DNA of 64,000 nucleotides. Origin: Bryobacterales bacterium (lineage in GTDB: Bacteria; Acidobacteriota; Terriglobia; Bryobacterales; UBA6623). Under the pieces are notes generated by a model that was given only the letters and a program-made list of their open reading frames with translations, was not told the DNA's origin and searched no databases. The stretch covers positions 1,472,001 through 1,536,000 of the forward strand of contig OY729428.2 of the NCBI GenBank assembly GCA_963422375.2. The letters run 5' to 3'. This document shows, one piece after another, positions 1-64,000 of this stretch (positions are counted from its first letter, which is position 1; each line of letters opens with the position of its first letter). The position numbers and the translations under genes are program-made.

Positions 1-2
1 CC

Positions 3-1637
3 CTGCGGCGCGCCGACGCGACCGGCATTCTCCAGGCGCAGCTCGGCATCTGGCAGGTGCTGCGTCGCAACGGCGCCATCCCGGACGCGCGGGCCGACTC
101 GTCGATGCTGGCGCTGCTCAACGCGGCGAACAGCAGCGGCGACCAGCAGGCCGTGTTCGAAGCGGGCCGCGACGGCGTGCTGGCGCTGCTCCAGGCCGCC
201 GGGCGCGACCCGGGCGACGCTCCCCAGGATGCCTTGCTGGATCTGCTCGTCGGCCGGGCCGGGCCCGGCGAGGAGCAGGCGCGCCAGGAGATTCTCGCGC
301 GCATCAACCAGCTGCTGACGTTGCAGCGCTTGGTGCCGTTGAAGACGCTGTTCGACTTGGCGGACCACCTCGAGCGCGTCTCCCGCGGCGAGGCGTTTAA
401 CGTCGCGATGGCGAACCGCCTGTCGGAGAGCATCTCGGAAATCCGCCTGCCGCGCTCGCTGCTGTCCGTCGAGGAGTCGAACGCCATGGCCCGCGGACAC
501 TGGGTGGAACGCCACATCCAGAGGCAGCGCACACTGAACCTGCGGCGCGCCGTCGACCGCGCCCAGGGCAATCCGAATCGGCTCCTGTCGATCCGCGGGG
601 AACTGGCCCCGATGCTTAGGGATTCCCTGGTCGGCATTCTCTACGCGCTCTACTCGCCGCCCGGAGCGGAGCTCATCCGCGCCAACCCGCTGTTCGTCCG
701 CAGCCACGACTTCCTGGGGCCGGAAGGTCGCTTCAGCTGGAACCGCACGCGCATGCAGTCCACGGGCTGGCCCAGCAGCGGCGGCGGGCGCCTCGTGGGC
801 TCCCTGATGTCGCTGCCGTACGAGCTCGCTTCCGCCGAGCAGAACTTCCTGATCCCGACGCAGCGGCAGGCCCTGATCTGGCAGGACCTCGCCCCGCAGA
901 TGCTGCTCGGCGCGACGCTGCCGCGCTGGTGGGGCACCCAGCCCGCCGACCTGCACTACGTCGGCATGCACCTGCGGATGGCCGGGTCCGTGCTGGCGCA
1001 GTCCGCGCTCGACCCGGCGGTGCGCGACGCCGCGGTCGCTCCGCTGCTGCGCCGCATGGAGCCCTCGCGGGTGTGGCGGATGCGCGACCTCTTCGCGCGC
1101 GGCCAGGTGCGGGACGGGCTGGACATCGTCACGCCGGCCGAGCTCTTCGACCTCGCCCACCGTCTGCGCGACGCCGGGGGGGGCGCCTTGGACGAGATCG
1201 GCGAGCCCTACATCGCGGCCATCCGCGATCTCGAGAACCGCGACCCGGAGCGCTTCTCCGAGGCCCGCGTAGCCGGCCTCTTCGGAGTCCCTCACCCGCG
1301 CCTCGCGCACTCCTATCGGCTCGAGCTGCTGCACGTGCCCCTGTTCCCGACGCTGATGGGATACTCGAGTCGGATTCTCGCCGAGAGCTGGGAGTCCAAC
1401 AACCTGTTCTGGGCCGCCCTGTCCGACGAGCTCCACATCGAGCCGGTGCGCATGAACCTCCTGGTGCCCGAGTGGACGCAGCGCACGCTCGAGCGGATCT
1501 TCGCCACGCATCTCGACGACTGGCCGGCGCTGTGGCGGTCGCTGCGCATGATCGCCGACCAGGTGCGCGAGCAGCTGGGCCCGGCGGGGCCCGGCGCGGT
1601 CGCGAAATCCGGCGGGCCGGGCGCTTCCGGAGGCTGA
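3..1637 (+). CDS. C-terminal part of a large hypothetical protein (5'-truncated by the window edge), upstream partner of a VWA protein
   Basis: Frame is open from position 3 to the TGA ending at 1637, with strong GC3 codon bias; no recognisable catalytic motif. Confidence 0.8.
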   Translation: MRRADATGILQAQLGIWQVLRRNGAIPDARADSSMLALLNAANSSGDQQAVFEAGRDGVLALLQAAGRDPGDAPQDALLDLLVGRAGPGEEQARQEILARINQLLTLQRLVPLKTLFDLADHLERVSRGEAFNVAMANRLSESISEIRLPRSLLSVEESNAMARGHWVERHIQRQRTLNLRRAVDRAQGNPNRLLSIRGELAPMLRDSLVGILYALYSPPGAELIRANPLFVRSHDFLGPEGRFSWNRTRMQSTGWPSSGGGRLVGSLMSLPYELASAEQNFLIPTQRQALIWQDLAPQMLLGATLPRWWGTQPADLHYVGMHLRMAGSVLAQSALDPAVRDAAVAPLLRRMEPSRVWRMRDLFARGQVRDGLDIVTPAELFDLAHRLRDAGGGALDEIGEPYIAAIRDLENRDPERFSEARVAGLFGVPHPRLAHSYRLELLHVPLFPTLMGYSSRILAESWESNNLFWAALSDELHIEPVRMNLLVPEWTQRTLERIFATHLDDWPALWRSLRMIADQVREQLGPAGPGAVAKSGGPGASGG

Positions 1638-1673
1638 TCGGGGATCCGGCCGGCGCGGGGCGATACTGAGAGC

Positions 1674-2726
1674 ATGGAAGGAGTCGTGCCGGTGCAACGC
1701 AAGGGAGCCGAGCGCATCAGGCCGGGCGCGCGGGCCGCCGCGGCGCTTTGCGCCGTCGCCTTGGCGGCCTACGGGCAGGTGCCCGGAGGCCCCGCCTTGG
1801 CCGACGGTCCGGGCGCGCTGTTCGAGGTCGAGGTCGACCTCGTCATGCTCAACATCGCCGTCACCGACCAGCGCGGGCGCTACATCCGGGATCTCAAGCC
1901 GGACGACTTCCGGATCACCGAGGACGGCATCGAGCAGGCGATCGCTTCGTTCGGCGAGGGCAACGCCGCGCCTCGGAGGGTGGTTCGAACGGGCCTGCGC
2001 CCCGTGGCGGGGTCGCCCGAGCGGGACGCGCAGCTGACGTTGCCGGAGGCCGTCGCAGGCCAGCTGGTCGGGACGAACGTGTTCGTGCTCTTCGACACGA
2101 GCAACTTCATGTACCGGAGCCTGGTCTACGCCGAGGACGCGATCGCGGACTTCATCCGCGGCCTGGACGGGGCCGATTCGGTCGCGGTCTACTCCTTCAG
2201 CCGCAACCTCACCCGTCACGCCTCTCTCTCGCCGGAGCAAGACGACGCCCTGCGCGGGCTGCGCCGCTCGGTGGCCGGCGACGAGACCGCCCTCTACAAC
2301 TGCCTCCTGCTGACACTGCGGGACGCGGCCAAGGTCTCGGGCCGCAAGGTGATCATCGTGTTCTCGAACGGCCCGGACAACGCCAGCGCGGTCTCTCCGG
2401 ACGACGTCGGTGCCATCGCCGAGGACGAGGGGGTCCCGATCTACGTCATTAGCACGCGGGAGCTCAATCGCGACCCGATCTCGAGCAACGCCTTCCGGCG
2501 AATCACGGAGCGCACCGGGGGCAAGGCGTACTTCGCCAAGACCTGGCAGCGCCAGTCCGAGGCGTTTGTCGAGATCCGCGAGGAGCTCGCGAGCTCGTAC
2601 ACGGTGACCTACTACCCCCAGCCCAACCCCAACCGCGGCTGGCGCAGCATCAACGTCGAGCTGAACGCGCCCCAGCAGCGCCGCCTCGTGGTGCGGACTC
2701 GGGCCGGGTACCGGCCGAAGCTCTAG
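1674..2726 (+). CDS. VWA domain protein (acidobacterial VWFA-related type), exported; MIDAS degenerate
   Basis: Signal-peptide-like N-terminus; VEVDLVMLNIAVTDQRGRYIRDLKPDDFRITEDG; TGGKAYF; SYTVTYYP; RTRAGY end. Confidence 0.9.
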   Translation: MEGVVPVQRKGAERIRPGARAAAALCAVALAAYGQVPGGPALADGPGALFEVEVDLVMLNIAVTDQRGRYIRDLKPDDFRITEDGIEQAIASFGEGNAAPRRVVRTGLRPVAGSPERDAQLTLPEAVAGQLVGTNVFVLFDTSNFMYRSLVYAEDAIADFIRGLDGADSVAVYSFSRNLTRHASLSPEQDDALRGLRRSVAGDETALYNCLLLTLRDAAKVSGRKVIIVFSNGPDNASAVSPDDVGAIAEDEGVPIYVISTRELNRDPISSNAFRRITERTGGKAYFAKTWQRQSEAFVEIREELASSYTVTYYPQPNPNRGWRSINVELNAPQQRRLVVRTRAGYRPKL

Positions 2727-2767
2727 GCGCGCCCGCTCCGGCGCGGGCGCCGGCAGGAGTCGGAAGC

Positions 2768-4069
2768 ATGTCCCTGCAGGTCATCCGGGCTCTCCGCCGG
2801 CACGGCCATCGCGCCTACTGGGTGGGCGGGTGCGTGCGCGACGGACTGCTCGGCCGGGGCGCGGTCAGGGAACGGGACGTAGCGACCAGCGCGCGCCCCG
2901 AGCAGGTCTTGGCGATCTTCCCTCGCGCGCGCCGCCTCGGAGCGAGGTTCGGCGTGGTGGCAGTGCGGGACGCCGAGGGACTGACGGAGGTCGCGACCTT
3001 CCGGCGCGAGGCCGGCTACAGCGACGGTCGGCGGCCGGATAGCGTCACCTTCACCGACGATCCGGCCGTCGATGTCCGGCGAAGGGACTTCACGGTCAAC
3101 GCGATCCTGCAAGATCCTATCGGCGGCACCCGCCTCGACTTCGTCGGGGGCGAGGAGGACCTCCGCCGGAGGCTCATCCGGGCGGTCGGCGACCCGCTCG
3201 CGCGGTTTCGCGAGGACCGCCTGCGGATGCTGCGGGCCGTGCGCTTCGCCGCGAGCCTGGGCTTCGCGGTCGAGCCCGGCACCCTGGAAGCGATCCGCAG
3301 GAGCGCGCCCGGCATCGACGCGGTCGCGCCGGAGCGAGTGCGCGACGAGCTGAGCCGGATACTTACGGAGGGCGGCGCGAGCCGGGGGTTGGAGCTCCTG
3401 CACGAGACGGGCCTGCTGCAGCGCTTGCTGCCCGAGGTGTCCGCCATGCGGGGCGTCCGGCAGCCGCCTGAGTTCCACCCCGAAGGCGACGTGTGGGTTC
3501 ACACCATGCTCGTGCTCGACTGCCTGCGGGAGCCGTCTGCGCCGCTCGCTTGGGGCGCCCTGCTGCACGACGTCGGCAAGCCGGAGACGTTCCGCGTGAT
3601 GGACCGCATCCGCTTTCACGGGCACGTCGAGCGGGGCGCGGACATTGCCCGCGGCATTTGCGCCCGCCTGCGCTTCTCCAACGCTGACGCCGACCGCGTG
3701 GTCGCGCTCGTCCGCGACCACATGAAGTTCATGGCTCTGCGGCAGATGCGACCGGGCCGGCTGCGGCGCTTTCTGAGCCAACCGCACGTCGAGGAGCACG
3801 TCGAGCTGCACCGTGCCGACTGCCTGGGAAGCCACAGCAAGCTGGACAACTACGCGTTCGCCAAGGAGAAGGTCGAGCAGTTCGCGAACGAGGCTCCGGT
3901 GGAGAGGCTGCTGACGGGCCGCGACCTAGTGGCGGCCGGGTACGAGCCGGGACCCCTGTTCGGGACGATTCTCACCACGGTGGAAGAGCGCCACATGGAC
4001 GGCCAGCTGGCCGGCCGCGACGAGGCGCTCGCGTTCGTCAGCGAGCGCTTCCCGATCGCGACCTCATGA
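2768..4069 (+). CDS. cca: CCA tRNA nucleotidyltransferase (class II) with HD domain
   Basis: VGGCVRD, EVATFR, RRDFTVNA, EDRLRMLRAVRF, HPEGDVWVHT and LLHDVGK motifs. Confidence 0.9.
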   Translation: MSLQVIRALRRHGHRAYWVGGCVRDGLLGRGAVRERDVATSARPEQVLAIFPRARRLGARFGVVAVRDAEGLTEVATFRREAGYSDGRRPDSVTFTDDPAVDVRRRDFTVNAILQDPIGGTRLDFVGGEEDLRRRLIRAVGDPLARFREDRLRMLRAVRFAASLGFAVEPGTLEAIRRSAPGIDAVAPERVRDELSRILTEGGASRGLELLHETGLLQRLLPEVSAMRGVRQPPEFHPEGDVWVHTMLVLDCLREPSAPLAWGALLHDVGKPETFRVMDRIRFHGHVERGADIARGICARLRFSNADADRVVALVRDHMKFMALRQMRPGRLRRFLSQPHVEEHVELHRADCLGSHSKLDNYAFAKEKVEQFANEAPVERLLTGRDLVAAGYEPGPLFGTILTTVEERHMDGQLAGRDEALAFVSERFPIATS

Positions 4070-4441
4070 CTTGCGACGGCTGGCGAGGCACTCGTCGACC
4101 GACCAAGTGCCGGAGCCGTTGGCCCAGAAGAAGAGAAACACGAAGCAGTAGAGCACGGCGAGCTCCCCTCGGTTGAGAAGGGGCAGGAAGCCGCCCTGGG
4201 CATGCCCGATGAAGTACGCTGCCGCCATCAGGCCGGAGCAGAGGAACGCCACCCAGCGCGTCTGGAAGCCCACGAGGACGAGCAAGCCTCCCGCCAGCTC
4301 GATCGTTCCGGCGATCAGCGCCAGAGGGTCTTCCCGGGGGCCCTTGTCCCCCAGTCCGAACAGCTTTTGAATTCCGTGCGGGACGAATAGGAAGCCCGTG
4401 ATGATGCGCAGGACTGCGTGGGTTGCTTTAGGCCAGTTCAC
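4064..4441 (-). CDS. DoxX family membrane protein
   Basis: LRIITGFLFVPHGIQKLFG, IELAGGLL, GELAVLYCFVFL and GSGTWSVD motifs. Confidence 0.9.
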   Translation of the reverse strand: MNWPKATHAVLRIITGFLFVPHGIQKLFGLGDKGPREDPLALIAGTIELAGGLLVLVGFQTRWVAFLCSGLMAAAYFIGHAQGGFLPLLNRGELAVLYCFVFLFFWANGSGTWSVDECLASRRKS

Positions 4442-4458
4442 GCTTGATTTCCCTCCGA

Positions 4459-5325
4459 CTATGCGGCCGCTGCACCGTTGAGACCTAGCAGTCGGTCCAT
4501 CCGCTGCCCGAGATCGACGATGTAGTCCCGGTCGCCGCCTTGCCGCTCGACGGTCATCTCGGCAGTATAGCCGATCGCGTCGAACGCCTCCCTCACGGCG
4601 GGCCAGTCCACGTCGCCCTCGCCGAGGTTCACGAACCCGCCGTTGCGCGTGTAGTCCTTGATGTGGACCTTGACGATGCGACTGCCGAGCTCGCGAATCC
4701 AGTGCTCCGGCACAGCGTAGTGAACCACGTTTCCCACGTCGAAGTACGCCTGGACCAAGGGGTGGTTGAGCTCGTCGACGAACTGCCGGAAGTCGCGCGC
4801 GGTTAGGAGGAACTTATTCCAGACTTCTTCCACGGCGATCATCACGTCGTGCCGCTCGGCGGCGGGAATCAGCTTGCGGATCTCGCGCTGGGACCGCTCC
4901 CAGGCCTGCTCGTAGGTGGTGTCGGAGCGCACGACCGCCGGCACGAGTAGCACGGCGTTGGCACCGTAGAGCTCGGCCTGGCGCAGGGAGGCGTGAATGC
5001 CGTCCACGCAGGCGGCGACCTCCGTTGCGTCCGGGCTCGACAGCGGGTGCCGCCAGTGGGATTGGTTCATCACGGAGTGAATCCGCAGTCCGGCCTTCTG
5101 AGCCGCGTCGTTGATGCGCCGCGCCTCGGCGTCGTCGGCGACGGCGCGCACCTCCATCGCGGTGAAGCCGGCCTCGAGCGCAAGCCTGTATCGGTCGACC
5201 AAGGGCAGGTCCTTTGGCAGCATGCTGTCGATGATCGCCCGCTCGCTCTTGCGTCCCTGGGCCGCCAAGGGGGTCGCACCGGCCAGCGCAGCGGCCGTGG
5301 CCGCCAGCCATTCTCGACGATTCAT
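4459..5325 (-). CDS. Sugar phosphate isomerase/epimerase (xylose isomerase-like TIM barrel), Tat-exported
   Basis: Start placed at MNRREWL (twin-Arg signal); IAVEEVWNKFL, YFDVGN, HIKD and GEGDVDW motifs. Confidence 0.88.
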   Translation of the reverse strand: MNRREWLAATAAALAGATPLAAQGRKSERAIIDSMLPKDLPLVDRYRLALEAGFTAMEVRAVADDAEARRINDAAQKAGLRIHSVMNQSHWRHPLSSPDATEVAACVDGIHASLRQAELYGANAVLLVPAVVRSDTTYEQAWERSQREIRKLIPAAERHDVMIAVEEVWNKFLLTARDFRQFVDELNHPLVQAYFDVGNVVHYAVPEHWIRELGSRIVKVHIKDYTRNGGFVNLGEGDVDWPAVREAFDAIGYTAEMTVERQGGDRDYIVDLGQRMDRLLGLNGAAAA

Positions 5326-5470
5326 GCCTGTAAGCTTCGGGCATGCAGGCGGTATTGTCAAGCGACTCCGCGCGCTGCTGGCTCCGCTGCCGCGCCGCGC
5401 GGAGTTCTGGTACGCTCTTTCCGGGGCTCCGCTCGTGCCTCGCGCGAGCTGCCAGCGAGGAGGTGTCTCG

Positions 5471-7018
5471 ATGACCACGCGGCTTCTTCCCACGGTCGGG
5501 GTACTGGCGACGCTCGCCGCAGTGCCGTCGGCAGGGGCGCTTGACTGCGAGGACCTGGCCGGCCTGCGCCTGCCGGACATACGGATCGACGAGGTCACGA
5601 TCTCATCCGGAGAGAGTCCCGGGGGCGAGGGCGTGCCGGACCGCGCGTCCCGGGCCATCGTGCCGCACTGCAAGGTGAACGGAGTGGTGGGCAGCGAGAT
5701 ACGGTTCGAGGTCCTGCTCCCGGACGATTGGAACGGCAAGTTCCTGATGGCGGGCGGAGGCGGATTCGCCGGCAGCCTCGGCAGGCAGGGCGGATTCTCG
5801 GTCAACCGGGGCTACGCCGTGGCAGCCACGGACACCGGCCATCAGGGTGCCGGGATCCGGGCGGACTGGGCGTACGGCCAGCCCGAGCGCCTAGTGAACT
5901 ACGGCTATCTCGGCGTGCATCGGACCACGGAGACGGCCAAGGCCATCGTGAGGGAGTACTACGGGCGCGAGGCCGAGAATTCCTACTTCTACGGCTGCTC
6001 CAACGGCGGGCGGCAGGCCCTGATGTCGGCGCAGCGCTTCCCCGAGGACTTCGACGGAATCGTCGCCGGCGCGCCGGCGCACGATTTCAGCGGCGTGCTG
6101 GCCGCGTTCGCCTACAACATGCAGCGCATCTTCCCGGATCCCGAGAATCTCGCGGAGCCCGTTGTCACGCCTCAGAACCGGAAGCTTCTCGAGACCGAGA
6201 TCCTGCGCCGTTGCGACACGCTCGACGGGCTCGAGGACGGTTTTCTCACCGATCCGCGCGAGTGCGGCTTCAAGCTGTCGGACCTTCCCCTGTGCGCGGA
6301 CGGCGAGTCGGCCGACCACTGCCTCACGATGCGGCAGCGCGAGGCTATCGCCGCGGTCTACGGCGGCCCGCGGAACTTCGAGGGGCAGATCTTCCCCGGG
6401 TTTCCGTTCGGGGGCGAAGCGGCTAGGGGAGGCTGGCAGAGCTGGATCACCGGTCCCAGCCCATCGCTCGTCCGAAGCTACGGCGAGCCGAGCTCGCAAT
6501 TCGGCTTCGCCACGCAGGGTTTCAAGTACTTGGTCTTCCAAGATCCCGATTTCGACTACTCCACGTACGATTTCGACGACTACGGCCGCGACTCGGCGCA
6601 CCTCGCCGGCTTCCTCGACGCAACGAGCACGGACCTGTCGGGCTTGAAGGAAGCCGGCGGCAAGCTGCTGCTCTGGCACGGCTGGTCCGATCCCGCCCTG
6701 ACGGCCTTCGGCTCGATCAACTACTTCGAGGAAGCCGAACGGCGCGATCCCGGCGTGCGCGACTACTTCCGGTTCTTCTTGCTGCCCGGCGTCCTGCATT
6801 GCGGGGGCGGCCCCGGTCCGTCCCGTGTCGAGTGGCTGGAGGCGCTGGAACGCTGGGTCGAGGACGGCGAGGCGCCCGAGGAACTGAGCGCCGCGAAGGT
6901 CGAGGACGGCGGGCCGACCAAGACGAGGCCGCTCTGCGTCTATCCGGAGCGTGCGGAGTATACGGGCGGCGATCCGAACGAGAGGTCGAGCTACGAGTGC
7001 CGCGAGCCGTCGGACTAG
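5471..7018 (+). CDS. Tannase/feruloyl esterase family alpha/beta hydrolase, secreted
   Basis: SD GAGGAGG before ATG 5471; WNGKF, TDTGH, GCSNGGRQ (nucleophile Ser), WHGWSD and PGVLHCGGG (CS-D-HC family motif). Confidence 0.92.
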   Translation: MTTRLLPTVGVLATLAAVPSAGALDCEDLAGLRLPDIRIDEVTISSGESPGGEGVPDRASRAIVPHCKVNGVVGSEIRFEVLLPDDWNGKFLMAGGGGFAGSLGRQGGFSVNRGYAVAATDTGHQGAGIRADWAYGQPERLVNYGYLGVHRTTETAKAIVREYYGREAENSYFYGCSNGGRQALMSAQRFPEDFDGIVAGAPAHDFSGVLAAFAYNMQRIFPDPENLAEPVVTPQNRKLLETEILRRCDTLDGLEDGFLTDPRECGFKLSDLPLCADGESADHCLTMRQREAIAAVYGGPRNFEGQIFPGFPFGGEAARGGWQSWITGPSPSLVRSYGEPSSQFGFATQGFKYLVFQDPDFDYSTYDFDDYGRDSAHLAGFLDATSTDLSGLKEAGGKLLLWHGWSDPALTAFGSINYFEEAERRDPGVRDYFRFFLLPGVLHCGGGPGPSRVEWLEALERWVEDGEAPEELSAAKVEDGGPTKTRPLCVYPERAEYTGGDPNERSSYECREPSD

Positions 7019-7321
7019 CGGGCGCGCCGCCGGGAGCCCTGGCGACCAGCGGCAGACGCGGCCGAGCGCTCGGGCTCCGTGTCCGCGTGTCTTGAAGGAA
7101 GGCCTCGCCAAGAGGCGATCCCCGAGTGCAGCTGCATGGGGCCGTCAAGGGGACGGCAGCGGCCGCGATGCCTCGCCCGGACCGCGTCGGTGCCGCGACA
7201 AGGCCAGCGACCGCCGCCGAGTCGGTCGAGTCCGCTGCCGCCTTGCGTCGGCAGGGTAGGCCATGCGCAAGTCGATCCGCCGGTCCCGGCGGCCCGAGTC
7301 CCTGCTACCCTGTCGAAGCTG

Positions 7322-8368
7322 ATGCCGACCTTCGCGCACGACCGACTTCGCGGCTTCGGGGGCCTTGTCTTCGCGGCTGCGGGCGTTCCGGCGAGCGAAG
7401 CCCGCATCGTTGCCGACGCGCTGGTCGACGCCAACCTGGCGGGGCACGACTCGCACGGCGTCATGCGCCTGCCGTACTACGTCCGCTGGATCGAGTCCGG
7501 GGACTTCGTGCCGGGCGCGCAGCTCACGGTCGTAGACGAGGCGGCCGCGTTCGCCGTGGTCGACGGCGGCTGGGGGTTCGGGCAGGTCCAGGGAAGGCGC
7601 GCCATGGAGATCGCGATTTCCAAGGCCAGGGACGCGGGCGCCGCCACCGTAGCGGGGCGCAACTGCACCCATCTCGGGCGGCTCGGGGACTATCCGCGCA
7701 TGGCTGCCGACCGGGGGCTGGCGGCAACCATGTACATCAACACCCACGGCGCGGGCCGCTTGGTCGCGCCCTTCGGCGGCATTGATCGCCGGCTGTCCGC
7801 CAACCCCATCGCGATCGCGCTGCCGCGTCCCGATGCCCCTCCGATCGTCTTGGACATCTCCACCTGCAAGATCGCCGAGGGCAAGATCCGCAACATGCAG
7901 ATCGAAGGCAAGCCGGTGCCGAAGGGGTGCATCATCGATTCCGAAGGGCGTCCCGCGACCGCGGCGTCCGACTTCTACGGGCCCCCGCGGGGAGCGTTGC
8001 TCCCGATGGCGGGGCATAAGGGTTTCGGACTGGGCCTCGCAAGCGACATCTTGGCCGGGGCGATTTCCGGAGCCGGCTGCAGCCGCGCCGACGCCTCGCG
8101 TATCGGCAACGGCTTTCTCATGCATGTCCTCGACGTGGAGCGGCTGCGGGGCTGTGCCGAGTTCTTCGCCGACGTGGAAGCGCTAGTCAGCTACGTCAAG
8201 AGCAGTCGGCTGGCGCCTGGATTCGATGAGATCCTAGTCCCCGGCGAACCCGAAGAGCGAACCGCCTCCGAGCGCCGACGACATGGAATTCCCCTTCCCG
8301 ACGGCACGCTGGAAACCTTGAACGAGACTGCAACGAGAGTCGGAGTTCCCGCCCTTCGGGCGATATAG
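7322..8368 (+). CDS. Ldh_2 family oxidoreductase (malate/L-lactate/ureidoglycolate dehydrogenase-like)
   Basis: GHDSHG, HLGRLG, ANPIAIA, GHKGFGL and LVPGEPE motifs. Confidence 0.92.
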   Translation: MPTFAHDRLRGFGGLVFAAAGVPASEARIVADALVDANLAGHDSHGVMRLPYYVRWIESGDFVPGAQLTVVDEAAAFAVVDGGWGFGQVQGRRAMEIAISKARDAGAATVAGRNCTHLGRLGDYPRMAADRGLAATMYINTHGAGRLVAPFGGIDRRLSANPIAIALPRPDAPPIVLDISTCKIAEGKIRNMQIEGKPVPKGCIIDSEGRPATAASDFYGPPRGALLPMAGHKGFGLGLASDILAGAISGAGCSRADASRIGNGFLMHVLDVERLRGCAEFFADVEALVSYVKSSRLAPGFDEILVPGEPEERTASERRRHGIPLPDGTLETLNETATRVGVPALRAI

Positions 8369-9354
8369 GGAGTGCCCTGTCCGGCCGGGCGCGCTCGACG
8401 GCCCTCGTGACGAGACGTCTACCTGCGATACCACAAGGGAGACGATCACGGGGCAGGTGCAAGATGCGGCGACGCCGGCAATAGAGCGGGCGGGACCGAG
8501 GGGCGCGGGCAGCGCGTTGCGGTCGGCCAGAGCGGACCGGGAATCATTGGTGCCGTCGTTCACAGCTTCCGGCAGGTGCTCCGGCTCATCATTCGCGGAA
8601 TGCTGCTGCCCCTCTCGCACGAATGCCTCTACTCCAGCGACGCCGGCCCGGGCCTTGCGGACGGGGCCTGCGCTCTGGTGACAAGGCGCGAGCCGGCGGC
8701 GCGAGGCCCTTGATGCGCGGCAAGATCTTGGCAGGCCCGTTCCGTCGCTGTGAGGCGTACCCCTCGACGCGGTCACGGAAGCAGGCGAGCTTCTTCCCGC
8801 CGTCACCCCGAGGGTGCATCCGGATGCTTTGGTGCGACGGCCAAGATCGGGACAGCCCCGATTGACGGCCCGGCTTCCCGGCTCGGAAACCCTTGCCGTC
8901 GGCATCGCCGCGGTAGGCAGACCCTCTCTCCCGTCGCTCGCAGCCCAACATTGCGTGACCCCAGGACGAGTCACCGCCCACCGCGATGGCTCGGATGCGC
9001 CGCCACGGCCGCCGTGCGACCACGCCACCTCAGGACCAAGTCATGTGCGCAAAGGCGAGGCATTCACTTGAATTCAACTCGGAATTCCCAGACATTCCCG
9101 AACCGGAAGTAAGGGCCTTCGGCAGATCCAGAACTCGCCCCGCTCTCTCGACAACGGAAAGTCCGGGACTGCGTACCGTCTCACTTCCCGTGCAGGTTCG
9201 TTGCGGACCCGCCCCAAGGCGTCGACCAGATTCGGACTGGGCTACCCAAGGACGGGGTCGTGGCTCGTGCCCACGACCAAGTCGAATTCTCTTGGACGTT
9301 GGAACGGGGCGATAAGCTCAGCCCTGTTCGCCTCTCAGTCCATCGCGTCGACCG

Positions 9355-9398
9355 GCCGCCCAGCGTCTAGCTGATTGACCGGCTAGACGCTGGGCGGC
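9355..9398. repeat. Perfect 17-bp inverted repeat with a 10-nt loop
   Basis: gccgcccagcgtctagc (9355-9371) / gctagacgctgggcggc (9382-9398). Confidence 0.9.
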
Positions 9399-9618
9399 AA
9401 TCCCCGCGCTCGGGTCGGGGCCTTGTATGGCTCGGTCGGCATTCGATTCGCAAACTACGCCAAGGGAGGCATATCCTGATCCGCTCGGACGCTTGTTAGG
9501 ACCACCTCTCCTGCTGTCCCCGCAGACTTGGGAAATCTGCTCGAGTCGAAGCGACAGGCATCGCGCCAACCCCGTCCGAATCGGAGTGGCCGTACGCCAA
9601 CGACTAGTGCGAAGCAGA

Positions 9619-9647
9619 ACGGTCGGGGTCTTGGCAACCCCGACCGT
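9619..9647 (-). terminator. Probable intrinsic terminator hairpin of the TonB receptor gene
   Basis: 11-bp stem acggtcggggt/accccgaccgt, 6 nt past the stop at 9654; the U-tail is weak. Confidence 0.55.
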
Positions 9648-9653
9648 CGGTCG

Positions 9654-12600
9654 CTAGAACCAGAAGTTGATCGCGTACTGGAAGATTCGCGGCCCGCCGC
9701 CTCGTCCGATGTTGCCGACGCGGGTGAAATAGCCGCCGCCGACCCCGTTGAACTGGCGGAATTCGTTCGTTTCCTGGAAATTCGTGCGGTTGAGCAGGTT
9801 GAAGGCCTCGATGCGCACTTGGATGCGCATGCCCTCGCGGAAGCCCGGGCGGAAGTTCTTCGACAGCGCGAGATTCATCGAGAACAGCCCGGGTCCGTCC
9901 AAGATGTTCCGGCCGGAGTTGCCGTGGGCGAATGCACCGTCAGGGCACACTGGCGGGTTGTCGCCTTCGGCCGGCGAGCAGGCCGGCACGCGCTCGAACG
10001 CTTGGGTCTGGAAGAACGGGTAGTCCGAACCGCGCTTCGCGCCTAGGGACGAATCGTCCCTCTGCAATCCGTTGCTCAGGCGGTGCGGGCGCTGCGAGTC
10101 CCCGAGATTGAGCGAGGTGTTCGCCGTGGTGATGGTGATCGGGCTACCAGAATACGATGTCTGCGTCCCCGAGAATTGCCAGCCGCCGAAGATGCCGTTC
10201 CTGGCCCGCCCCCAGTTCGCGCCCCAGCGCCGCTCTCTGCCGAACGGCAGGCGGTAGGAGCCGACCATGGTGAACACGTGGCGCCTGTCCCATGTCGAGC
10301 GCCCGCGCTCGAGCCGCAGGTTCCGGGAGTCGAGCGCGTTGGCGAAGTCCGTCGCGCCGCTGCCGTTGGTTCGCGAGCCATCGTCGATCGACTTCGAGAA
10401 CGAGTAGTTGACGCGCCAGAACACGCCCGCTCTGCTCCGCTTGCGCCACGACACGTTGGCCGCGTTGTAGTTGGAGTTCGAGCCCGTGTTGTAGAAGTTG
10501 ATCGCGTTCCAGCCGGCAATGGGACGCGCGAAGCCGTCTTCTCCCAAGAAGGATTCCAAGTTGCGGACGGGCTGGTTGGCGTCGTACCTGCGGAGCAGGA
10601 ACGTGCCCTTGGAGCCCCGGTAGTCGGCCTCGATGCTGGTCCCGCCCGGCAGTTCCCGCTCGACCGTGAAGTTCCAGGACTGCAGGTAGGCCTGGCTCGG
10701 ATCCTGCGTGATGCCGCTCGCGGAGGTCGTGCCGCCCACCCGGAGGCGGGCGTCGTCCGTCGGGTTCCGCAGCGAGATCAGGTCCGGGTTGTTGTTCACT
10801 CCCGGATAGTTCGTGTTGATCGTGAACGGGAATATGTTCCCTAGGCTGTTCCGGAACGGATTCAGGATCGTGCCCGCGATGTACAGCCCGTAACCCGTGC
10901 GGATGACGGTCCTGTTGCCGAGCCGGTAGGCGATGCCGAGGCGCGGGGTGAAGTTGTTCCAGTCCGTGTTGATGACCGAGCGGGAGAGTCCCAGCTCCGA
11001 GGCCGTGAGAAACTGCCCGGCCAGGTCGTAGCTTGCGGTCAGTTCGTCGAAATTATCGGGCAGGTTCCGGTCGCTCGCCAGCACCACCTTGTTGTGCTCG
11101 AGATTGTAGCTGCCCATCTTGTCGTTGACATCCCACGGCATTCGATTGACTTCCCAGCGCATGCCGACGTTCATCGTCAGGTTCGGCGTGACCTTCCAGT
11201 CGTCGTTGACGAATCCTCCTAACGCGATCTGTCGCCAGTCAGGCGAGTTGACGCCGCGCCGGATGTTGGTGTTGTGAAGCCAGCCTAGGTACAAGTCGGC
11301 GACCGGGCTGTTCGTGCGCCTCCCGCGGAAGCGGTAGTCGCCCCGGGCGTTGTTGACGCCGGGGCGGGCGTACACGACGTAGTTGAGGTTGAAGCCGTAC
11401 TTGATCGTGTGGCTGCCGACGATGTGGTTCATCTTGAAGCTAGCCTGCGTGTCCCCCACGTCCGTGATGACGGGCTGGTTCGCCGCCGTTCCGATCGTGA
11501 CGTGATTGTCGGTGCGTACCCGCGGGAAGTCGTCGATTCCGGGATACTTCTGGCGATCGGATTCGGAAATGAAGTTATGCAGGCCAAGTTCCTCTACGAT
11601 GTTCGTGTCGGCGAACGCGCCTCGCTGGAAAACGTCGTTGCCGCTGAACCCCATCCGGACCTCCAGGATGGTCGTCGGATTGAACATGTGGGTGTAGTCC
11701 GCGCCCAGCAAGTAGCGGTTGTCGTCGATTATGTTGCCGAATTGCGGCAGGTTGCTGGAGCCGCCGAACGGATTCTCGCCGTTGAACGCACGGTACTGCA
11801 TGCGGCCCGCCAGCTTGTTGCCCCCGACCTGCTGGTCAATCTTGACGAGGATGCTGTCGAAGTTGTCGTTGTCGTTGTCGACAACCCGATAGTTCAGGAG
11901 GTCGCGGCGCAGCCCGAGATTCGGGTTCGGATACTCCTGCAGCAGTCGCGCGGCGATCGGGTCGCGCCTGCTGGGCGGGACGATGTCGTTGGGGAAGCAG
12001 GAATTCGTCCGGCCTTGTCGCACTAGGTTGGCGTTGCAGCCTCCCTTGGCGAGGCGGTCGCGGATAAGGAATCTGTTCTGCAGGCCGTCCAGCACGGCTT
12101 GGTCGGTCGTATCGACCGAGTTGTCCACGTTGATCAAGTTGATCGTCCGGCTGAAGTCGCCGGCCTGCTCCATCTCCGTCGGGACTCGGCCTAGGCGCGT
12201 CTGCTCCTGGTTGCGACGCTGCAGCTCGTAGCTCAGCATGAAGAACGTCTTGTTCTTCACGATCGGGCCGTGAGCGGTGGCCGAGAATTGATTCTGGTTC
12301 AGTTTGGTCTTTTCTCCCTCGAAGAACGCTCTGGCGTCCAACACGTCGTTGCGGAGGAAGTAGCTGACCTTGCCGTGCAGGTCGTTCGTCCCCGAGCGCA
12401 GCGACATGTTGAGGATGCCCCCGGCCATGCGCCCGTACTCGGCCGAGTACCCCGACACCTCCATCTTGAATTCCTGCAGCGCGTCGATATTGGGGCGCAC
12501 TTGCGCGGCGCCGCCCTGCACGTTGCGGTTGTCGAAGCCGTCGACGTAGAAGTTGGTGTTGGTCGGGCGGGCCCCGTTGATCGACGCGAACGAGCCCTGC

Positions 12601-13103
12601 GCGCTGCCTCTCGGCACCACGCCCGGCACGAAGAACGCCAGATCGGTGAAGTCGCGCCCGTTCAGCGGCAGTTCCTGAATCTCTTCCTGCACGATCACGT
12701 CACCCTTGATCATGCCGTTTTCCGTGTTGAGCGTCACCATCTGGGCGTCGACGGTGACGGACTCCGTGACTTGCCCGATCTGGAGCATCACGTCGACCCG
12801 CCGGTTGTCGGCTGTCCGGAGGATGATCCCCTGCTCGACGTGCTGCTGGAATCCGTCCGACGTGACGATCAGCTGATAGTCGCCGGGAATCAGGGCCGGG
12901 AACGTGAAGCTCCCGACTTCGTTCGTGGACTGGTCGCGAGAGACCGCGGTGCCCGTGTTGATGACCGTCACGTCGGCCCCGGGAATGACGCCCCCGTCCG
13001 TGTCCGTCACCGTCCCGGTCAGCGTCGCCAGATTCGACTGGCCGAATCCCATCGGAATCAGCAGAGTCGAGAGCGCGCCGACCACCAGTAGCAATCTGTG
13101 CAT
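9654..13103 (-). CDS. TonB-dependent receptor, Oar-type, with carboxypeptidase-regulatory-like N-terminal domain
   Basis: Signal peptide; GTVTDTDGGVIPGADVT, LPLNGRDF, SAEYGR and GNSGRNIL motifs; C-terminal aromatic F; SD AAGGAGG. Confidence 0.95.
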   Translation of the reverse strand: MHRLLLVVGALSTLLIPMGFGQSNLATLTGTVTDTDGGVIPGADVTVINTGTAVSRDQSTNEVGSFTFPALIPGDYQLIVTSDGFQQHVEQGIILRTADNRRVDVMLQIGQVTESVTVDAQMVTLNTENGMIKGDVIVQEEIQELPLNGRDFTDLAFFVPGVVPRGSAQGSFASINGARPTNTNFYVDGFDNRNVQGGAAQVRPNIDALQEFKMEVSGYSAEYGRMAGGILNMSLRSGTNDLHGKVSYFLRNDVLDARAFFEGEKTKLNQNQFSATAHGPIVKNKTFFMLSYELQRRNQEQTRLGRVPTEMEQAGDFSRTINLINVDNSVDTTDQAVLDGLQNRFLIRDRLAKGGCNANLVRQGRTNSCFPNDIVPPSRRDPIAARLLQEYPNPNLGLRRDLLNYRVVDNDNDNFDSILVKIDQQVGGNKLAGRMQYRAFNGENPFGGSSNLPQFGNIIDDNRYLLGADYTHMFNPTTILEVRMGFSGNDVFQRGAFADTNIVEELGLHNFISESDRQKYPGIDDFPRVRTDNHVTIGTAANQPVITDVGDTQASFKMNHIVGSHTIKYGFNLNYVVYARPGVNNARGDYRFRGRRTNSPVADLYLGWLHNTNIRRGVNSPDWRQIALGGFVNDDWKVTPNLTMNVGMRWEVNRMPWDVNDKMGSYNLEHNKVVLASDRNLPDNFDELTASYDLAGQFLTASELGLSRSVINTDWNNFTPRLGIAYRLGNRTVIRTGYGLYIAGTILNPFRNSLGNIFPFTINTNYPGVNNNPDLISLRNPTDDARLRVGGTTSASGITQDPSQAYLQSWNFTVERELPGGTSIEADYRGSKGTFLLRRYDANQPVRNLESFLGEDGFARPIAGWNAINFYNTGSNSNYNAANVSWRKRSRAGVFWRVNYSFSKSIDDGSRTNGSGATDFANALDSRNLRLERGRSTWDRRHVFTMVGSYRLPFGRERRWGANWGRARNGIFGGWQFSGTQTSYSGSPITITTANTSLNLGDSQRPHRLSNGLQRDDSSLGAKRGSDYPFFQTQAFERVPACSPAEGDNPPVCPDGAFAHGNSGRNILDGPGLFSMNLALSKNFRPGFREGMRIQVRIEAFNLLNRTNFQETNEFRQFNGVGGGYFTRVGNIGRGGGPRIFQYAINFWF

Positions 13104-13166
13104 GAATGAATCCTCCTTAATTCAAATCGGGCTCGCACACCTACGCCGAGACCCTACCCCAAATGC

Positions 13167-13195
13167 AGTCTAGCGCGTCCGCAAGCGTTTGTCAT
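13167..13195 (-). promoter_or_regulatory. Sigma70-like promoter (ATGACA-17-TAGACT) overlapped by a LacI-type operator-like site
   Basis: Minus strand reads atgaca N17 tagact; the imperfect palindrome gcaagcgtttgt lies at 13181-13192. Confidence 0.45.
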
Positions 13196-13807
13196 CACGG
13201 AAGCGGCCGGAAGCTTGGGCGAATCCGGAATCGATGGCCTCTGTCGCAGCGCGACGCTCGCGAGCGCCGGCAGCGCCTTCCGCTCGCCACGGCCTCCTGC
13301 AGTTGCGGCGCCCTTGGCGCAATCAGGCAGTGGCCGGTGAGGCGGGATGACGGATGCAACTTCGCAAGCACGCGCGACGGTTGACGGCCGCAGCCACCAT
13401 CGGAATCCCGTCTGAGCGCCCTAGATGCGCGCTTGCCGGCGCGTGTCGCTGCATTGGTGCCGGCTTGACCGGTAAGGCGCTGCCGCATCGCTGCGACAAG
13501 TTGACCGGACGCGGACGAATCGCTGCGGTTCGCCGGGGGATCCGCGAGACTCCACCGGTTTGAGCTGCAGGCTTGCGTCGATAGGATGGCCATGCTCGCT
13601 GCATTCAACGTTACGCAAGAGCGAGGGATTCGACCGCAACTTCGGGTCGAGGAGGATGGCGTCCGGACGCAATGAGACCCGGCCAGTCAGCGTCCCGGGC
13701 GGTGGCCGGCGTTGCGGGAGGCCGACGCCCGTTAGTGCGACTCCGTTGTCCGACAAGCGGGCCCGCTTGCCGTGGACCGCCGCGTTACCCGGCAACGGCG
13801 TCCGGGG

Positions 13808-15007
13808 CTAGACGGACTCCAGGGCCTGCGCGACGTCGGCTGCGATGTCTTCCGCCGCTTCGATGCCTACCGAGAATCGAACCAAGTTGTCGCGGATCCC
13901 CAGTCGCTGCCGCCGCTTCGCGCCCATGCTCCTGTGGGTGGTGGTCGCCGGGTGGCTGACGAGGGAGTGAACGTCGCCTAGACTCAGCGTCCTCACGACC
14001 AGCTGCAGTGCGTTCATGAACCGGAAGGTTCCCTCTTGGCCAGCGTCCCGCACCTCGAAGCTAACCATCCCGCCGCACATCGGGATCCCGTCCGAATCGG
14101 GGTCGAAGAGCCTCGTTGCGACCGCATGGTCCGGGTGGCTCTCCAGGCCGGGATAGCAGACCGCTGCCGCCATGCGGTGACTCTCGAGCGTGCGGGCGAC
14201 GTGCAGCGCGTTGCGGCAATGCTCCTGCATGCGCATCGGGAGCGTCCTCACGCCCCGAGAGGCGAGGAAGCATTGGAACGGGCCGAGGGTGGGGCCGAGG
14301 TGGCGTCCCAGTTCCCGCATGTATTCCGCATGGAGGTCCCGGCACACGGCGATCCCCCCCAGCACGTCGGCATGCCCCGCCATGTACTTCGTCGCGCTGT
14401 GGACAACGATGTCCGCGCCGAGGTCCAGCGGCCGCATCAGGGCGGGGGTCGTGAACGTCGCGTCCACCACGACCGGCACGCCCCGCTGGCGCGCCAGGTC
14501 GCAGATCAGGTCCAGCGGCGGCACCCGGAGCAGCGGATTCGAGACAGTCTCGATCAGGACGCAGCCGGTCTCGTCCCGGTCCAGGGCCCGCTCGTACGCC
14601 TCCGAGTCGCAAGGATCGACGAAGCGGGCCATGACGCCCTGCTGCTCCATCAGCTGCAGCAGCTGGTATGTCTGGCCGAACATGACGTTGGCCGTGAGGA
14701 CCGTTGGCGCTCGGTCGCGCATGGCCGCGAGCAGCCCGACGTGGAGGGCGGCCATGCCCGAGCTGCACGCCAACCCCGTTCCGCCCCCCTCCAGCGCGGC
14801 GACCTGCTTTTCCAGCGCGGCGGCGGCGGGGCCGCCGTAGCGCTGGTAGACGAATCCGGCGAGCTCCCCGTTCGCCACGGCCGCCATGTCCCGGGCGTCG
14901 CGGTAGTGAAAGCTCGCCGCCATCTCCAGCGGCGGGGCGGACGGGGCGAACGGCTGGCCGCCAGCGTCCGGCAGGCAGGCGTGAATAGCCACGGTCTGCT
15001 GCTTCAT
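13808..15007 (-). CDS. PLP-dependent trans-sulfuration enzyme (cystathionine gamma-synthase/methionine gamma-lyase family), paralog 2
   Basis: SSGMAA, ETVSNP, VDATF, HSATKY (PLP Lys), SLGD and RFSVGIE motifs. Confidence 0.92.
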   Translation of the reverse strand: MKQQTVAIHACLPDAGGQPFAPSAPPLEMAASFHYRDARDMAAVANGELAGFVYQRYGGPAAAALEKQVAALEGGGTGLACSSGMAALHVGLLAAMRDRAPTVLTANVMFGQTYQLLQLMEQQGVMARFVDPCDSEAYERALDRDETGCVLIETVSNPLLRVPPLDLICDLARQRGVPVVVDATFTTPALMRPLDLGADIVVHSATKYMAGHADVLGGIAVCRDLHAEYMRELGRHLGPTLGPFQCFLASRGVRTLPMRMQEHCRNALHVARTLESHRMAAAVCYPGLESHPDHAVATRLFDPDSDGIPMCGGMVSFEVRDAGQEGTFRFMNALQLVVRTLSLGDVHSLVSHPATTTHRSMGAKRRQRLGIRDNLVRFSVGIEAAEDIAADVAQALESV

Positions 15008-16182
15008 GCTGCCTCCAAGGCCTGCTCGAGGTCGGCCAGAATGTCTTCGGCGTCCTCGCCTCCGATGGAGAGCCGGACCAGCCCGTCGGTGATGCCCAGG
15101 CCTGCCCGCGCCTCTTCCGACAGCATCCGGTGCGTGGTGCTGGCCGGATGGATCGCCAGGGTCGTGAGGTCTCCGATGCTTGCTGAGGTCGCCACGAGGC
15201 GCAACCGCCCGAGGAAGGCGAACGCGCCTTGCTCGCCGCCCTTGACGTCTACGCCGACGGCGCCGCCCGCCTGCCCCGGCGGCATGATGCGAGTGACCGT
15301 CGCGGAGTCCGGGTGGAGCGGATCGCCCGGATAGAGAATGCGTTCGAGCGCGGGATGATCCTGCAGCCTCTCGAAAACCCGCCGGGCGTTGCTGCAGTGG
15401 TGCCGCATCCGCAGCGGCAGCGTCTTGATGCCTCTCATCGTGAGGAACGACTCGAAAGGGCCGAGGGTGCCTCCCAGGCAGCGGTGCGTGTGCCGGAGCT
15501 CATCGAGGCGCTCCGTCGGCGCGGCGACGATGCCTGACAGCACGTCCCCGTGGCCCCCGAGGTACTTGGTGGCGCTGTGGATGACCATGTCCGCGCCGTG
15601 CTTGAAGGGCTTGATCATCAGGGGAGTGAAGGTGTTGTCGACCAGTAGCAGCGCTCCCGCGGCCGTCGCGATCTCGCTGATCCGGTCAAGGTCGGCCACG
15701 CGCAGGCAAGGGTTCGTGACGGTTTCGGTGATCAGCAGGGCCGGCCGGGCCTCGAGCACGGCCGCCTCCAGCGCGTCCGGGTCGCAGAAGTCGCAGAACT
15801 TCACCGCGACGCCGGAGGCCGGCAGCACGGTCTGCAGCAGCTCCAGGCTGCCTCCGTAGAGCACGTTGGCGGCGACGATCGACTGCCGGCGGTCCAGCAT
15901 TCCCGCCATCAGGGCGAGATGCACGGCTGCCATGCCGGAGGCCGTCGCGAAGGCCCCGTCCGCGCCCTCCAGCATGGCGACCTGCTCTTCCAGCGCACTG
16001 GCGCTGGGATTGCCCATCCGCGCGTACGTCATGCCCGGCCGCTCGTCGGCAAACACGTCGGCCAGCTCCTCCATCGTGTCGTAGAAGAAGCTCGACGAGG
16101 CGTAAATCGGCGTCGAAACAGGCGTGTAGTCAGCGAGTCTCTGGCGGTCGCCGGCGTGGACAAGCGATGTCTGGATTTTCAT
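15004..16182 (-). CDS. PLP-dependent trans-sulfuration enzyme, paralog 1
   Basis: Start MKIQTSLVHAG; YARMGNP, ASGMAA, VDNTF, HSATKYLGGH and RLSIG motifs; ATGA overlap with paralog 2. Confidence 0.92.
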   Translation of the reverse strand: MKIQTSLVHAGDRQRLADYTPVSTPIYASSSFFYDTMEELADVFADERPGMTYARMGNPSASALEEQVAMLEGADGAFATASGMAAVHLALMAGMLDRRQSIVAANVLYGGSLELLQTVLPASGVAVKFCDFCDPDALEAAVLEARPALLITETVTNPCLRVADLDRISEIATAAGALLLVDNTFTPLMIKPFKHGADMVIHSATKYLGGHGDVLSGIVAAPTERLDELRHTHRCLGGTLGPFESFLTMRGIKTLPLRMRHHCSNARRVFERLQDHPALERILYPGDPLHPDSATVTRIMPPGQAGGAVGVDVKGGEQGAFAFLGRLRLVATSASIGDLTTLAIHPASTTHRMLSEEARAGLGITDGLVRLSIGGEDAEDILADLEQALEAA

Positions 16183-16962
16183 GTGGGCCAGGGCCGCAAC
16201 ACTCAGTATACGTTTCGCTTCCCGACCGTTGCGTGGGTGTCTCCCGGCCTCGCTCCGCTCGCGATTAGGGAATCCGTTCGGCGCGGCTCGTGCGAGGGCA
16301 CGCCGGCGGAATTCACTGCTCGACCGGCAACTCGACTCCAGCGGGCGGGATTGCCGAGCGTCGGGCCCGCGGCTCGGGTCGCCTGGCGCGGACCGCCTGC
16401 GACCCCGAGCCTGGCGCTCGTCGATCCCGTGGGCAACCAAGCCGATCCCTGCAAGTGGGTCTCGGGACTTCCTCGCGTGTCAAGCCTCGGGCGGACCGCC
16501 GGGCAGCATCTTCGAACAAGCTCGCCGCAGACACGTCTCTCTCGTTGGAAGTGACGCTCCGGCGCCGGGTCTGCCCGGCTCGCGGGACAGCGCGACGGGA
16601 TTCGCCGGCGTATCGGTGACCGGCCAACGCCTCCGCCTCCCCTGAAACGGACTCCTTGGGACGGTCTTCGATGAGTTCCGCGGAAGCGGCTTCCCTCCGG
16701 GGATGGCCATCGTGGGGAGCGGTTCGCGCGGGCTCCTCCTACCGCTATGGCGCACTGCGGAGCCGAATGCCAGCCGGGCTCATTCATGCCGCAACGCCGG
16801 GCCGCTTGCTTGATGCTCGCGGGACGAGGTGCCGGGCCGCAGGCGTCCCTGGCGAGGCGAGGGGATTGCACGGCAAGTCCGCTTCGGTTACGGGGCGGAC
16901 TCGCTCCCGCAGGGCGAGCGGCCTCTGGTGTACGGCGAAAGTCGGCAGGCGGCTGGTTCGGC

Positions 16963-17751
16963 CTATCGCCTTTGCTCGCGGACCGACGGCGCCGATCCGC
17001 CGCGCGTGCCGGGGAGGCTCGATGGCAATTGCCTGCCGACGGCCCTGCCGTTCACAGTGCCGGTTTCATCCGGTGCACGGTCCGCTCTCGCGGCCCGGCC
17101 GGTCGAGTCACTCAGGAACCTCCGGACGACCTTGGCCACGTAGGCGACGGTCTCGTCGTACGGCGGGATCCCGCCGTGCTCGTCCACCCTCGCGGGACCG
17201 GCGTTGTAGGCGGCCAGCGCCCTCGTCAGCTGGTCGCGTCTGCCTTCGAAACGGTCCAGCAGCTGCCCCAGGTAGCGACTGCCGCCTCGCAGGTTGTCGG
17301 TCGGGTCGGACGGGTCCACTCCAAGCTCGGCTGCCGTTCCAGGCATCAGTTGCATCAGGCCGAGCGCGCCCTTCGGAGACACGGCATCTGGGCGGAAGCC
17401 CGATTCGGCCCAGACGACGGCGCGAAGCAGGTCGCGCGGCAGCCCGGCTTCGTCTGCGATCCCGGCAATGCGAGCGTCCAGCGAATCCGCTTGGCGCGGC
17501 TCGGGCTGCGGTTGGGAATCCCGGGCCGCGCCAGTCCGCCCGGTGTCTTCCTGCTCCACGCGCAGAACTTCCTCGACAGGAACCGCGATCCAGCCCCCGT
17601 TCGCGAGCAGCAGCTTGGCGTGCTCCGGACCCGGCACGAGGCGCTCGCCTTCCAAGCGGAAGCCGTTCCGCAGCACGACGGTCTCCGCTGCCGAGGCCGC
17701 CGCCGCCGCCAGCAGGCAAGCCGCTAGACGCTTCCGCCCGCCCTGGTGCAT
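16963..17751 (-). CDS. Lytic transglycosylase (SLT domain), secreted
   Basis: AES (catalytic Glu), [18 protein letters not shown] and [11 protein letters not shown] motifs; signal peptide. Confidence 0.9.
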
Positions 17752-17761
17752 ACTGGCTTCA

Positions 17762-18994
17762 TTGCATCACACGACGTTCGTTTCTCACTTGGCGTGCAGT
17801 CGCACCAACGAGCGGCTACCTGCCGGCCAGCTGCATGGACTCTCGCCGCAAGGCGCCCCGTTGCTGGTCCGCTACGACCTCGCGCGCGCCGGGCGCGATC
17901 TGGACCGCGACACCGTCGAGCGCGGCCCCGATTCGCTGTGGCGCTACGCTCCGCTGCTGCCCCTGCGTGATCTCGCCAACACGGTCACGCTGGGCGAGGG
18001 CATGACGCCGCTCCTACCCGCTCCCCGGCTCGGGGCCCGCATCGGCTGCCGGCGCCTGCTGGTGAAGGATGAGAGCGCGAACCCGACCGGAACATTCAAG
18101 GCGCGGGGCATGGCCGCAGCCGTGTCCATGGCCAGCGAGCTCGGCGTCAAGAAGCTGGCCGCTCCGTCTGCCGGGAACGCCGCCAGCGCCCTGGCCGCCT
18201 ATTCCGCCCGGGCGGGCATGGAGGCGAATCTATTCATGCCCCGCGACGTGCCCTTCGCCAATGTGGTCGAGTGCCGCGCAATGGGCGCCCGCGTCACGCT
18301 GGTCGACGGACTGATCAGCGACTGCGGGCGCATCGTCGCCGAACGGGCCGAGGACGAGGGATGGTTTGACGTTGCCACCCTCAAGGAGCCCTACCGCATC
18401 GAAGGCAAGAAGACCATGGGCTTCGAACTCGCCGAGCAGCTCGGCTGGCGGCTGCCCGACGCCGTCCTGTACCCGACCGGCGGCGGCGTCGGCCTGATCG
18501 GCATGTGGAAGGCCTTCGCCGAGCTGGAGGAACTCGGCTGGGTCGGATCCCGGCGGCCCAAGATGATCGCCGTCCAGGCCGCCGGCTGCGCTCCCATCGT
18601 GCGTGCCTGGGAAGCGGGCGAGCGCCAGTCCGAGTATTGGCGGAACGCCTCGACGGTCGCGAGCGGCCTGCGCGTGCCGAAGGCTAGGGGGGATTTCCTG
18701 GTGCTTGACGCTCTCCGCGAGAGTGACGGAACCGCCGTCGCCATCGGCGATCAGGAAATTCTCGATGCCGGGCTGCTGCTTGCCGAGTCCGAGGGAATGT
18801 TCACCGCGCCGGAGGGCGCGGCCTGCGTCGCGGCTGCCCGCCGGCTGGTGCAGAGCCGCTTCCTCGACCGGGACGAGGAGATCGTGATCTTCAAGACGGG
18901 CACCGGCCTGAAGTATCTCGATGCGTGGGAGACGCGCTTCGAGCCCGAACCTTCCGCCATGGACCGCTTGGGCGGCTTGGTCGTGCCCCGGTGA
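17762..18994 (+). CDS. thrC: Threonine synthase (PLP fold type II)
   Basis: [42 protein letters not shown] and TGTGLKY motifs; TTG start approximate. Confidence 0.9.
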
Positions 18995-19020
18995 GAGCGG
19001 CTGCGAGAATCGGGAATGCC

Positions 19021-19749
19021 ATGCGCGTTCGAGTGCTGTTCTTCGGCCAGCTGAGAGAGTTCGTCGGGCGGTCGTGCGACGAGATCGACTTGGATGGCGG
19101 CGCGTCGCTCGGAACGCTATTCCAAAGCTACGCGGCCCGCTTCCCGAAGCTCGCGGGCATGGCCGGCAGCGTCGCGATGGCGCGCAACCAGCGCTTCGCT
19201 CCTCCGGGCGAGGCGCTGGAGGACGGTGACGAGGTGGCGATCATGCCGCCCGTGAGCGGCGGGCGCGGCTGGCTCGCCAGCGCCGAGGCTGGCGGGGTCT
19301 TCGCGGCCGTGACGGAGGAAGAGATCGCAACCAAGGCCTTGGCGGAGCGCATCCAAGGCGACGGCGACGGCGCCGTGATCGTCTTCGAGGGAGTTGTCCG
19401 CAACAACACCGGGGGGCGTCGTACCCTGTTCCTGGACTACGAGTGCTTCGTGCCGCTCGCCCTGCGGCAGCTAGGGGAAATCGGCAGGGGTATTCTTAAA
19501 CGGCATCGCGTCCACGCGATCGCTCTGGTGCATCGCATCGGCCGCTTGCAGGTCCGCGAGGCGAGCGTCGCGATCGTGGTGGCTTCGGCGCACCGCCGGG
19601 CTGCGTTCGAGGCGAGCCGCGACGCGATTGACGAGGTCAAGTGCAAGGTGCCCGTCTGGAAAAAGGAGCACTTCGCCGACGGCGAAGTCTGGGTGGAAGG
19701 CCAGTGGGACGAGTCAGTGCCGCGCGCGGCTTCGCCGGCAGCAGCCTAG
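19021..19749 (+). CDS. moaE: Fused molybdopterin synthase MoaD (sulfur carrier)-MoaE (catalytic subunit)
   Basis: MRVRVLFFG...EVAIMPPVSGG (MoaD) continues in frame into FEGVVRN, HRIG, HRRAAF and KVPVWKKE (MoaE). Confidence 0.92.
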   Translation: MRVRVLFFGQLREFVGRSCDEIDLDGGASLGTLFQSYAARFPKLAGMAGSVAMARNQRFAPPGEALEDGDEVAIMPPVSGGRGWLASAEAGGVFAAVTEEEIATKALAERIQGDGDGAVIVFEGVVRNNTGGRRTLFLDYECFVPLALRQLGEIGRGILKRHRVHAIALVHRIGRLQVREASVAIVVASAHRRAAFEASRDAIDEVKCKVPVWKKEHFADGEVWVEGQWDESVPRAASPAAA

Positions 19750-20804
19750 CCCTCGCGATCCTTCTGGGCGCCGCGCGGCTGCCGGCGCAGCCCGGGGAGC
19801 CGGTCGTCTTCACGTCCGAGGTGCGCCTCGTGACGCTTCCGGTCACCGTAAAGGACGCGAGCGGCGCTCCGCTCGGCGATCTGGCGCGCGAGGACTTCCA
19901 GATTGTCGAAGAGGGCGAGAGCCGCGAACTCGCCTTCTTCGAGAGGCGCACGGACCGCCTCCTGTCGATGGCGCTGATGCTCGACACGAGCCTGAGCACC
20001 GCCATCGAGCTGCGCTACGAGCGCGAGTCCGCGAGACGCTTCCTGGCCGGCCTGCTCGGCCCCGGCTCGCATCCTGGGGACAGCGCGGCGGTCTTCTCGT
20101 TCTCGGCCGACGTCGAGGCGCTCCAGTGGTTCTCGCGGGATCTCAAGGCGCTTGAGCGGGCGCTCGGCAGGGTGCGCCCGGACACGGGGACCTCGGCCTA
20201 CGACGCCTTCGTGCTGGCTTCGCAGGAGCTGGTCAGCCGGGAAGGCCGTCGCGTCATCGTCGCGATTACCGACGGCGGGGACACGACCAGCCGCTGGACG
20301 TTCGCCGATGCGTTGCGCGCAGCGCACGATGCCGAGGTCGCGATCTACCCCTTGGTCGTCGTGCCGATTCAGGCGGACGCGGGCCGGAACAGGGGCGGGG
20401 AGCACGCCTTGATCACGCTCGCGGCGAAGACCGGCGGCGAGGCGTTCGTGCAGCACGGCGCGCAGGATCTCGACGAGTCGTTCGGCCAGATCCTGCGGAG
20501 CCTGCGCACTCAGTACCTGCTGGGCTTCTACCCGCGCATCGAGGGCTCCGCCTCGAAGGAACTGTTCCGCGATGTCGAGGTCCGCGTGGCGCGCGACGGC
20601 GCCGCGGTATTCTCCCGCTCCGGCTACTACTTCGATCCCGGCGAAGGGACTTCGGGCTCGCGGCGCGCTCCGACGGCCCTGCGCCCGATGCCGGGCACTA
20701 AGGGCCCCACCGAGGATTCCGAGGCTTCCGACAAGGACCGACGCCAAGGCAGGCCGAAGGGCTCGCCCGACGGCAGGCCTAGGCCGGGAATCGTCCGGCC
20801 CTAG
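19641..20804 (+). CDS. VWA domain protein (acidobacterial VWFA-related type); start uncertain
   Basis: FTSEVRLVTLPVTV, DTSLS (MIDAS), ITDGGD, TGG and QYLLGFYP motifs. Confidence 0.88.
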   Translation: MQGARLEKGALRRRRSLGGRPVGRVSAARGFAGSSLALAILLGAARLPAQPGEPVVFTSEVRLVTLPVTVKDASGAPLGDLAREDFQIVEEGESRELAFFERRTDRLLSMALMLDTSLSTAIELRYERESARRFLAGLLGPGSHPGDSAAVFSFSADVEALQWFSRDLKALERALGRVRPDTGTSAYDAFVLASQELVSREGRRVIVAITDGGDTTSRWTFADALRAAHDAEVAIYPLVVVPIQADAGRNRGGEHALITLAAKTGGEAFVQHGAQDLDESFGQILRSLRTQYLLGFYPRIEGSASKELFRDVEVRVARDGAAVFSRSGYYFDPGEGTSGSRRAPTALRPMPGTKGPTEDSEASDKDRRQGRPKGSPDGRPRPGIVRP

Positions 20805-20854
20805 CATCGCAAGGCCGCGCGGCCGTACGGGAGTGCGTTGCTAGCCTGAGGGGC

Positions 20855-21685
20855 GTGCCCATGGCCGCGGACGACTACATTCCCTTCGCCACGGAGCTGG
20901 CCCGCGGCGCGGGAGCCATCCTCATGCGCCACTACAGCAACGTGCAGGTCGAGCACAAGGGCCGCTTCGACACCGTAACTGCCGCGGACCGGGCGTCCGA
21001 GCGCTGGCTTGTGGAGAGGATCCGGCTGCGCTTCCCGAATCACTCGGTTGTAGCGGAGGAGGGCGGCGGCTACGACGGCAACTCCGACTTCACCTGGTAC
21101 GTTGACCCGTTGGACGGGACCACCAACTTCGTCCACGGGCTGCCGCGGTTCTGCGTCAGCATAGGGCTTTGGGCCCGCGGGGAGGGGCTCGCGGGCGTGG
21201 CGTACGACCCCACCCGCGACGACCTGTACGCCGCCGAGCGCGGCTCCGGGGCGTACCTCAACCGGCGCCGCATTCGGGTGTCCGGCGAGACGGACCTGTC
21301 GCGCGGGCTCTTCGCGACCGGCTTTCCCAGTTCCATCCGCGACACCAATCCGAACCTCCACTACTTCCACCAGGTCGCGACGTGCAGCCACGGTGTCCGG
21401 CGGACTGGGTCGGCGGCGCTCGATCTGTGCTCGGTAGCGCAGGGCCACTTCGACGGCTTCTGGGAAATCGGACTCAAGCCGTGGGATGTCGGGGCAGGCC
21501 TGGTCGTGCTGTCCGAGGCCGGAGGGCAATTCTGCGATTTCGAGGGGCGGAGGTACAGACCCGGCGCCGGGCGCTTGGTTGCGACCAACGGCAAGCTGAC
21601 AGGGGCGCTGCTCGACCTGCTCGCGGAGGTGTCGCGCGGCGGAGGCCGTGTTCCGGTCCCCGCGTTGCAGGGCGGCGGCCGATAG
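20855..21685 (+). CDS. suhB: Inositol monophosphatase
   Basis: VTAAD, AEE, WYVDPLDGTTNF, GSAALD and KPWDVGAG motifs. Confidence 0.93.
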   Translation: MPMAADDYIPFATELARGAGAILMRHYSNVQVEHKGRFDTVTAADRASERWLVERIRLRFPNHSVVAEEGGGYDGNSDFTWYVDPLDGTTNFVHGLPRFCVSIGLWARGEGLAGVAYDPTRDDLYAAERGSGAYLNRRRIRVSGETDLSRGLFATGFPSSIRDTNPNLHYFHQVATCSHGVRRTGSAALDLCSVAQGHFDGFWEIGLKPWDVGAGLVVLSEAGGQFCDFEGRRYRPGAGRLVATNGKLTGALLDLLAEVSRGGGRVPVPALQGGGR

Positions 21686-22170
21686 GGTCGCTCGTTTCGT
21701 ACCTTGATTTCCTGCTGGATCGATCCGGATGAATGTCACTGGTCGGGCAGGCCGAGTTGCGGCCAACTTCCGCGGTGGTGACGCGCCCGTAGCGGAGATG
21801 CCCTCGCGCTTGAGTCCGACCCCGAATGCGGCGCCACCTGAACGGGCCCGTGTCGCGTAGAGCCGCGGAACCCGTGCCGCCCTCTCCTCTGCCTGCCGCC
21901 GGGACGGTCGGCTCCGCCTTTCGGATGGCCCGGTACCGGAGGAAGCGCCGCTGCGGCACGCGCCCGCACGTTCCGCCCGTGCCCTCACCAAGGCCGTGAG
22001 GCCACGAGCGGTCTAGCCTGAGCCTGCCGATTCCGGCGCGGTTCCGGATGAAGCCAATCGGTTCCCGGGGGAGAGAGAAAGGAAAGGGAATTATATATCT
22101 GAGTGCCGAGGGAATCAAGTAGGCAAATTATCAAGCCATAATAAGATTTCATATTTCTTCCGACTTTCCG

Positions 22171-22200
22171 TTGACATTCTGTGGTGTTTATTGGTAGAAT
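22171..22200 (+). promoter_or_regulatory. Putative transposase promoter TTGACA-18-TAGAAT
   Basis: Near-consensus sigma70 hexamers just upstream of the transposase start; TTGACA is also kept in copy 2. Confidence 0.55.
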
Positions 22201-22223
22201 AGTTCCAGTATGAGATACCGTAA

Positions 22224-23146
22224 ATGAAGAAATAAGGTCCCGGAAAGTGGTTCCGTAAAGGCATCACATTGATCGAAGTGATCGCCATGTTCCCCGATGA
22301 CGAATCCGCGGAAAGATGGTTCGCCTCCATGCGCTGGCCGGACGGTCCCGCGTGCCCCCGCTGCCGCGGCTCCAGCGTGCAGTCCGACGCGGCCCACCCT
22401 TCGATGCCGTACCGTTGCCGCGGCTGCGGCAAGCGCTTTTCGGTGCGCACCGGCAGCGTGATGGCCGAAACCGAGCTCGGCTACCGCACCCGGGCCGTGG
22501 CCCTGTTCCTGCTGACCACCGGCATCAAGGGCGTCTCGAGCATGAAGCTGCACCGCGACCCGGGCATCAGCCGGAAGTCGGCCTGGCACCTGGCGCACCG
22601 CATCCGCGCGTGCCGGGAGCGGGATCGGGGCCTGTTCGCCGGCCCGGTGGAGGTGGACGAGACCTACGTCGGCGGCAAGGAACGCAACAAGCACGAGAGG
22701 AAGAAGGCCCGTGCCGGGCGCGGGACCGCGCCACGAACGCAGTGGCCGCGCGGCCGCTGCCGGGCACCGCCAAGGGCGACCTGCAGGGCTTCGTGCGCGG
22801 CCGCGTCGCGCCGGGGGCGCAGCTCTACTCCGACGAGGCGGCGGCCTACGCCGGCATGGCGGAGTTCGCGCACGAAGCCGTCAGGCACTCCGGCGGCGAG
22901 TACGTGCGCGGGGCAGCGCATACGAACGGCATCGAATCGTTTGGGTCCCTGTTCGAGCGCGGCCTGTACGGAACCTATCACCGGATGAGCGTCCGTCATC
23001 TCGGCCGCTACCTCACGGAGTTCGCGGGACGGCGCAACGACCGCGACTGCGACACGGCGGAACGGATGCGGCGCATGGCGCGGGGCTTGGTCGGCCGGAC
23101 GCTGACCTGCCGGCAGCTGACCGGCAAGGCCGCGGTCGCGGCCTGA
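22224..23146 (+). pseudogene. IS1595 transposase pseudogene
   Basis: Zn ribbon CPRC..CRGC, VEVDETYVGG, YSDE and HTNGIESF motifs; TAA at codon 4 and a deletion/frameshift near 22730. Confidence 0.9.
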
Positions 23147-24092
23147 GCGGCGCCCGCCGCGCTGAGCGCGGCAGCCCGCTGCGGGCGCGCTCTTCACGCT
23201 CGGTGCGCTTCACGCTCGGTACGAGGGGCGCACCGGATGCGGAATGCCCCGGCGCGACCCCGGTCCGGCCCGGACCGTCCATGCAGGCCGTCGAGCGCCG
23301 GGGATCCGCTGTCTTCGGCCCTCGCAGGGCTTGCAAGGCGTGCCCTGCCACCGCCAACCGGGTTCCAGCGGGGCAACCGGGGCAGGCGAGGCGGCCTCTC
23401 TAGTCCCTTCCTCGTCCAATCCGCTGGCAGGCTCGATTCAGATACGATCCCACCCCCCACCCCTCTGTGCCCGCCGCGGCCGCACTCGAATGACCCGAGC
23501 TCGACACCGATCTCCCTGCTCAGAGCAGTTCTAGTCGGACATGGCGTTGTCGGCACTCAGATATATAATTCCCAAAGGAAAGCGTGTTCGGTGTCGGCTT
23601 GGGAAAATCGAGGAAACCGGAGAATATGCAGGGATGCGCACATTCAACACCACCGGCCCGGTACTGGCGGATAGGCACTACTGCATCCCGCGGCTGAGCC
23701 GCGTGAATCTCGGCGAGGTGCTGGACTTGATTCGCCGGGAGAAGTATTTCCTGCTGCATGCGCCGCGACAGACGGGCAAGACCTCGGCGCGTATGGCCCT
23801 GCGCGACCTGCTCAGCGGAGGCTCGGCGGGAAACTGCCGCTGCCTCTACTGAGGGGCGTAAAAGTCTTTTCGGATCGGCCAGGCCAGAATGTACTGGCAA
23901 CTGGGTTCCCAAGCAGTCTGCTAAGAAGGAGGCCTTCCAAATTCGAGTACGCAATATACTGTGTAGATAGTTACGGTATATCACAATATACAGGCCTAAG
24001 TTCGAGAATTCAAGACTCTATATCTGGGCTGCTATGATGACAGCCTGAACGGAATTTGACTGAGTATGGCCCGTATCTTTGGAAAAGATTTT

Positions 24093-26374
24093 CCTGATTA
24101 CCAACGAACGTCAGGCGAGGATATGCTATACTGAAGGAGGTCGGAAATCTCTGACAGGAAAGGGGCTAGCAGCTGAAACGCAATCGCGTGCAATGCCAGA
24201 AGGGACTCAGCCTGGGCAAGTTCCTGCAGCGCTACGGCAGCGAGGGGCCATGCGAGCAGGCCGTCTTCAACGCCCGCTGCCCGGAGTGCGGCTCCCGCCG
24301 GCACTGCCGCATCCGCTCCCGCAAGCTCTGGCAGTGCCATGCCTGCCACCGCCGGACCTCCCTCGTCGCCGGCACGATCTTCGCCGCCACCCAGCTGCCG
24401 CTGACCGTCCGGTTCCTGGCGCTCCACCTGCTGACGCAGGGCCAGCACGGCGTTTCGTCGCTGGAACTGGCGCGGCAGCTGGGAGTCAGCCGGAACACGG
24501 CCTGGAAGACACGGCCTGGAAGGTGCAGCACAAGCTCCTGCCAGTGCTGAAGGAGCGCGACGAGCGCGTGCCGCCGGGCGGCAGCGTGCAAGTGGACGAC
24601 GCCTGCTGGGGCGGGGAGCGGGCCGGCGGCAAGCGCGGGCGGGGCGCGGCGGGCAAGACGCCGTTCGTCGCCGCCGTGCAGGTCAGCGCCGCCGGCCAGC
24701 CGGCAAGGATGCGCCTGAGCAGCGTGGCGGGCTTGCGCAAGAAGACGCTGGCAGCGTGGGCCGGGCGGCACTTGCAGCCCGGCACGGAGGTGCATTCCGA
24801 CGGCCCGGCCTGCTTGCGGGGCGTGGCCGGCGCCGGCTGCGAGCACGTGCCGACCGTCACCGGAGGCGGGCAGCGGAGCTGCGGGGATTCCCGCTTCGTC
24901 CGGGTCAACACGATGCTGGCGCACGTCAAGCGGTCCCTGGCGGGAACCTGCCATGCGCTCGACGGCAAGCACCTGCCGCGCTACCTCGCCGAGTTCCGCT
25001 ACCGCTTCAACCGCCGCTACGACCTGGAGGCGCTGGTCCCCCGCCTGCTCCACGCCTCCGTGCGCACCCCGCCCCTTCCTTAGGGCTTTGATCGATATTA
25101 AGTTTCCAACTTCATCGTGGATGTAGTTCGTAGTTCCAATCACCGTGGAACTCGTTCCGATGGAGCGACAGGGCGTCCATCTCCGCCTTCGTTACTGCCT
25201 CACCGGTCGGGTACTTTCTATTGTCAAGTTTGGCTTTGACCCGAAGGCCGGCGGCTGTGCGCGTACCGCCGATCAAGTCGACAACGGTCTCAAATGTACG
25301 CAGTGGCTTGCCTCGCCAATTCTGCGTGACGTGGCAGAACAGGCGGTGCTCAATCTTATGCCATGGACTGGTCCCCAGGCGCGAGAGCGATACCCGTTGC
25401 TACCGCCCGCATCGGCAGCGATGAACAGCTCGCCAGCCTCGGGGTAGCGGCGCTTCCCCGTCTCGTTCCACCACCGTCGCAGCGAGGCCGCGGCAAACGC
25501 GGGCGTGCCGTGATCACGTCCGACATGCACCCAGGCTTCGTTGCGCCCCATGTCATGGATGCCATACGGCATCGCTTTGCCGGACGAGTCCTTGGGAAAA
25601 TCATGCACCAGTGATTTCCCGGGGCTCCCCTTCGGTTGCCATGCCCGCCCGCCGTTCTTGAATTCACCCGCCAGTTCCTTCTTCTCGGTGTCGACCGAGA
25701 CCACTGGCTGACAACGTTGCGGGAAATCATCCGCCTTCGTATGGATGTGCTCGAACTGCGCGTCCCGGTCGGGGCGGGTTGTCCCTTCGAGACTCTTGCG
25801 CACCGATTGCAGGCTGCAGCCAAGCTCGTGCAGTGAACGGCTCGCCGTCGTCGAACTCACCTGCCAACCCGCCTGCGACAACGCCGCCTGCGACAACGCC
25901 GCGGTGAGCTTCGCCCGACTCTTGCATGTCCAGCGCAACGGCGACTCCGGGTCACCGCGCGTCAACGGGTCGACCAGCTTCTCCAGCGCTTGCTCGATGC
26001 CCGGCCGCGACTGCTCGATGCCGGGCCGGGCGGCGCCCGGGCGGCGTATCCGACCGCGTTCAACACTGCCGGATTCCAGCTCTCGACGCCCCGCGCGGAT
26101 GGCGCGGATGGTCGGGCGCGACAACCCAGTCGCGTCCGATACCAGCGCATCTCCCCCATACCCGATGGCACGCGACTCCGTCGCCGCCCATAGCCGACGC
26201 CCGCGCTCGTCGAGAAACGCTTCGACCGCCGCGTACTGCTCAACAATTGTCGCTTCGAGTTCAAGATTGCGTCTCATCGGATGATGAGAACACAAAACTC
26301 AGAACATGGAAATCTGATTTCCGACAACGCCCTTACCGCCTCCTAACCTTGGCTGAGTCTTGTGGGTAATCGGG
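24093..26374 (+). mobile_element. IS1595-family element type B, copy 1 (frameshifted and interrupted by ISAzo13)
   Basis: Ends cctgattacc / ggtaatcggg; 8-bp flanks aagatttt / aagacttt; transposase motifs QVDDA, HSDG and RYLAEFRYRFNRR; a 14-bp duplication causes the frameshift. Confidence 0.9.
25083..26332 (-). mobile_element. ISAzo13-family element with defective transposase (about 25112-26277)
   Basis: GDPESPLRWTCKS, SVDTEKKE, DAGGSNGYR, then in another frame KIEHRLF...HGDWNY; ends start gggc; 3-bp tta duplication (25080-82 / 26333-35). Confidence 0.88.
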
Positions 26375-27999
26375 AAGACTTTTGCGCCTCTCAGTATGTG
26401 ACAGTCGAGGGCGCGTCGGTCTATAGGGACGGCATAGCGGATGCGATGCGGTCCATCCTGAGCGTGCTGGCCCTGCAGGCATGGGCCGCGCTGCGAGATA
26501 ACTTTGCGCTGCGAGACAACTTTGTCGAGGGGATCTGGCGCCAGGCGCTCCGCGACTACAGCGCCGACGCTGCACTCTCCTTGGTGCTCGGGCGCTGGGC
26601 CGCGGCCAACCCGCGGCCGCTGGTGCTGTTGTTCGATGAGATCGACGCCCTGCAAGGCGACGCTCTTCTGTCGGTGCTGCGGCAATTGCGCAGTGGATAC
26701 CTGATGCGTCCTCAGCCGTTCCCGCAGAGCATCGTGCTGTGCGGGATGCGGGACCTACGCGACTACCGCATCGAGTCGAAGTCCGCCGGCGGGGTGGTGG
26801 CCAGTCCCTTCAATGTCAGCGCGAAGTCGCTCCGGCTGGGAGACTTCTCCCGAGAGGAAGTGGCCCAGCTGCTTGGCCAGCACACCGCCGAGACACGGCA
26901 GGAGTTCGACCCCGGCGCGGTGGAGCGGGTGTGGACGCAGACGCAGGGCCAGCCGTGGCTCGTGAACGCCCTCTGCGACGGGGCCTGCTTCGAGGCTGGC
27001 CAGCTGCGATTCCCCCGCCGCTCGATCAACGAGGCCGACATCCTGCAAGCGCAGGAGGATCTGATCCAGCAGCGGTCGGTGCATATCGACCAGCTGGCAG
27101 ACAAGCTGAGAGACGAACGCGTCCGGCGCGTGATCGAGCCGATTCTGGCAGGCAAGCCCCACCGCAGTTCGGAGCTCCGCGACTTGGAGTACGTTAGGGA
27201 CCTAGGCCTCGTGGCGCGGGCTAGATCCCCTCGCATTGCGAATCCGATCTACGCCGAAGTCGTGCCGCGGGAGCGCACTGCCGACACGCAGGAGGACCTG
27301 GACCAAGACCTGGCATGGTATGTGCGCTCGGGGGGCGGACTGGACGCGCCCAAGCTGCTGGCAGCATTCCAGGAATTCTTCCGACAGCACTCGGAGCATT
27401 GGATCGAGCGCTTCCAGTACAAGGAGGCCGGTCCGCAGCTGCTGCTGCAGGCGTATCTGCAGCGGTTGGTGAATGGCGGCGGCCGCATCGAGCGGGAGTA
27501 CGGGCTAGGGCGTGGTCGCACGGACCTGCTGGTAGTCTGGCCAATGGGAGAGCGAACCGAGAGGTACGTGATCGAGTGCAAGCTCCTGCACGGAAGCTTG
27601 GAGCGCGCGATCCGCGACGGAATCGAGCAAACGGCCGGGTATATGGACCGCTGCGCGGCGGACTCCGGGCATCTGGTGATCTTCGACCGGCGCGCGAGGC
27701 CCTGGGAAAGCATGGTATTTCGGCGGCGCGAGGAATCTCCCGCCGGGCCCGTGGATGTCTGGGGCATGTGACCGGGTCTCGCGGGCCCGCCTGCCGCCAG
27801 CATGTATCGTGGCCCGTTCGCGCGCGGCCCGCTCCCAAGAACGGGATGAGGTCGCTCTGAAACATTCGGCACCCACTTTGTATGCCAACGCTGCGTCGAG
27901 TGTGGTATTCTTAGCAGTTCTGTGCGGGATTCCTGCACCGTCGCCCGGGTCGCGTACCTGCGCGAGGTGGGCGATCGGGGTATGCGGGAGGCTCGGTAA

Positions 28000-29316
28000 G
28001 TGAATATGGATCGTATCGTAGACCTGATTCGGAGCAAGCGGCGTGGCGAGGAAATTGCACTCGAGGACTTCGAGCGCCTGATCAACGGGTTCGCGTTGAA
28101 CGAGATTCCGGACGCCCAGCTGAGCGCTTTCCTCATGGCGGGCGTGTGCAACGGCTTCAGTCCCGACGAATCGACGTCACTGACTTCCGCCATGCTCCGC
28201 TGCGGGGAGCAGCTGGACCTGTCCGGGCTCGCCAAGAGCAAGGTGGACTGCTACTCCACGGGCGGCGTTGGCGACAAGGTTCCGCTGGTCGCGGCTCCCG
28301 TCGCGGCGGCCGCGGGGGTCGCCGTACCGATGATCGTGGAGGGCGGCACGGGGCACGTGATCGGAACGCTGGACAAGCTCCATGCGATCCCGGGGTTCCG
28401 CACCGCGCTCGAGGTCACGGACTTCGTCGACCTGGTCGCGGAGTATGGTCTGGCGTTCGCGGAGCAGAGCAACGCGCTGGCGCCGGCGGACAAGCGCCTC
28501 TACGAGCTGCGCAATGCCACCGCGACGGTCGACTCGCTCGAGTTGATCGCCGCCTCGGCGATGTCGAAGAAGCTGGCCGAAGATCTGGACAGCCTGATCA
28601 TCGACGTCAAGGTCAGCCACGGGTCGCTGCTGTCCGGGCGCACGGAGGCCCGCAGGCTAGCGCAGCAGCTGATCGCCATCGGGCGCAAGCTTGGCGTCAA
28701 GGTCCAGGCGATGCTGACGGACATGGAGCAGCCGCTGGGATTCACTGTCGGCAACGCCTTGGAAATCATGGAGGTGGCCCAAACCCTACAAGGGCAGGGG
28801 CCTCCCGACCTCGCCGGCCTGTCGGCCGAGATTGCCGCGCGGATGATCTTCCTCTCAGACAGCAGCATCTCGATCGAGAGCGCGCGGGACGCCGCGAACG
28901 GCGCGATGCAGGACGGGTCGGCCTTGGATGTCCTAGGCAACGTAATCGCCGCCCAGGGCGGCGACCGGGAGGTGCTCGTGGACTTCGCCAAGCTCCCGGT
29001 GCCGCAGGCGGAGCTGCCCATCACGTCGCCTCGCGACGGCTACGTCAGCCGCATCAGCGTGGAGGAAATCGGCAGGGCCGCCGTGCTGCTCGGAGCCGGG
29101 CGAACGGAGCCCGGCGACAAGCTCGATCCGGCCGTGGGGGTTGTGCTCGAAGCGAAGGTCGGACAGCAGGTGTTCGACAACACGCGCCTGTGCGCTCTCT
29201 ACTACAACGACGACACGAACATCGAGGAGGCGCAGCAGCTTGTCGAAGACGCCTTCCGCATCTCTACGCAGGAGCCGGCACCGCGCGATCTGGTGATCGA
29301 CCTGATCCAGGGCTGA
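28000..29316 (+). CDS. deoA: Thymidine/pyrimidine-nucleoside phosphorylase homolog with degenerate active site
   Basis: STGGVGDK, GTLDKL, APADKRLYELR, MSKKLAE, QPLG..VGNALE and LLGAGR motifs. Confidence 0.85.
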   Translation: MNMDRIVDLIRSKRRGEEIALEDFERLINGFALNEIPDAQLSAFLMAGVCNGFSPDESTSLTSAMLRCGEQLDLSGLAKSKVDCYSTGGVGDKVPLVAAPVAAAAGVAVPMIVEGGTGHVIGTLDKLHAIPGFRTALEVTDFVDLVAEYGLAFAEQSNALAPADKRLYELRNATATVDSLELIAASAMSKKLAEDLDSLIIDVKVSHGSLLSGRTEARRLAQQLIAIGRKLGVKVQAMLTDMEQPLGFTVGNALEIMEVAQTLQGQGPPDLAGLSAEIAARMIFLSDSSISIESARDAANGAMQDGSALDVLGNVIAAQGGDREVLVDFAKLPVPQAELPITSPRDGYVSRISVEEIGRAAVLLGAGRTEPGDKLDPAVGVVLEAKVGQQVFDNTRLCALYYNDDTNIEEAQQLVEDAFRISTQEPAPRDLVIDLIQG

Positions 29317-29331
29317 CGCCCCCGGCCTGCG

Positions 29332-30960
29332 CTAGCGGCGGGCGGCCCGCTCGCTGCCCGATGGGGGCAGGCTGAAGACGAACAGGCCGCTGCCGGCGGC
29401 CACGGCGACCATCTGCCGTTCGCCGGCCGCATAGGCCATGGGGCTCGCCTGCACCGCCGCGCCGAGGTTGATGCGCCAGAGCTCGTCCCCCGATTCGGCG
29501 TCGAGCGCCTTGAAGAATCCGTCGGAGGTGCCCGCGAACACCAGGCCGCCTGCCGTGGAGACCAGTCCGGCCCAAGCCGGCTGGAACAGTCGGTGCTCCC
29601 AGCGCAGTTCCGCGGTCACCGGGTCGAACGCCCGCACCGCGCCGTACCAGTTGTCCATGGTGGCCTCGTTGACGAACATGCTGCCCCAGTAGCGCGTGCC
29701 GGGCCGGTACTCCGTATCGCCTTTGTAGTAGGTGCTGCTGCCCTCGCGGCACGACACGTACAGCATTCCGGTGTCCGGGCTGTAGGACGGCGACATCCAG
29801 TTCGTTCCTCCGGCCACGGTGGGAAAGACCTCGACCCCCTCCGGGCTGGGCTCCATGCCTGGCCGCCGAATCGGGCGGCCTTCCTCCGAGATCCCGACCG
29901 CCCAAGTCTGCTGCACGAACTGGGTGGCCCTGAGGAATTCCCCGGTCTCCCGGTCCAGCATGTAGATGAAGCCGTTCCGGTTCGCCGTCACTAGGATCTT
30001 GCGCATCTGTCCCCGGTATTCCTTGTCGAGCAGCACCATCACCTGCGTCGCGTCCCAGTCGTGGACGTCGTGGGGAGTGAACTGGAAGTGCCACCTGCGC
30101 TTGCCGGTGTCTGCGTCCAGCGCTACCACCGAGTCGGAGAAGAGGTTGTCGCCGAGGCGCACGTCGCCGTTCCAGTCGGGGCCGGGGTTGCCGATGCCCC
30201 AGTAGACGAGGTTCAGTTCCGGGTCGTAGCTCGGCGTGATCCAGACCGACGCCCCGCCGGTTTTCCACGAGTCGTCCGCCCAGGTGTCGTGGCCAAACTC
30301 GCCGGGACCGGGAATGGTGTAGAACCGCCAGCGCCGCTCGCCGGTCTCGATCTCGAATGCGTCGATGAATCCCCGGATGCCGTATTCGCCGCCGGCGGTC
30401 CCGACCATCACCAGGTCCTTGACCACGAGCGGCGCATGCGTGCCCGAGTAGCCGAGCGTGTAATCGATCAGCTCGGTCTCCCACAGGAGTCGACCCGTCT
30501 TGCGGTCGAGCGCGATCGTGTAGGCGTCGAGTGTGGCCATGAAGAGCCGGTCGCCGAGGATCGCGAGCCCGCGGTTGACGAGGCCGCAGCAGGCTATCAG
30601 CCGTTCGGGCAGGTCGCGCGAATAGCGCCACAGGCGCGCGCCCGTCTCGGCGTCCAAGGCGTAGACGTCGCCGGGCGGCACCGTGATGTACATGATGCCG
30701 TCATGCACCAGAGGGGTGACCTCGAACTTCTCGCTGATCCTCTCCTGAAAGACCCAGTCAAGTCGCAGGGAGGCCACGTTCGTGCGGTCGATTTCGTCCA
30801 GCAGGCTATGGCGGTGACCGGCGTAGCCGCCGTGGTAGTTCAGCCAGTCCGCGGCTACCTGGTCGTCCCGGAGGAGGTCTCCAGACGTCACTTCCGCGGC
30901 AGGGAGCCAGGCGCACAGGAGCGTGCCCGCCAGCAGAAGACGGGCTGGATGGCGAATCAA
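29332..30960 (-). CDS. PQQ-dependent dehydrogenase (methanol/ethanol family), exported
   Basis: Signal peptide; vicinal CC in ACCGLVNRG; GGEYG, GNPGP, HDVHDWD and GGTNW motifs; Trp-docking repeats. Confidence 0.93.
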   Translation of the reverse strand: MIRHPARLLLAGTLLCAWLPAAEVTSGDLLRDDQVAADWLNYHGGYAGHRHSLLDEIDRTNVASLRLDWVFQERISEKFEVTPLVHDGIMYITVPPGDVYALDAETGARLWRYSRDLPERLIACCGLVNRGLAILGDRLFMATLDAYTIALDRKTGRLLWETELIDYTLGYSGTHAPLVVKDLVMVGTAGGEYGIRGFIDAFEIETGERRWRFYTIPGPGEFGHDTWADDSWKTGGASVWITPSYDPELNLVYWGIGNPGPDWNGDVRLGDNLFSDSVVALDADTGKRRWHFQFTPHDVHDWDATQVMVLLDKEYRGQMRKILVTANRNGFIYMLDRETGEFLRATQFVQQTWAVGISEEGRPIRRPGMEPSPEGVEVFPTVAGGTNWMSPSYSPDTGMLYVSCREGSSTYYKGDTEYRPGTRYWGSMFVNEATMDNWYGAVRAFDPVTAELRWEHRLFQPAWAGLVSTAGGLVFAGTSDGFFKALDAESGDELWRINLGAAVQASPMAYAAGERQMVAVAAGSGLFVFSLPPSGSERAARR

Positions 30961-31754
30961 GGGCTGCTCTCCTTGTCCCTGCCCCGCAGCGTGCAGAGGT
31001 AAGCGATCAGTTGGTCGACTTCGCTCGGGCTCAGCAGGTTCCCGTATGCCGGCATCAGGGATTCCTCCGGGAATTCGAGTGATCGTAGGTCGGCCTTGCG
31101 GAAGGAGCGGATTTCTTCCGCTCGGTCCATGACGAAGACATGGTACGCCGTCTCGTTCAAGCGCGTGCCTTCGACACGCTCTCCCGCGGAGGTGACGGCG
31201 CGCACCGCGCGGTAGCGGTCGGGAATCGACCCTGCCGGCGCGAGCAGGGCCTCGCGCAGCTGCTCCCGCGAGTAGGACAGGCCGGCGTACGTCAAATCAG
31301 GCCCCAGCCGGCCGCCCTGCTTCCCGACGGTGTGGCAGGCGAGGCAGGATCCGCGCTCGTGGAAGATCCGCCGGCCCGCTTCTGCGGCGCCCGCCTCCGC
31401 GCTGCACGCGTCCTGCTGCGCGCGCTCGGCAAAGGTGCGCACGAACAGCAGGATCTTCCAGATGTCTTCCTCCCCCATCCAGAGCCCCGGCATGTCCGTT
31501 CCCGGAACGCCGCCCTCGATCAGGTCGAAGAGCTCCGCGTCGGAGTTGCCGCGGCGGTAGCTCGGTCGGGCGAGCCGCGCCCCGCGTCCGGTCTTGCCCT
31601 CCATTCCGTGGCACACTCCGCAATGGATGCGGTAGAGGCGCTTGCCTTCGGCGAACTCCTCCGCCGAGCTCATGGGATTCGTCTCGTGCGTGCGCGTCGC
31701 CGACAGCGTGAGCGGAATGGCGAACAGCGCGATCAAGGGCCGCAAGTAGCGCAT
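30957..31754 (-). CDS. Diheme c-type cytochrome
   Basis: Two CxxCH motifs (CGVCH, CLACH), GTDMP, GPDLT and SLMP; 4-nt overlap with the PQQ dehydrogenase gene. Confidence 0.9.
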   Translation of the reverse strand: MRYLRPLIALFAIPLTLSATRTHETNPMSSAEEFAEGKRLYRIHCGVCHGMEGKTGRGARLARPSYRRGNSDAELFDLIEGGVPGTDMPGLWMGEEDIWKILLFVRTFAERAQQDACSAEAGAAEAGRRIFHERGSCLACHTVGKQGGRLGPDLTYAGLSYSREQLREALLAPAGSIPDRYRAVRAVTSAGERVEGTRLNETAYHVFVMDRAEEIRSFRKADLRSLEFPEESLMPAYGNLLSPSEVDQLIAYLCTLRGRDKESSP

Positions 31755-31837
31755 GGCGAGGGCCAAACAAGCCTATCAGACCCGGGTGATCGGCCCCTCG
31801 CGCCCCGGGGCTGCCGCGGCCGCGCCTTTCGATGCCG

Positions 31838-32785
31838 CTAGCCGAACGCCTCCCGCAGCACTTGGTAGCTGTCGGCCACGGCCTGCTCGGCCGGGGCATT
31901 GCCCTCCATCTCGAGCGAGACGTAGCCTTGAAAGCCCGCATCCCGCACGATGCCCGCGATGCGCGCGTAGTCGAGGTCGAGCGTGTACCATACCCCTCCG
32001 CCGGGATAGGTCTTCGCTTGGATGATCGTGGCGTGCGGGGCCAGCTGCTCGATCTGCGGGTACGGATCGCCGACGTAGTTGCCGGTATCCATGTTGATCC
32101 CCAGCCAAGGGTCGCCGACCTCCCGGTGGATGCGCAGCAGCACGTCCACCTTGGTCGACAGGCCCCAATGGTTCTCAAGAGCCATCACCACGCCCGCTCG
32201 GGCGGCGTGCGGCAGGCACGCGCTGATCGAGTCGACGCACCAGCCGATCGCGTCCTCGCCGGTGTAGCCCTCTAGCGTCGGCTCCTCGCCGTTCGCGGCC
32301 ATCAGGTCGTCGAAGGAGCGGATCGTGCCCCAGCGGCCCGTGTTGAGCCGGATAGCGGGAATCCCCATGGCATGCGCCAGGTCGATGCAGCGCTTGGTGT
32401 GGTCGATGGCTTCCTGGCGCTTGGCTTGGCTGGGATCGACAAAGTCCTGGTGGATCGACAGCATGATCAGATCCAAGCCCGCCTCCCACGCGCGGCGCTT
32501 GAGCCCGTTCATGTACGCTGCGGACTCGTCCTGCATCTGGCGGTGCAGGATCTCCACCCCGTCGAAGCCGACCACTGCGGCGTGGTCGATGACCTTCTCG
32601 ATCGGATACTTCCTTTCCGTGAAGTGCCAGTAGGAGTAGGTCGAAACGCCGAGACGGATGCGCTTGCCCGTCGCTGCGGCGGCCGCGGGCGGAGCCGGCG
32701 CGCTGCAGCTCGCGCCCGCCGCCGCGACGGCGCCCGCTTGCAGCAGGCGCCGCCTGGTTGGATGCCTCGGTTCCATCGCCTTCAT
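31838..32785 (-). CDS. Sugar phosphate isomerase/epimerase (TIM barrel), Tat-exported; alternative start at 32776
   Basis: TRRRLL signal; [20 protein letters not shown] and SLEMEG motifs. Confidence 0.9.
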
Positions 32786-32816
32786 CCTACACCGTGCCCT
32801 CCGGGCGCGTCTGGGA

Positions 32817-34007
32817 TCAGGCTGCGATCAACGCGTGCGGGTCGATGACGTACTTGCGCGCCGCGCCCTTGTCGAAGTCCCGGTAGCCCTGCGGCGCATC
32901 GTCCAGGGAGATGCAGGTCGCGTTGCAGGCCTTGGCCGGAGTGGCCTTGCCGTACAGGATGGCCTGCATAAGCTGCCGGTGGTAGGTCATGACCGGGCAC
33001 TGCCCGGTCATGAAGTGGTGCGACTTCGCCCAGCCGAGACCGATCCGGATCCCGAGGTTGCCGACCTTGGCATTCTCGTCCACGCCCCCCGGATCACCCG
33101 TCACGTAGAGCCCCGGGATGCCGACGCCGCCGCCCGCCCGCGTCACCTCCATTAGGGCGTTCAGCACGGTCGCCGGGCGCTCGACCACTGCGTCCCTGCC
33201 GTGCCCCCTGGCCTCGAAGCCCACGCAGTCGACGCCGCAGTCCACTTCGGGCTCCCCGACGATCTGCTCGATCTGCTCGCCGAGGGTGGCGTCCTGCGTC
33301 AGGTCCACCGTCTCGCAGCCGAAGCTCCTTGCTTGCTCGAGCCTCTCGGAGATCATGTCGCCGACGATGACGCAAGCCGCCCCGAGCAGCTGGCAGCCGT
33401 GAGCGCACGCGAGGCCGACGGGGCCGGCTCCGGCCACGTACGCGATCGAGCCCGGGCCCACGCCCGCGGTAACGGCCCCGTGGAAGCCGGTCGGGAAGAT
33501 GTCGGACAGCAGCGTCAGGTCCTGGATCATTTCAAGGGCACGGTCCTTGTCAGGGAACTTCAGCAGGTTGAAGTCCGCGTACGGCACCATCACGTACTCG
33601 GCCTGGCCGCCTACCCAGCCTCCCATGTCGACGTATCCGTAGGCCGCGCCGGGCCGCGCCGGGTTCACTTCGAGGCAGACGCCTGTCTTGCGTTCCTTGC
33701 AGTTGCGGCAGCGACCGCAGGCGATGTTGAAGGGGACCGATACGAGATCGCCCACGCTCAGGAATTCCACGTCACGGCCCGCTTCGATTACCTCGCCCGT
33801 GATCTCGTGGCCCAGGATGAGGCCCTCGGGAGCCGTGGTCCGGCCGCGGACCATGTGCTGGTCGCTCCCGCAGATATTCGTGGAAACGACCTTGAGGATG
33901 ACGCCGTGGTCGCATTTCCTGTTGCCAAGCGCGAGTTCGGGAAAGTCGATGGATTGCACCTCGACAACGCCGGGGCGAATGTAGGCCACCCCGCGATTTG
34001 ATGCCAT
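32817..34007 (-). CDS. fdhA: Glutathione-independent formaldehyde dehydrogenase
   Basis: [48 protein letters not shown] and PGLYVT motifs. Confidence 0.95.
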
Positions 34008-34204
34008 GTTGTTGTTCCTCCAGTCCTCGGCGCGACGGAACCGGCCGCGACCGGGCCCGTCCGCAGAGCGTCCCATAGCATACAACCCCGCACGGGGCCT
34101 GCAACCGACTGCGACCGGTCCACGCCGGCTTGCGTCGGCGAGGACGCGCCGTTCGGAGGCGCGGGCAGCGCTTCCGAAGCGAGGGCCTCTGGTAGGATGG
34201 GCCG

Positions 34205-35092
34205 GTGTCGCTCCCTGCCAACAAGGTCTCGACGGCGGATTTCGTCGCTGCTGCCCGGGCTTGGCAGACGATGCAGGGATCCTCGGTCTTCGTGGATCCT
34301 TACGCTCGGGATTTATGCGGCCCGTTCCTCGGGCTGGCGCTCAGGTTCCGGCCGTTCAAGTGGCTGCTGTTCGAGTTCGCGCTACGCGGGCTGGTGCCTC
34401 TGAGCTTGTCCGTGCTGGTCCGGGCGCGTCACACCGAGGACGCCTTGGAGCGAGCGGTCGACGCGGGCATTCGGCAGTACGTCATCATCGGCGCCGGGAT
34501 GGATTCCTTCGCGTTTCGCAGACCTGACCTGACCGCGCGCGTCATTTCCTTCGAAATCGACCACCCCGTTACGCAGCGCAGGAAGCTGAAGCGCATCAAG
34601 CGCGCTCGGCTGACCGTTCCGCCCCGCCACCACTTTGTGGAGGCCGATCTCACGCAGGTTTCGCCAGTCGAAGCGCTCGGGCGTTCGCCCTTCGACCCCT
34701 CGGAGCCGGCATTGATGTCGCTACTCGGTGTCTCCTATTACCTTGCGCCGGAAGATCTGCTGGACACCCTACGATCCATCGCCGCCGGAACACCGTGCGG
34801 CACGCGCATTATATTTGACTATCTTCTCGACAGGCGATCGACGGGCAGCGCTTCGAGCAAGGTTAGAGACAGGCTGCTGAACTTTGTCCGCAGGCTCGGC
34901 GAGCCTATACGCGGCGCGTACTCGCTGGAAGACTTGGACGAGCTCATGGTCGAGGCGCGCTTCAGGAAGGTAGAGAACTTCAAGATGGCGGATTTGACTC
35001 GCTCCTATTTCGGGCGATTCGGCCCGCTGCCGTTCGAGATCCCGGACGTCTTCGGGCTCTGCAACTACGAGGTGGTGGCAGCGTCCGACTGA
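34205..35092 (+). CDS. SAM-dependent methyltransferase (leucine carboxyl methyltransferase-like family)
   Basis: DPYA, QYVIIGAGMDSFAFR, FEIDHP and LGVSYYL motifs. Confidence 0.9.
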   Translation: MSLPANKVSTADFVAAARAWQTMQGSSVFVDPYARDLCGPFLGLALRFRPFKWLLFEFALRGLVPLSLSVLVRARHTEDALERAVDAGIRQYVIIGAGMDSFAFRRPDLTARVISFEIDHPVTQRRKLKRIKRARLTVPPRHHFVEADLTQVSPVEALGRSPFDPSEPALMSLLGVSYYLAPEDLLDTLRSIAAGTPCGTRIIFDYLLDRRSTGSASSKVRDRLLNFVRRLGEPIRGAYSLEDLDELMVEARFRKVENFKMADLTRSYFGRFGPLPFEIPDVFGLCNYEVVAASD

Positions 35093-35218
35093 CGCCGGGC
35101 GCCGCTTGGCGTGCCGCCCCGAGATCCCCGCGTCGGGTTAGGACGCGCGGGCACCCCGTATCGGCGTGCCGTGGCCCGGTGTCGCTCTGCGATGGGGGGT
35201 GCCGTGATACTGGCGGCG

Positions 35219-37642
35219 CTAGAAGAGCCGCACCATGTAGGTGAATCGAACGCCGCGACCGATCTCCGGGGCTAGGTCCTTGATGAAGGAAGAGTGGTTG
35301 CGATACAGGCGGTCGCCGACGTTGAAGACGTTGACCGAGAACTGATGCACGAGATGCCGCTGCGTATAGACATACGTGGCTTGCAGGTCCATTACCGCGT
35401 ACTCGGGTGTCGACGTCTCTCCGGTGAAAGTCCGATTCTGCTCGCTCGCGAGGATCAGGCTAGGAGAGATCTTGAGCCCTCCCCTGCGGAACTCGAGTCC
35501 AATCTTGCCGCGGAGAGGCGGAATTCTCGGTAGATAGGTCCCCGAATTCGTGTCCTTGGCGTCGACAAAGTCCATCCCCAGTCTGAGCCATAGCGACCTT
35601 TGCAAGCCAACGTCTAGATTCGCCTCCATGCCTGTGAATCGCACGTTGCGCTGCGTGTATTCGATTTCGATGAGCTCGTCCATTTCCTCGCCTGTGGCGA
35701 ATGGGAAAATGAAGTTTCCAAAGCCATAGTAGAAGAAGTTGAACTCTCCCCGGATGCGTTCTTGCGAGTGCCGCGCTGAAATGTCGAAGCCGTTTCCGGA
35801 CTCCGCTTGCATCTGAGGGTTGCCGATCTCGAATGCGCGGTTCCCCGCGTGCGGGCCGAAATTGTAGAGCTCCTCCAACGAGGGGGCCCGGTAGCTGTGC
35901 GCGAAGTTCGCGACGAATACACCGCCGTCCCAAGTCTCGGCGTGGAAGCCCGCAGCCAGTGACGCGCCGGCGAAGGACCGGCTCACCGCGTCCGGCGGCT
36001 CCCCGTGGGAGTCGTGCTGATCGTCGCCATCCGGCTCGCCTTCGTCACCCGGGTGGTCTTCCTCGTCTTCGTGGTCCTCTCGCTCGGAGAAGGCCGGACG
36101 GTAGCTGCGAGTTTCGATACGGCCTCCGAACTGCAGCTTGAAGCGCTCGAAGTCGACTTCCTCCAGTCCGAACAAGGCCATGCCGGAGCTACTGACAGGC
36201 GGGCTTAGGGCCTCCTCGCCCTCGGCGGCGTAGTCGCGGTCGATCCCCCAGAATCCGAACCTTCCGCTGAGCGGCCCGGCGCGCTTCTGCTCGAAGACGC
36301 CGCGATAGACAAACCGGTCGTTCAGGAAGGTCGTGCCAATTTGGGAGGTGCCGTCCTCCAAGTGCTCGATTTCATCGTGGTGCCATTCTACGTGGCTGAG
36401 TTTGAGGAGGAAGCTCTCGATCGGGCCGCCGAGTTCGCGTAAGCCCCAAGTGACGCGGTAGCTGTCTCGGCGGGACTGCAGGGCGACGCGTTCGATCTCT
36501 TCCTCTTCGTGGTGCTCTTGGTCGTCATCGTCCTCGCCCTCGTGCTCGCCCTCTTGCTCGTGCGCCTCCCCTTCACCCTCGTGATGCTCCTCTTCTTCCT
36601 CGTGACCGTGCGCGTGGAATTCTTGGGCGAACGGCACGCCGTACTCGCCCCTTTCCGCCTTCGCTTCCAAAGCTAGGAAGGTCTTGCGGCCGTACCAGCC
36701 GACCCCGCCCCCACCGTTCGCCAGTTCCGTGGCGGAGTTGAAGACCGTTCCGTAGGAGGGCGCTGCGTAATCACCCGTCGAGAGCGCGCCGCCGTTGCCC
36801 CAGAATTGAAACTTCCCGACTCCGTACTCGAATCCGGCATTGCCGCTGCCGAGAGAGTTCGCGGTTCCGCCCGATCCCGACAGAAACCCTCGCAAGCCCT
36901 CGTGCGGGTGCCTGTGATGCTCGTGGTGCCGGTGAATCGCGTTGACGGTGCCCCCCAGTGCGTTCCCGCTGTAGAGGAGGGTAGACGGCCCCTTGACGAC
37001 CTCTAGGCGTTCCATCTGCGCGACGTTCAGCACTTCGCCGTGATCCCCGGACTGGGACCCCAAGCTGCCGGTCCGGATGCCGTCCTCCATGACTAGGACG
37101 CGGTCGCCGTCGAATCCTCGAATGATGGGACGGGAACTGCCCGGGCCGAAGCTCCGCTTCGCGATTCCAGTCCCGACGCGGTGGTCCAAGGCTTCGCCTA
37201 GCGATACCGCGCTGGATTCGTTCAGGTCGTATGCGTCAAAGGACTCTACGTCCTGAAACGCCTCGAGAACCGTCTCGTGAGATTCGGACGCTGTGACGGT
37301 GATCTCGACACTATTGGTCGTCAGTCCGAGCAGGAATTCCAGCGACGACTCCTCTTCTGCCTCGACCCTCACGGTCTTCGCCTCTTGGGTGAATAAGTGG
37401 TCAAGGTGCGCGACGACATGGAACAATCCCGGCGGCAGGCGGGAGAACGAGTAGGATCCATCGTTGTCCGTGACCGCGATACGATCCAGTTCGACGATCA
37501 TCACGCTGGCCCCGTGAATCGGGCTGCCCGTCTCCTTCATGGATACCGTGCCCCGCAGCCTTCCGTGCTCTTCAGCGACAGCCGGCACGGTCAGGACCGC
37601 TACTGACAATAGGAATAGGGTGACGCTTCGCAGGCCTACCAT
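35219..37642 (-). CDS. TonB-dependent receptor with His/acidic-rich loops (ZnuD-like metal transporter)
   Basis: FGPGSSRPIIRG, SGDHG, GPSTLLY, RAPSLEELY and LPRIPP motifs; HEEEEEHHE tracts; C-terminal F. Confidence 0.9.
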   Translation of the reverse strand: MVGLRSVTLFLLSVAVLTVPAVAEEHGRLRGTVSMKETGSPIHGASVMIVELDRIAVTDNDGSYSFSRLPPGLFHVVAHLDHLFTQEAKTVRVEAEEESSLEFLLGLTTNSVEITVTASESHETVLEAFQDVESFDAYDLNESSAVSLGEALDHRVGTGIAKRSFGPGSSRPIIRGFDGDRVLVMEDGIRTGSLGSQSGDHGEVLNVAQMERLEVVKGPSTLLYSGNALGGTVNAIHRHHEHHRHPHEGLRGFLSGSGGTANSLGSGNAGFEYGVGKFQFWGNGGALSTGDYAAPSYGTVFNSATELANGGGGVGWYGRKTFLALEAKAERGEYGVPFAQEFHAHGHEEEEEHHEGEGEAHEQEGEHEGEDDDDQEHHEEEEIERVALQSRRDSYRVTWGLRELGGPIESFLLKLSHVEWHHDEIEHLEDGTSQIGTTFLNDRFVYRGVFEQKRAGPLSGRFGFWGIDRDYAAEGEEALSPPVSSSGMALFGLEEVDFERFKLQFGGRIETRSYRPAFSEREDHEDEEDHPGDEGEPDGDDQHDSHGEPPDAVSRSFAGASLAAGFHAETWDGGVFVANFAHSYRAPSLEELYNFGPHAGNRAFEIGNPQMQAESGNGFDISARHSQERIRGEFNFFYYGFGNFIFPFATGEEMDELIEIEYTQRNVRFTGMEANLDVGLQRSLWLRLGMDFVDAKDTNSGTYLPRIPPLRGKIGLEFRRGGLKISPSLILASEQNRTFTGETSTPEYAVMDLQATYVYTQRHLVHQFSVNVFNVGDRLYRNHSSFIKDLAPEIGRGVRFTYMVRLF

Positions 37643-38189
37643 TGAAGTCATTCTGCACGGGGCGAGACCGGAGCGCATGGCGAACCTCGTGCGCGGGCTG
37701 GATTGTCCTGCGAACGGGGCATTCCTGGCAACGGACGGGCCTGTCTAGGCGGCGGTTTCCCTTGCCGACCGGTTCCACGTCGACTGCGGGCCGCGCGATT
37801 CGGAGCGTTCGCCAGCCCGCCGGACTGGAGGCCGCCCTGATATGCGACGCCGAGGTGCCGTTGCATTCCGGAAGCCTGCACGCTGGCCTCGGTGCGGAGC
37901 ACCCCGGATTCCAGGCGCTCCCGCCGCTGGCAGCCCGTCCGGATTCCTAGCCGGACGGTCCTGTGTTGCAGCGTCGAGTCGGGGCGCGAACGACCGCCGC
38001 CCGTTCATTGCGCGTGGGGCGCGATTGCACTAGTGTCACACGCGACGGAATCCGGGCTGATAGACCCTCTCCAACTACAGATCAATCCGTTGATATCGTA
38101 ACATTTCTAAGGACATATTTTGTCGGTATATAGGGGGATATGTCACCCGATTTATTTCGATCAATTTGGCGAGAAACTGAATTCCCCTA

Positions 38190-39204
38190 CCTGATTACCC
38201 ACAAGACTCAGCCAAGGTTAGGAGGGGGTAAGGCCTGGGCGGGGTGCGCACGGAGGCGTGGAGCAGGCGGGGGACCAGCGCCTCCGGATCGTAGCGGCGG
38301 TTGAAGCGGTAGCGGAACTCGGCGAGGTAGCGCGGCAGGTGCTTGCCGTCGAGCGCATGGCAGGCTCCCGCCAGGGACTGCTTGACGTTCGCCAGCATCG
38401 TGTTGACCCGGACGAAGCGGGAATCCGCGCAGCTCCGCTGCCCGCCTGCGGTGACGGTCGGCACGTGCTCGCAGCCGGCGTCGGCCACGCCCCGCAAGCA
38501 GGCCGGGCCGTCGGAATGCACCTCCGTGCCGGGCTGCAAGTGCCGCCCGGCCCACGCTGCCAGCGTCTTCTTGCGCAAGCCCGCCACGCTGCTCAGGCGC
38601 ATCCTTGCCGGCTGGCCGGCGGCGCTGACCTGCACGGCGGCGACGAACGGCGTCTTGCCCGCCGCGCCGCGACCGCGCTGGCCGCCGCTCCGCTCCCCGC
38701 CCCGGTAGGCATCGTCCACTTGCACGATGCCGTGCAGCGGCACGCGCTCGTCGCGCTCCTTCATCACTTGCAAGAGCTTGTGCTTCATCTTCCAAGCCGT
38801 GTTCCGGCTGACTCCCAGCTGCCGCGCCAGTTCCAGCGACGAAACGCCGTGCTGGCCCTGCGTCAGCAGGTGGAGCGCCAGGAACCGGACGGTCAGCGGT
38901 AGCTTGGTGGCGGCGAAGATCGTGCCGGCGACGAGGGAGGTCCGGCGGTGGCAGGCATGGCACTGCCGGAGCTTGCGGGAGCGGATGCGGCAGTGCCGGC
39001 GGGAGCCGCACTCCGGGCAGCGGGCGTTGAAGACGGCCTGCTCGCATGGCCCCTCGCTGCCGTAGCGCTGCAGGAACTTGCCCAGGCTGAGTCCTTTCTG
39101 GCATTGCACGCGATTGCGTTTCAGCTGCTAGCCCCTTTCCTATCAGAGATTTCCGACCTCCTTTAGTATAGCATATCCTCGGCTGAAGCTCGTTGGTAAT
39201 CAGG
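38190..39204 (-). mobile_element. IS1595-family element type B, copy 2 (transposase ORF 38195-39109)
   Basis: TIRs cctgattacc / ggtaatcagg; flanks ttccccta / ttcaccta (7 of 8 match). Confidence 0.92.
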
Positions 39205-40231
39205 TTCACCTATTTCCATAAGACTTGATAATATTACCGGATTTGCGGGCTGATCTCGGGCGTTGGCATCCAACTATGGACCGTGATTGACGAAATGAAC
39301 CGAAGTGCGTTCCGGACCGAAATCTCAGTAATTCGTGCCTGTGATAAAACTCGTATCCCCTTGACAAAAAAGGTGTTAGATCCAATATATCAAGGCGAAT
39401 ATTTCACTGAAATGCTACGACTAGTCCGAAATCCTGCCAATTCTTGGTAGAGCGCGGAAATCTTCGCGATTGGCGGCTGAGCAACTTCCGACCTTGGGCC
39501 CTATATATTGTGTTTGGAGATTCATCCGACATCAGCATGTAGTATGAAATGCTGATCAGGCCAGAATTCAGAAGTTTTGTCACAAGCATTAAGTCCCTGA
39601 TCGGAGATAATGTTTGCCCGATCTAGGTCTCTTCCAGCGCGACGATTTCCCGCCTTGGCGTGGGCCATCAATCGGCCGCGATGGTCGGATCAGCACTGGA
39701 CTGCACCGTCGGCATGCGGGCAAGAATGCCGCGAGCGCTTGCAGCGGTAACGCCGTCGGGTGGAGAGGACGTTGGGAGCCGGGCCGTGATTGATACCGAT
39801 TCCTCGACGTCTCTTGCGAGAGGCTGCGTGGCGTGCCGGCAAACCGGCCATTCCGGCGTCTGGACGCGAGAACGGCAAGATGTCGTTCGTGGCCTTGCGG
39901 GGAGCTCGGGAGCGCCGACTGTGGTGCCACTGCGCTGCACCAGCGCGGGGTCGGGCAGGGGAGAGCGGTTCAGCGTCCCCGGCGTCGAGCGACCAGGCGG
40001 GATATTGTCCGGGAACTGGCCGGGGCCTGCAGCCGAATCAGCCGCGAGCGCCTAGTCTCCCTTCCTCCGCCTGCGAGGGCTCGGGGAGGTTCCGCCAGCG
40101 CCGCGGCCGGATCTGCCTGCGGCCGCATGCAAGGTGTGACCATCGGTTCGTGCGATGCACAGGCGACGCGTCAGGTCGGAGCGCATGTCGCCATGCGGCT
40201 CGGACGGGCGGGCATTCGCCTTCAGCGGGCG

Positions 40232-40307
40232 TGGTGAGCGCGCAGGGACTCGAACCCCGAACCTAGTGATTAAGAGTCACTTGCTCTACCAATTGAGCTA
40301 CGCGCCC
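40232..40307 (-). tRNA. tRNA-Lys (anticodon CTT), CCA encoded
   Basis: GGGCGCGTAGCTCAATTGGTAGAGCAAGTGACTCTTAATCACTAGGTTCGGGGTTCGAGTCCCTGCGCGCTCACCA folds into a canonical cloverleaf. Confidence 0.97.
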
Positions 40308-40605
40308 ACGAGGGGACCGCCCGGACTGCAGCTTGATGCACCGTGACCGGCGATGCACCAGGCTTTGCTCAGGGTAGCACGTCGGGAAGAAGCGCTTCAA
40401 CGCTCGGTGCCAGCTTCGCGGGACGGGAGGGGACTGGTCGTTCGGGGAGTTGCCGTGGCCCCGAAGCTCCTGATCCGATGGCGGTCGCGTGGCAACGGGT
40501 ACCTGCCGCGACCGGGACCCTCGACCTAGTGTCGGAGATCTGGCGCGAGGCTCCGATGCGGATGCTCGCGCCGACGGAACACGCAGGCCCGCATGCGGCG
40601 AAGAA

Positions 40606-41388
40606 TCAGGGGTCGTAGATTCCGAGCACGTGCTGGTCGAAATCGATCAGAGCGCCCGTCATCATGCGCGATTCGTCGCTCAGTAGGTATGCCACCGCGC
40701 CCGCGACGTCTCGTGGCCGCAGGATCCTGCCGAAGGGCGCTCCCCGGTCCGCCGCCGCGAGCCAGTCTTCTGGCTGGCCTTCGAGCCGCTGCACCGCGTG
40801 CTCGGCGGGCGTGGCCATCCAACCGATGTTCAGCGCGTTGACGCGGATGCGGTGCCGCCGCTGGGAATTCGCCGCGTTCTTGGTCAGAGCGGCGAGCGCC
40901 CCCTTCGAAACGCTGTACGGCGTGAGGTTGGGAGTCCCGCCGTGCGCGGACATGCTCAGAATGTTGACAATGCTCCCGCCGCGGCCCTCCCGCTGCATGA
41001 TCCTGACCATTCCCTGCATGAGCAGGAACGGCGCTCGCAGGTTGACGGCCATGAACTTGTCCCAGTGCTCCGCCGAGGTCTCTTCCAAGGTCCCCCGATC
41101 CGTGCAGGCGGCTGCGTTCACGAGGCCGTCCAGTTGTCCGAACTCGGCATCAGCTCGCTCCACGATCCTGCGGCAGGTCTCCGGGTCTTCGAGCTCGCCT
41201 TGGATGAAAACGGCGCGGCACTGTCCGGAAGCGAGCCTTGCCACGACCGCTGCTCCTCGTTCCCTTGAGCGCCCGGTGATGACGATGCCCTCCGCGCCAC
41301 GCTCCACGGATAGGCGAATGATCTCCTCGCCTAGGCCCTGTGTGGACCCGGTGACAGCGAGAATCTTGCCTCGTAAGGAACGACTCAT
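40606..41388 (-). CDS. SDR family oxidoreductase
   Basis: TGSTQGLG, LVNAA, YSVSK and IRVNAL motifs. Confidence 0.93.
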   Translation of the reverse strand: MSRSLRGKILAVTGSTQGLGEEIIRLSVERGAEGIVITGRSRERGAAVVARLASGQCRAVFIQGELEDPETCRRIVERADAEFGQLDGLVNAAACTDRGTLEETSAEHWDKFMAVNLRAPFLLMQGMVRIMQREGRGGSIVNILSMSAHGGTPNLTPYSVSKGALAALTKNAANSQRRHRIRVNALNIGWMATPAEHAVQRLEGQPEDWLAAADRGAPFGRILRPRDVAGAVAYLLSDESRMMTGALIDFDQHVLGIYDP

Positions 41389-41455
41389 GGCTCCGACCTC
41401 GGCATCGACGGCTGGCCCGCTCGCTGCGAGCTCCTTTTCTTGGGTTCGAGTCCCC

Positions 41456-42880
41456 TCAGACCAGGGTCTCGTCTGGGGCCGGCTCCAGCCCCACCAAGGT
41501 CGGCTGCATTGGCAGAGGGGGGCTCGGCGCGGTGCGCGTTGACGTCGAGGGCCGAGGTGCGCTGGGGGCAGGCCCTCGTTTCTTGCGCCGGGCCCGGTCC
41601 GTTCCCTTGTGGGCTCCGGGCTGCTGCGCCCGAGCGCTCTGGCCTTCCGCGGGTGGCTCGGTTTCCGCACCCGCGCCGGCGCCGGCCTCCCCGGTCGCCT
41701 GCACGTCTGCACGAGGCCGCTCGGGAGCAGGAACTTCCGGCTGGGGTTCCCGGTGACTGCCGTCGGACAGGGGGGCCGGATCTTGGGGCGCCGCAGGCGG
41801 TGCCAGCGACTCCGCGTCCGGCAGGTCGGGAACGGGCGCGACGGGCGCTTGGGGCGGTGCCGGCGCGGGGTCGTGGACCGAAGGCTGCCGCTCCGCTGGC
41901 GGCGTCGAGCCGCTGCTGAGGTAAGCGTCCTTGTCCAGCACGAACCGACCTAGGCTGTTGTGGTACCCGCTCCACACCGAGCCCTCGACGGCTGCCGCCC
42001 GCGCCTCGCGCATCATCTCCAGCTTCGCGTCCAAGTCGTCGATGAAATGCAGTACAAGTGCCTCGGGGAACAGGGGCACCTGAGGCGACCCGTATTCCAG
42101 CTTTCCGTGATGGCTGAGCACCAAGTGCAGTAGCAGCGTCTTGAGGCGGGCAGGGAATCCGACGATCTCGTCGCAGCGCCGGGAGATCCACGCACTTCCG
42201 ATCGCGATGTGGCCCAGCAGCCTGCCGGAGTCGGTGTAGTCGAACGTCCGGTCCCAGCTCAGCTCGAATATCTTCCCCGCGTCGTGCAGCAGCACGCCGC
42301 AGGCGAGCAGGTCGGAGTCCACGTCCGGGTAGTGCGAGGCCACCTTCTTGGCGAGCCGCAGCAGGCTCACCACGTGCTCCAGCAGGCCGCCGACCTTGGC
42401 GTGGTGGTTGGCCTTCGCCGCCGGGGCCTGCTTGTACTTCATAGCGAATTGCGGGTCGCGGAAGACCGCCCGCATCAGCCGCTTCAGGTTGGCGTTCGAG
42501 AACTGGTCGATGGCTTCGAGGACCTCGGCGTACATGGCGTCGACGTCGTGCTCGGTGTGCGGGACGAAGTCCCCGAGGAATACTTCCTCGTCTGGAACCG
42601 CGCGCAGCCACGTGACGATCATCTGGTGCTGGTCGTTGAAGACCTGCATCCTCCCGCGCACGTGAACGATATCGTTGGCCTCGAACAGCGGCGCGAGGCT
42701 ATTGACGTTGTCCCAAACCTTCGTATCCATCTCGCCGGTGCGGTCCGCCAGCTTGAGACTCAGGTACGGATTGCCGTTCTTGGAGACGCGGGTCTCCTTG
42801 GAACGGACGAGAAAGGTGCTCTCGAACCGCAGGCTCGGCTCAAGCCCCTTGAGGTCGTTGATGAAGTGCTCCTTCTTCAC
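41456..42880 (-). CDS. yhaM: YhaM/Cbf-like 3'-5' exoribonuclease (OB fold plus HD domain) with Pro/Ala-rich tail
   Basis: KNGNPYLSLKLADRTG, HHAKVGGLLEH, LLHDAGK and SHHGKLEYGSP motifs. Confidence 0.9.
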   Translation of the reverse strand: MKKEHFINDLKGLEPSLRFESTFLVRSKETRVSKNGNPYLSLKLADRTGEMDTKVWDNVNSLAPLFEANDIVHVRGRMQVFNDQHQMIVTWLRAVPDEEVFLGDFVPHTEHDVDAMYAEVLEAIDQFSNANLKRLMRAVFRDPQFAMKYKQAPAAKANHHAKVGGLLEHVVSLLRLAKKVASHYPDVDSDLLACGVLLHDAGKIFELSWDRTFDYTDSGRLLGHIAIGSAWISRRCDEIVGFPARLKTLLLHLVLSHHGKLEYGSPQVPLFPEALVLHFIDDLDAKLEMMREARAAAVEGSVWSGYHNSLGRFVLDKDAYLSSGSTPPAERQPSVHDPAPAPPQAPVAPVPDLPDAESLAPPAAPQDPAPLSDGSHREPQPEVPAPERPRADVQATGEAGAGAGAETEPPAEGQSARAQQPGAHKGTDRARRKKRGPAPSAPRPSTSTRTAPSPPLPMQPTLVGLEPAPDETLV

Positions 42881-44043
42881 GATGCCGCAGCCCCCTCGGA
42901 GGTGGGGGCGGGCTCGTCCTCTCCGGCGTCGTCGACTGGCTTGCGGGGCAGGGGGATCATCCAGAGAACCCGCTTACGCGGGCGCGCTTGGATGACTTCC
43001 TCGCGGGTGGTCGTGAGGGGCGCGAGCCGCGACGGGTCGCTCCATGCGGTGCTCATGCCGTCGATTGCTCCGGTATCGCTGTAGCCTGGGCGGATTTCGA
43101 TGTACGACTCCGCGCGCAGCTCGCTGAGGTAATTGCGGATCTCGGGCTGGAACAGGGGCCCGCTGATCGTGGCCCGGATCTCCTCGGCGACCTCCTCGAG
43201 TTCGGCCAGCCCCTCGCGGTAGTTCTGGTCGACGCGCAGGATCAGCAACCCGTTCGGGACTTCGATGAGTTCGGTGATATAGCCCTGCCGCTTGCCGAAG
43301 ACCGATTCCTCGATTTCCCCTCGCAGCATGCCGCGGCGGTAGATGCCGATGTCGCCACCGAGCTCCTTGGTCGCCTCGTCGTCGGAGAACCGCCGGGCCA
43401 TTTCGGCGAACGGCTCGCCCCGCTGCACGCGCTGCAGGACATCCTCGGCCTCCTCGCGGTCAAGCTCTCCATCTTCCGCGCTCGCGAACAGGATCTGGCT
43501 CAGCCGCACGCCCTCCGAACGCACGTACTCGTCCTTGTGCTCCTCGTAGTGCGCCTCGATCTGCTCCCTGGTGACGACGACTCGCCGCGACACCTCCTGT
43601 CCGAGCACGGCCTGCGAGAGGAAGTTCTCGCGCATCCGGTCCATGAGGTCCTCGGCCGGCTCGCCCGTGCGCTCCAGCACCCACTCCTCGAAGTCGTCGG
43701 CGGTCTCGATGTCGTTCCGGCGCATGATCTCGTCGCGCTGGCGCAGGACCTGGGCCTCCACGCTGACACCGAGCTCCTCTCCCTTCTGCACGAGCAGCCG
43801 CTGGTCGATCATGTCGCGCAGGACGACCTTCTCGCGCTCGGCGAGCTCCGAGTCGCGGTCGGCCTCGGAGAGCGAAGAGTCCGCCAGAAGCTCGCGCCGG
43901 GTCTGCTCGAGCGTGCGCTCGTATTCGGACCGGAGGATGATGCCGTTGTTGACCTTGACGATGATCTCTTCGAGAATCAGCACCTCGGCCGCTAGCGGGG
44001 CGGCGAGAGCTAGGGCCGCGACGAGGAATTGCTGCCGTTTCAT
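42877..44043 (-). CDS. surA: SurA/PpiC-type peptidyl-prolyl isomerase
   Basis: Signal peptide; IIVKVNNGII; parvulin motifs FAEMARRFS and GGDIG. Confidence 0.85.
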   Translation of the reverse strand: MKRQQFLVAALALAAPLAAEVLILEEIIVKVNNGIILRSEYERTLEQTRRELLADSSLSEADRDSELAEREKVVLRDMIDQRLLVQKGEELGVSVEAQVLRQRDEIMRRNDIETADDFEEWVLERTGEPAEDLMDRMRENFLSQAVLGQEVSRRVVVTREQIEAHYEEHKDEYVRSEGVRLSQILFASAEDGELDREEAEDVLQRVQRGEPFAEMARRFSDDEATKELGGDIGIYRRGMLRGEIEESVFGKRQGYITELIEVPNGLLILRVDQNYREGLAELEEVAEEIRATISGPLFQPEIRNYLSELRAESYIEIRPGYSDTGAIDGMSTAWSDPSRLAPLTTTREEVIQARPRKRVLWMIPLPRKPVDDAGEDEPAPTSEGAAAS

Positions 44044-44066
44044 GGGGTGCTAATGTCTATTCTCGC

Positions 44067-45368
44067 ATGCCGGCCGCCCGAAGTTTCCTCGTTCTGGCGC
44101 CGCTGCTGGCGACGCTGGGCCCGCTTGCCGCTTGCGGGCAGACCTACGATCTCGTTCTGCAAGGGGGGCGCGTGATCGACCCGGGCTCGGGCGTCGACGG
44201 TAGCTTCGACGTCGCGGTCGACGACGGACGCATCGCGGAAATCGGGCCGGCTATCGATGCTGATCGCGCCGAGCGAGCGGTCGGCGTCTCCGGGTTGCTC
44301 GTGGTGCCCGGCTTGGTCGACATCCACACCCACGTGTTCTCTACGGCGGGAATCCGGGGCGCGTGGGCGGGGGATTCCAGCGTTCGCCCGGACAGCTTCA
44401 GCTTCCGCTCCGGCGTCACCACGATGGTGGACGCCGGCAGCGCCGGCTGGCGCAACTTCGAGCTGTTCCGGGAATCCGTGATCGACACAGCCAAGACGCG
44501 CGTGCTGGCCTTTGTAAACATTTCCGGATCCGGCATGGAGTCGATCGAGCTCGAGCAGAGCGACTTCGATCCCGCCGCAGTGGCGGCGCTCGCGCGCAAG
44601 CACAGTGACGTGGTAGTCGGCGTGAAGTCGGCGCACTTCCGGTCGCCGGAGTGGACGTCGGTCGATAGCGCGGTGCAGGCCGGACGCGTGGCCGGGATTC
44701 CCGTGATGGTCGATTTCGGCTACTTCCTGCCCGAGCGGCCATTCTGGGAGCTGGTGGGAGAGCGCCTGCGTCCGGGCGACCTAGCGACCCACTGCTTCCG
44801 CGCGCCCGTGCCGTGGGCGGACGAGGGCGGAACCCTGTACCCATACTTGCGCGCCGCGCGGGAGCGGGGCGTCGGGTTCGATGTCGGCCACGGCGGGGGC
44901 AGCTTTGCGTTCCGCAATGCCGCTCCTGCGGTCGCCCAGGGCTTTTTCCCGGACTCGATCTCGACGGATCTGCACGTCGGCAGCATGAATGCCGCCATGA
45001 TGGACATGCTCACGGTGATGTCGAAATTCCTAGCGCTGGGCATGCCGCTGAACGACGTGGTACGGGCGTCGACCGTCGCCCCGGCCGGCCTGGTGGGCCG
45101 TCCCGACCTAGGACGGCTGGAGCCCGGCGCGGTCGCGGACATCGCCGTGCTGCGGGTGGACACCGGCAGCCACCGGTTCCGGGACGTCCACGGCGGGACC
45201 GTTGAGGGCACGCAGCGTCTCGCTGCCGAGCTGACACTCAAGGACGGCGAGATCGTCTGGGACTGGAACTCCCGAACGGGCACGGATTACCGTGCCTTGG
45301 GACCCGCTTACGGGGTGGACAGCCCGGACGTGCAATCGGTTCCCCCGGGCCGGGCGGGAGGCCAGTAG
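44067..45368 (+). CDS. Amidohydrolase/deacetylase family metallohydrolase (dihydroorotase-like), secreted
   Basis: PGLVDIHTH, GVTTMVDAGS, THCF, DVGHGGGSF and ISTDLH motifs. Confidence 0.9.
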   Translation: MPAARSFLVLAPLLATLGPLAACGQTYDLVLQGGRVIDPGSGVDGSFDVAVDDGRIAEIGPAIDADRAERAVGVSGLLVVPGLVDIHTHVFSTAGIRGAWAGDSSVRPDSFSFRSGVTTMVDAGSAGWRNFELFRESVIDTAKTRVLAFVNISGSGMESIELEQSDFDPAAVAALARKHSDVVVGVKSAHFRSPEWTSVDSAVQAGRVAGIPVMVDFGYFLPERPFWELVGERLRPGDLATHCFRAPVPWADEGGTLYPYLRAARERGVGFDVGHGGGSFAFRNAAPAVAQGFFPDSISTDLHVGSMNAAMMDMLTVMSKFLALGMPLNDVVRASTVAPAGLVGRPDLGRLEPGAVADIAVLRVDTGSHRFRDVHGGTVEGTQRLAAELTLKDGEIVWDWNSRTGTDYRALGPAYGVDSPDVQSVPPGRAGGQ

Positions 45369-45449
45369 CGCCGGCCGACAGGCACCGGGGACATCGGGAA
45401 CCCTTGAGTCGGCGACGGCCTCGTGCCCCTGGCTGCGGCGATCGGGGAC

Positions 45450-46922
45450 TCAGCCGTCTAGAATCTTGGCAAGCATGCGGTTGACCACACGCGGATTGGC
45501 CTGACCGCGGGTGGCCTTCATCACCTTCCCGACGAAGTAGCCGATCACGCCCTTCTTCCCGCCCCGGTACTGGGCAACCTGCCGCGGGGAGGATGCGAGC
45601 ACACTGCGGATAACGCCTTCCAACTCGGCGCTGTCGCTGATCTGACGCAGGCCTTCCGACTCGACGACTTCCTCGGCCGTCTGCCCGCTGGCGAACATCT
45701 TTGCGAAGACCTCCTTCGCGAGCTTGCCCGACAGCGTGCCCTTGTCCACGAGGGCGACTAGTCTTCCGAGGTCAGTGGCGCTCACCGGCGAGGACTCGAC
45801 ATCCTTCCCCGCCGCGTTCAGGGCTCCCATGAGCTCGCCCTGGACCCAGTTCGCGGCGCCCTTGGGGTTGCCGGCGGCCTTGGCGGCCTCTTCGAAGTAG
45901 CGCGCTGTCGCGGCCGTCAGCGTCAGCACCCGGGCGTCGTAGTGGGACAGCCCGTAGTCATTGACGAAGCGGGCCCGCAGGGCCGGCGGAAGCTCCGGCA
46001 TGGCCGTGCGAATCGCCCCCACTTCCTCTTCGGGGACGACCAGCGGCGGCAGGTCCGGTTCCGGAAAATATCGGTAGTCGTGCGAGTCCTCCTTGCCGCG
46101 CATGCTGGATGTGGAGCCGTTCGCCGTGTTGAATAGGCGCGATTCCTGGTAGACCGTGCCGCCTGAATCGAGGACGGCCGCTTGGCGGCCGATCTCGTAC
46201 AGGATCGCCTGCTTCACGAAGCGGAAGGAGTTCAGGTTCTTGATTTCGCAGCGGGTGCCGAGCCTCGTCGCTCCGGCCGGGCGCACGGAGATGTTCGCGT
46301 CGCAGCGCAGCTGGCCCTTTTCCATGTCGCAGTCGGATGCCCCTGAGAACTGGATCACCTGCTTGAGCTCGTTTAGATACGCGACCGCTTCTTCGGCGCT
46401 GCGCATGTCTGGCTCGCTGACGATCTCGCACAGGGGCGCGCCGGCGCGGTTCAGGTCCACATAGCTGTAGCGGTTCGAATCGCTGAATCCGTCGTGGACC
46501 GTCTTGCCGGCGTCCTCCTCCATGTGAAGCCGCGTAATGCCGACCCGCTTGAAACCCTCCCCCCAGCGGATGTCCAGCCAGCCCTCCTCCGCCAAGGGCT
46601 GGTCGTACTGCGAGATCTGGTATCCCTTGGGCAGGTCAGGGTAGAAGTAGTTCTTGCGGGCGAACCGCGAGTAGCGGTTGACGCGGCAATTGATCGCGAG
46701 CGAAGCCCGCACAGCCAGCGCGACGGCCTCGCGGTTGAGCACGGGCAGCGCGCCGGGCAGGCCCAGCACCACAGGGTCTGTCTGCGAATTGGGGACCTTG
46801 CCGAACTCGTGAGTGGAGTGGGAGAAGATCTTCGTCTTCGTCTTGAGCTGGACATGGACTTCGAGCCCGATCACGGGCTCGTACTTGGCGATCGTCGCCA
46901 AGTCGGCTAGGCCTGCGTCCAT
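45450..46922 (-). CDS. gatB: Asp/Glu-tRNA amidotransferase subunit B
   Basis: IGLEVHVQL, RKNYFYPDLPKGYQISQ, LRCDANIS and DYRYFPEPDL motifs. Confidence 0.97.
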   Translation of the reverse strand: MDAGLADLATIAKYEPVIGLEVHVQLKTKTKIFSHSTHEFGKVPNSQTDPVVLGLPGALPVLNREAVALAVRASLAINCRVNRYSRFARKNYFYPDLPKGYQISQYDQPLAEEGWLDIRWGEGFKRVGITRLHMEEDAGKTVHDGFSDSNRYSYVDLNRAGAPLCEIVSEPDMRSAEEAVAYLNELKQVIQFSGASDCDMEKGQLRCDANISVRPAGATRLGTRCEIKNLNSFRFVKQAILYEIGRQAAVLDSGGTVYQESRLFNTANGSTSSMRGKEDSHDYRYFPEPDLPPLVVPEEEVGAIRTAMPELPPALRARFVNDYGLSHYDARVLTLTAATARYFEEAAKAAGNPKGAANWVQGELMGALNAAGKDVESSPVSATDLGRLVALVDKGTLSGKLAKEVFAKMFASGQTAEEVVESEGLRQISDSAELEGVIRSVLASSPRQVAQYRGGKKGVIGYFVGKVMKATRGQANPRVVNRMLAKILDG

Positions 46923-47169
46923 GGACAGATGCGGCGGCCGGAGGCCCGGCGCCGGATTCTCATCGTACCAGCGGGGAGGTGCCCGACCGTAGGGATGCGG
47001 ACTGGACCATCCGGGGTGTCTGAGCCGCTCGTGCCGTCTCCGGCGGACGACGGGATGGCGCGGCCTCCGGGCGGCGACTCTCTCCGGAAGTCTTCCCGCT
47101 GACCCGGAATCGTCCCGGAAGTTGGCCCGTTTGGCCCAGGCGGCCTCCCTGGGGCAGAATGAACGGTGC

Positions 47170-47883
47170 ATGTTCAATTGGATCTGCCCCGAATGCGGTG
47201 CCAGCGTCGATGTCGGCGAGGAATATTGCCGGGAATGTGCGGGCCGAGGTCGCAAGGTGGGCCCGGACGGCCCGGTTCATCCTGATTCCGGACAGCGGCT
47301 GTCGGGCTTCGGAACGGACCTCCCCGCTCTCGACAGGGCTGCCCTGCGGGTCGCGAATCACGACGAGACTGTTGTCGAAGCCGTCGCCCAGCCCGTGCCG
47401 GAGGTCCGGCCGTCGCGAGCAGGGTCGATTCGGGTGAAGCAATACCTGCCTTGGGCCGTGCTCGTGGCCGTGCTATGCGTTGCGTCGGCGCTCATGTGGA
47501 GAGGCTTGACCGGCCTGCGACTCGAGCATCCCGGCGACGAGGCGGTGTCCCCGGTCGAGACGTTCGCGATCGGCGTGCGCGGCCCGATCGAAGTGTCGGG
47601 AATCCGACCCTACTACGACGACGAATACCTGGCGCACGTGCGCGCCTTCGTCGCGAACCACTCGGACCGCGAGCAGTCGGTGGCGCTGTCGGTGCTTCTG
47701 CGAGTCCGGGAGACTGGCCCGAGCGCCCCGCCTTTGGCGACGTTTCGGATCGTGATCGGCGACCCGCTCCCGCCCTTGGGGGGGCAGGAAGTGGATGTTC
47801 CCCTCCTGGCGATGGGCAGCTTGCAGAGCCTGCCGCGATGGGACGAGATGCGCGTCGATCTCGAGGTGCTGACGGGGGACTGA
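47170..47883 (+). CDS. Hypothetical membrane-anchored protein with N-terminal zinc ribbon
   Basis: WICPECG...YCREC, a single hydrophobic helix, then a beta-rich C-terminal domain. Confidence 0.75.
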   Translation: MFNWICPECGASVDVGEEYCRECAGRGRKVGPDGPVHPDSGQRLSGFGTDLPALDRAALRVANHDETVVEAVAQPVPEVRPSRAGSIRVKQYLPWAVLVAVLCVASALMWRGLTGLRLEHPGDEAVSPVETFAIGVRGPIEVSGIRPYYDDEYLAHVRAFVANHSDREQSVALSVLLRVRETGPSAPPLATFRIVIGDPLPPLGGQEVDVPLLAMGSLQSLPRWDEMRVDLEVLTGD

Positions 47884-49304
47884 GTCCGCTGCGGCCACCC
47901 GGCCGAGCGGCTAGAGATCGCGTCTCGGCCCTCGCCAGCGGGATAGAGTCTCGGCAAGATCGCAAGAAGATCACTCGGTCCCGTGCCCGGAACCAGCGAT
48001 TCCGAGGCGGGCCCGCTCGGTTGGAGGCCTCATCCTAGCCGTCGAAGGGTCACGGCCGGCCCGAGGGTCCGTTCCGGGGCTGCTGGAGGGAGTGTCACGT
48101 GCCTCAACGGCGACGAAACTGGTCCGTTCCGCTCCCAGTCTGGGCCGCTTGCGGCTGCTGTGGTTCTGCCGGTCTGTCGGATACGTCCCATGTTGCGACA
48201 TGGCTAATGAGATTGCCGCAGGATGTGTGAGGCACTTTCTTTGGAAATCGACACAATGCCAAGACTCTCGTCGGCTGGTCGCCGTCCGCGGCCAGCACTT
48301 CGTCTCAATCCAAGTCTCATGAATTGACGTGCTCTCTGGTGATGCGCGGTGGGTCATTCGGCATGACGCGTCCAGCTGGCCGCTGCACATGTTGTCACCA
48401 CAACACTGGATCCGGGAAATTGTTGACCAATCGCTGCGACTACCAACAAGAAAGCAGAAGATGTCGCACGACAACTTCCCATTCGTCATCATCAAGGATT
48501 CTAGGGAGATATTCTGCTCTGGTCCTAGCGCACTCAATTGGCCTGAAGCATGGAAACACTCAGACTCTCCGGTGTCGAGAGCGTAGGGCAAATCCCGGAC
48601 CTGCGGAGGTTTTCTAAGTCATATGAAATTCTCGGACTAGGCGGAATGCCGAGCATCTAATTTGTCTAGGTACGCCTGTGATTCGGGACAGGTGACCGGA
48701 GCCCACTTCCTAGCCATCGGAGTGACTCGCCCGGGCAGCAAGTACGCACTGAGACCGTTGCATAGGGTATCAAGCACGTCAACGGTGTCGAAACTGGCAG
48801 GTTCTGATCCGAGCCAAGCCGGCTTGCAGCTGATGTGCTTCGGCGCGTCCGTCTGACGCGCCCCATCCCGCGACATCGCAAGCAAGACGCCGATGGACGC
48901 TTGGCAACCGGTCAGCCGAGAATGCAAGTGCACTTGGCCCGAGGCGGACAAGAGAGGCGTGGGCGCTCATGTCGGCTGCCGAGCATCTGTCCGCTGGGTC
49001 GGGCAAAGAATTCCCAGCGGTTTGTCTGCCACTCCGCATGAACGGTGTAGTTGGACAGTAAGATGCTATTGACTGTGATCTTGACATCGCTCCGATCCAA
49101 GGCAACACATGCAACCACCTCACCGTCTTGATGGCAGTCCACGGTGGGAGAATGTGCCTTGAATACCGAAACAGTCAACTCTTGAGTGGGGTTGAAAGTC
49201 CTGGTAAGTATTTCAAGGAATTGGTAGCGAATTGGCAGCCTGTTACGGACTGGAAATGCACGGAGAATGATGATTGCTTCGACCCTCTCCGTATCCCTTC
49301 GAAA

Positions 49305-50534
49305 GGGAATCATATATCTGAGTTCCGACGACGCCATATCCGGCTAGAACTGCTCTGATTGGGGACGTCGGCGTCTTGCTCGGATCATTGGTGTGCGGCC
49401 GAGGTGGGCACCGAAAGGTCGGTTCGTATCTGAATCGCGCCGGCCAGCGGATTTCGCGGCGCACGGACTAAAGAGGCCGCCTCGGACACCCCGGTGGAAC
49501 CCGGCTTGCCGTGGAGAGGCTCCCCTTCCAGGGCGGCTGCATCTATGAATTGTCCGGGCTGGACACCGGTCGCGGCGCGGGATTCCGGATCCGGAGCGCC
49601 CTTCGCACCGGGCTTGAAGAGAGGCCGCAGCGGACCGGCTAGGCCGTGCTCGGGCCGCGACCACGGCCTTGCCGACAGGTCAGCGTCATGCCGACCAAGC
49701 CTCGCGCCATGCGCCGCATCCGTTCCGCCGTGTCGCCGTTGCGGGCGTTGCGCCGCCCCGCGAACTCCGTGAGGTAGCGGCCCACGTGACGGACGCTCAT
49801 CCGGTGATTGGTTCCGTAGAGGCCGCGCTTGAACAGGGACTGGAATGGCTCGATGCCGTTCGTATGCGCTGCCCCGCGCACGTACTCGCCGCCGGAGTGC
49901 TTGACGCCCTCGTGCGGGAACTCCGCCATGCCGGCGTGGGCCACCGCCTCGTCGGAGCGGACCTGCACGCCCGCCACGGGGGTCTTGCCGACCGGCCCGC
50001 GCCCGGCACGAGCGGACGCGCTGCGCCAGATGCACAGGCCGACTTCCGGCTTATGCCCGGGTCGCGGTGCAGCTTCATGCTGGAGACGTCCTTGAGGCCG
50101 GTGGTCAGCAGGAACAGGGCCACGGCCCGGACGCTGTAGCCGAGCTTGGTGTCGGCCATCATGCTGCCGGTGCGCACGGAAAAGCGCTTGCCGCAACCGC
50201 GGCAACGGTACGGCATCGAAGGGTGGGCCGCGCCAGACTGCACGCTGGAGCCGCGGCAGCGGGGGCATACCGGACCGTCCGGCCAGCGCATGGAGGCGAA
50301 CCACTTTTCCGCGGATTCGTCATCGGGGAACATGGCGATCACTTCAATCAAGATGGTGCCTTTACGAAACCACTTTCCGGGAACTTTCTTCTTCACCAAC
50401 GACCTCCCATATTGGAACTATTCAATCAAGAAACTCCACCGATTGTCAACAGATATCCGGAAGAACTATCAAATTAATTTATGGATTGATAATTTGCCAA
50501 ATCGGTTGTCTCGGCACTCAAGTATATAATTCCT
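49305..50534 (-). mobile_element. IS1595-family element type A, copy 2 (internally deleted; frameshifted transposase about 49639-50399)
   Basis: Degenerate TIRs gggaatcatatatctgagttccga / tcggcactcaagtatataattcc; homologous to 22086-23573. Confidence 0.88.
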
Positions 50535-50537
50535 ATT

Positions 50538-51570
50538 CCTGATTACCAACGAACGTCAGTCGAGGATATGCTCTACTGGAGGAGGTCGGAAACCTCTGAC
50601 AGGAAAGGGGATAGCAGCTGAAACGCAATCGCGTGCAATTCCAGAAGGGACTCAGTCCGGGCAAGTTCCTGCAGCGCTACGGCAGCGAGGGGCCATGCGA
50701 GCAGGCCGTCTTCAAGGCCCGCCGGCCGGACGGCTTCCGCTGCCCGGAGTGCGGCTCCCGGCGGCACTGCCGCATCCGCTCCCGCAAGCTCTGGCAGTGC
50801 CATGCCTGCCACCGCCGGACCTCCCTCGTCGCCGGCACGATCTTCGCCGCCACCCAGCTGCCGCTGACCGTCCGGTTCCTGGCGCTCCACCTGCTGACGC
50901 AGGGCCAGCACGGCGTTTCGTCGCTGGAACTGGCGCGGCAGCCGGGCGTGAGCCGGAACACGGCTTGGAAGGTGAAGCACAAGCTCCTGCAAGTGCTGAA
51001 GGAGCGCGACGAGCGCCTGCCGCCGGGCGGCATCGTGCAGGTGGACGACGCCTACCGGGGCGGGGAGCGGAGCGGCGGCAAGCGCGGTCGCGGCGCGGCG
51101 GGCAAGACGCCGTTCGTGGCCGCCGGGCAGGTCACCGCCGCCGGCCAGCCGGCAAGGATGCGCCTGAGCAGCGTGGCGGGCTTGCGCAAGAAGACGCTGG
51201 CAGCGTGGGCCGGGCGGCACTTGCAGCCCGGCACGGAGGTGCATTCCGACGGCCCGGCCTGCTTGCGGGGCGTGGCCGACGCCGGCTGCGAGCACGTGCC
51301 GACCGTCACCGGAGGCGGGCAGCGGAGCTGCGGGGATTCCCGCTTCGTCCGGGTCAGCACGATGCTGGCGAACGTCAAGCAGTCCCTGGCGGGAGCCTGC
51401 CATGCGCTCGACGGCAAGCACCTGCCGCGCTACCTCGCCGAGTTCCGCTACCGCTTCAACCGCCGCTACGATCTCGAGGCGCTGGTCCCCCGCCTGCTCC
51501 ACGCCTCCGTGCGCACCCCGCCCAGGCCTTACCGCCTCCTAACCTTGGCTGCGTCTTGTGGGTAATCAGG
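50538..51570 (+). mobile_element. IS1595-family element type B, copy 3 (transposase ORF 50633-51565)
   Basis: TIRs cctgattacc / ggtaatcagg; perfect 8-bp TSD ttcctatt (50530-37 / 51571-78). Confidence 0.94.
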
Positions 51571-51984
51571 TTCCTATTTGAAACAAAGAATGGATCCAAT
51601 CGAAAGGAGATACTAGAGTCTTGTGATGAATCTTCTAGCATGACTCGTGTACCAACGAGAAATCGACGATGGCAGGGGGCTTGAACTTCGCGCGCTGCTG
51701 AAGTGGATGGACAAGCTGTAGTCTCTTGATAGTTGGGCAGTGAATTGAGTCGACGTGCAAGGTCTTCTCTTCGAATCGTTGATGTACGCTGGACTGATGA
51801 TTGCTAGCTCCAGACGTGATTCCCTTAGTGCGCATGCTCGCTGCGCTCGACGAATCAGTGTTGGTCAAGTCCGACGTGCCAAGGTCGCCTCCCTCGGCTG
51901 ACGTCAGCGACGCATTCGCGAAGCGGTGAAGAATTCTTGCCGGGCAAGTCGGCGCAGCAACTCTAGGCAGCAATTCTGCCGGTT

Positions 51985-53034
51985 TCAAAGGCCCAGATGC
52001 TTCGCCCCGTATTCCAAGCAGGCGAGGTTGTTAGCCTGCTCGATTGCGAATCGCTCCGTTGGGGCGAGATGTTCGATGCGAGGGAGCGTCCGACCATGGT
52101 CGCGGACGGATTCGAGCGATTCTGCCAGATCTGCGCCGGGCACGCGGTCCATCGTCACCCAATACTGCTTGCGAAGGCAGGGGATCCGAAGCGGGTCGCG
52201 CGTGATCATCTCGAGGGTGAATTTGGTTTCCGGTCGCACGGTCCGGATCGTCTCGACGATCGCCTTCAGGTCCAGGCATCCTTCGCCGAACGGGACCTCG
52301 GCCAGCATGAAGCCGTCCTCGTAACGTTCGAGCCCCATGTCCTTGAGATGCACCGCGCACGCGTACGGTGCGAAGGCCTCGGCCGTCGCGCGCGGATCTT
52401 CGAGCAGCGACATGTTGTTTCCGGTGTCGAGCGTCACGCCTACCCACTCGCTCTCGATCCGTTGGAGGATTCCAAGCATCTCGTCGATGCGCCAGTCCTT
52501 GTGATTCTCGACCGCGAGTCGCACGCCGTGCCTGCGGGCCACCGGCTCCGCCCGCTCCAGTGAGTTCCGGCTCCGGCGGGCGAAATCCTTCCAGTCCTGC
52601 AGCGAGCGGAACGTCTCGTAGCGGCGTCCGCTGAGCATCACCGTTCGGATCACCGAGCCTCCCGCGGCGCGAGTGGCGCGGACCGTGCGCTCGAAGCGAT
52701 CCAAGTCGCTCGAATCGTCCTTGGGCAGGCGAGCCGAGACCTCCACGTACATACCGTGCTCCTCGGCCTTCCCGCGGACCCTGGCGGCGTAAGCTTCGTC
52801 CGGCGAAGAGAGCGATGCTTGGATGCCGCCTGCCCCCATGACCCTGCAGTGCTCGAAAAACCGCAGGGTCTCGGTGAACCGCAGCGACGGATCCTTGTCG
52901 CTGTCGGCGCGGGCGCGCTGCATGTAGGCCGCCGTGCCGATCCCCATCCGGTATCTAGGGCGTGCGGCGGCCGCCGCAGTCGCAGCTGCGATTCCAATGC
53001 TCGCTCCCAGGAAGTCCCGTCGGCTGTCGGCCAT
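51985..53034 (-). CDS. Sugar phosphate isomerase/epimerase (TIM barrel), Tat-exported
   Basis: SRRDFL signal; LAVENHKD, LDTGNN, HLKD and LEMITR motifs. Confidence 0.9.
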   Translation of the reverse strand: MADSRRDFLGASIGIAAATAAAAARPRYRMGIGTAAYMQRARADSDKDPSLRFTETLRFFEHCRVMGAGGIQASLSSPDEAYAARVRGKAEEHGMYVEVSARLPKDDSSDLDRFERTVRATRAAGGSVIRTVMLSGRRYETFRSLQDWKDFARRSRNSLERAEPVARRHGVRLAVENHKDWRIDEMLGILQRIESEWVGVTLDTGNNMSLLEDPRATAEAFAPYACAVHLKDMGLERYEDGFMLAEVPFGEGCLDLKAIVETIRTVRPETKFTLEMITRDPLRIPCLRKQYWVTMDRVPGADLAESLESVRDHGRTLPRIEHLAPTERFAIEQANNLACLEYGAKHLGL

Positions 53035-53164
53035 CAACGGTAGTCTGGCATACCCGGCTCCGGCTGGGGATCTTGCTGCCTTCGAGTCGCCCGAGACCGT
53101 TTCGCTAGGCTGGATGGACCGGCCGCGACGGTGTTGATCGCCGGTCGTTGCCGAGGAGGGATAA

Positions 53165-55297
<2,133 letters not shown>

Positions 55298-55359
55298 TCG
55301 AATGTCGCCCGCCGAGGCACAGGGCCTCGCCCACCGTCGGCTGCGGGTATAGTTGAGGC

Positions 55360-55893
55360 GTGGCCTACATCGACACGGTCGCGCCGGAGCAAGCCGAGGG
55401 AGCGCTGCGGGCCGAGTACGCTGCGGCGCTGCGCCGCTCGGGCAGGGTCTGGAACATCCTCCGGATCATGAGCCCCAACCCGGCGGTCCTCAAGGCCTCG
55501 ATGGGTCTCTACATCGCAGCCATGCACGGCCCCTCGCCGCTGTCGCGAGCCCGGCGGGAGATGCTGGCCGTGGTCGTGTCCAAGGCGAACGGCTGCCACT
55601 ATTGAATCGAGGCGCATTGGCACGACCTCCGGGCCGAGGTCGATCCCGCGATCGCGGACCGCGTGCGCGAGGACTGGCGTACCGCCGGACTTGACGCGCC
55701 CGCGTGCGCGCTGCTCGCCTACGGGGAGAAGCTCGCCCTCACCCCTGCGGCTGTGACCTCGGACGACGTGCGGCGCTTGCGCGACGCTGGATGGAGCGAC
55801 CGGGCCGTTCACGACGCAGCCCAGGTTGTTGCATACTTCTCCTACATCAACCGCGTCGCGGACGGACTCGGCGTCGATGCCGAGCAGGTCTAG
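55360..55893 (+). CDS. AhpD/carboxymuconolactone decarboxylase-family peroxidase; predicted selenoprotein (CHYU, TGA at 55603-55605)
   Basis: ORFs 55360-55605 and 55663-55893 share one frame. REMLAVVVSKANGCHY-TGA-IEAH puts TGA at the second Cys of the family CxYC motif, and the frame continues to FSYINRVADGLG. Confidence 0.88.
55606..55644 (+). promoter_or_regulatory. Candidate bacterial SECIS element
   Basis: Hairpin GACCTC-cgggcc-GAGGTC (55624-55641); the loop begins after a 24-nt spacer from the UGA and has G at position 2. Confidence 0.6.
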
Positions 55894-55936
55894 GAAGAGC
55901 CGTCGGCTGGCTCATCGAGCGCCGTTCGCTTCCGGG

Positions 55937-57709
55937 ATGTCACGAATGCAGGTTTTCGGGCTACCGAGCAGGCCGTCCCCAGGAGTGCTTCCCGCGATCC
56001 GGCTGCTGGCGCTCTGCTTCGCCGTTCAGTGCTGGTCAGCCCCGCCCGAACTGATCCTGCACGGCGGCAAGATCGTCACCGTCGACCGGCAGTTCACGGT
56101 TGCCGAGGCGCTCGCCATCGCAGGCGGGCGTCTCGTCGCGGTCGGGAGCGACCGCGAAGTCACCGCGCTTGCGGGCGGCGGCACCGAAGTGATCGACCTG
56201 CACGGGAGGACGGTCCTTCCTGGCCTGTTCGACACCCATACCCACCCGCTCGGGGCGGCGACCTACGAGTTCGACCATGCCGTCCCCCACATGGATACGA
56301 TCGCCGACGTCCTCGAGTACTTCCGCGAGCGTGCGGGAGTTGTCCCCGAGGGGCAGTGGATTCGGTTGCAGCAGGTCTTCATCACGCGCCTCCGCGAGCA
56401 GCGCTACCCGACGCGTGCCGAGCTCGACAGCGTCGCGCCACGGCACGCGGCCTACTTCCGTACCGGGCCGGACGCCTCGCTGAATTCCCTCGCGCTCCGG
56501 CTCAGCGGCATCGACAAGGACTTTCGCGTCCCGCAGGGGGTCCTGGGACGCATCGAGCGCGACGAGAGCGGCGAGCCGACCGGCGTCGTCCGCAGCGGTG
56601 CCCACTTGATCGCGTTCCGCGAGAGCCGGCGGCTGCCCGAACGCGAGGACAAGCGCCAGCGGCTCAAGGCGCTGCTGGCGGCCTACAACGAGGTCGGCCT
56701 GACCAGCATCGCCGACCGCAACGCGAGCTCCGAGGCCGTCGAGCTCTACGAAGAACTGCTCGCGAGAGGCGAGCTCACCGCCAGGGTGTTCGTCAGCGCG
56801 GCAATCGACGCCCAGGAGCCCCTCGAGGACATCGCCTCCGCCGTCGCCAAGCTGGCCCGGCATCCCAGGCACGCCTACGATCCGATGCTGTGGGTGCGAG
56901 GCATCAAGTTCTTCATGGACGGCGGCATGCTCACCGGGAGCGCCTACATGCGCGAGCCTTGGGGCGTCAGCGACGTCTACTCGATTACCGACCCGAGCTA
57001 TCGCGGGTTGCGATTCGTGGGCCCGGGCAAGGCCTACGCGATTGCGCGCATGGCGCTGGCGAGCGGGCTGCAGCCCACGGCGCACTGCGTCGGAGACGGA
57101 GCGGTGCATGCGCTGATCGACGCGTACGCCGAAGTAGACGACGAGTTCCGTGTGCGGGAGATGCGCCCGTCCATCACGCACTCGAACTTCATGAGCCCCG
57201 CGGCGATCCGGCGGATGGCGGAAATCGGCATCGTGGCCGACCTGCAGCCCGCGTGGCTCGAGCGCGACGGCGCCACTCTTCTCAAGCAGTTCGGAGAGGC
57301 CCGCCTGCGCTACTTCCAGCCGTACCGCAGCCTGCGGGAAGCCGGGGTGGTCGTGGGCGGCGGCTCGGACCACATGCAGAAGATCGGCAGCATGCGCTCG
57401 ATCAACCCGTACAACCCGTTCTTCGGCATGTGGATCGCTATGACGCGCCGGCCGCGCTGGACGGACGCGGTGATGCAGCCGGAACAGCGCCTCAATAGGG
57501 AACAAGCGATCCGCCTCTACACCACGGGCAGCGCGTTCATCACGTTCTCCGAGGGCGAGAAGGGCTCGCTGGAGGCCGGGAAGCTGGCCGACTTGATTGT
57601 GCTGGACCGAGACATCCTTGAATGCCCCCTCGAAGAAGTCAGGGACATATCCGTCGAGCGAACTTACCTCGGCGGGGATCTGATCTACGCTGCCGGCAAG
57701 GGCGACTGA
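55937..57709 (+). CDS. Amidohydrolase 3 family (YtcJ-like), secreted; start approximate
   Basis: PGLFDTHTH, KFFMDG, HCVGD, THSNF, GGSDH and GSLEAGKLAD motifs. Confidence 0.92.
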   Translation: MSRMQVFGLPSRPSPGVLPAIRLLALCFAVQCWSAPPELILHGGKIVTVDRQFTVAEALAIAGGRLVAVGSDREVTALAGGGTEVIDLHGRTVLPGLFDTHTHPLGAATYEFDHAVPHMDTIADVLEYFRERAGVVPEGQWIRLQQVFITRLREQRYPTRAELDSVAPRHAAYFRTGPDASLNSLALRLSGIDKDFRVPQGVLGRIERDESGEPTGVVRSGAHLIAFRESRRLPEREDKRQRLKALLAAYNEVGLTSIADRNASSEAVELYEELLARGELTARVFVSAAIDAQEPLEDIASAVAKLARHPRHAYDPMLWVRGIKFFMDGGMLTGSAYMREPWGVSDVYSITDPSYRGLRFVGPGKAYAIARMALASGLQPTAHCVGDGAVHALIDAYAEVDDEFRVREMRPSITHSNFMSPAAIRRMAEIGIVADLQPAWLERDGATLLKQFGEARLRYFQPYRSLREAGVVVGGGSDHMQKIGSMRSINPYNPFFGMWIAMTRRPRWTDAVMQPEQRLNREQAIRLYTTGSAFITFSEGEKGSLEAGKLADLIVLDRDILECPLEEVRDISVERTYLGGDLIYAAGKGD

Positions 57710-57798
57710 CAGCAGGCCGGGGGACGGTGGCGCTGGTCCGGCGAAGTGCGTCCTGGCGACCGCGAGGGGTGGATTTCGCGCTCGGTTGCTGGGCGGCG

Positions 57799-58938
57799 CT
57801 AGAATCGCGAGGCCATCCGGCGGGCGATGCGGTCGTTCGCCGCCTGGATCAGGGCCACGTTTTCCGCATCCGGTCTCTCGAATTCGTCAAGCAGACCGCG
57901 TCGACGGGCCTTGTTGCGCTGGTACGCGCCGCAGAGGTGGAATCCGATGCATCCGGGGTTCTCGTACAGCCCCTCGAGGACCTCCGCGTACCATTCCCCG
58001 TTGTTCCGAACGAACCCGCCCGACGGGTCAGGCGGCTGGATCTTCGCCGCGTCGGCCAGCAACACCGGCTTGCCCGTCCGCTTGTGCCAGTCGGCGAGAT
58101 AACCAAGCGGCTCGCGGAAATCCTGGAACGCTAGGACGTCGACGTACGGCAGCGCGGCCTCCACGACCTCGGCCGCGATCGGCGCGTTCGCCTCGTAGCG
58201 GTCGCCGAGGATCAGATGGTGCGGGTCGTGGCGGCGGATGGCGTCGTGCGTAGTCTTGTAGTACCGGACGGCCAGCTCGGCGAGCTCCCTGCGCCCGGAT
58301 TCCGCCTTGAGCCTCTCTGGATCGAAGATCGGCCCGCGCCATTCGTTGTGTGCCCGAGTATGGATCCACGTCGGGCAGTCGCTGTAGAAGTACCCCACAA
58401 GATTGGGGTCCACGCTCAGCTCTGCGCAGTGCGAGCGCGCAACGTAGTCGGTCCAGTCCTCCCATTCCGAGTTGCGGAAATCGAAGTTCCGAGTGTGCTG
58501 CTCCCACTGGTGCGATTCCGTGAAGGGCAGCAGGTGGCAGAACGGCAGGCCGAGGGCCCTGTACTCGTCGTTCGTGAACGGTCGCGAGTGTCGCCACTGC
58601 CTCACGGTGACTTCCTGCACCCAGCCGACCGTGTTGAAGCCCCATTGCTTCAGGTTGGGGACGACCGACTCCTTGATCCACCTCGTCGTGCTGCCGCCGT
58701 ACTTCTCGCGCCAGATTTCGATGTTCTCGGGGTACCGGAGGCTCGCGGGGTCGATGTGGTTGAGGCCGATGGAGAAGAACGGACGTCCCTCGGGCGTGGC
58801 GAGCCACCAGTGTCCGTCGCGCTGCGTGAGAGTGAAGAAGCCCCCGGGATTGGATTGGGTCGTTGTTGCAGCCCCTGTCCGCGGGTGGACGCCGGCCCCG
58901 AGAATGGCCGCGCAGTGAAGGAACTGTCGTCGGTTCAT
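57799..58938 (-). CDS. Agarase-like glycoside hydrolase (GH50/clan A-like), Tat-exported
   Basis: MNRRQFL signal; HWWLATPEGRPFFSIG, WGFNTVGW, DPHHLILGDR and CIGFH motifs resemble GH50 beta-agarases. Confidence 0.75.
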   Translation of the reverse strand: MNRRQFLHCAAILGAGVHPRTGAATTTQSNPGGFFTLTQRDGHWWLATPEGRPFFSIGLNHIDPASLRYPENIEIWREKYGGSTTRWIKESVVPNLKQWGFNTVGWVQEVTVRQWRHSRPFTNDEYRALGLPFCHLLPFTESHQWEQHTRNFDFRNSEWEDWTDYVARSHCAELSVDPNLVGYFYSDCPTWIHTRAHNEWRGPIFDPERLKAESGRRELAELAVRYYKTTHDAIRRHDPHHLILGDRYEANAPIAAEVVEAALPYVDVLAFQDFREPLGYLADWHKRTGKPVLLADAAKIQPPDPSGGFVRNNGEWYAEVLEGLYENPGCIGFHLCGAYQRNKARRRGLLDEFERPDAENVALIQAANDRIARRMASRF

Positions 58939-59362
58939 GGCCGGTGGCGGTCGTCTGGCCACCCATCGAATGATACACCTGATTCCTCCAATCGTACCCG
59001 CGAGAGGCCATGAGCGGGAGCCCGCACGACCTGTGCGGTCTGGCCGCCGCTACTCGATTCGCCCCGACCTTCCGGCCAAGATCTTCCGGCCAAGATGAGG
59101 CCTGCCTGCGGGCAGCTTCTGACGACAGTCCAAGCGAGCACCGCTGATCGGTGCCAGGTTCGAGCGCCTCTCGGGTGTACCATGAGCGGTGAACTGCGTA
59201 TGCACGCCGATTTCAGGTGGCGCGCCCGCCCTGCGGGTGCAGGCGGCTAACGCCGGGAATTCCGCGAGGTCGCTATCGAACTGCGCGGGCGCGCTTGCCG
59301 GCGAGCTCGGAGCAGCTTGGGCCGGGTCGCCGGGCCCGGCCGACCACCTCGGAACGTGTCGC

Positions 59363-61720
59363 GTGGTGGCTTGGTGCGTCGGGCTGGCGCTGGCGTTCAC
59401 ACCAGTTCTGGCAGGCCAGGACACGGTTGGAACGGGTCTTGTTCGCGGAACCCTTGTACGGCTCGACGGGACGCCCGTCGCGGGTGCGCAAGTCTGCGTC
59501 GCCGGAACGGATCGCTGCGCCAAATCGGACGCGGCCGGGCGCTTTTCCGGCCTTGATGTCCGGCCCGGCCGCCGCCGTCTGGAAGTTCGACAGGAAGCCG
59601 CAGTTTCGCTGGTGACGGGCGAAGTCGAAGTCTACGCGGGGCGCACGAGCGAGGTGCGCTTGGAGGTGCCCGAGGTCAGGGCGGTCGAGACATCAGTCAC
59701 AGTCAGCGCCTCGGAGCTGCTGGCTCCCGACGAGGTAGCCACCTCTGGCGTAATGATCGGGAGCCGCGCCATCGCAAAGAGCGCGGATGCCCTGCAGGAC
59801 GTGTCGCGCTACGTCGCGACGCTGCCCGGGGTCACCACCGGTTCCGCGGACTTCCGCAACGACATCATCGTGCGCGGCGGCAGTCCGCTCGAGAACCTCT
59901 TCATCGTCGACAACATCGAGATCCCCAACATCAACAGCTTCGCCAACTTCTCCTCCGCGGGAGGTACGGTGAGCCTGCTGGACGTCCAGCTGATCGAGGA
60001 CGTGACATTCCTGACGGGAGGGTATCCGGCTGCGTACCCGAATCGGCTATCGAGCGTGATGCAAGTTGCTCAGCGGGAAGGCAGCCGCGAGCGCTTGCAG
60101 GCGCGAGCCACCCTCGCCTATGCCGGTGCGGGTGGCGTCCTCGAGGGGCCCCTGAGCGGAGGCGCGGGATCGTGGGTCGTGTCGGCGAGGCGTAGCTTCC
60201 TCGACTTGTTCACCCAGGACTTGGGCACAGGAGGCGTGCCTGTCTACTACTCGTTCACGGCCAAGGTCGTTCGCGACTTCGGTTCGCGTGACCGAGTGTG
60301 GGCCACTAGCATTTCGGGCATCGACAGCATTCGCCTCGGCCTGACCGAGGATCTGGAGCCCGAGGACGAGCTGAGCTCGTTAGACATCCGCTACAGCGGC
60401 TCCCGCACCGCGTCCGGGGCGAACTGGCAGAGAATCCTCGGGGCGCGCGGGGTGAGCCTCCTTGGCTTGACGCACTCGCGGGCCGGAGTCGATTCGACCG
60501 TCAAGGACTTGGTTCGCTCCGGGCCGTTCGGGCTCGATGCGGACATCGGCCAGCTCATCGCGGACGGGGCCGTGACCTTCCGCCAAGACTCGACAGAGAC
60601 AGAGACGGCGGCGAAGTACGACCTGAGGCTGCATGCGGGCCGTGGGGGCGAGTACCGCCTGGGCGGAGCCCAGAGATTTGTTGCCAACAACTACCTCACC
60701 GCCTCGCCATTCGGCTACGACGGGCCGTTCACGCTCGTGCCCGACATCAATCCGATCGACTTGCGGGAGCCCGTGAATGCCAGCCGCTCGGAGCTCTACC
60801 TGCAGGGCACGCATTCTCTGGGCGGAACGGCGCGTCTGACACTCGGGGGCAGGGTCGAGCGCTTCGGCCAGTTCGGCTTTTCTCACGGGCGGCTGAGCCC
60901 GCGAGCGGGCCTGACGGTCAAGCTCTCCAAGAGCGTGTCGTGGAATTCGAGCTGGGGCCTCTATTACCAAATGCCGCTCTATCTCTTCTTGGCCGCGTTC
61001 CCGCAAAACCGATCCTTGCTCCCCGCCCGGTCCGAGCACTGGGTGACCGGCATGGCTTGGACGCCCTCCGCGAGGGTCCGTGTCACCGTCGAGGCCTACT
61101 CCAAGCGCTATAGGGACTATCCCGCAGCGGAGCAGTTTCCGGCGCTCTCATTCGCGAACGTGGGCGACACCTTCAACGTGCGGGACATCCTGTACCCAAT
61201 GCTGAGCGGCGGTCGGGGCGAAGCTCGCGGGATCGAGCTCTTCGCGGAGAGGCGGTTCGCAGGCAAGTGGTTCGGACAGGCAAACTTCGCCTACTCGCGG
61301 GCCAGGCACGGCGGTCGGGACGGTCGGCTCCGGCCCGGAGCATTTGATCGTCCCTTCGCCTTCAATGCCGTGGGCGGGCGGACCATACGGGGAAAGTGGG
61401 ACATCGGGATCCGGTCCTCGTACCTTACCGGCCGCCCCTACACGCCCTTCAACCTCGAGCGGTCCCGTGAGCAGCGTCGCGGCGTCTTCGATCTGTCGCA
61501 GGTGAATGCACAGCGCTTGCGGCCGTACTTCACCCTGGACCTCCGTCTGGACCGCACCTTCCGCATCGGGCAAGACACCGCGGTCGTCTATTGCGGCTTT
61601 CAGAACGTCACGGGACGAAACAATCCCACGGGCGTCTCTTGGAACCGGCGCACGAATCGGCCCTCCCTTCAGAAGGGGATCGGCAGATTCTTGCTCGTAG
61701 GCATGGAGTGGGCATTCTGA
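59363..61720 (+). CDS. TonB-dependent receptor with carboxypeptidase-regulatory-like domain; start uncertain
   Basis: LPGV, IIVRGGSPLENL, GGYPAAY and SPRAG motifs; C-terminal WAF. Confidence 0.9.
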   Translation: MVAWCVGLALAFTPVLAGQDTVGTGLVRGTLVRLDGTPVAGAQVCVAGTDRCAKSDAAGRFSGLDVRPGRRRLEVRQEAAVSLVTGEVEVYAGRTSEVRLEVPEVRAVETSVTVSASELLAPDEVATSGVMIGSRAIAKSADALQDVSRYVATLPGVTTGSADFRNDIIVRGGSPLENLFIVDNIEIPNINSFANFSSAGGTVSLLDVQLIEDVTFLTGGYPAAYPNRLSSVMQVAQREGSRERLQARATLAYAGAGGVLEGPLSGGAGSWVVSARRSFLDLFTQDLGTGGVPVYYSFTAKVVRDFGSRDRVWATSISGIDSIRLGLTEDLEPEDELSSLDIRYSGSRTASGANWQRILGARGVSLLGLTHSRAGVDSTVKDLVRSGPFGLDADIGQLIADGAVTFRQDSTETETAAKYDLRLHAGRGGEYRLGGAQRFVANNYLTASPFGYDGPFTLVPDINPIDLREPVNASRSELYLQGTHSLGGTARLTLGGRVERFGQFGFSHGRLSPRAGLTVKLSKSVSWNSSWGLYYQMPLYLFLAAFPQNRSLLPARSEHWVTGMAWTPSARVRVTVEAYSKRYRDYPAAEQFPALSFANVGDTFNVRDILYPMLSGGRGEARGIELFAERRFAGKWFGQANFAYSRARHGGRDGRLRPGAFDRPFAFNAVGGRTIRGKWDIGIRSSYLTGRPYTPFNLERSREQRRGVFDLSQVNAQRLRPYFTLDLRLDRTFRIGQDTAVVYCGFQNVTGRNNPTGVSWNRRTNRPSLQKGIGRFLLVGMEWAF

Positions 61721-62115
61721 CTGGCCGGTCGTCAGGCCAAGCCACTCCGAGACATCCTCTCCGCTTCGCTTCAAGGTGCTGGGGACCGGTTCCCGACCGC
61801 GCCACCGCAGGCTGACTCCGATTTCGCGATTACCCGCTTCCCTGTCGCCGATTCTGCATTCAGCACGTGCCGCAGGGTACTCCTGCCGTCTCTGCACGGC
61901 AACAGGTCGGACAGCTCGGCGTTCCCGGTTGCCCGTGCGTCCCTAGCCGGATTGCCTGCGCCCCGGGCACGGACAGGGTGAGTGGAAGCCGTCTCGACGC
62001 CCCCGCGGCATAGAATCGGTATAGAAGACAGATGATGGCGCGCGCTCGATCAATCCCTGTTGGTGCGGAACTTGGGATCGTCAAGGATGCGTTACGAGTG
62101 GCTATCGGCCCCCGG

Positions 62116-62800
62116 TCAAGAGATAATCCGGTTCAATGTTTCTTCCAATTCACGAACCAACTTTCTGCGTTTGGATAGCTGTATCTTTCTAATATTCAAT
62201 GCCTTCCATCGGTATGCTGGAAGAGATTAGACGTTCTGAATCGATAGGAGGGACCAGTCCGGATCCATTCGAGCTGACGGACGGAATGAAGTTACAGTAG
62301 GATTCATTCAAATTCGAGTGTAGTGCGTGGATGAGTCTTTCTCTTGTACAATAAATCTTGTTCGAAAAGGCATCGATCTGAGTCTCGTCTTGGATCATGT
62401 ATTGTAACGTTGATAGCTACGAGTCCGCGAAATTTCGCGGCCTTGGTTGAATTAACTCGTGTATCGGACGCTCACTGAAGATCAAGTACACAAGTACTGT
62501 CTGAAACAGATTTCTGCCGAACTTCCCATTCTAAAACAAGGGGAAAGTGTCAAAGAAGTTACGAGATTTCTGACGATCAAGGGCAGCACAAATCTTACCA
62601 AAGTAGAGGTCATTGTAGGATGTAACTAGCGTATTTAGACAACCGAAGATCACTTCTGTCTTGGAACAAATTTTCATACTTTTTGTCGGCCACACCGTTC
62701 CTCGCATCACTGGAAAAATCTCAACGGTAATCCGAGCGTCCTTAGTCAGCGCAATTCGCTTGCGATGCTTTGATGGTTGAATCTTGATCGCCGGAGATGT
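62116..62800 (-). pseudogene. abiEii: AbiEii nucleotidyltransferase toxin remnant
   Basis: Manual translation gives VEIFPVMRGTV...DLYFGKICAALDRQKSRNFFD...LVYLIFSERPIHEL, with internal stops and no N-terminal KGGT segment. Confidence 0.75.
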
Positions 62801-62810
62801 TTAGATGATC

Positions 62811-63590
62811 TCATCGGCATAAGAATTCATCGCGTATAATAGAGCGTGTACCACGACCTAGGTCATAGTCACTTGGACTGATCCCTTCAAGCCAGGAGTA
62901 TCCGTGTCGCTCGGCGAGCCAAAAAAACAAGCGCTTCACTTTCACGCCCCGGATGATCCCCAAGATGCCTCTCAGCCTCATAGGCGAGAGGTCCGGTAGA
63001 CCCTCTAGCAAGAGATCGGCGTGTTCCAGCGATTCGCTCTGCGGTACATGGTGCAGCAGCTCGAAGAAGCCTCTCTCTAGTGTCGATACCCAGAGCGTTG
63101 CGCTACCGACGCTCTCGGGGCGCACAAAGGGAAACCTCATACCGCATTGATCGACGGATTCAATTCGAATCCGACCGAAGAGGCGGGTCGTCCCTCTTCG
63201 GACGAATCGGCATCTCAACCCCAGATCATTGATCCATCGGGGCAGGGGATCGCAGCCGTGTAGCTGAACTAGCGGAGTCCGCGTCAGAGGCACTAAGTGA
63301 TACCGATTGGCATGCTCGAGCGCGGTCAGGCCGCCGACCACCAAGTCGAAGCGCATCCGGTGGCATGAGGATACCACTGCCTCCCACCAGAGTGGAACGC
63401 CCCGCCCGAGCGTACACGCCCGCTTGGTGCGCCGTGATCGTGCCGCTCTTGAGGAGGTTGTCGATGGAATGTGTCGACGCGCCTCAATCGCGCAGGGACT
63501 TTCTGGTCTCGACCTGGCCCGGAGGAAGAAGCGTGTCCAGCTCCGATCGCAGTTTCGAGTACTTCGGCAAGGTGTGCTCTGCTACGATTC
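62811..63590 (-). pseudogene. abiEi: AbiEi type IV antitoxin remnant (frameshifted 5' part)
   Basis: VGGLTALE...HL, STLERGFFELL and VKVKRLFFWLAER motifs; the N-terminal LLPPG fragment lies in another frame. Confidence 0.8.
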
Positions 63591-64000
63591 TACGGCGTTA
63601 ATCGCCGATTGTCAGGAAGATTGCAAACTTTCGCCTCGCGGCTAGACCGTATGCGCCCATCTGCACCTGGCTCGAGCCTCCGCGCGGCCAGAGCCCCGGC
63701 TTGGCTCTATGGATGGCTGCACCCCGCGCCCGTGCGGTGAGTGATCGGACCTCCAACACAGCCCGGACCCGGCAGGGTCGGGGGCTGAAACGCATACCCG
63801 GAAGACCGGAGGCGGAACTGGCGAGCCGCGCAAGCCAATGCGGACCGCAATTCGCCTTGCAGATTCGCGTCGGGCGGCGCCGTTGATGATCCGCCCGCAG
63901 CTCGCGCTCGGCTGCATCGGGCAATCCTTGCAAGAGCGGTTCTTGGCTTGGCGGCCCCAGAGGGAGCGCGAGTCTGGCGAGGCGGCTTGGCCCGCCCCTC

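What the first reader, a model, noticed from the sequence alone, without database searches (positions are those of the whole stretch)
55360..55893. Hidden AhpD-like selenoprotein (CxxU) with a SECIS-like hairpin, split into two ORFs by standard calling
Seen: a single in-frame TGA (55603-55605) sits in NGCHY-TGA-IEAH, and the frame continues without stops through the family C-terminus (177 aa in total). A 6-bp hairpin with a G-containing loop follows after a 24-nt spacer. Known: AhpD/CMD peroxidases use a CxxC motif, Sec-containing AhpD-like proteins are a described bacterial selenoprotein family, and bacterial SECIS elements lie just 3' of the UGA. Inference: this organism recodes UGA as Sec in a thiol/selenol peroxidase. 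No selA/B/C/D genes are visible in this window.
Basis: partly seen in the sequence, partly recalled or inferred. Interest (0 to 1): 0.85.

Follow-up and report, generated by a model that had tools for sequence, protein, structure and literature searches.

The report
Ordinary AhpD-like selenoprotein gene, mis-split
What gene callers cut into two short fragments is one 177-codon reading frame whose internal stop codon is very likely read as the rare amino acid selenocysteine, giving a likely antioxidant enzyme of a bacterial family known since 2005, so the call corrects an annotation but is ordinary.

Summary
Window 55360-55893 (+) is one frame with a single TGA (55603-55605) in the motif C79-H-Y-U82. 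Read through, it scores 134 bits against TIGR01926 (cut-off 81.8); each fragment alone falls below the cut-off. The genome has selA, selB, selD and tRNA-Sec. TGA sits at this column in 78 of 79 close homologous loci, and solved relatives have Cys there. In a phylum sample, all 71 genomes with a TGA-containing match have selA and/or selB; the 6 lacking both have only stop-free copies. A 7-bp hairpin (loop 24 nt after UGA) meets the published bacterial SECIS rules and shows frozen synonymous codons and compensatory changes, though it folds no better than shuffles. The AhpD relay residues are kept, and the model matches Deinococcus DR1765. 'AhpD-like protein, TIGR01926, CxxU' is a listed selenoprotein family, and this scan already reported it in six other genomes. 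Small extras: a likely leaderless promoter and SECIS hairpins in three registers within the family. Substrate and read-through are untested.

The parts
55360..55893 (+). AhpD-like (TIGR01926) selenoprotein gene, 177 aa, GTG start, TAG stop
   Evidence: GTG at the same place in 19 of 20 same-genus loci
55603..55605 (+). in-frame UGA, inferred Sec82, second position of CxxU
   Evidence: Cys in solved homologues
55623..55642 (+). bacterial SECIS upper stem-loop: 7 bp, 6-nt loop with G at loop position 2, loop 24 nt after UGA, -10.5 kcal/mol
   Evidence: model constraints from PMC13188914
55558..55617 (+). catalytic helix-turn-helix: Glu67, Cys79, Tyr81, Sec82, His86 (spacing of the AhpD proton relay)
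55348..55353 (+). TATAGT, a -10-like hexamer 6 nt before the start codon; likely leaderless promoter (inferred)
   Evidence: TANNNT 4-8 nt before the start in 17 of 20 same-genus loci against about 1% background; the sigma-70 consensus scan found no full promoter

Best explanation
The two annotated fragments lie in one 177-codon frame whose in-frame UGA is very likely decoded as selenocysteine, giving a predicted AhpD-fold CxxU oxidoreductase that likely works as a stand-alone antioxidant peroxidase or disulfide reductase. Shown: the frame, the motif, the Sec genes, the conservation of the TGA and hairpin, and the family match. Inferred: SelB loaded with Sec-tRNA binds the hairpin 17-37 nt downstream and inserts Sec82. 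Inferred: the Glu67-His86 relay activates the Sec82 selenolate, which attacks a peroxide or a partner's disulfide, and Cys79 resolves it to a selenenylsulfide. Inferred from Mycobacterium AhpD: a lipoyl/lipoamide-dehydrogenase route re-reduces it with NADH. The gene is likely transcribed alone as a leaderless mRNA. Confidence is about 0.95 for Sec decoding and about 0.7 for the peroxide/disulfide-reductase role.
For: TIGR01926 134.2 bits over residues 3-173, cut-off 81.8; fragments score 46.4 and 60. selA 515.8 bits, selB 345.6, selD 299.7 and tRNA-Sec 73.9, all over cut-off. 19 of 24 same-genus genomes match, each with one TGA. TGA at column 82 in 78 of 79 loci. 71 of 80 tested phylum genomes have a TGA-containing match: 67 have both selA and selB, 4 have one. 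The 6 genomes lacking both have only stop-free matches (counted by eye). Stem codons D89, L90, R91 and E93 are single in 19 of 19 genus sequences, while other conserved columns average a 0.65 top-codon share. Stem 88% paired in 62 sequences, 17 cells with double changes, 0 of 500 shuffles. Model pLDDT 96.8, TM 0.90-0.92 to 3c1l and 6k40. Relay residues conserved and spaced as in M. tuberculosis AhpD and PA0269. A DR1765 mutant is H2O2-sensitive and rescue depends on its CxxC (review PMC8945050). Two lipoamide dehydrogenase genes over cut-off.
Against: There is no direct evidence of read-through or activity. The hairpin is no more stable than shuffles. The covariation control ignores relatedness, and the structure came from the query. 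No AhpC reaches its cut-off in this genome (best 50.8 of 272 bits), so the textbook AhpD-to-AhpC role lacks its partner. No conserved redox neighbour was found. The gene was not found in 5 of 24 same-genus genomes, all at least 95% complete, so it is dispensable. Loci were the best-scoring hits and are related to each other, so the counts are not independent.
Confidence: 0.9

Rival explanations
1. The gene is a selenoprotein, but its substrate is not a peroxide or protein disulfide. It would reduce a small molecule, for example by reductive dehalogenation like the CMD-fold debrominase Bmp8.
For: Bmp8 shares the fold (TM 0.78-0.82) and matches the family profile (E 1.7e-8). No AhpC is present. 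That Sec-dependent deiodinases use related chemistry is recalled, not from a call.
Against: Peroxidase-related proteins match far better (E 1e-37 to 1e-49, TM 0.85-0.92). No halogen-metabolism neighbour appears among the 10 neighbour representatives scanned. TGA forms occur across the phylum and in three other phyla.
Confidence: 0.07
2. UGA is a true stop and the gene is expressed as two polypeptides that reassemble, or as an 81-aa product.
For: Both fragments are on record as proteins. 16 of 19 genus sequences have Val right after the TGA, 15 of them GTG, which could restart translation.
Against: This copy has ATC after the TGA, and the next codon varies widely in other lineages. The stop would remove the nucleophile itself. 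TGA forms track selA/selB. The stop is never TAA or TAG at this column in 79 loci, although TAG and TAA end 47% of 2304 long genes here.
Confidence: 0.02
3. The TGA is a nonsense mutation in a pseudogene, or a sequencing error.
For: One same-genus copy (G003) is frameshifted by a 2-nt insertion in the hairpin loop, so decay or long-read errors occur.
Against: The same codon occurs in 78 of 79 loci, at identities down to about 30%. Three contigs from public runs are identical to the window.
Confidence: 0.01

Closest known systems
AhpD-like selenoprotein family (AhpD-like 1; COG2128 / TIGR01926; CxxU)
   Same: Same NCBIfam model over cut-off and same motif. Listed as 'AhpD-like protein, TIGR01926, CxxU' in a 2026 review (PMC13188914), with 27 sequences in the Sargasso Sea survey (PMC1088965) and 299 in GOS (PMC2398784).
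   Different: Nothing that defines the family. This copy is unannotated; a relative's 81-aa fragment is filed as 'hypothetical protein'.
Deinococcus radiodurans DR1765 (PDB 6K40) and the Cys-type peroxidase-related proteins 3C1L, 2OYO, 2PFX, 2PRR
   Same: 26-35% identity, full-length fold, TM 0.85-0.92; CxxC aligned with CxxU.
   Different: Cys instead of Sec at the second position.
Mycobacterium tuberculosis AhpD
   Same: Profile positions 60-104 align with residues 111-156. Glu118, Cys130, Cys133 and His137 correspond to Glu67, Cys79, Sec82 and His86.
   Different: Distant (TM 0.54). His132 is Tyr81 here, as in PA0269. No AhpC partner in this genome.
NF041238 AhpD-related (seleno)protein
   Same: Also an AhpD-fold CxxU family.
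   Different: 57.9 bits against a cut-off of 175 and a 357-position model: not a member.
Bmp8 debrominase (PDB 6OHI/6OHJ)
   Same: Same CMD fold, TM about 0.8.
   Different: 19-21% identity. Active-site residues were not compared because the paper was not held.

Membership tests
AhpD-like selenoprotein (TIGR01926/COG2128, CxxU) | Scores above the TIGR01926 cut-off as one chain | tested here: met
   134.2 against 81.8 bits
AhpD-like selenoprotein (TIGR01926/COG2128, CxxU) | CxxU motif with UGA aligned to the second Cys of homologues | tested here: met
AhpD-like selenoprotein (TIGR01926/COG2128, CxxU) | All-helical AhpD/CMD fold | tested here: met
   predicted model
Bacterial selenoprotein gene | Genome encodes SelA, SelB, SelD and tRNA-Sec(UCA) | tested here: met
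Bacterial selenoprotein gene | bSECIS: loop 3-9 nt, stem 4-16 bp, G in first two loop positions, 16-37 nt spacing, energy at or below -7.5 kcal/mol | tested here: met
   loop 6, stem 7, G at position 2, spacing 24, -10.5 (rules). Checked with my own script, not bSECISearch.
Bacterial selenoprotein gene | Sec actually present in the protein | not testable with these tools
   needs 75Se labelling or mass spectrometry
AhpD (M. tuberculosis type, TIGR00777) | Whole-protein score above cut-off | tested here: not met
   21.1 against 191.95 bits
AhpD (M. tuberculosis type, TIGR00777) | Glu / Cys / Cys / His proton relay | tested here: met
   E67, C79, U82, H86
AhpD (M. tuberculosis type, TIGR00777) | AhpC partner in the genome | tested here: not met
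   best TIGR03137 score 50.8 against 272
NF041238 AhpD-related (seleno)protein | Score above cut-off | tested here: not met
   57.9 against 175 bits
Bmp8-type debrominase | Substrate-pocket residues and dehalogenase activity | not tested
   only fold and profile similarity seen

The most novel reading that the evidence does not exclude
This large, almost wholly Sec-type branch of the CMD fold is not a general peroxidase but a selenol-dependent small-molecule reductase, a bacterial counterpart of deiodinase chemistry related to the debrominase Bmp8. It would give many uncultured Acidobacteriota a hidden dehalogenation or detoxification enzyme that annotation has cut in two.
Probability: 0.07. 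Interest if true: 0.6.

Novelty: new member of a known kind. Interest (0 to 1): 0.15.

Why it matters
It fixes a systematic annotation error: TGA-containing copies turned up in 71 of 250 sampled genomes of the phylum, and relatives are filed as truncated 'hypothetical' or 'peroxidase' fragments. The family's substrate was not found reported for a Sec form in the papers I saw, so the protein is a usable candidate for biochemistry. The alternative SECIS registers give a natural test set for how a coding-region SECIS moves. None of this is a new kind of system.

Full report
1. Observation. The window reads GTG at 55360, one TGA at 55603-55605 and TAG ending at 55893: 177 residues with NGCHY-U-IEAH. 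Standard calling gives 81-aa and 76-aa pieces, and both are on record as proteins. The joined chain scores 134.2 bits on TIGR01926 over residues 3-173 (cut-off 81.8); the pieces score 46.4 and 60. Three contigs from public runs cover 55200-56100 with no difference; one may be the source of this DNA, and a fourth run laid no reads.

2. Sec machinery. The 6.0-Mb genome (96% complete) has selA, selB and selD over their cut-offs and one tRNA-Sec with anticodon UCA. SelD has a long N-terminal extension and a CxxC motif with no internal stop, which fits the Ndh-SelD fusion described in PMC2398784. Other in-frame TGA genes with downstream hairpins exist: a formate-dehydrogenase-type gene, a BCP-type peroxiredoxin (TxxU), a Prx-like UxxC protein and an OsmC-like protein. 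The nearest named record is a Bryobacterales MAG at 73% identity; placing this genome in Acidobacteriota is my inference from that.

3. Homologues. 19 of 24 same-genus genomes match, each with one TGA. I examined 80 loci, the top hits of four searches including this gene, leaving out one duplicate and one locus of Cys-type paralogues. 79 covered column 82: 78 have TGA and 1 has TGC. Solved homologues have Cys there. In a phylum draw, 82 of 250 other genomes matched. I tested 80 of them, dropping two whose match does not cover the column. 71 have a TGA inside a match; I confirmed the column only for the 29 loci fetched. Of the 71, 67 have selA and selB and 4 have one of them. Of the 9 with only stop-free matches, 6 have neither gene (counted by eye). 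Among 40 close relatives, two lack both genes; one has a stop-free match and the other none. Kin are not independent, so these are patterns, not p-values.

4. SECIS. The stem pairs 55623-55629 with 55636-55642 around loop CGGGCC. The loop starts 24 nt after the UGA and the hairpin energy is -10.5 kcal/mol, which meets the four constraints in PMC13188914. Against it: the region folds no better than shuffles. For it: 76 of 79 loci pass my hairpin test at the UGA, against 26% of control positions; the three failures include the Cys locus. In 19 genus sequences the stem codons are frozen while the loop's wobble base varies. In 62 sequences (of 73 prepared; most near-duplicates, the distant clade and the Cys locus left out) the stem is 88% paired, with double changes at 3 of 7 pairs; the shuffle control ignores relatedness. 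The family uses three registers. Of 77 rows, 55 have the loop at +24/25, 10 have it at +16 to +18, and 2 can form both. A distant clade of 9 uses a different hairpin. The same CUCC is the 5' arm in the first register and the 3' arm in most of the second. A quick tree needs at least 3 changes for the second register.

5. Protein. The model (Sec folded as Cys; 58-sequence alignment) has pLDDT 96.8 and matches 3c1l, 6k40, 2prr and 2oyo at TM 0.86-0.92. Position 82 and His86 are invariant, and Glu67, Cys79 and Tyr81 are at least 90% conserved. The spacing equals the relay Glu118, Cys130, His132, Cys133, His137 of M. tuberculosis AhpD, and Glu36, Cys48, Tyr50, Cys51, His55 of PA0269 (PMC3141380; register). 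Sec therefore replaces the Cys133 equivalent; that this residue is the attacking nucleophile is recalled. A review reports that loss of DR1765 (6K40) sensitises Deinococcus to H2O2, that rescue needs its CxxC, and that AhpD is reduced through lipoyl proteins (PMC8945050). This genome has lipoamide dehydrogenases but no AhpC over cut-off.

6. Context. The flanks are a fatty-acid-oxidation-type gene (53165-55297) and an amidohydrolase; neither travels with the gene. TATAGT lies 6 nt before the GTG, and TANNNT sits 4-8 nt before the start in 17 of 20 genus loci with differing upstream genes (background about 1%). The motif also peaks 6-7 nt before candidate starts genome-wide. A leaderless, stand-alone transcript is the likely reading; it is untested.

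7. Known families. 'AhpD-like protein, TIGR01926, CxxU' is a catalogued selenoprotein family (PMC13188914; PMC1088965; PMC2398784; PMC1794560; PMC13326102). It is a member by every feature I could test. It is not TIGR00777 AhpD or NF041238. Earlier notes of this scan gave the same verdict for six other genomes, seen after I had reached mine. For all papers cited I saw search listings and keyword passages only; PMC6300522, PMC11429811, PMC10821248 and PMC12516962 were also seen as passages and changed nothing.

8. Verdict. Real, well supported and ordinary. Interest 0.15.

Noticed in passing
L021-L101, 16-40 nt after the UGA: SECIS hairpins of this family occur in three registers. The same CUCC is the 5' arm in one and the 3' arm in another, two Armatimonadota-type sequences can form both, and the quick tree needs at least 3 switches. 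I did not find this described in the passages read, but did not search for it specifically beyond.
   Followed up: partly
window 55348-55353 +: Conserved -10-like hexamer 4-8 nt before the GTG in 17 of 20 genus loci: likely leaderless mRNA; similar signal genome-wide.
   Followed up: partly
G000 C1:502486-502998 (-), C2:884178-885245 (+), C2:715902-716360 (-), C2 near 2609580 (-): Further likely selenoproteins: BCP-type Prx (TxxU; TGA in 24 of 24 genus genomes), Prx-like UxxC fused to a DsbD-N-like domain, OsmC-like protein (TGA in 23 of 24), and a formate-dehydrogenase-type subunit.
   Followed up: partly
G000 C1:451778 (+), C2:1937374 (+), C2:3590723 (+), C2:135146 (+), C1:850817 (+): In-frame TGA with coding-like sequence on both sides from my genome scan. 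The rest may be broken genes or adjacent genes.
   Followed up: no
L011 (G000 C1, about 1373200-1375440 +): SelD with a long flavoprotein-like N-terminal extension and CxxC, no Sec codon.
   Followed up: partly
L040:1770-1780: The G003 copy has a 2-nt insertion in the SECIS loop that shifts the frame: pseudogene or long-read error.
   Followed up: partly
L120:1441-1770 +: A second, Cys-type CMD protein matching TIGR04169 (arsenosugar biosynthesis-associated peroxidase-like) over cut-off.
   Followed up: no
window 49385-51565: Two transposase-like frames (50633-51565 + and about 49500-50400 -, the second apparently broken), resembling IS1595-type by recall only.
   Followed up: no
window 57799-58962 -: 387-aa ORF with a Tat-like leader and no Pfam or NCBIfam hit.
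   Followed up: no
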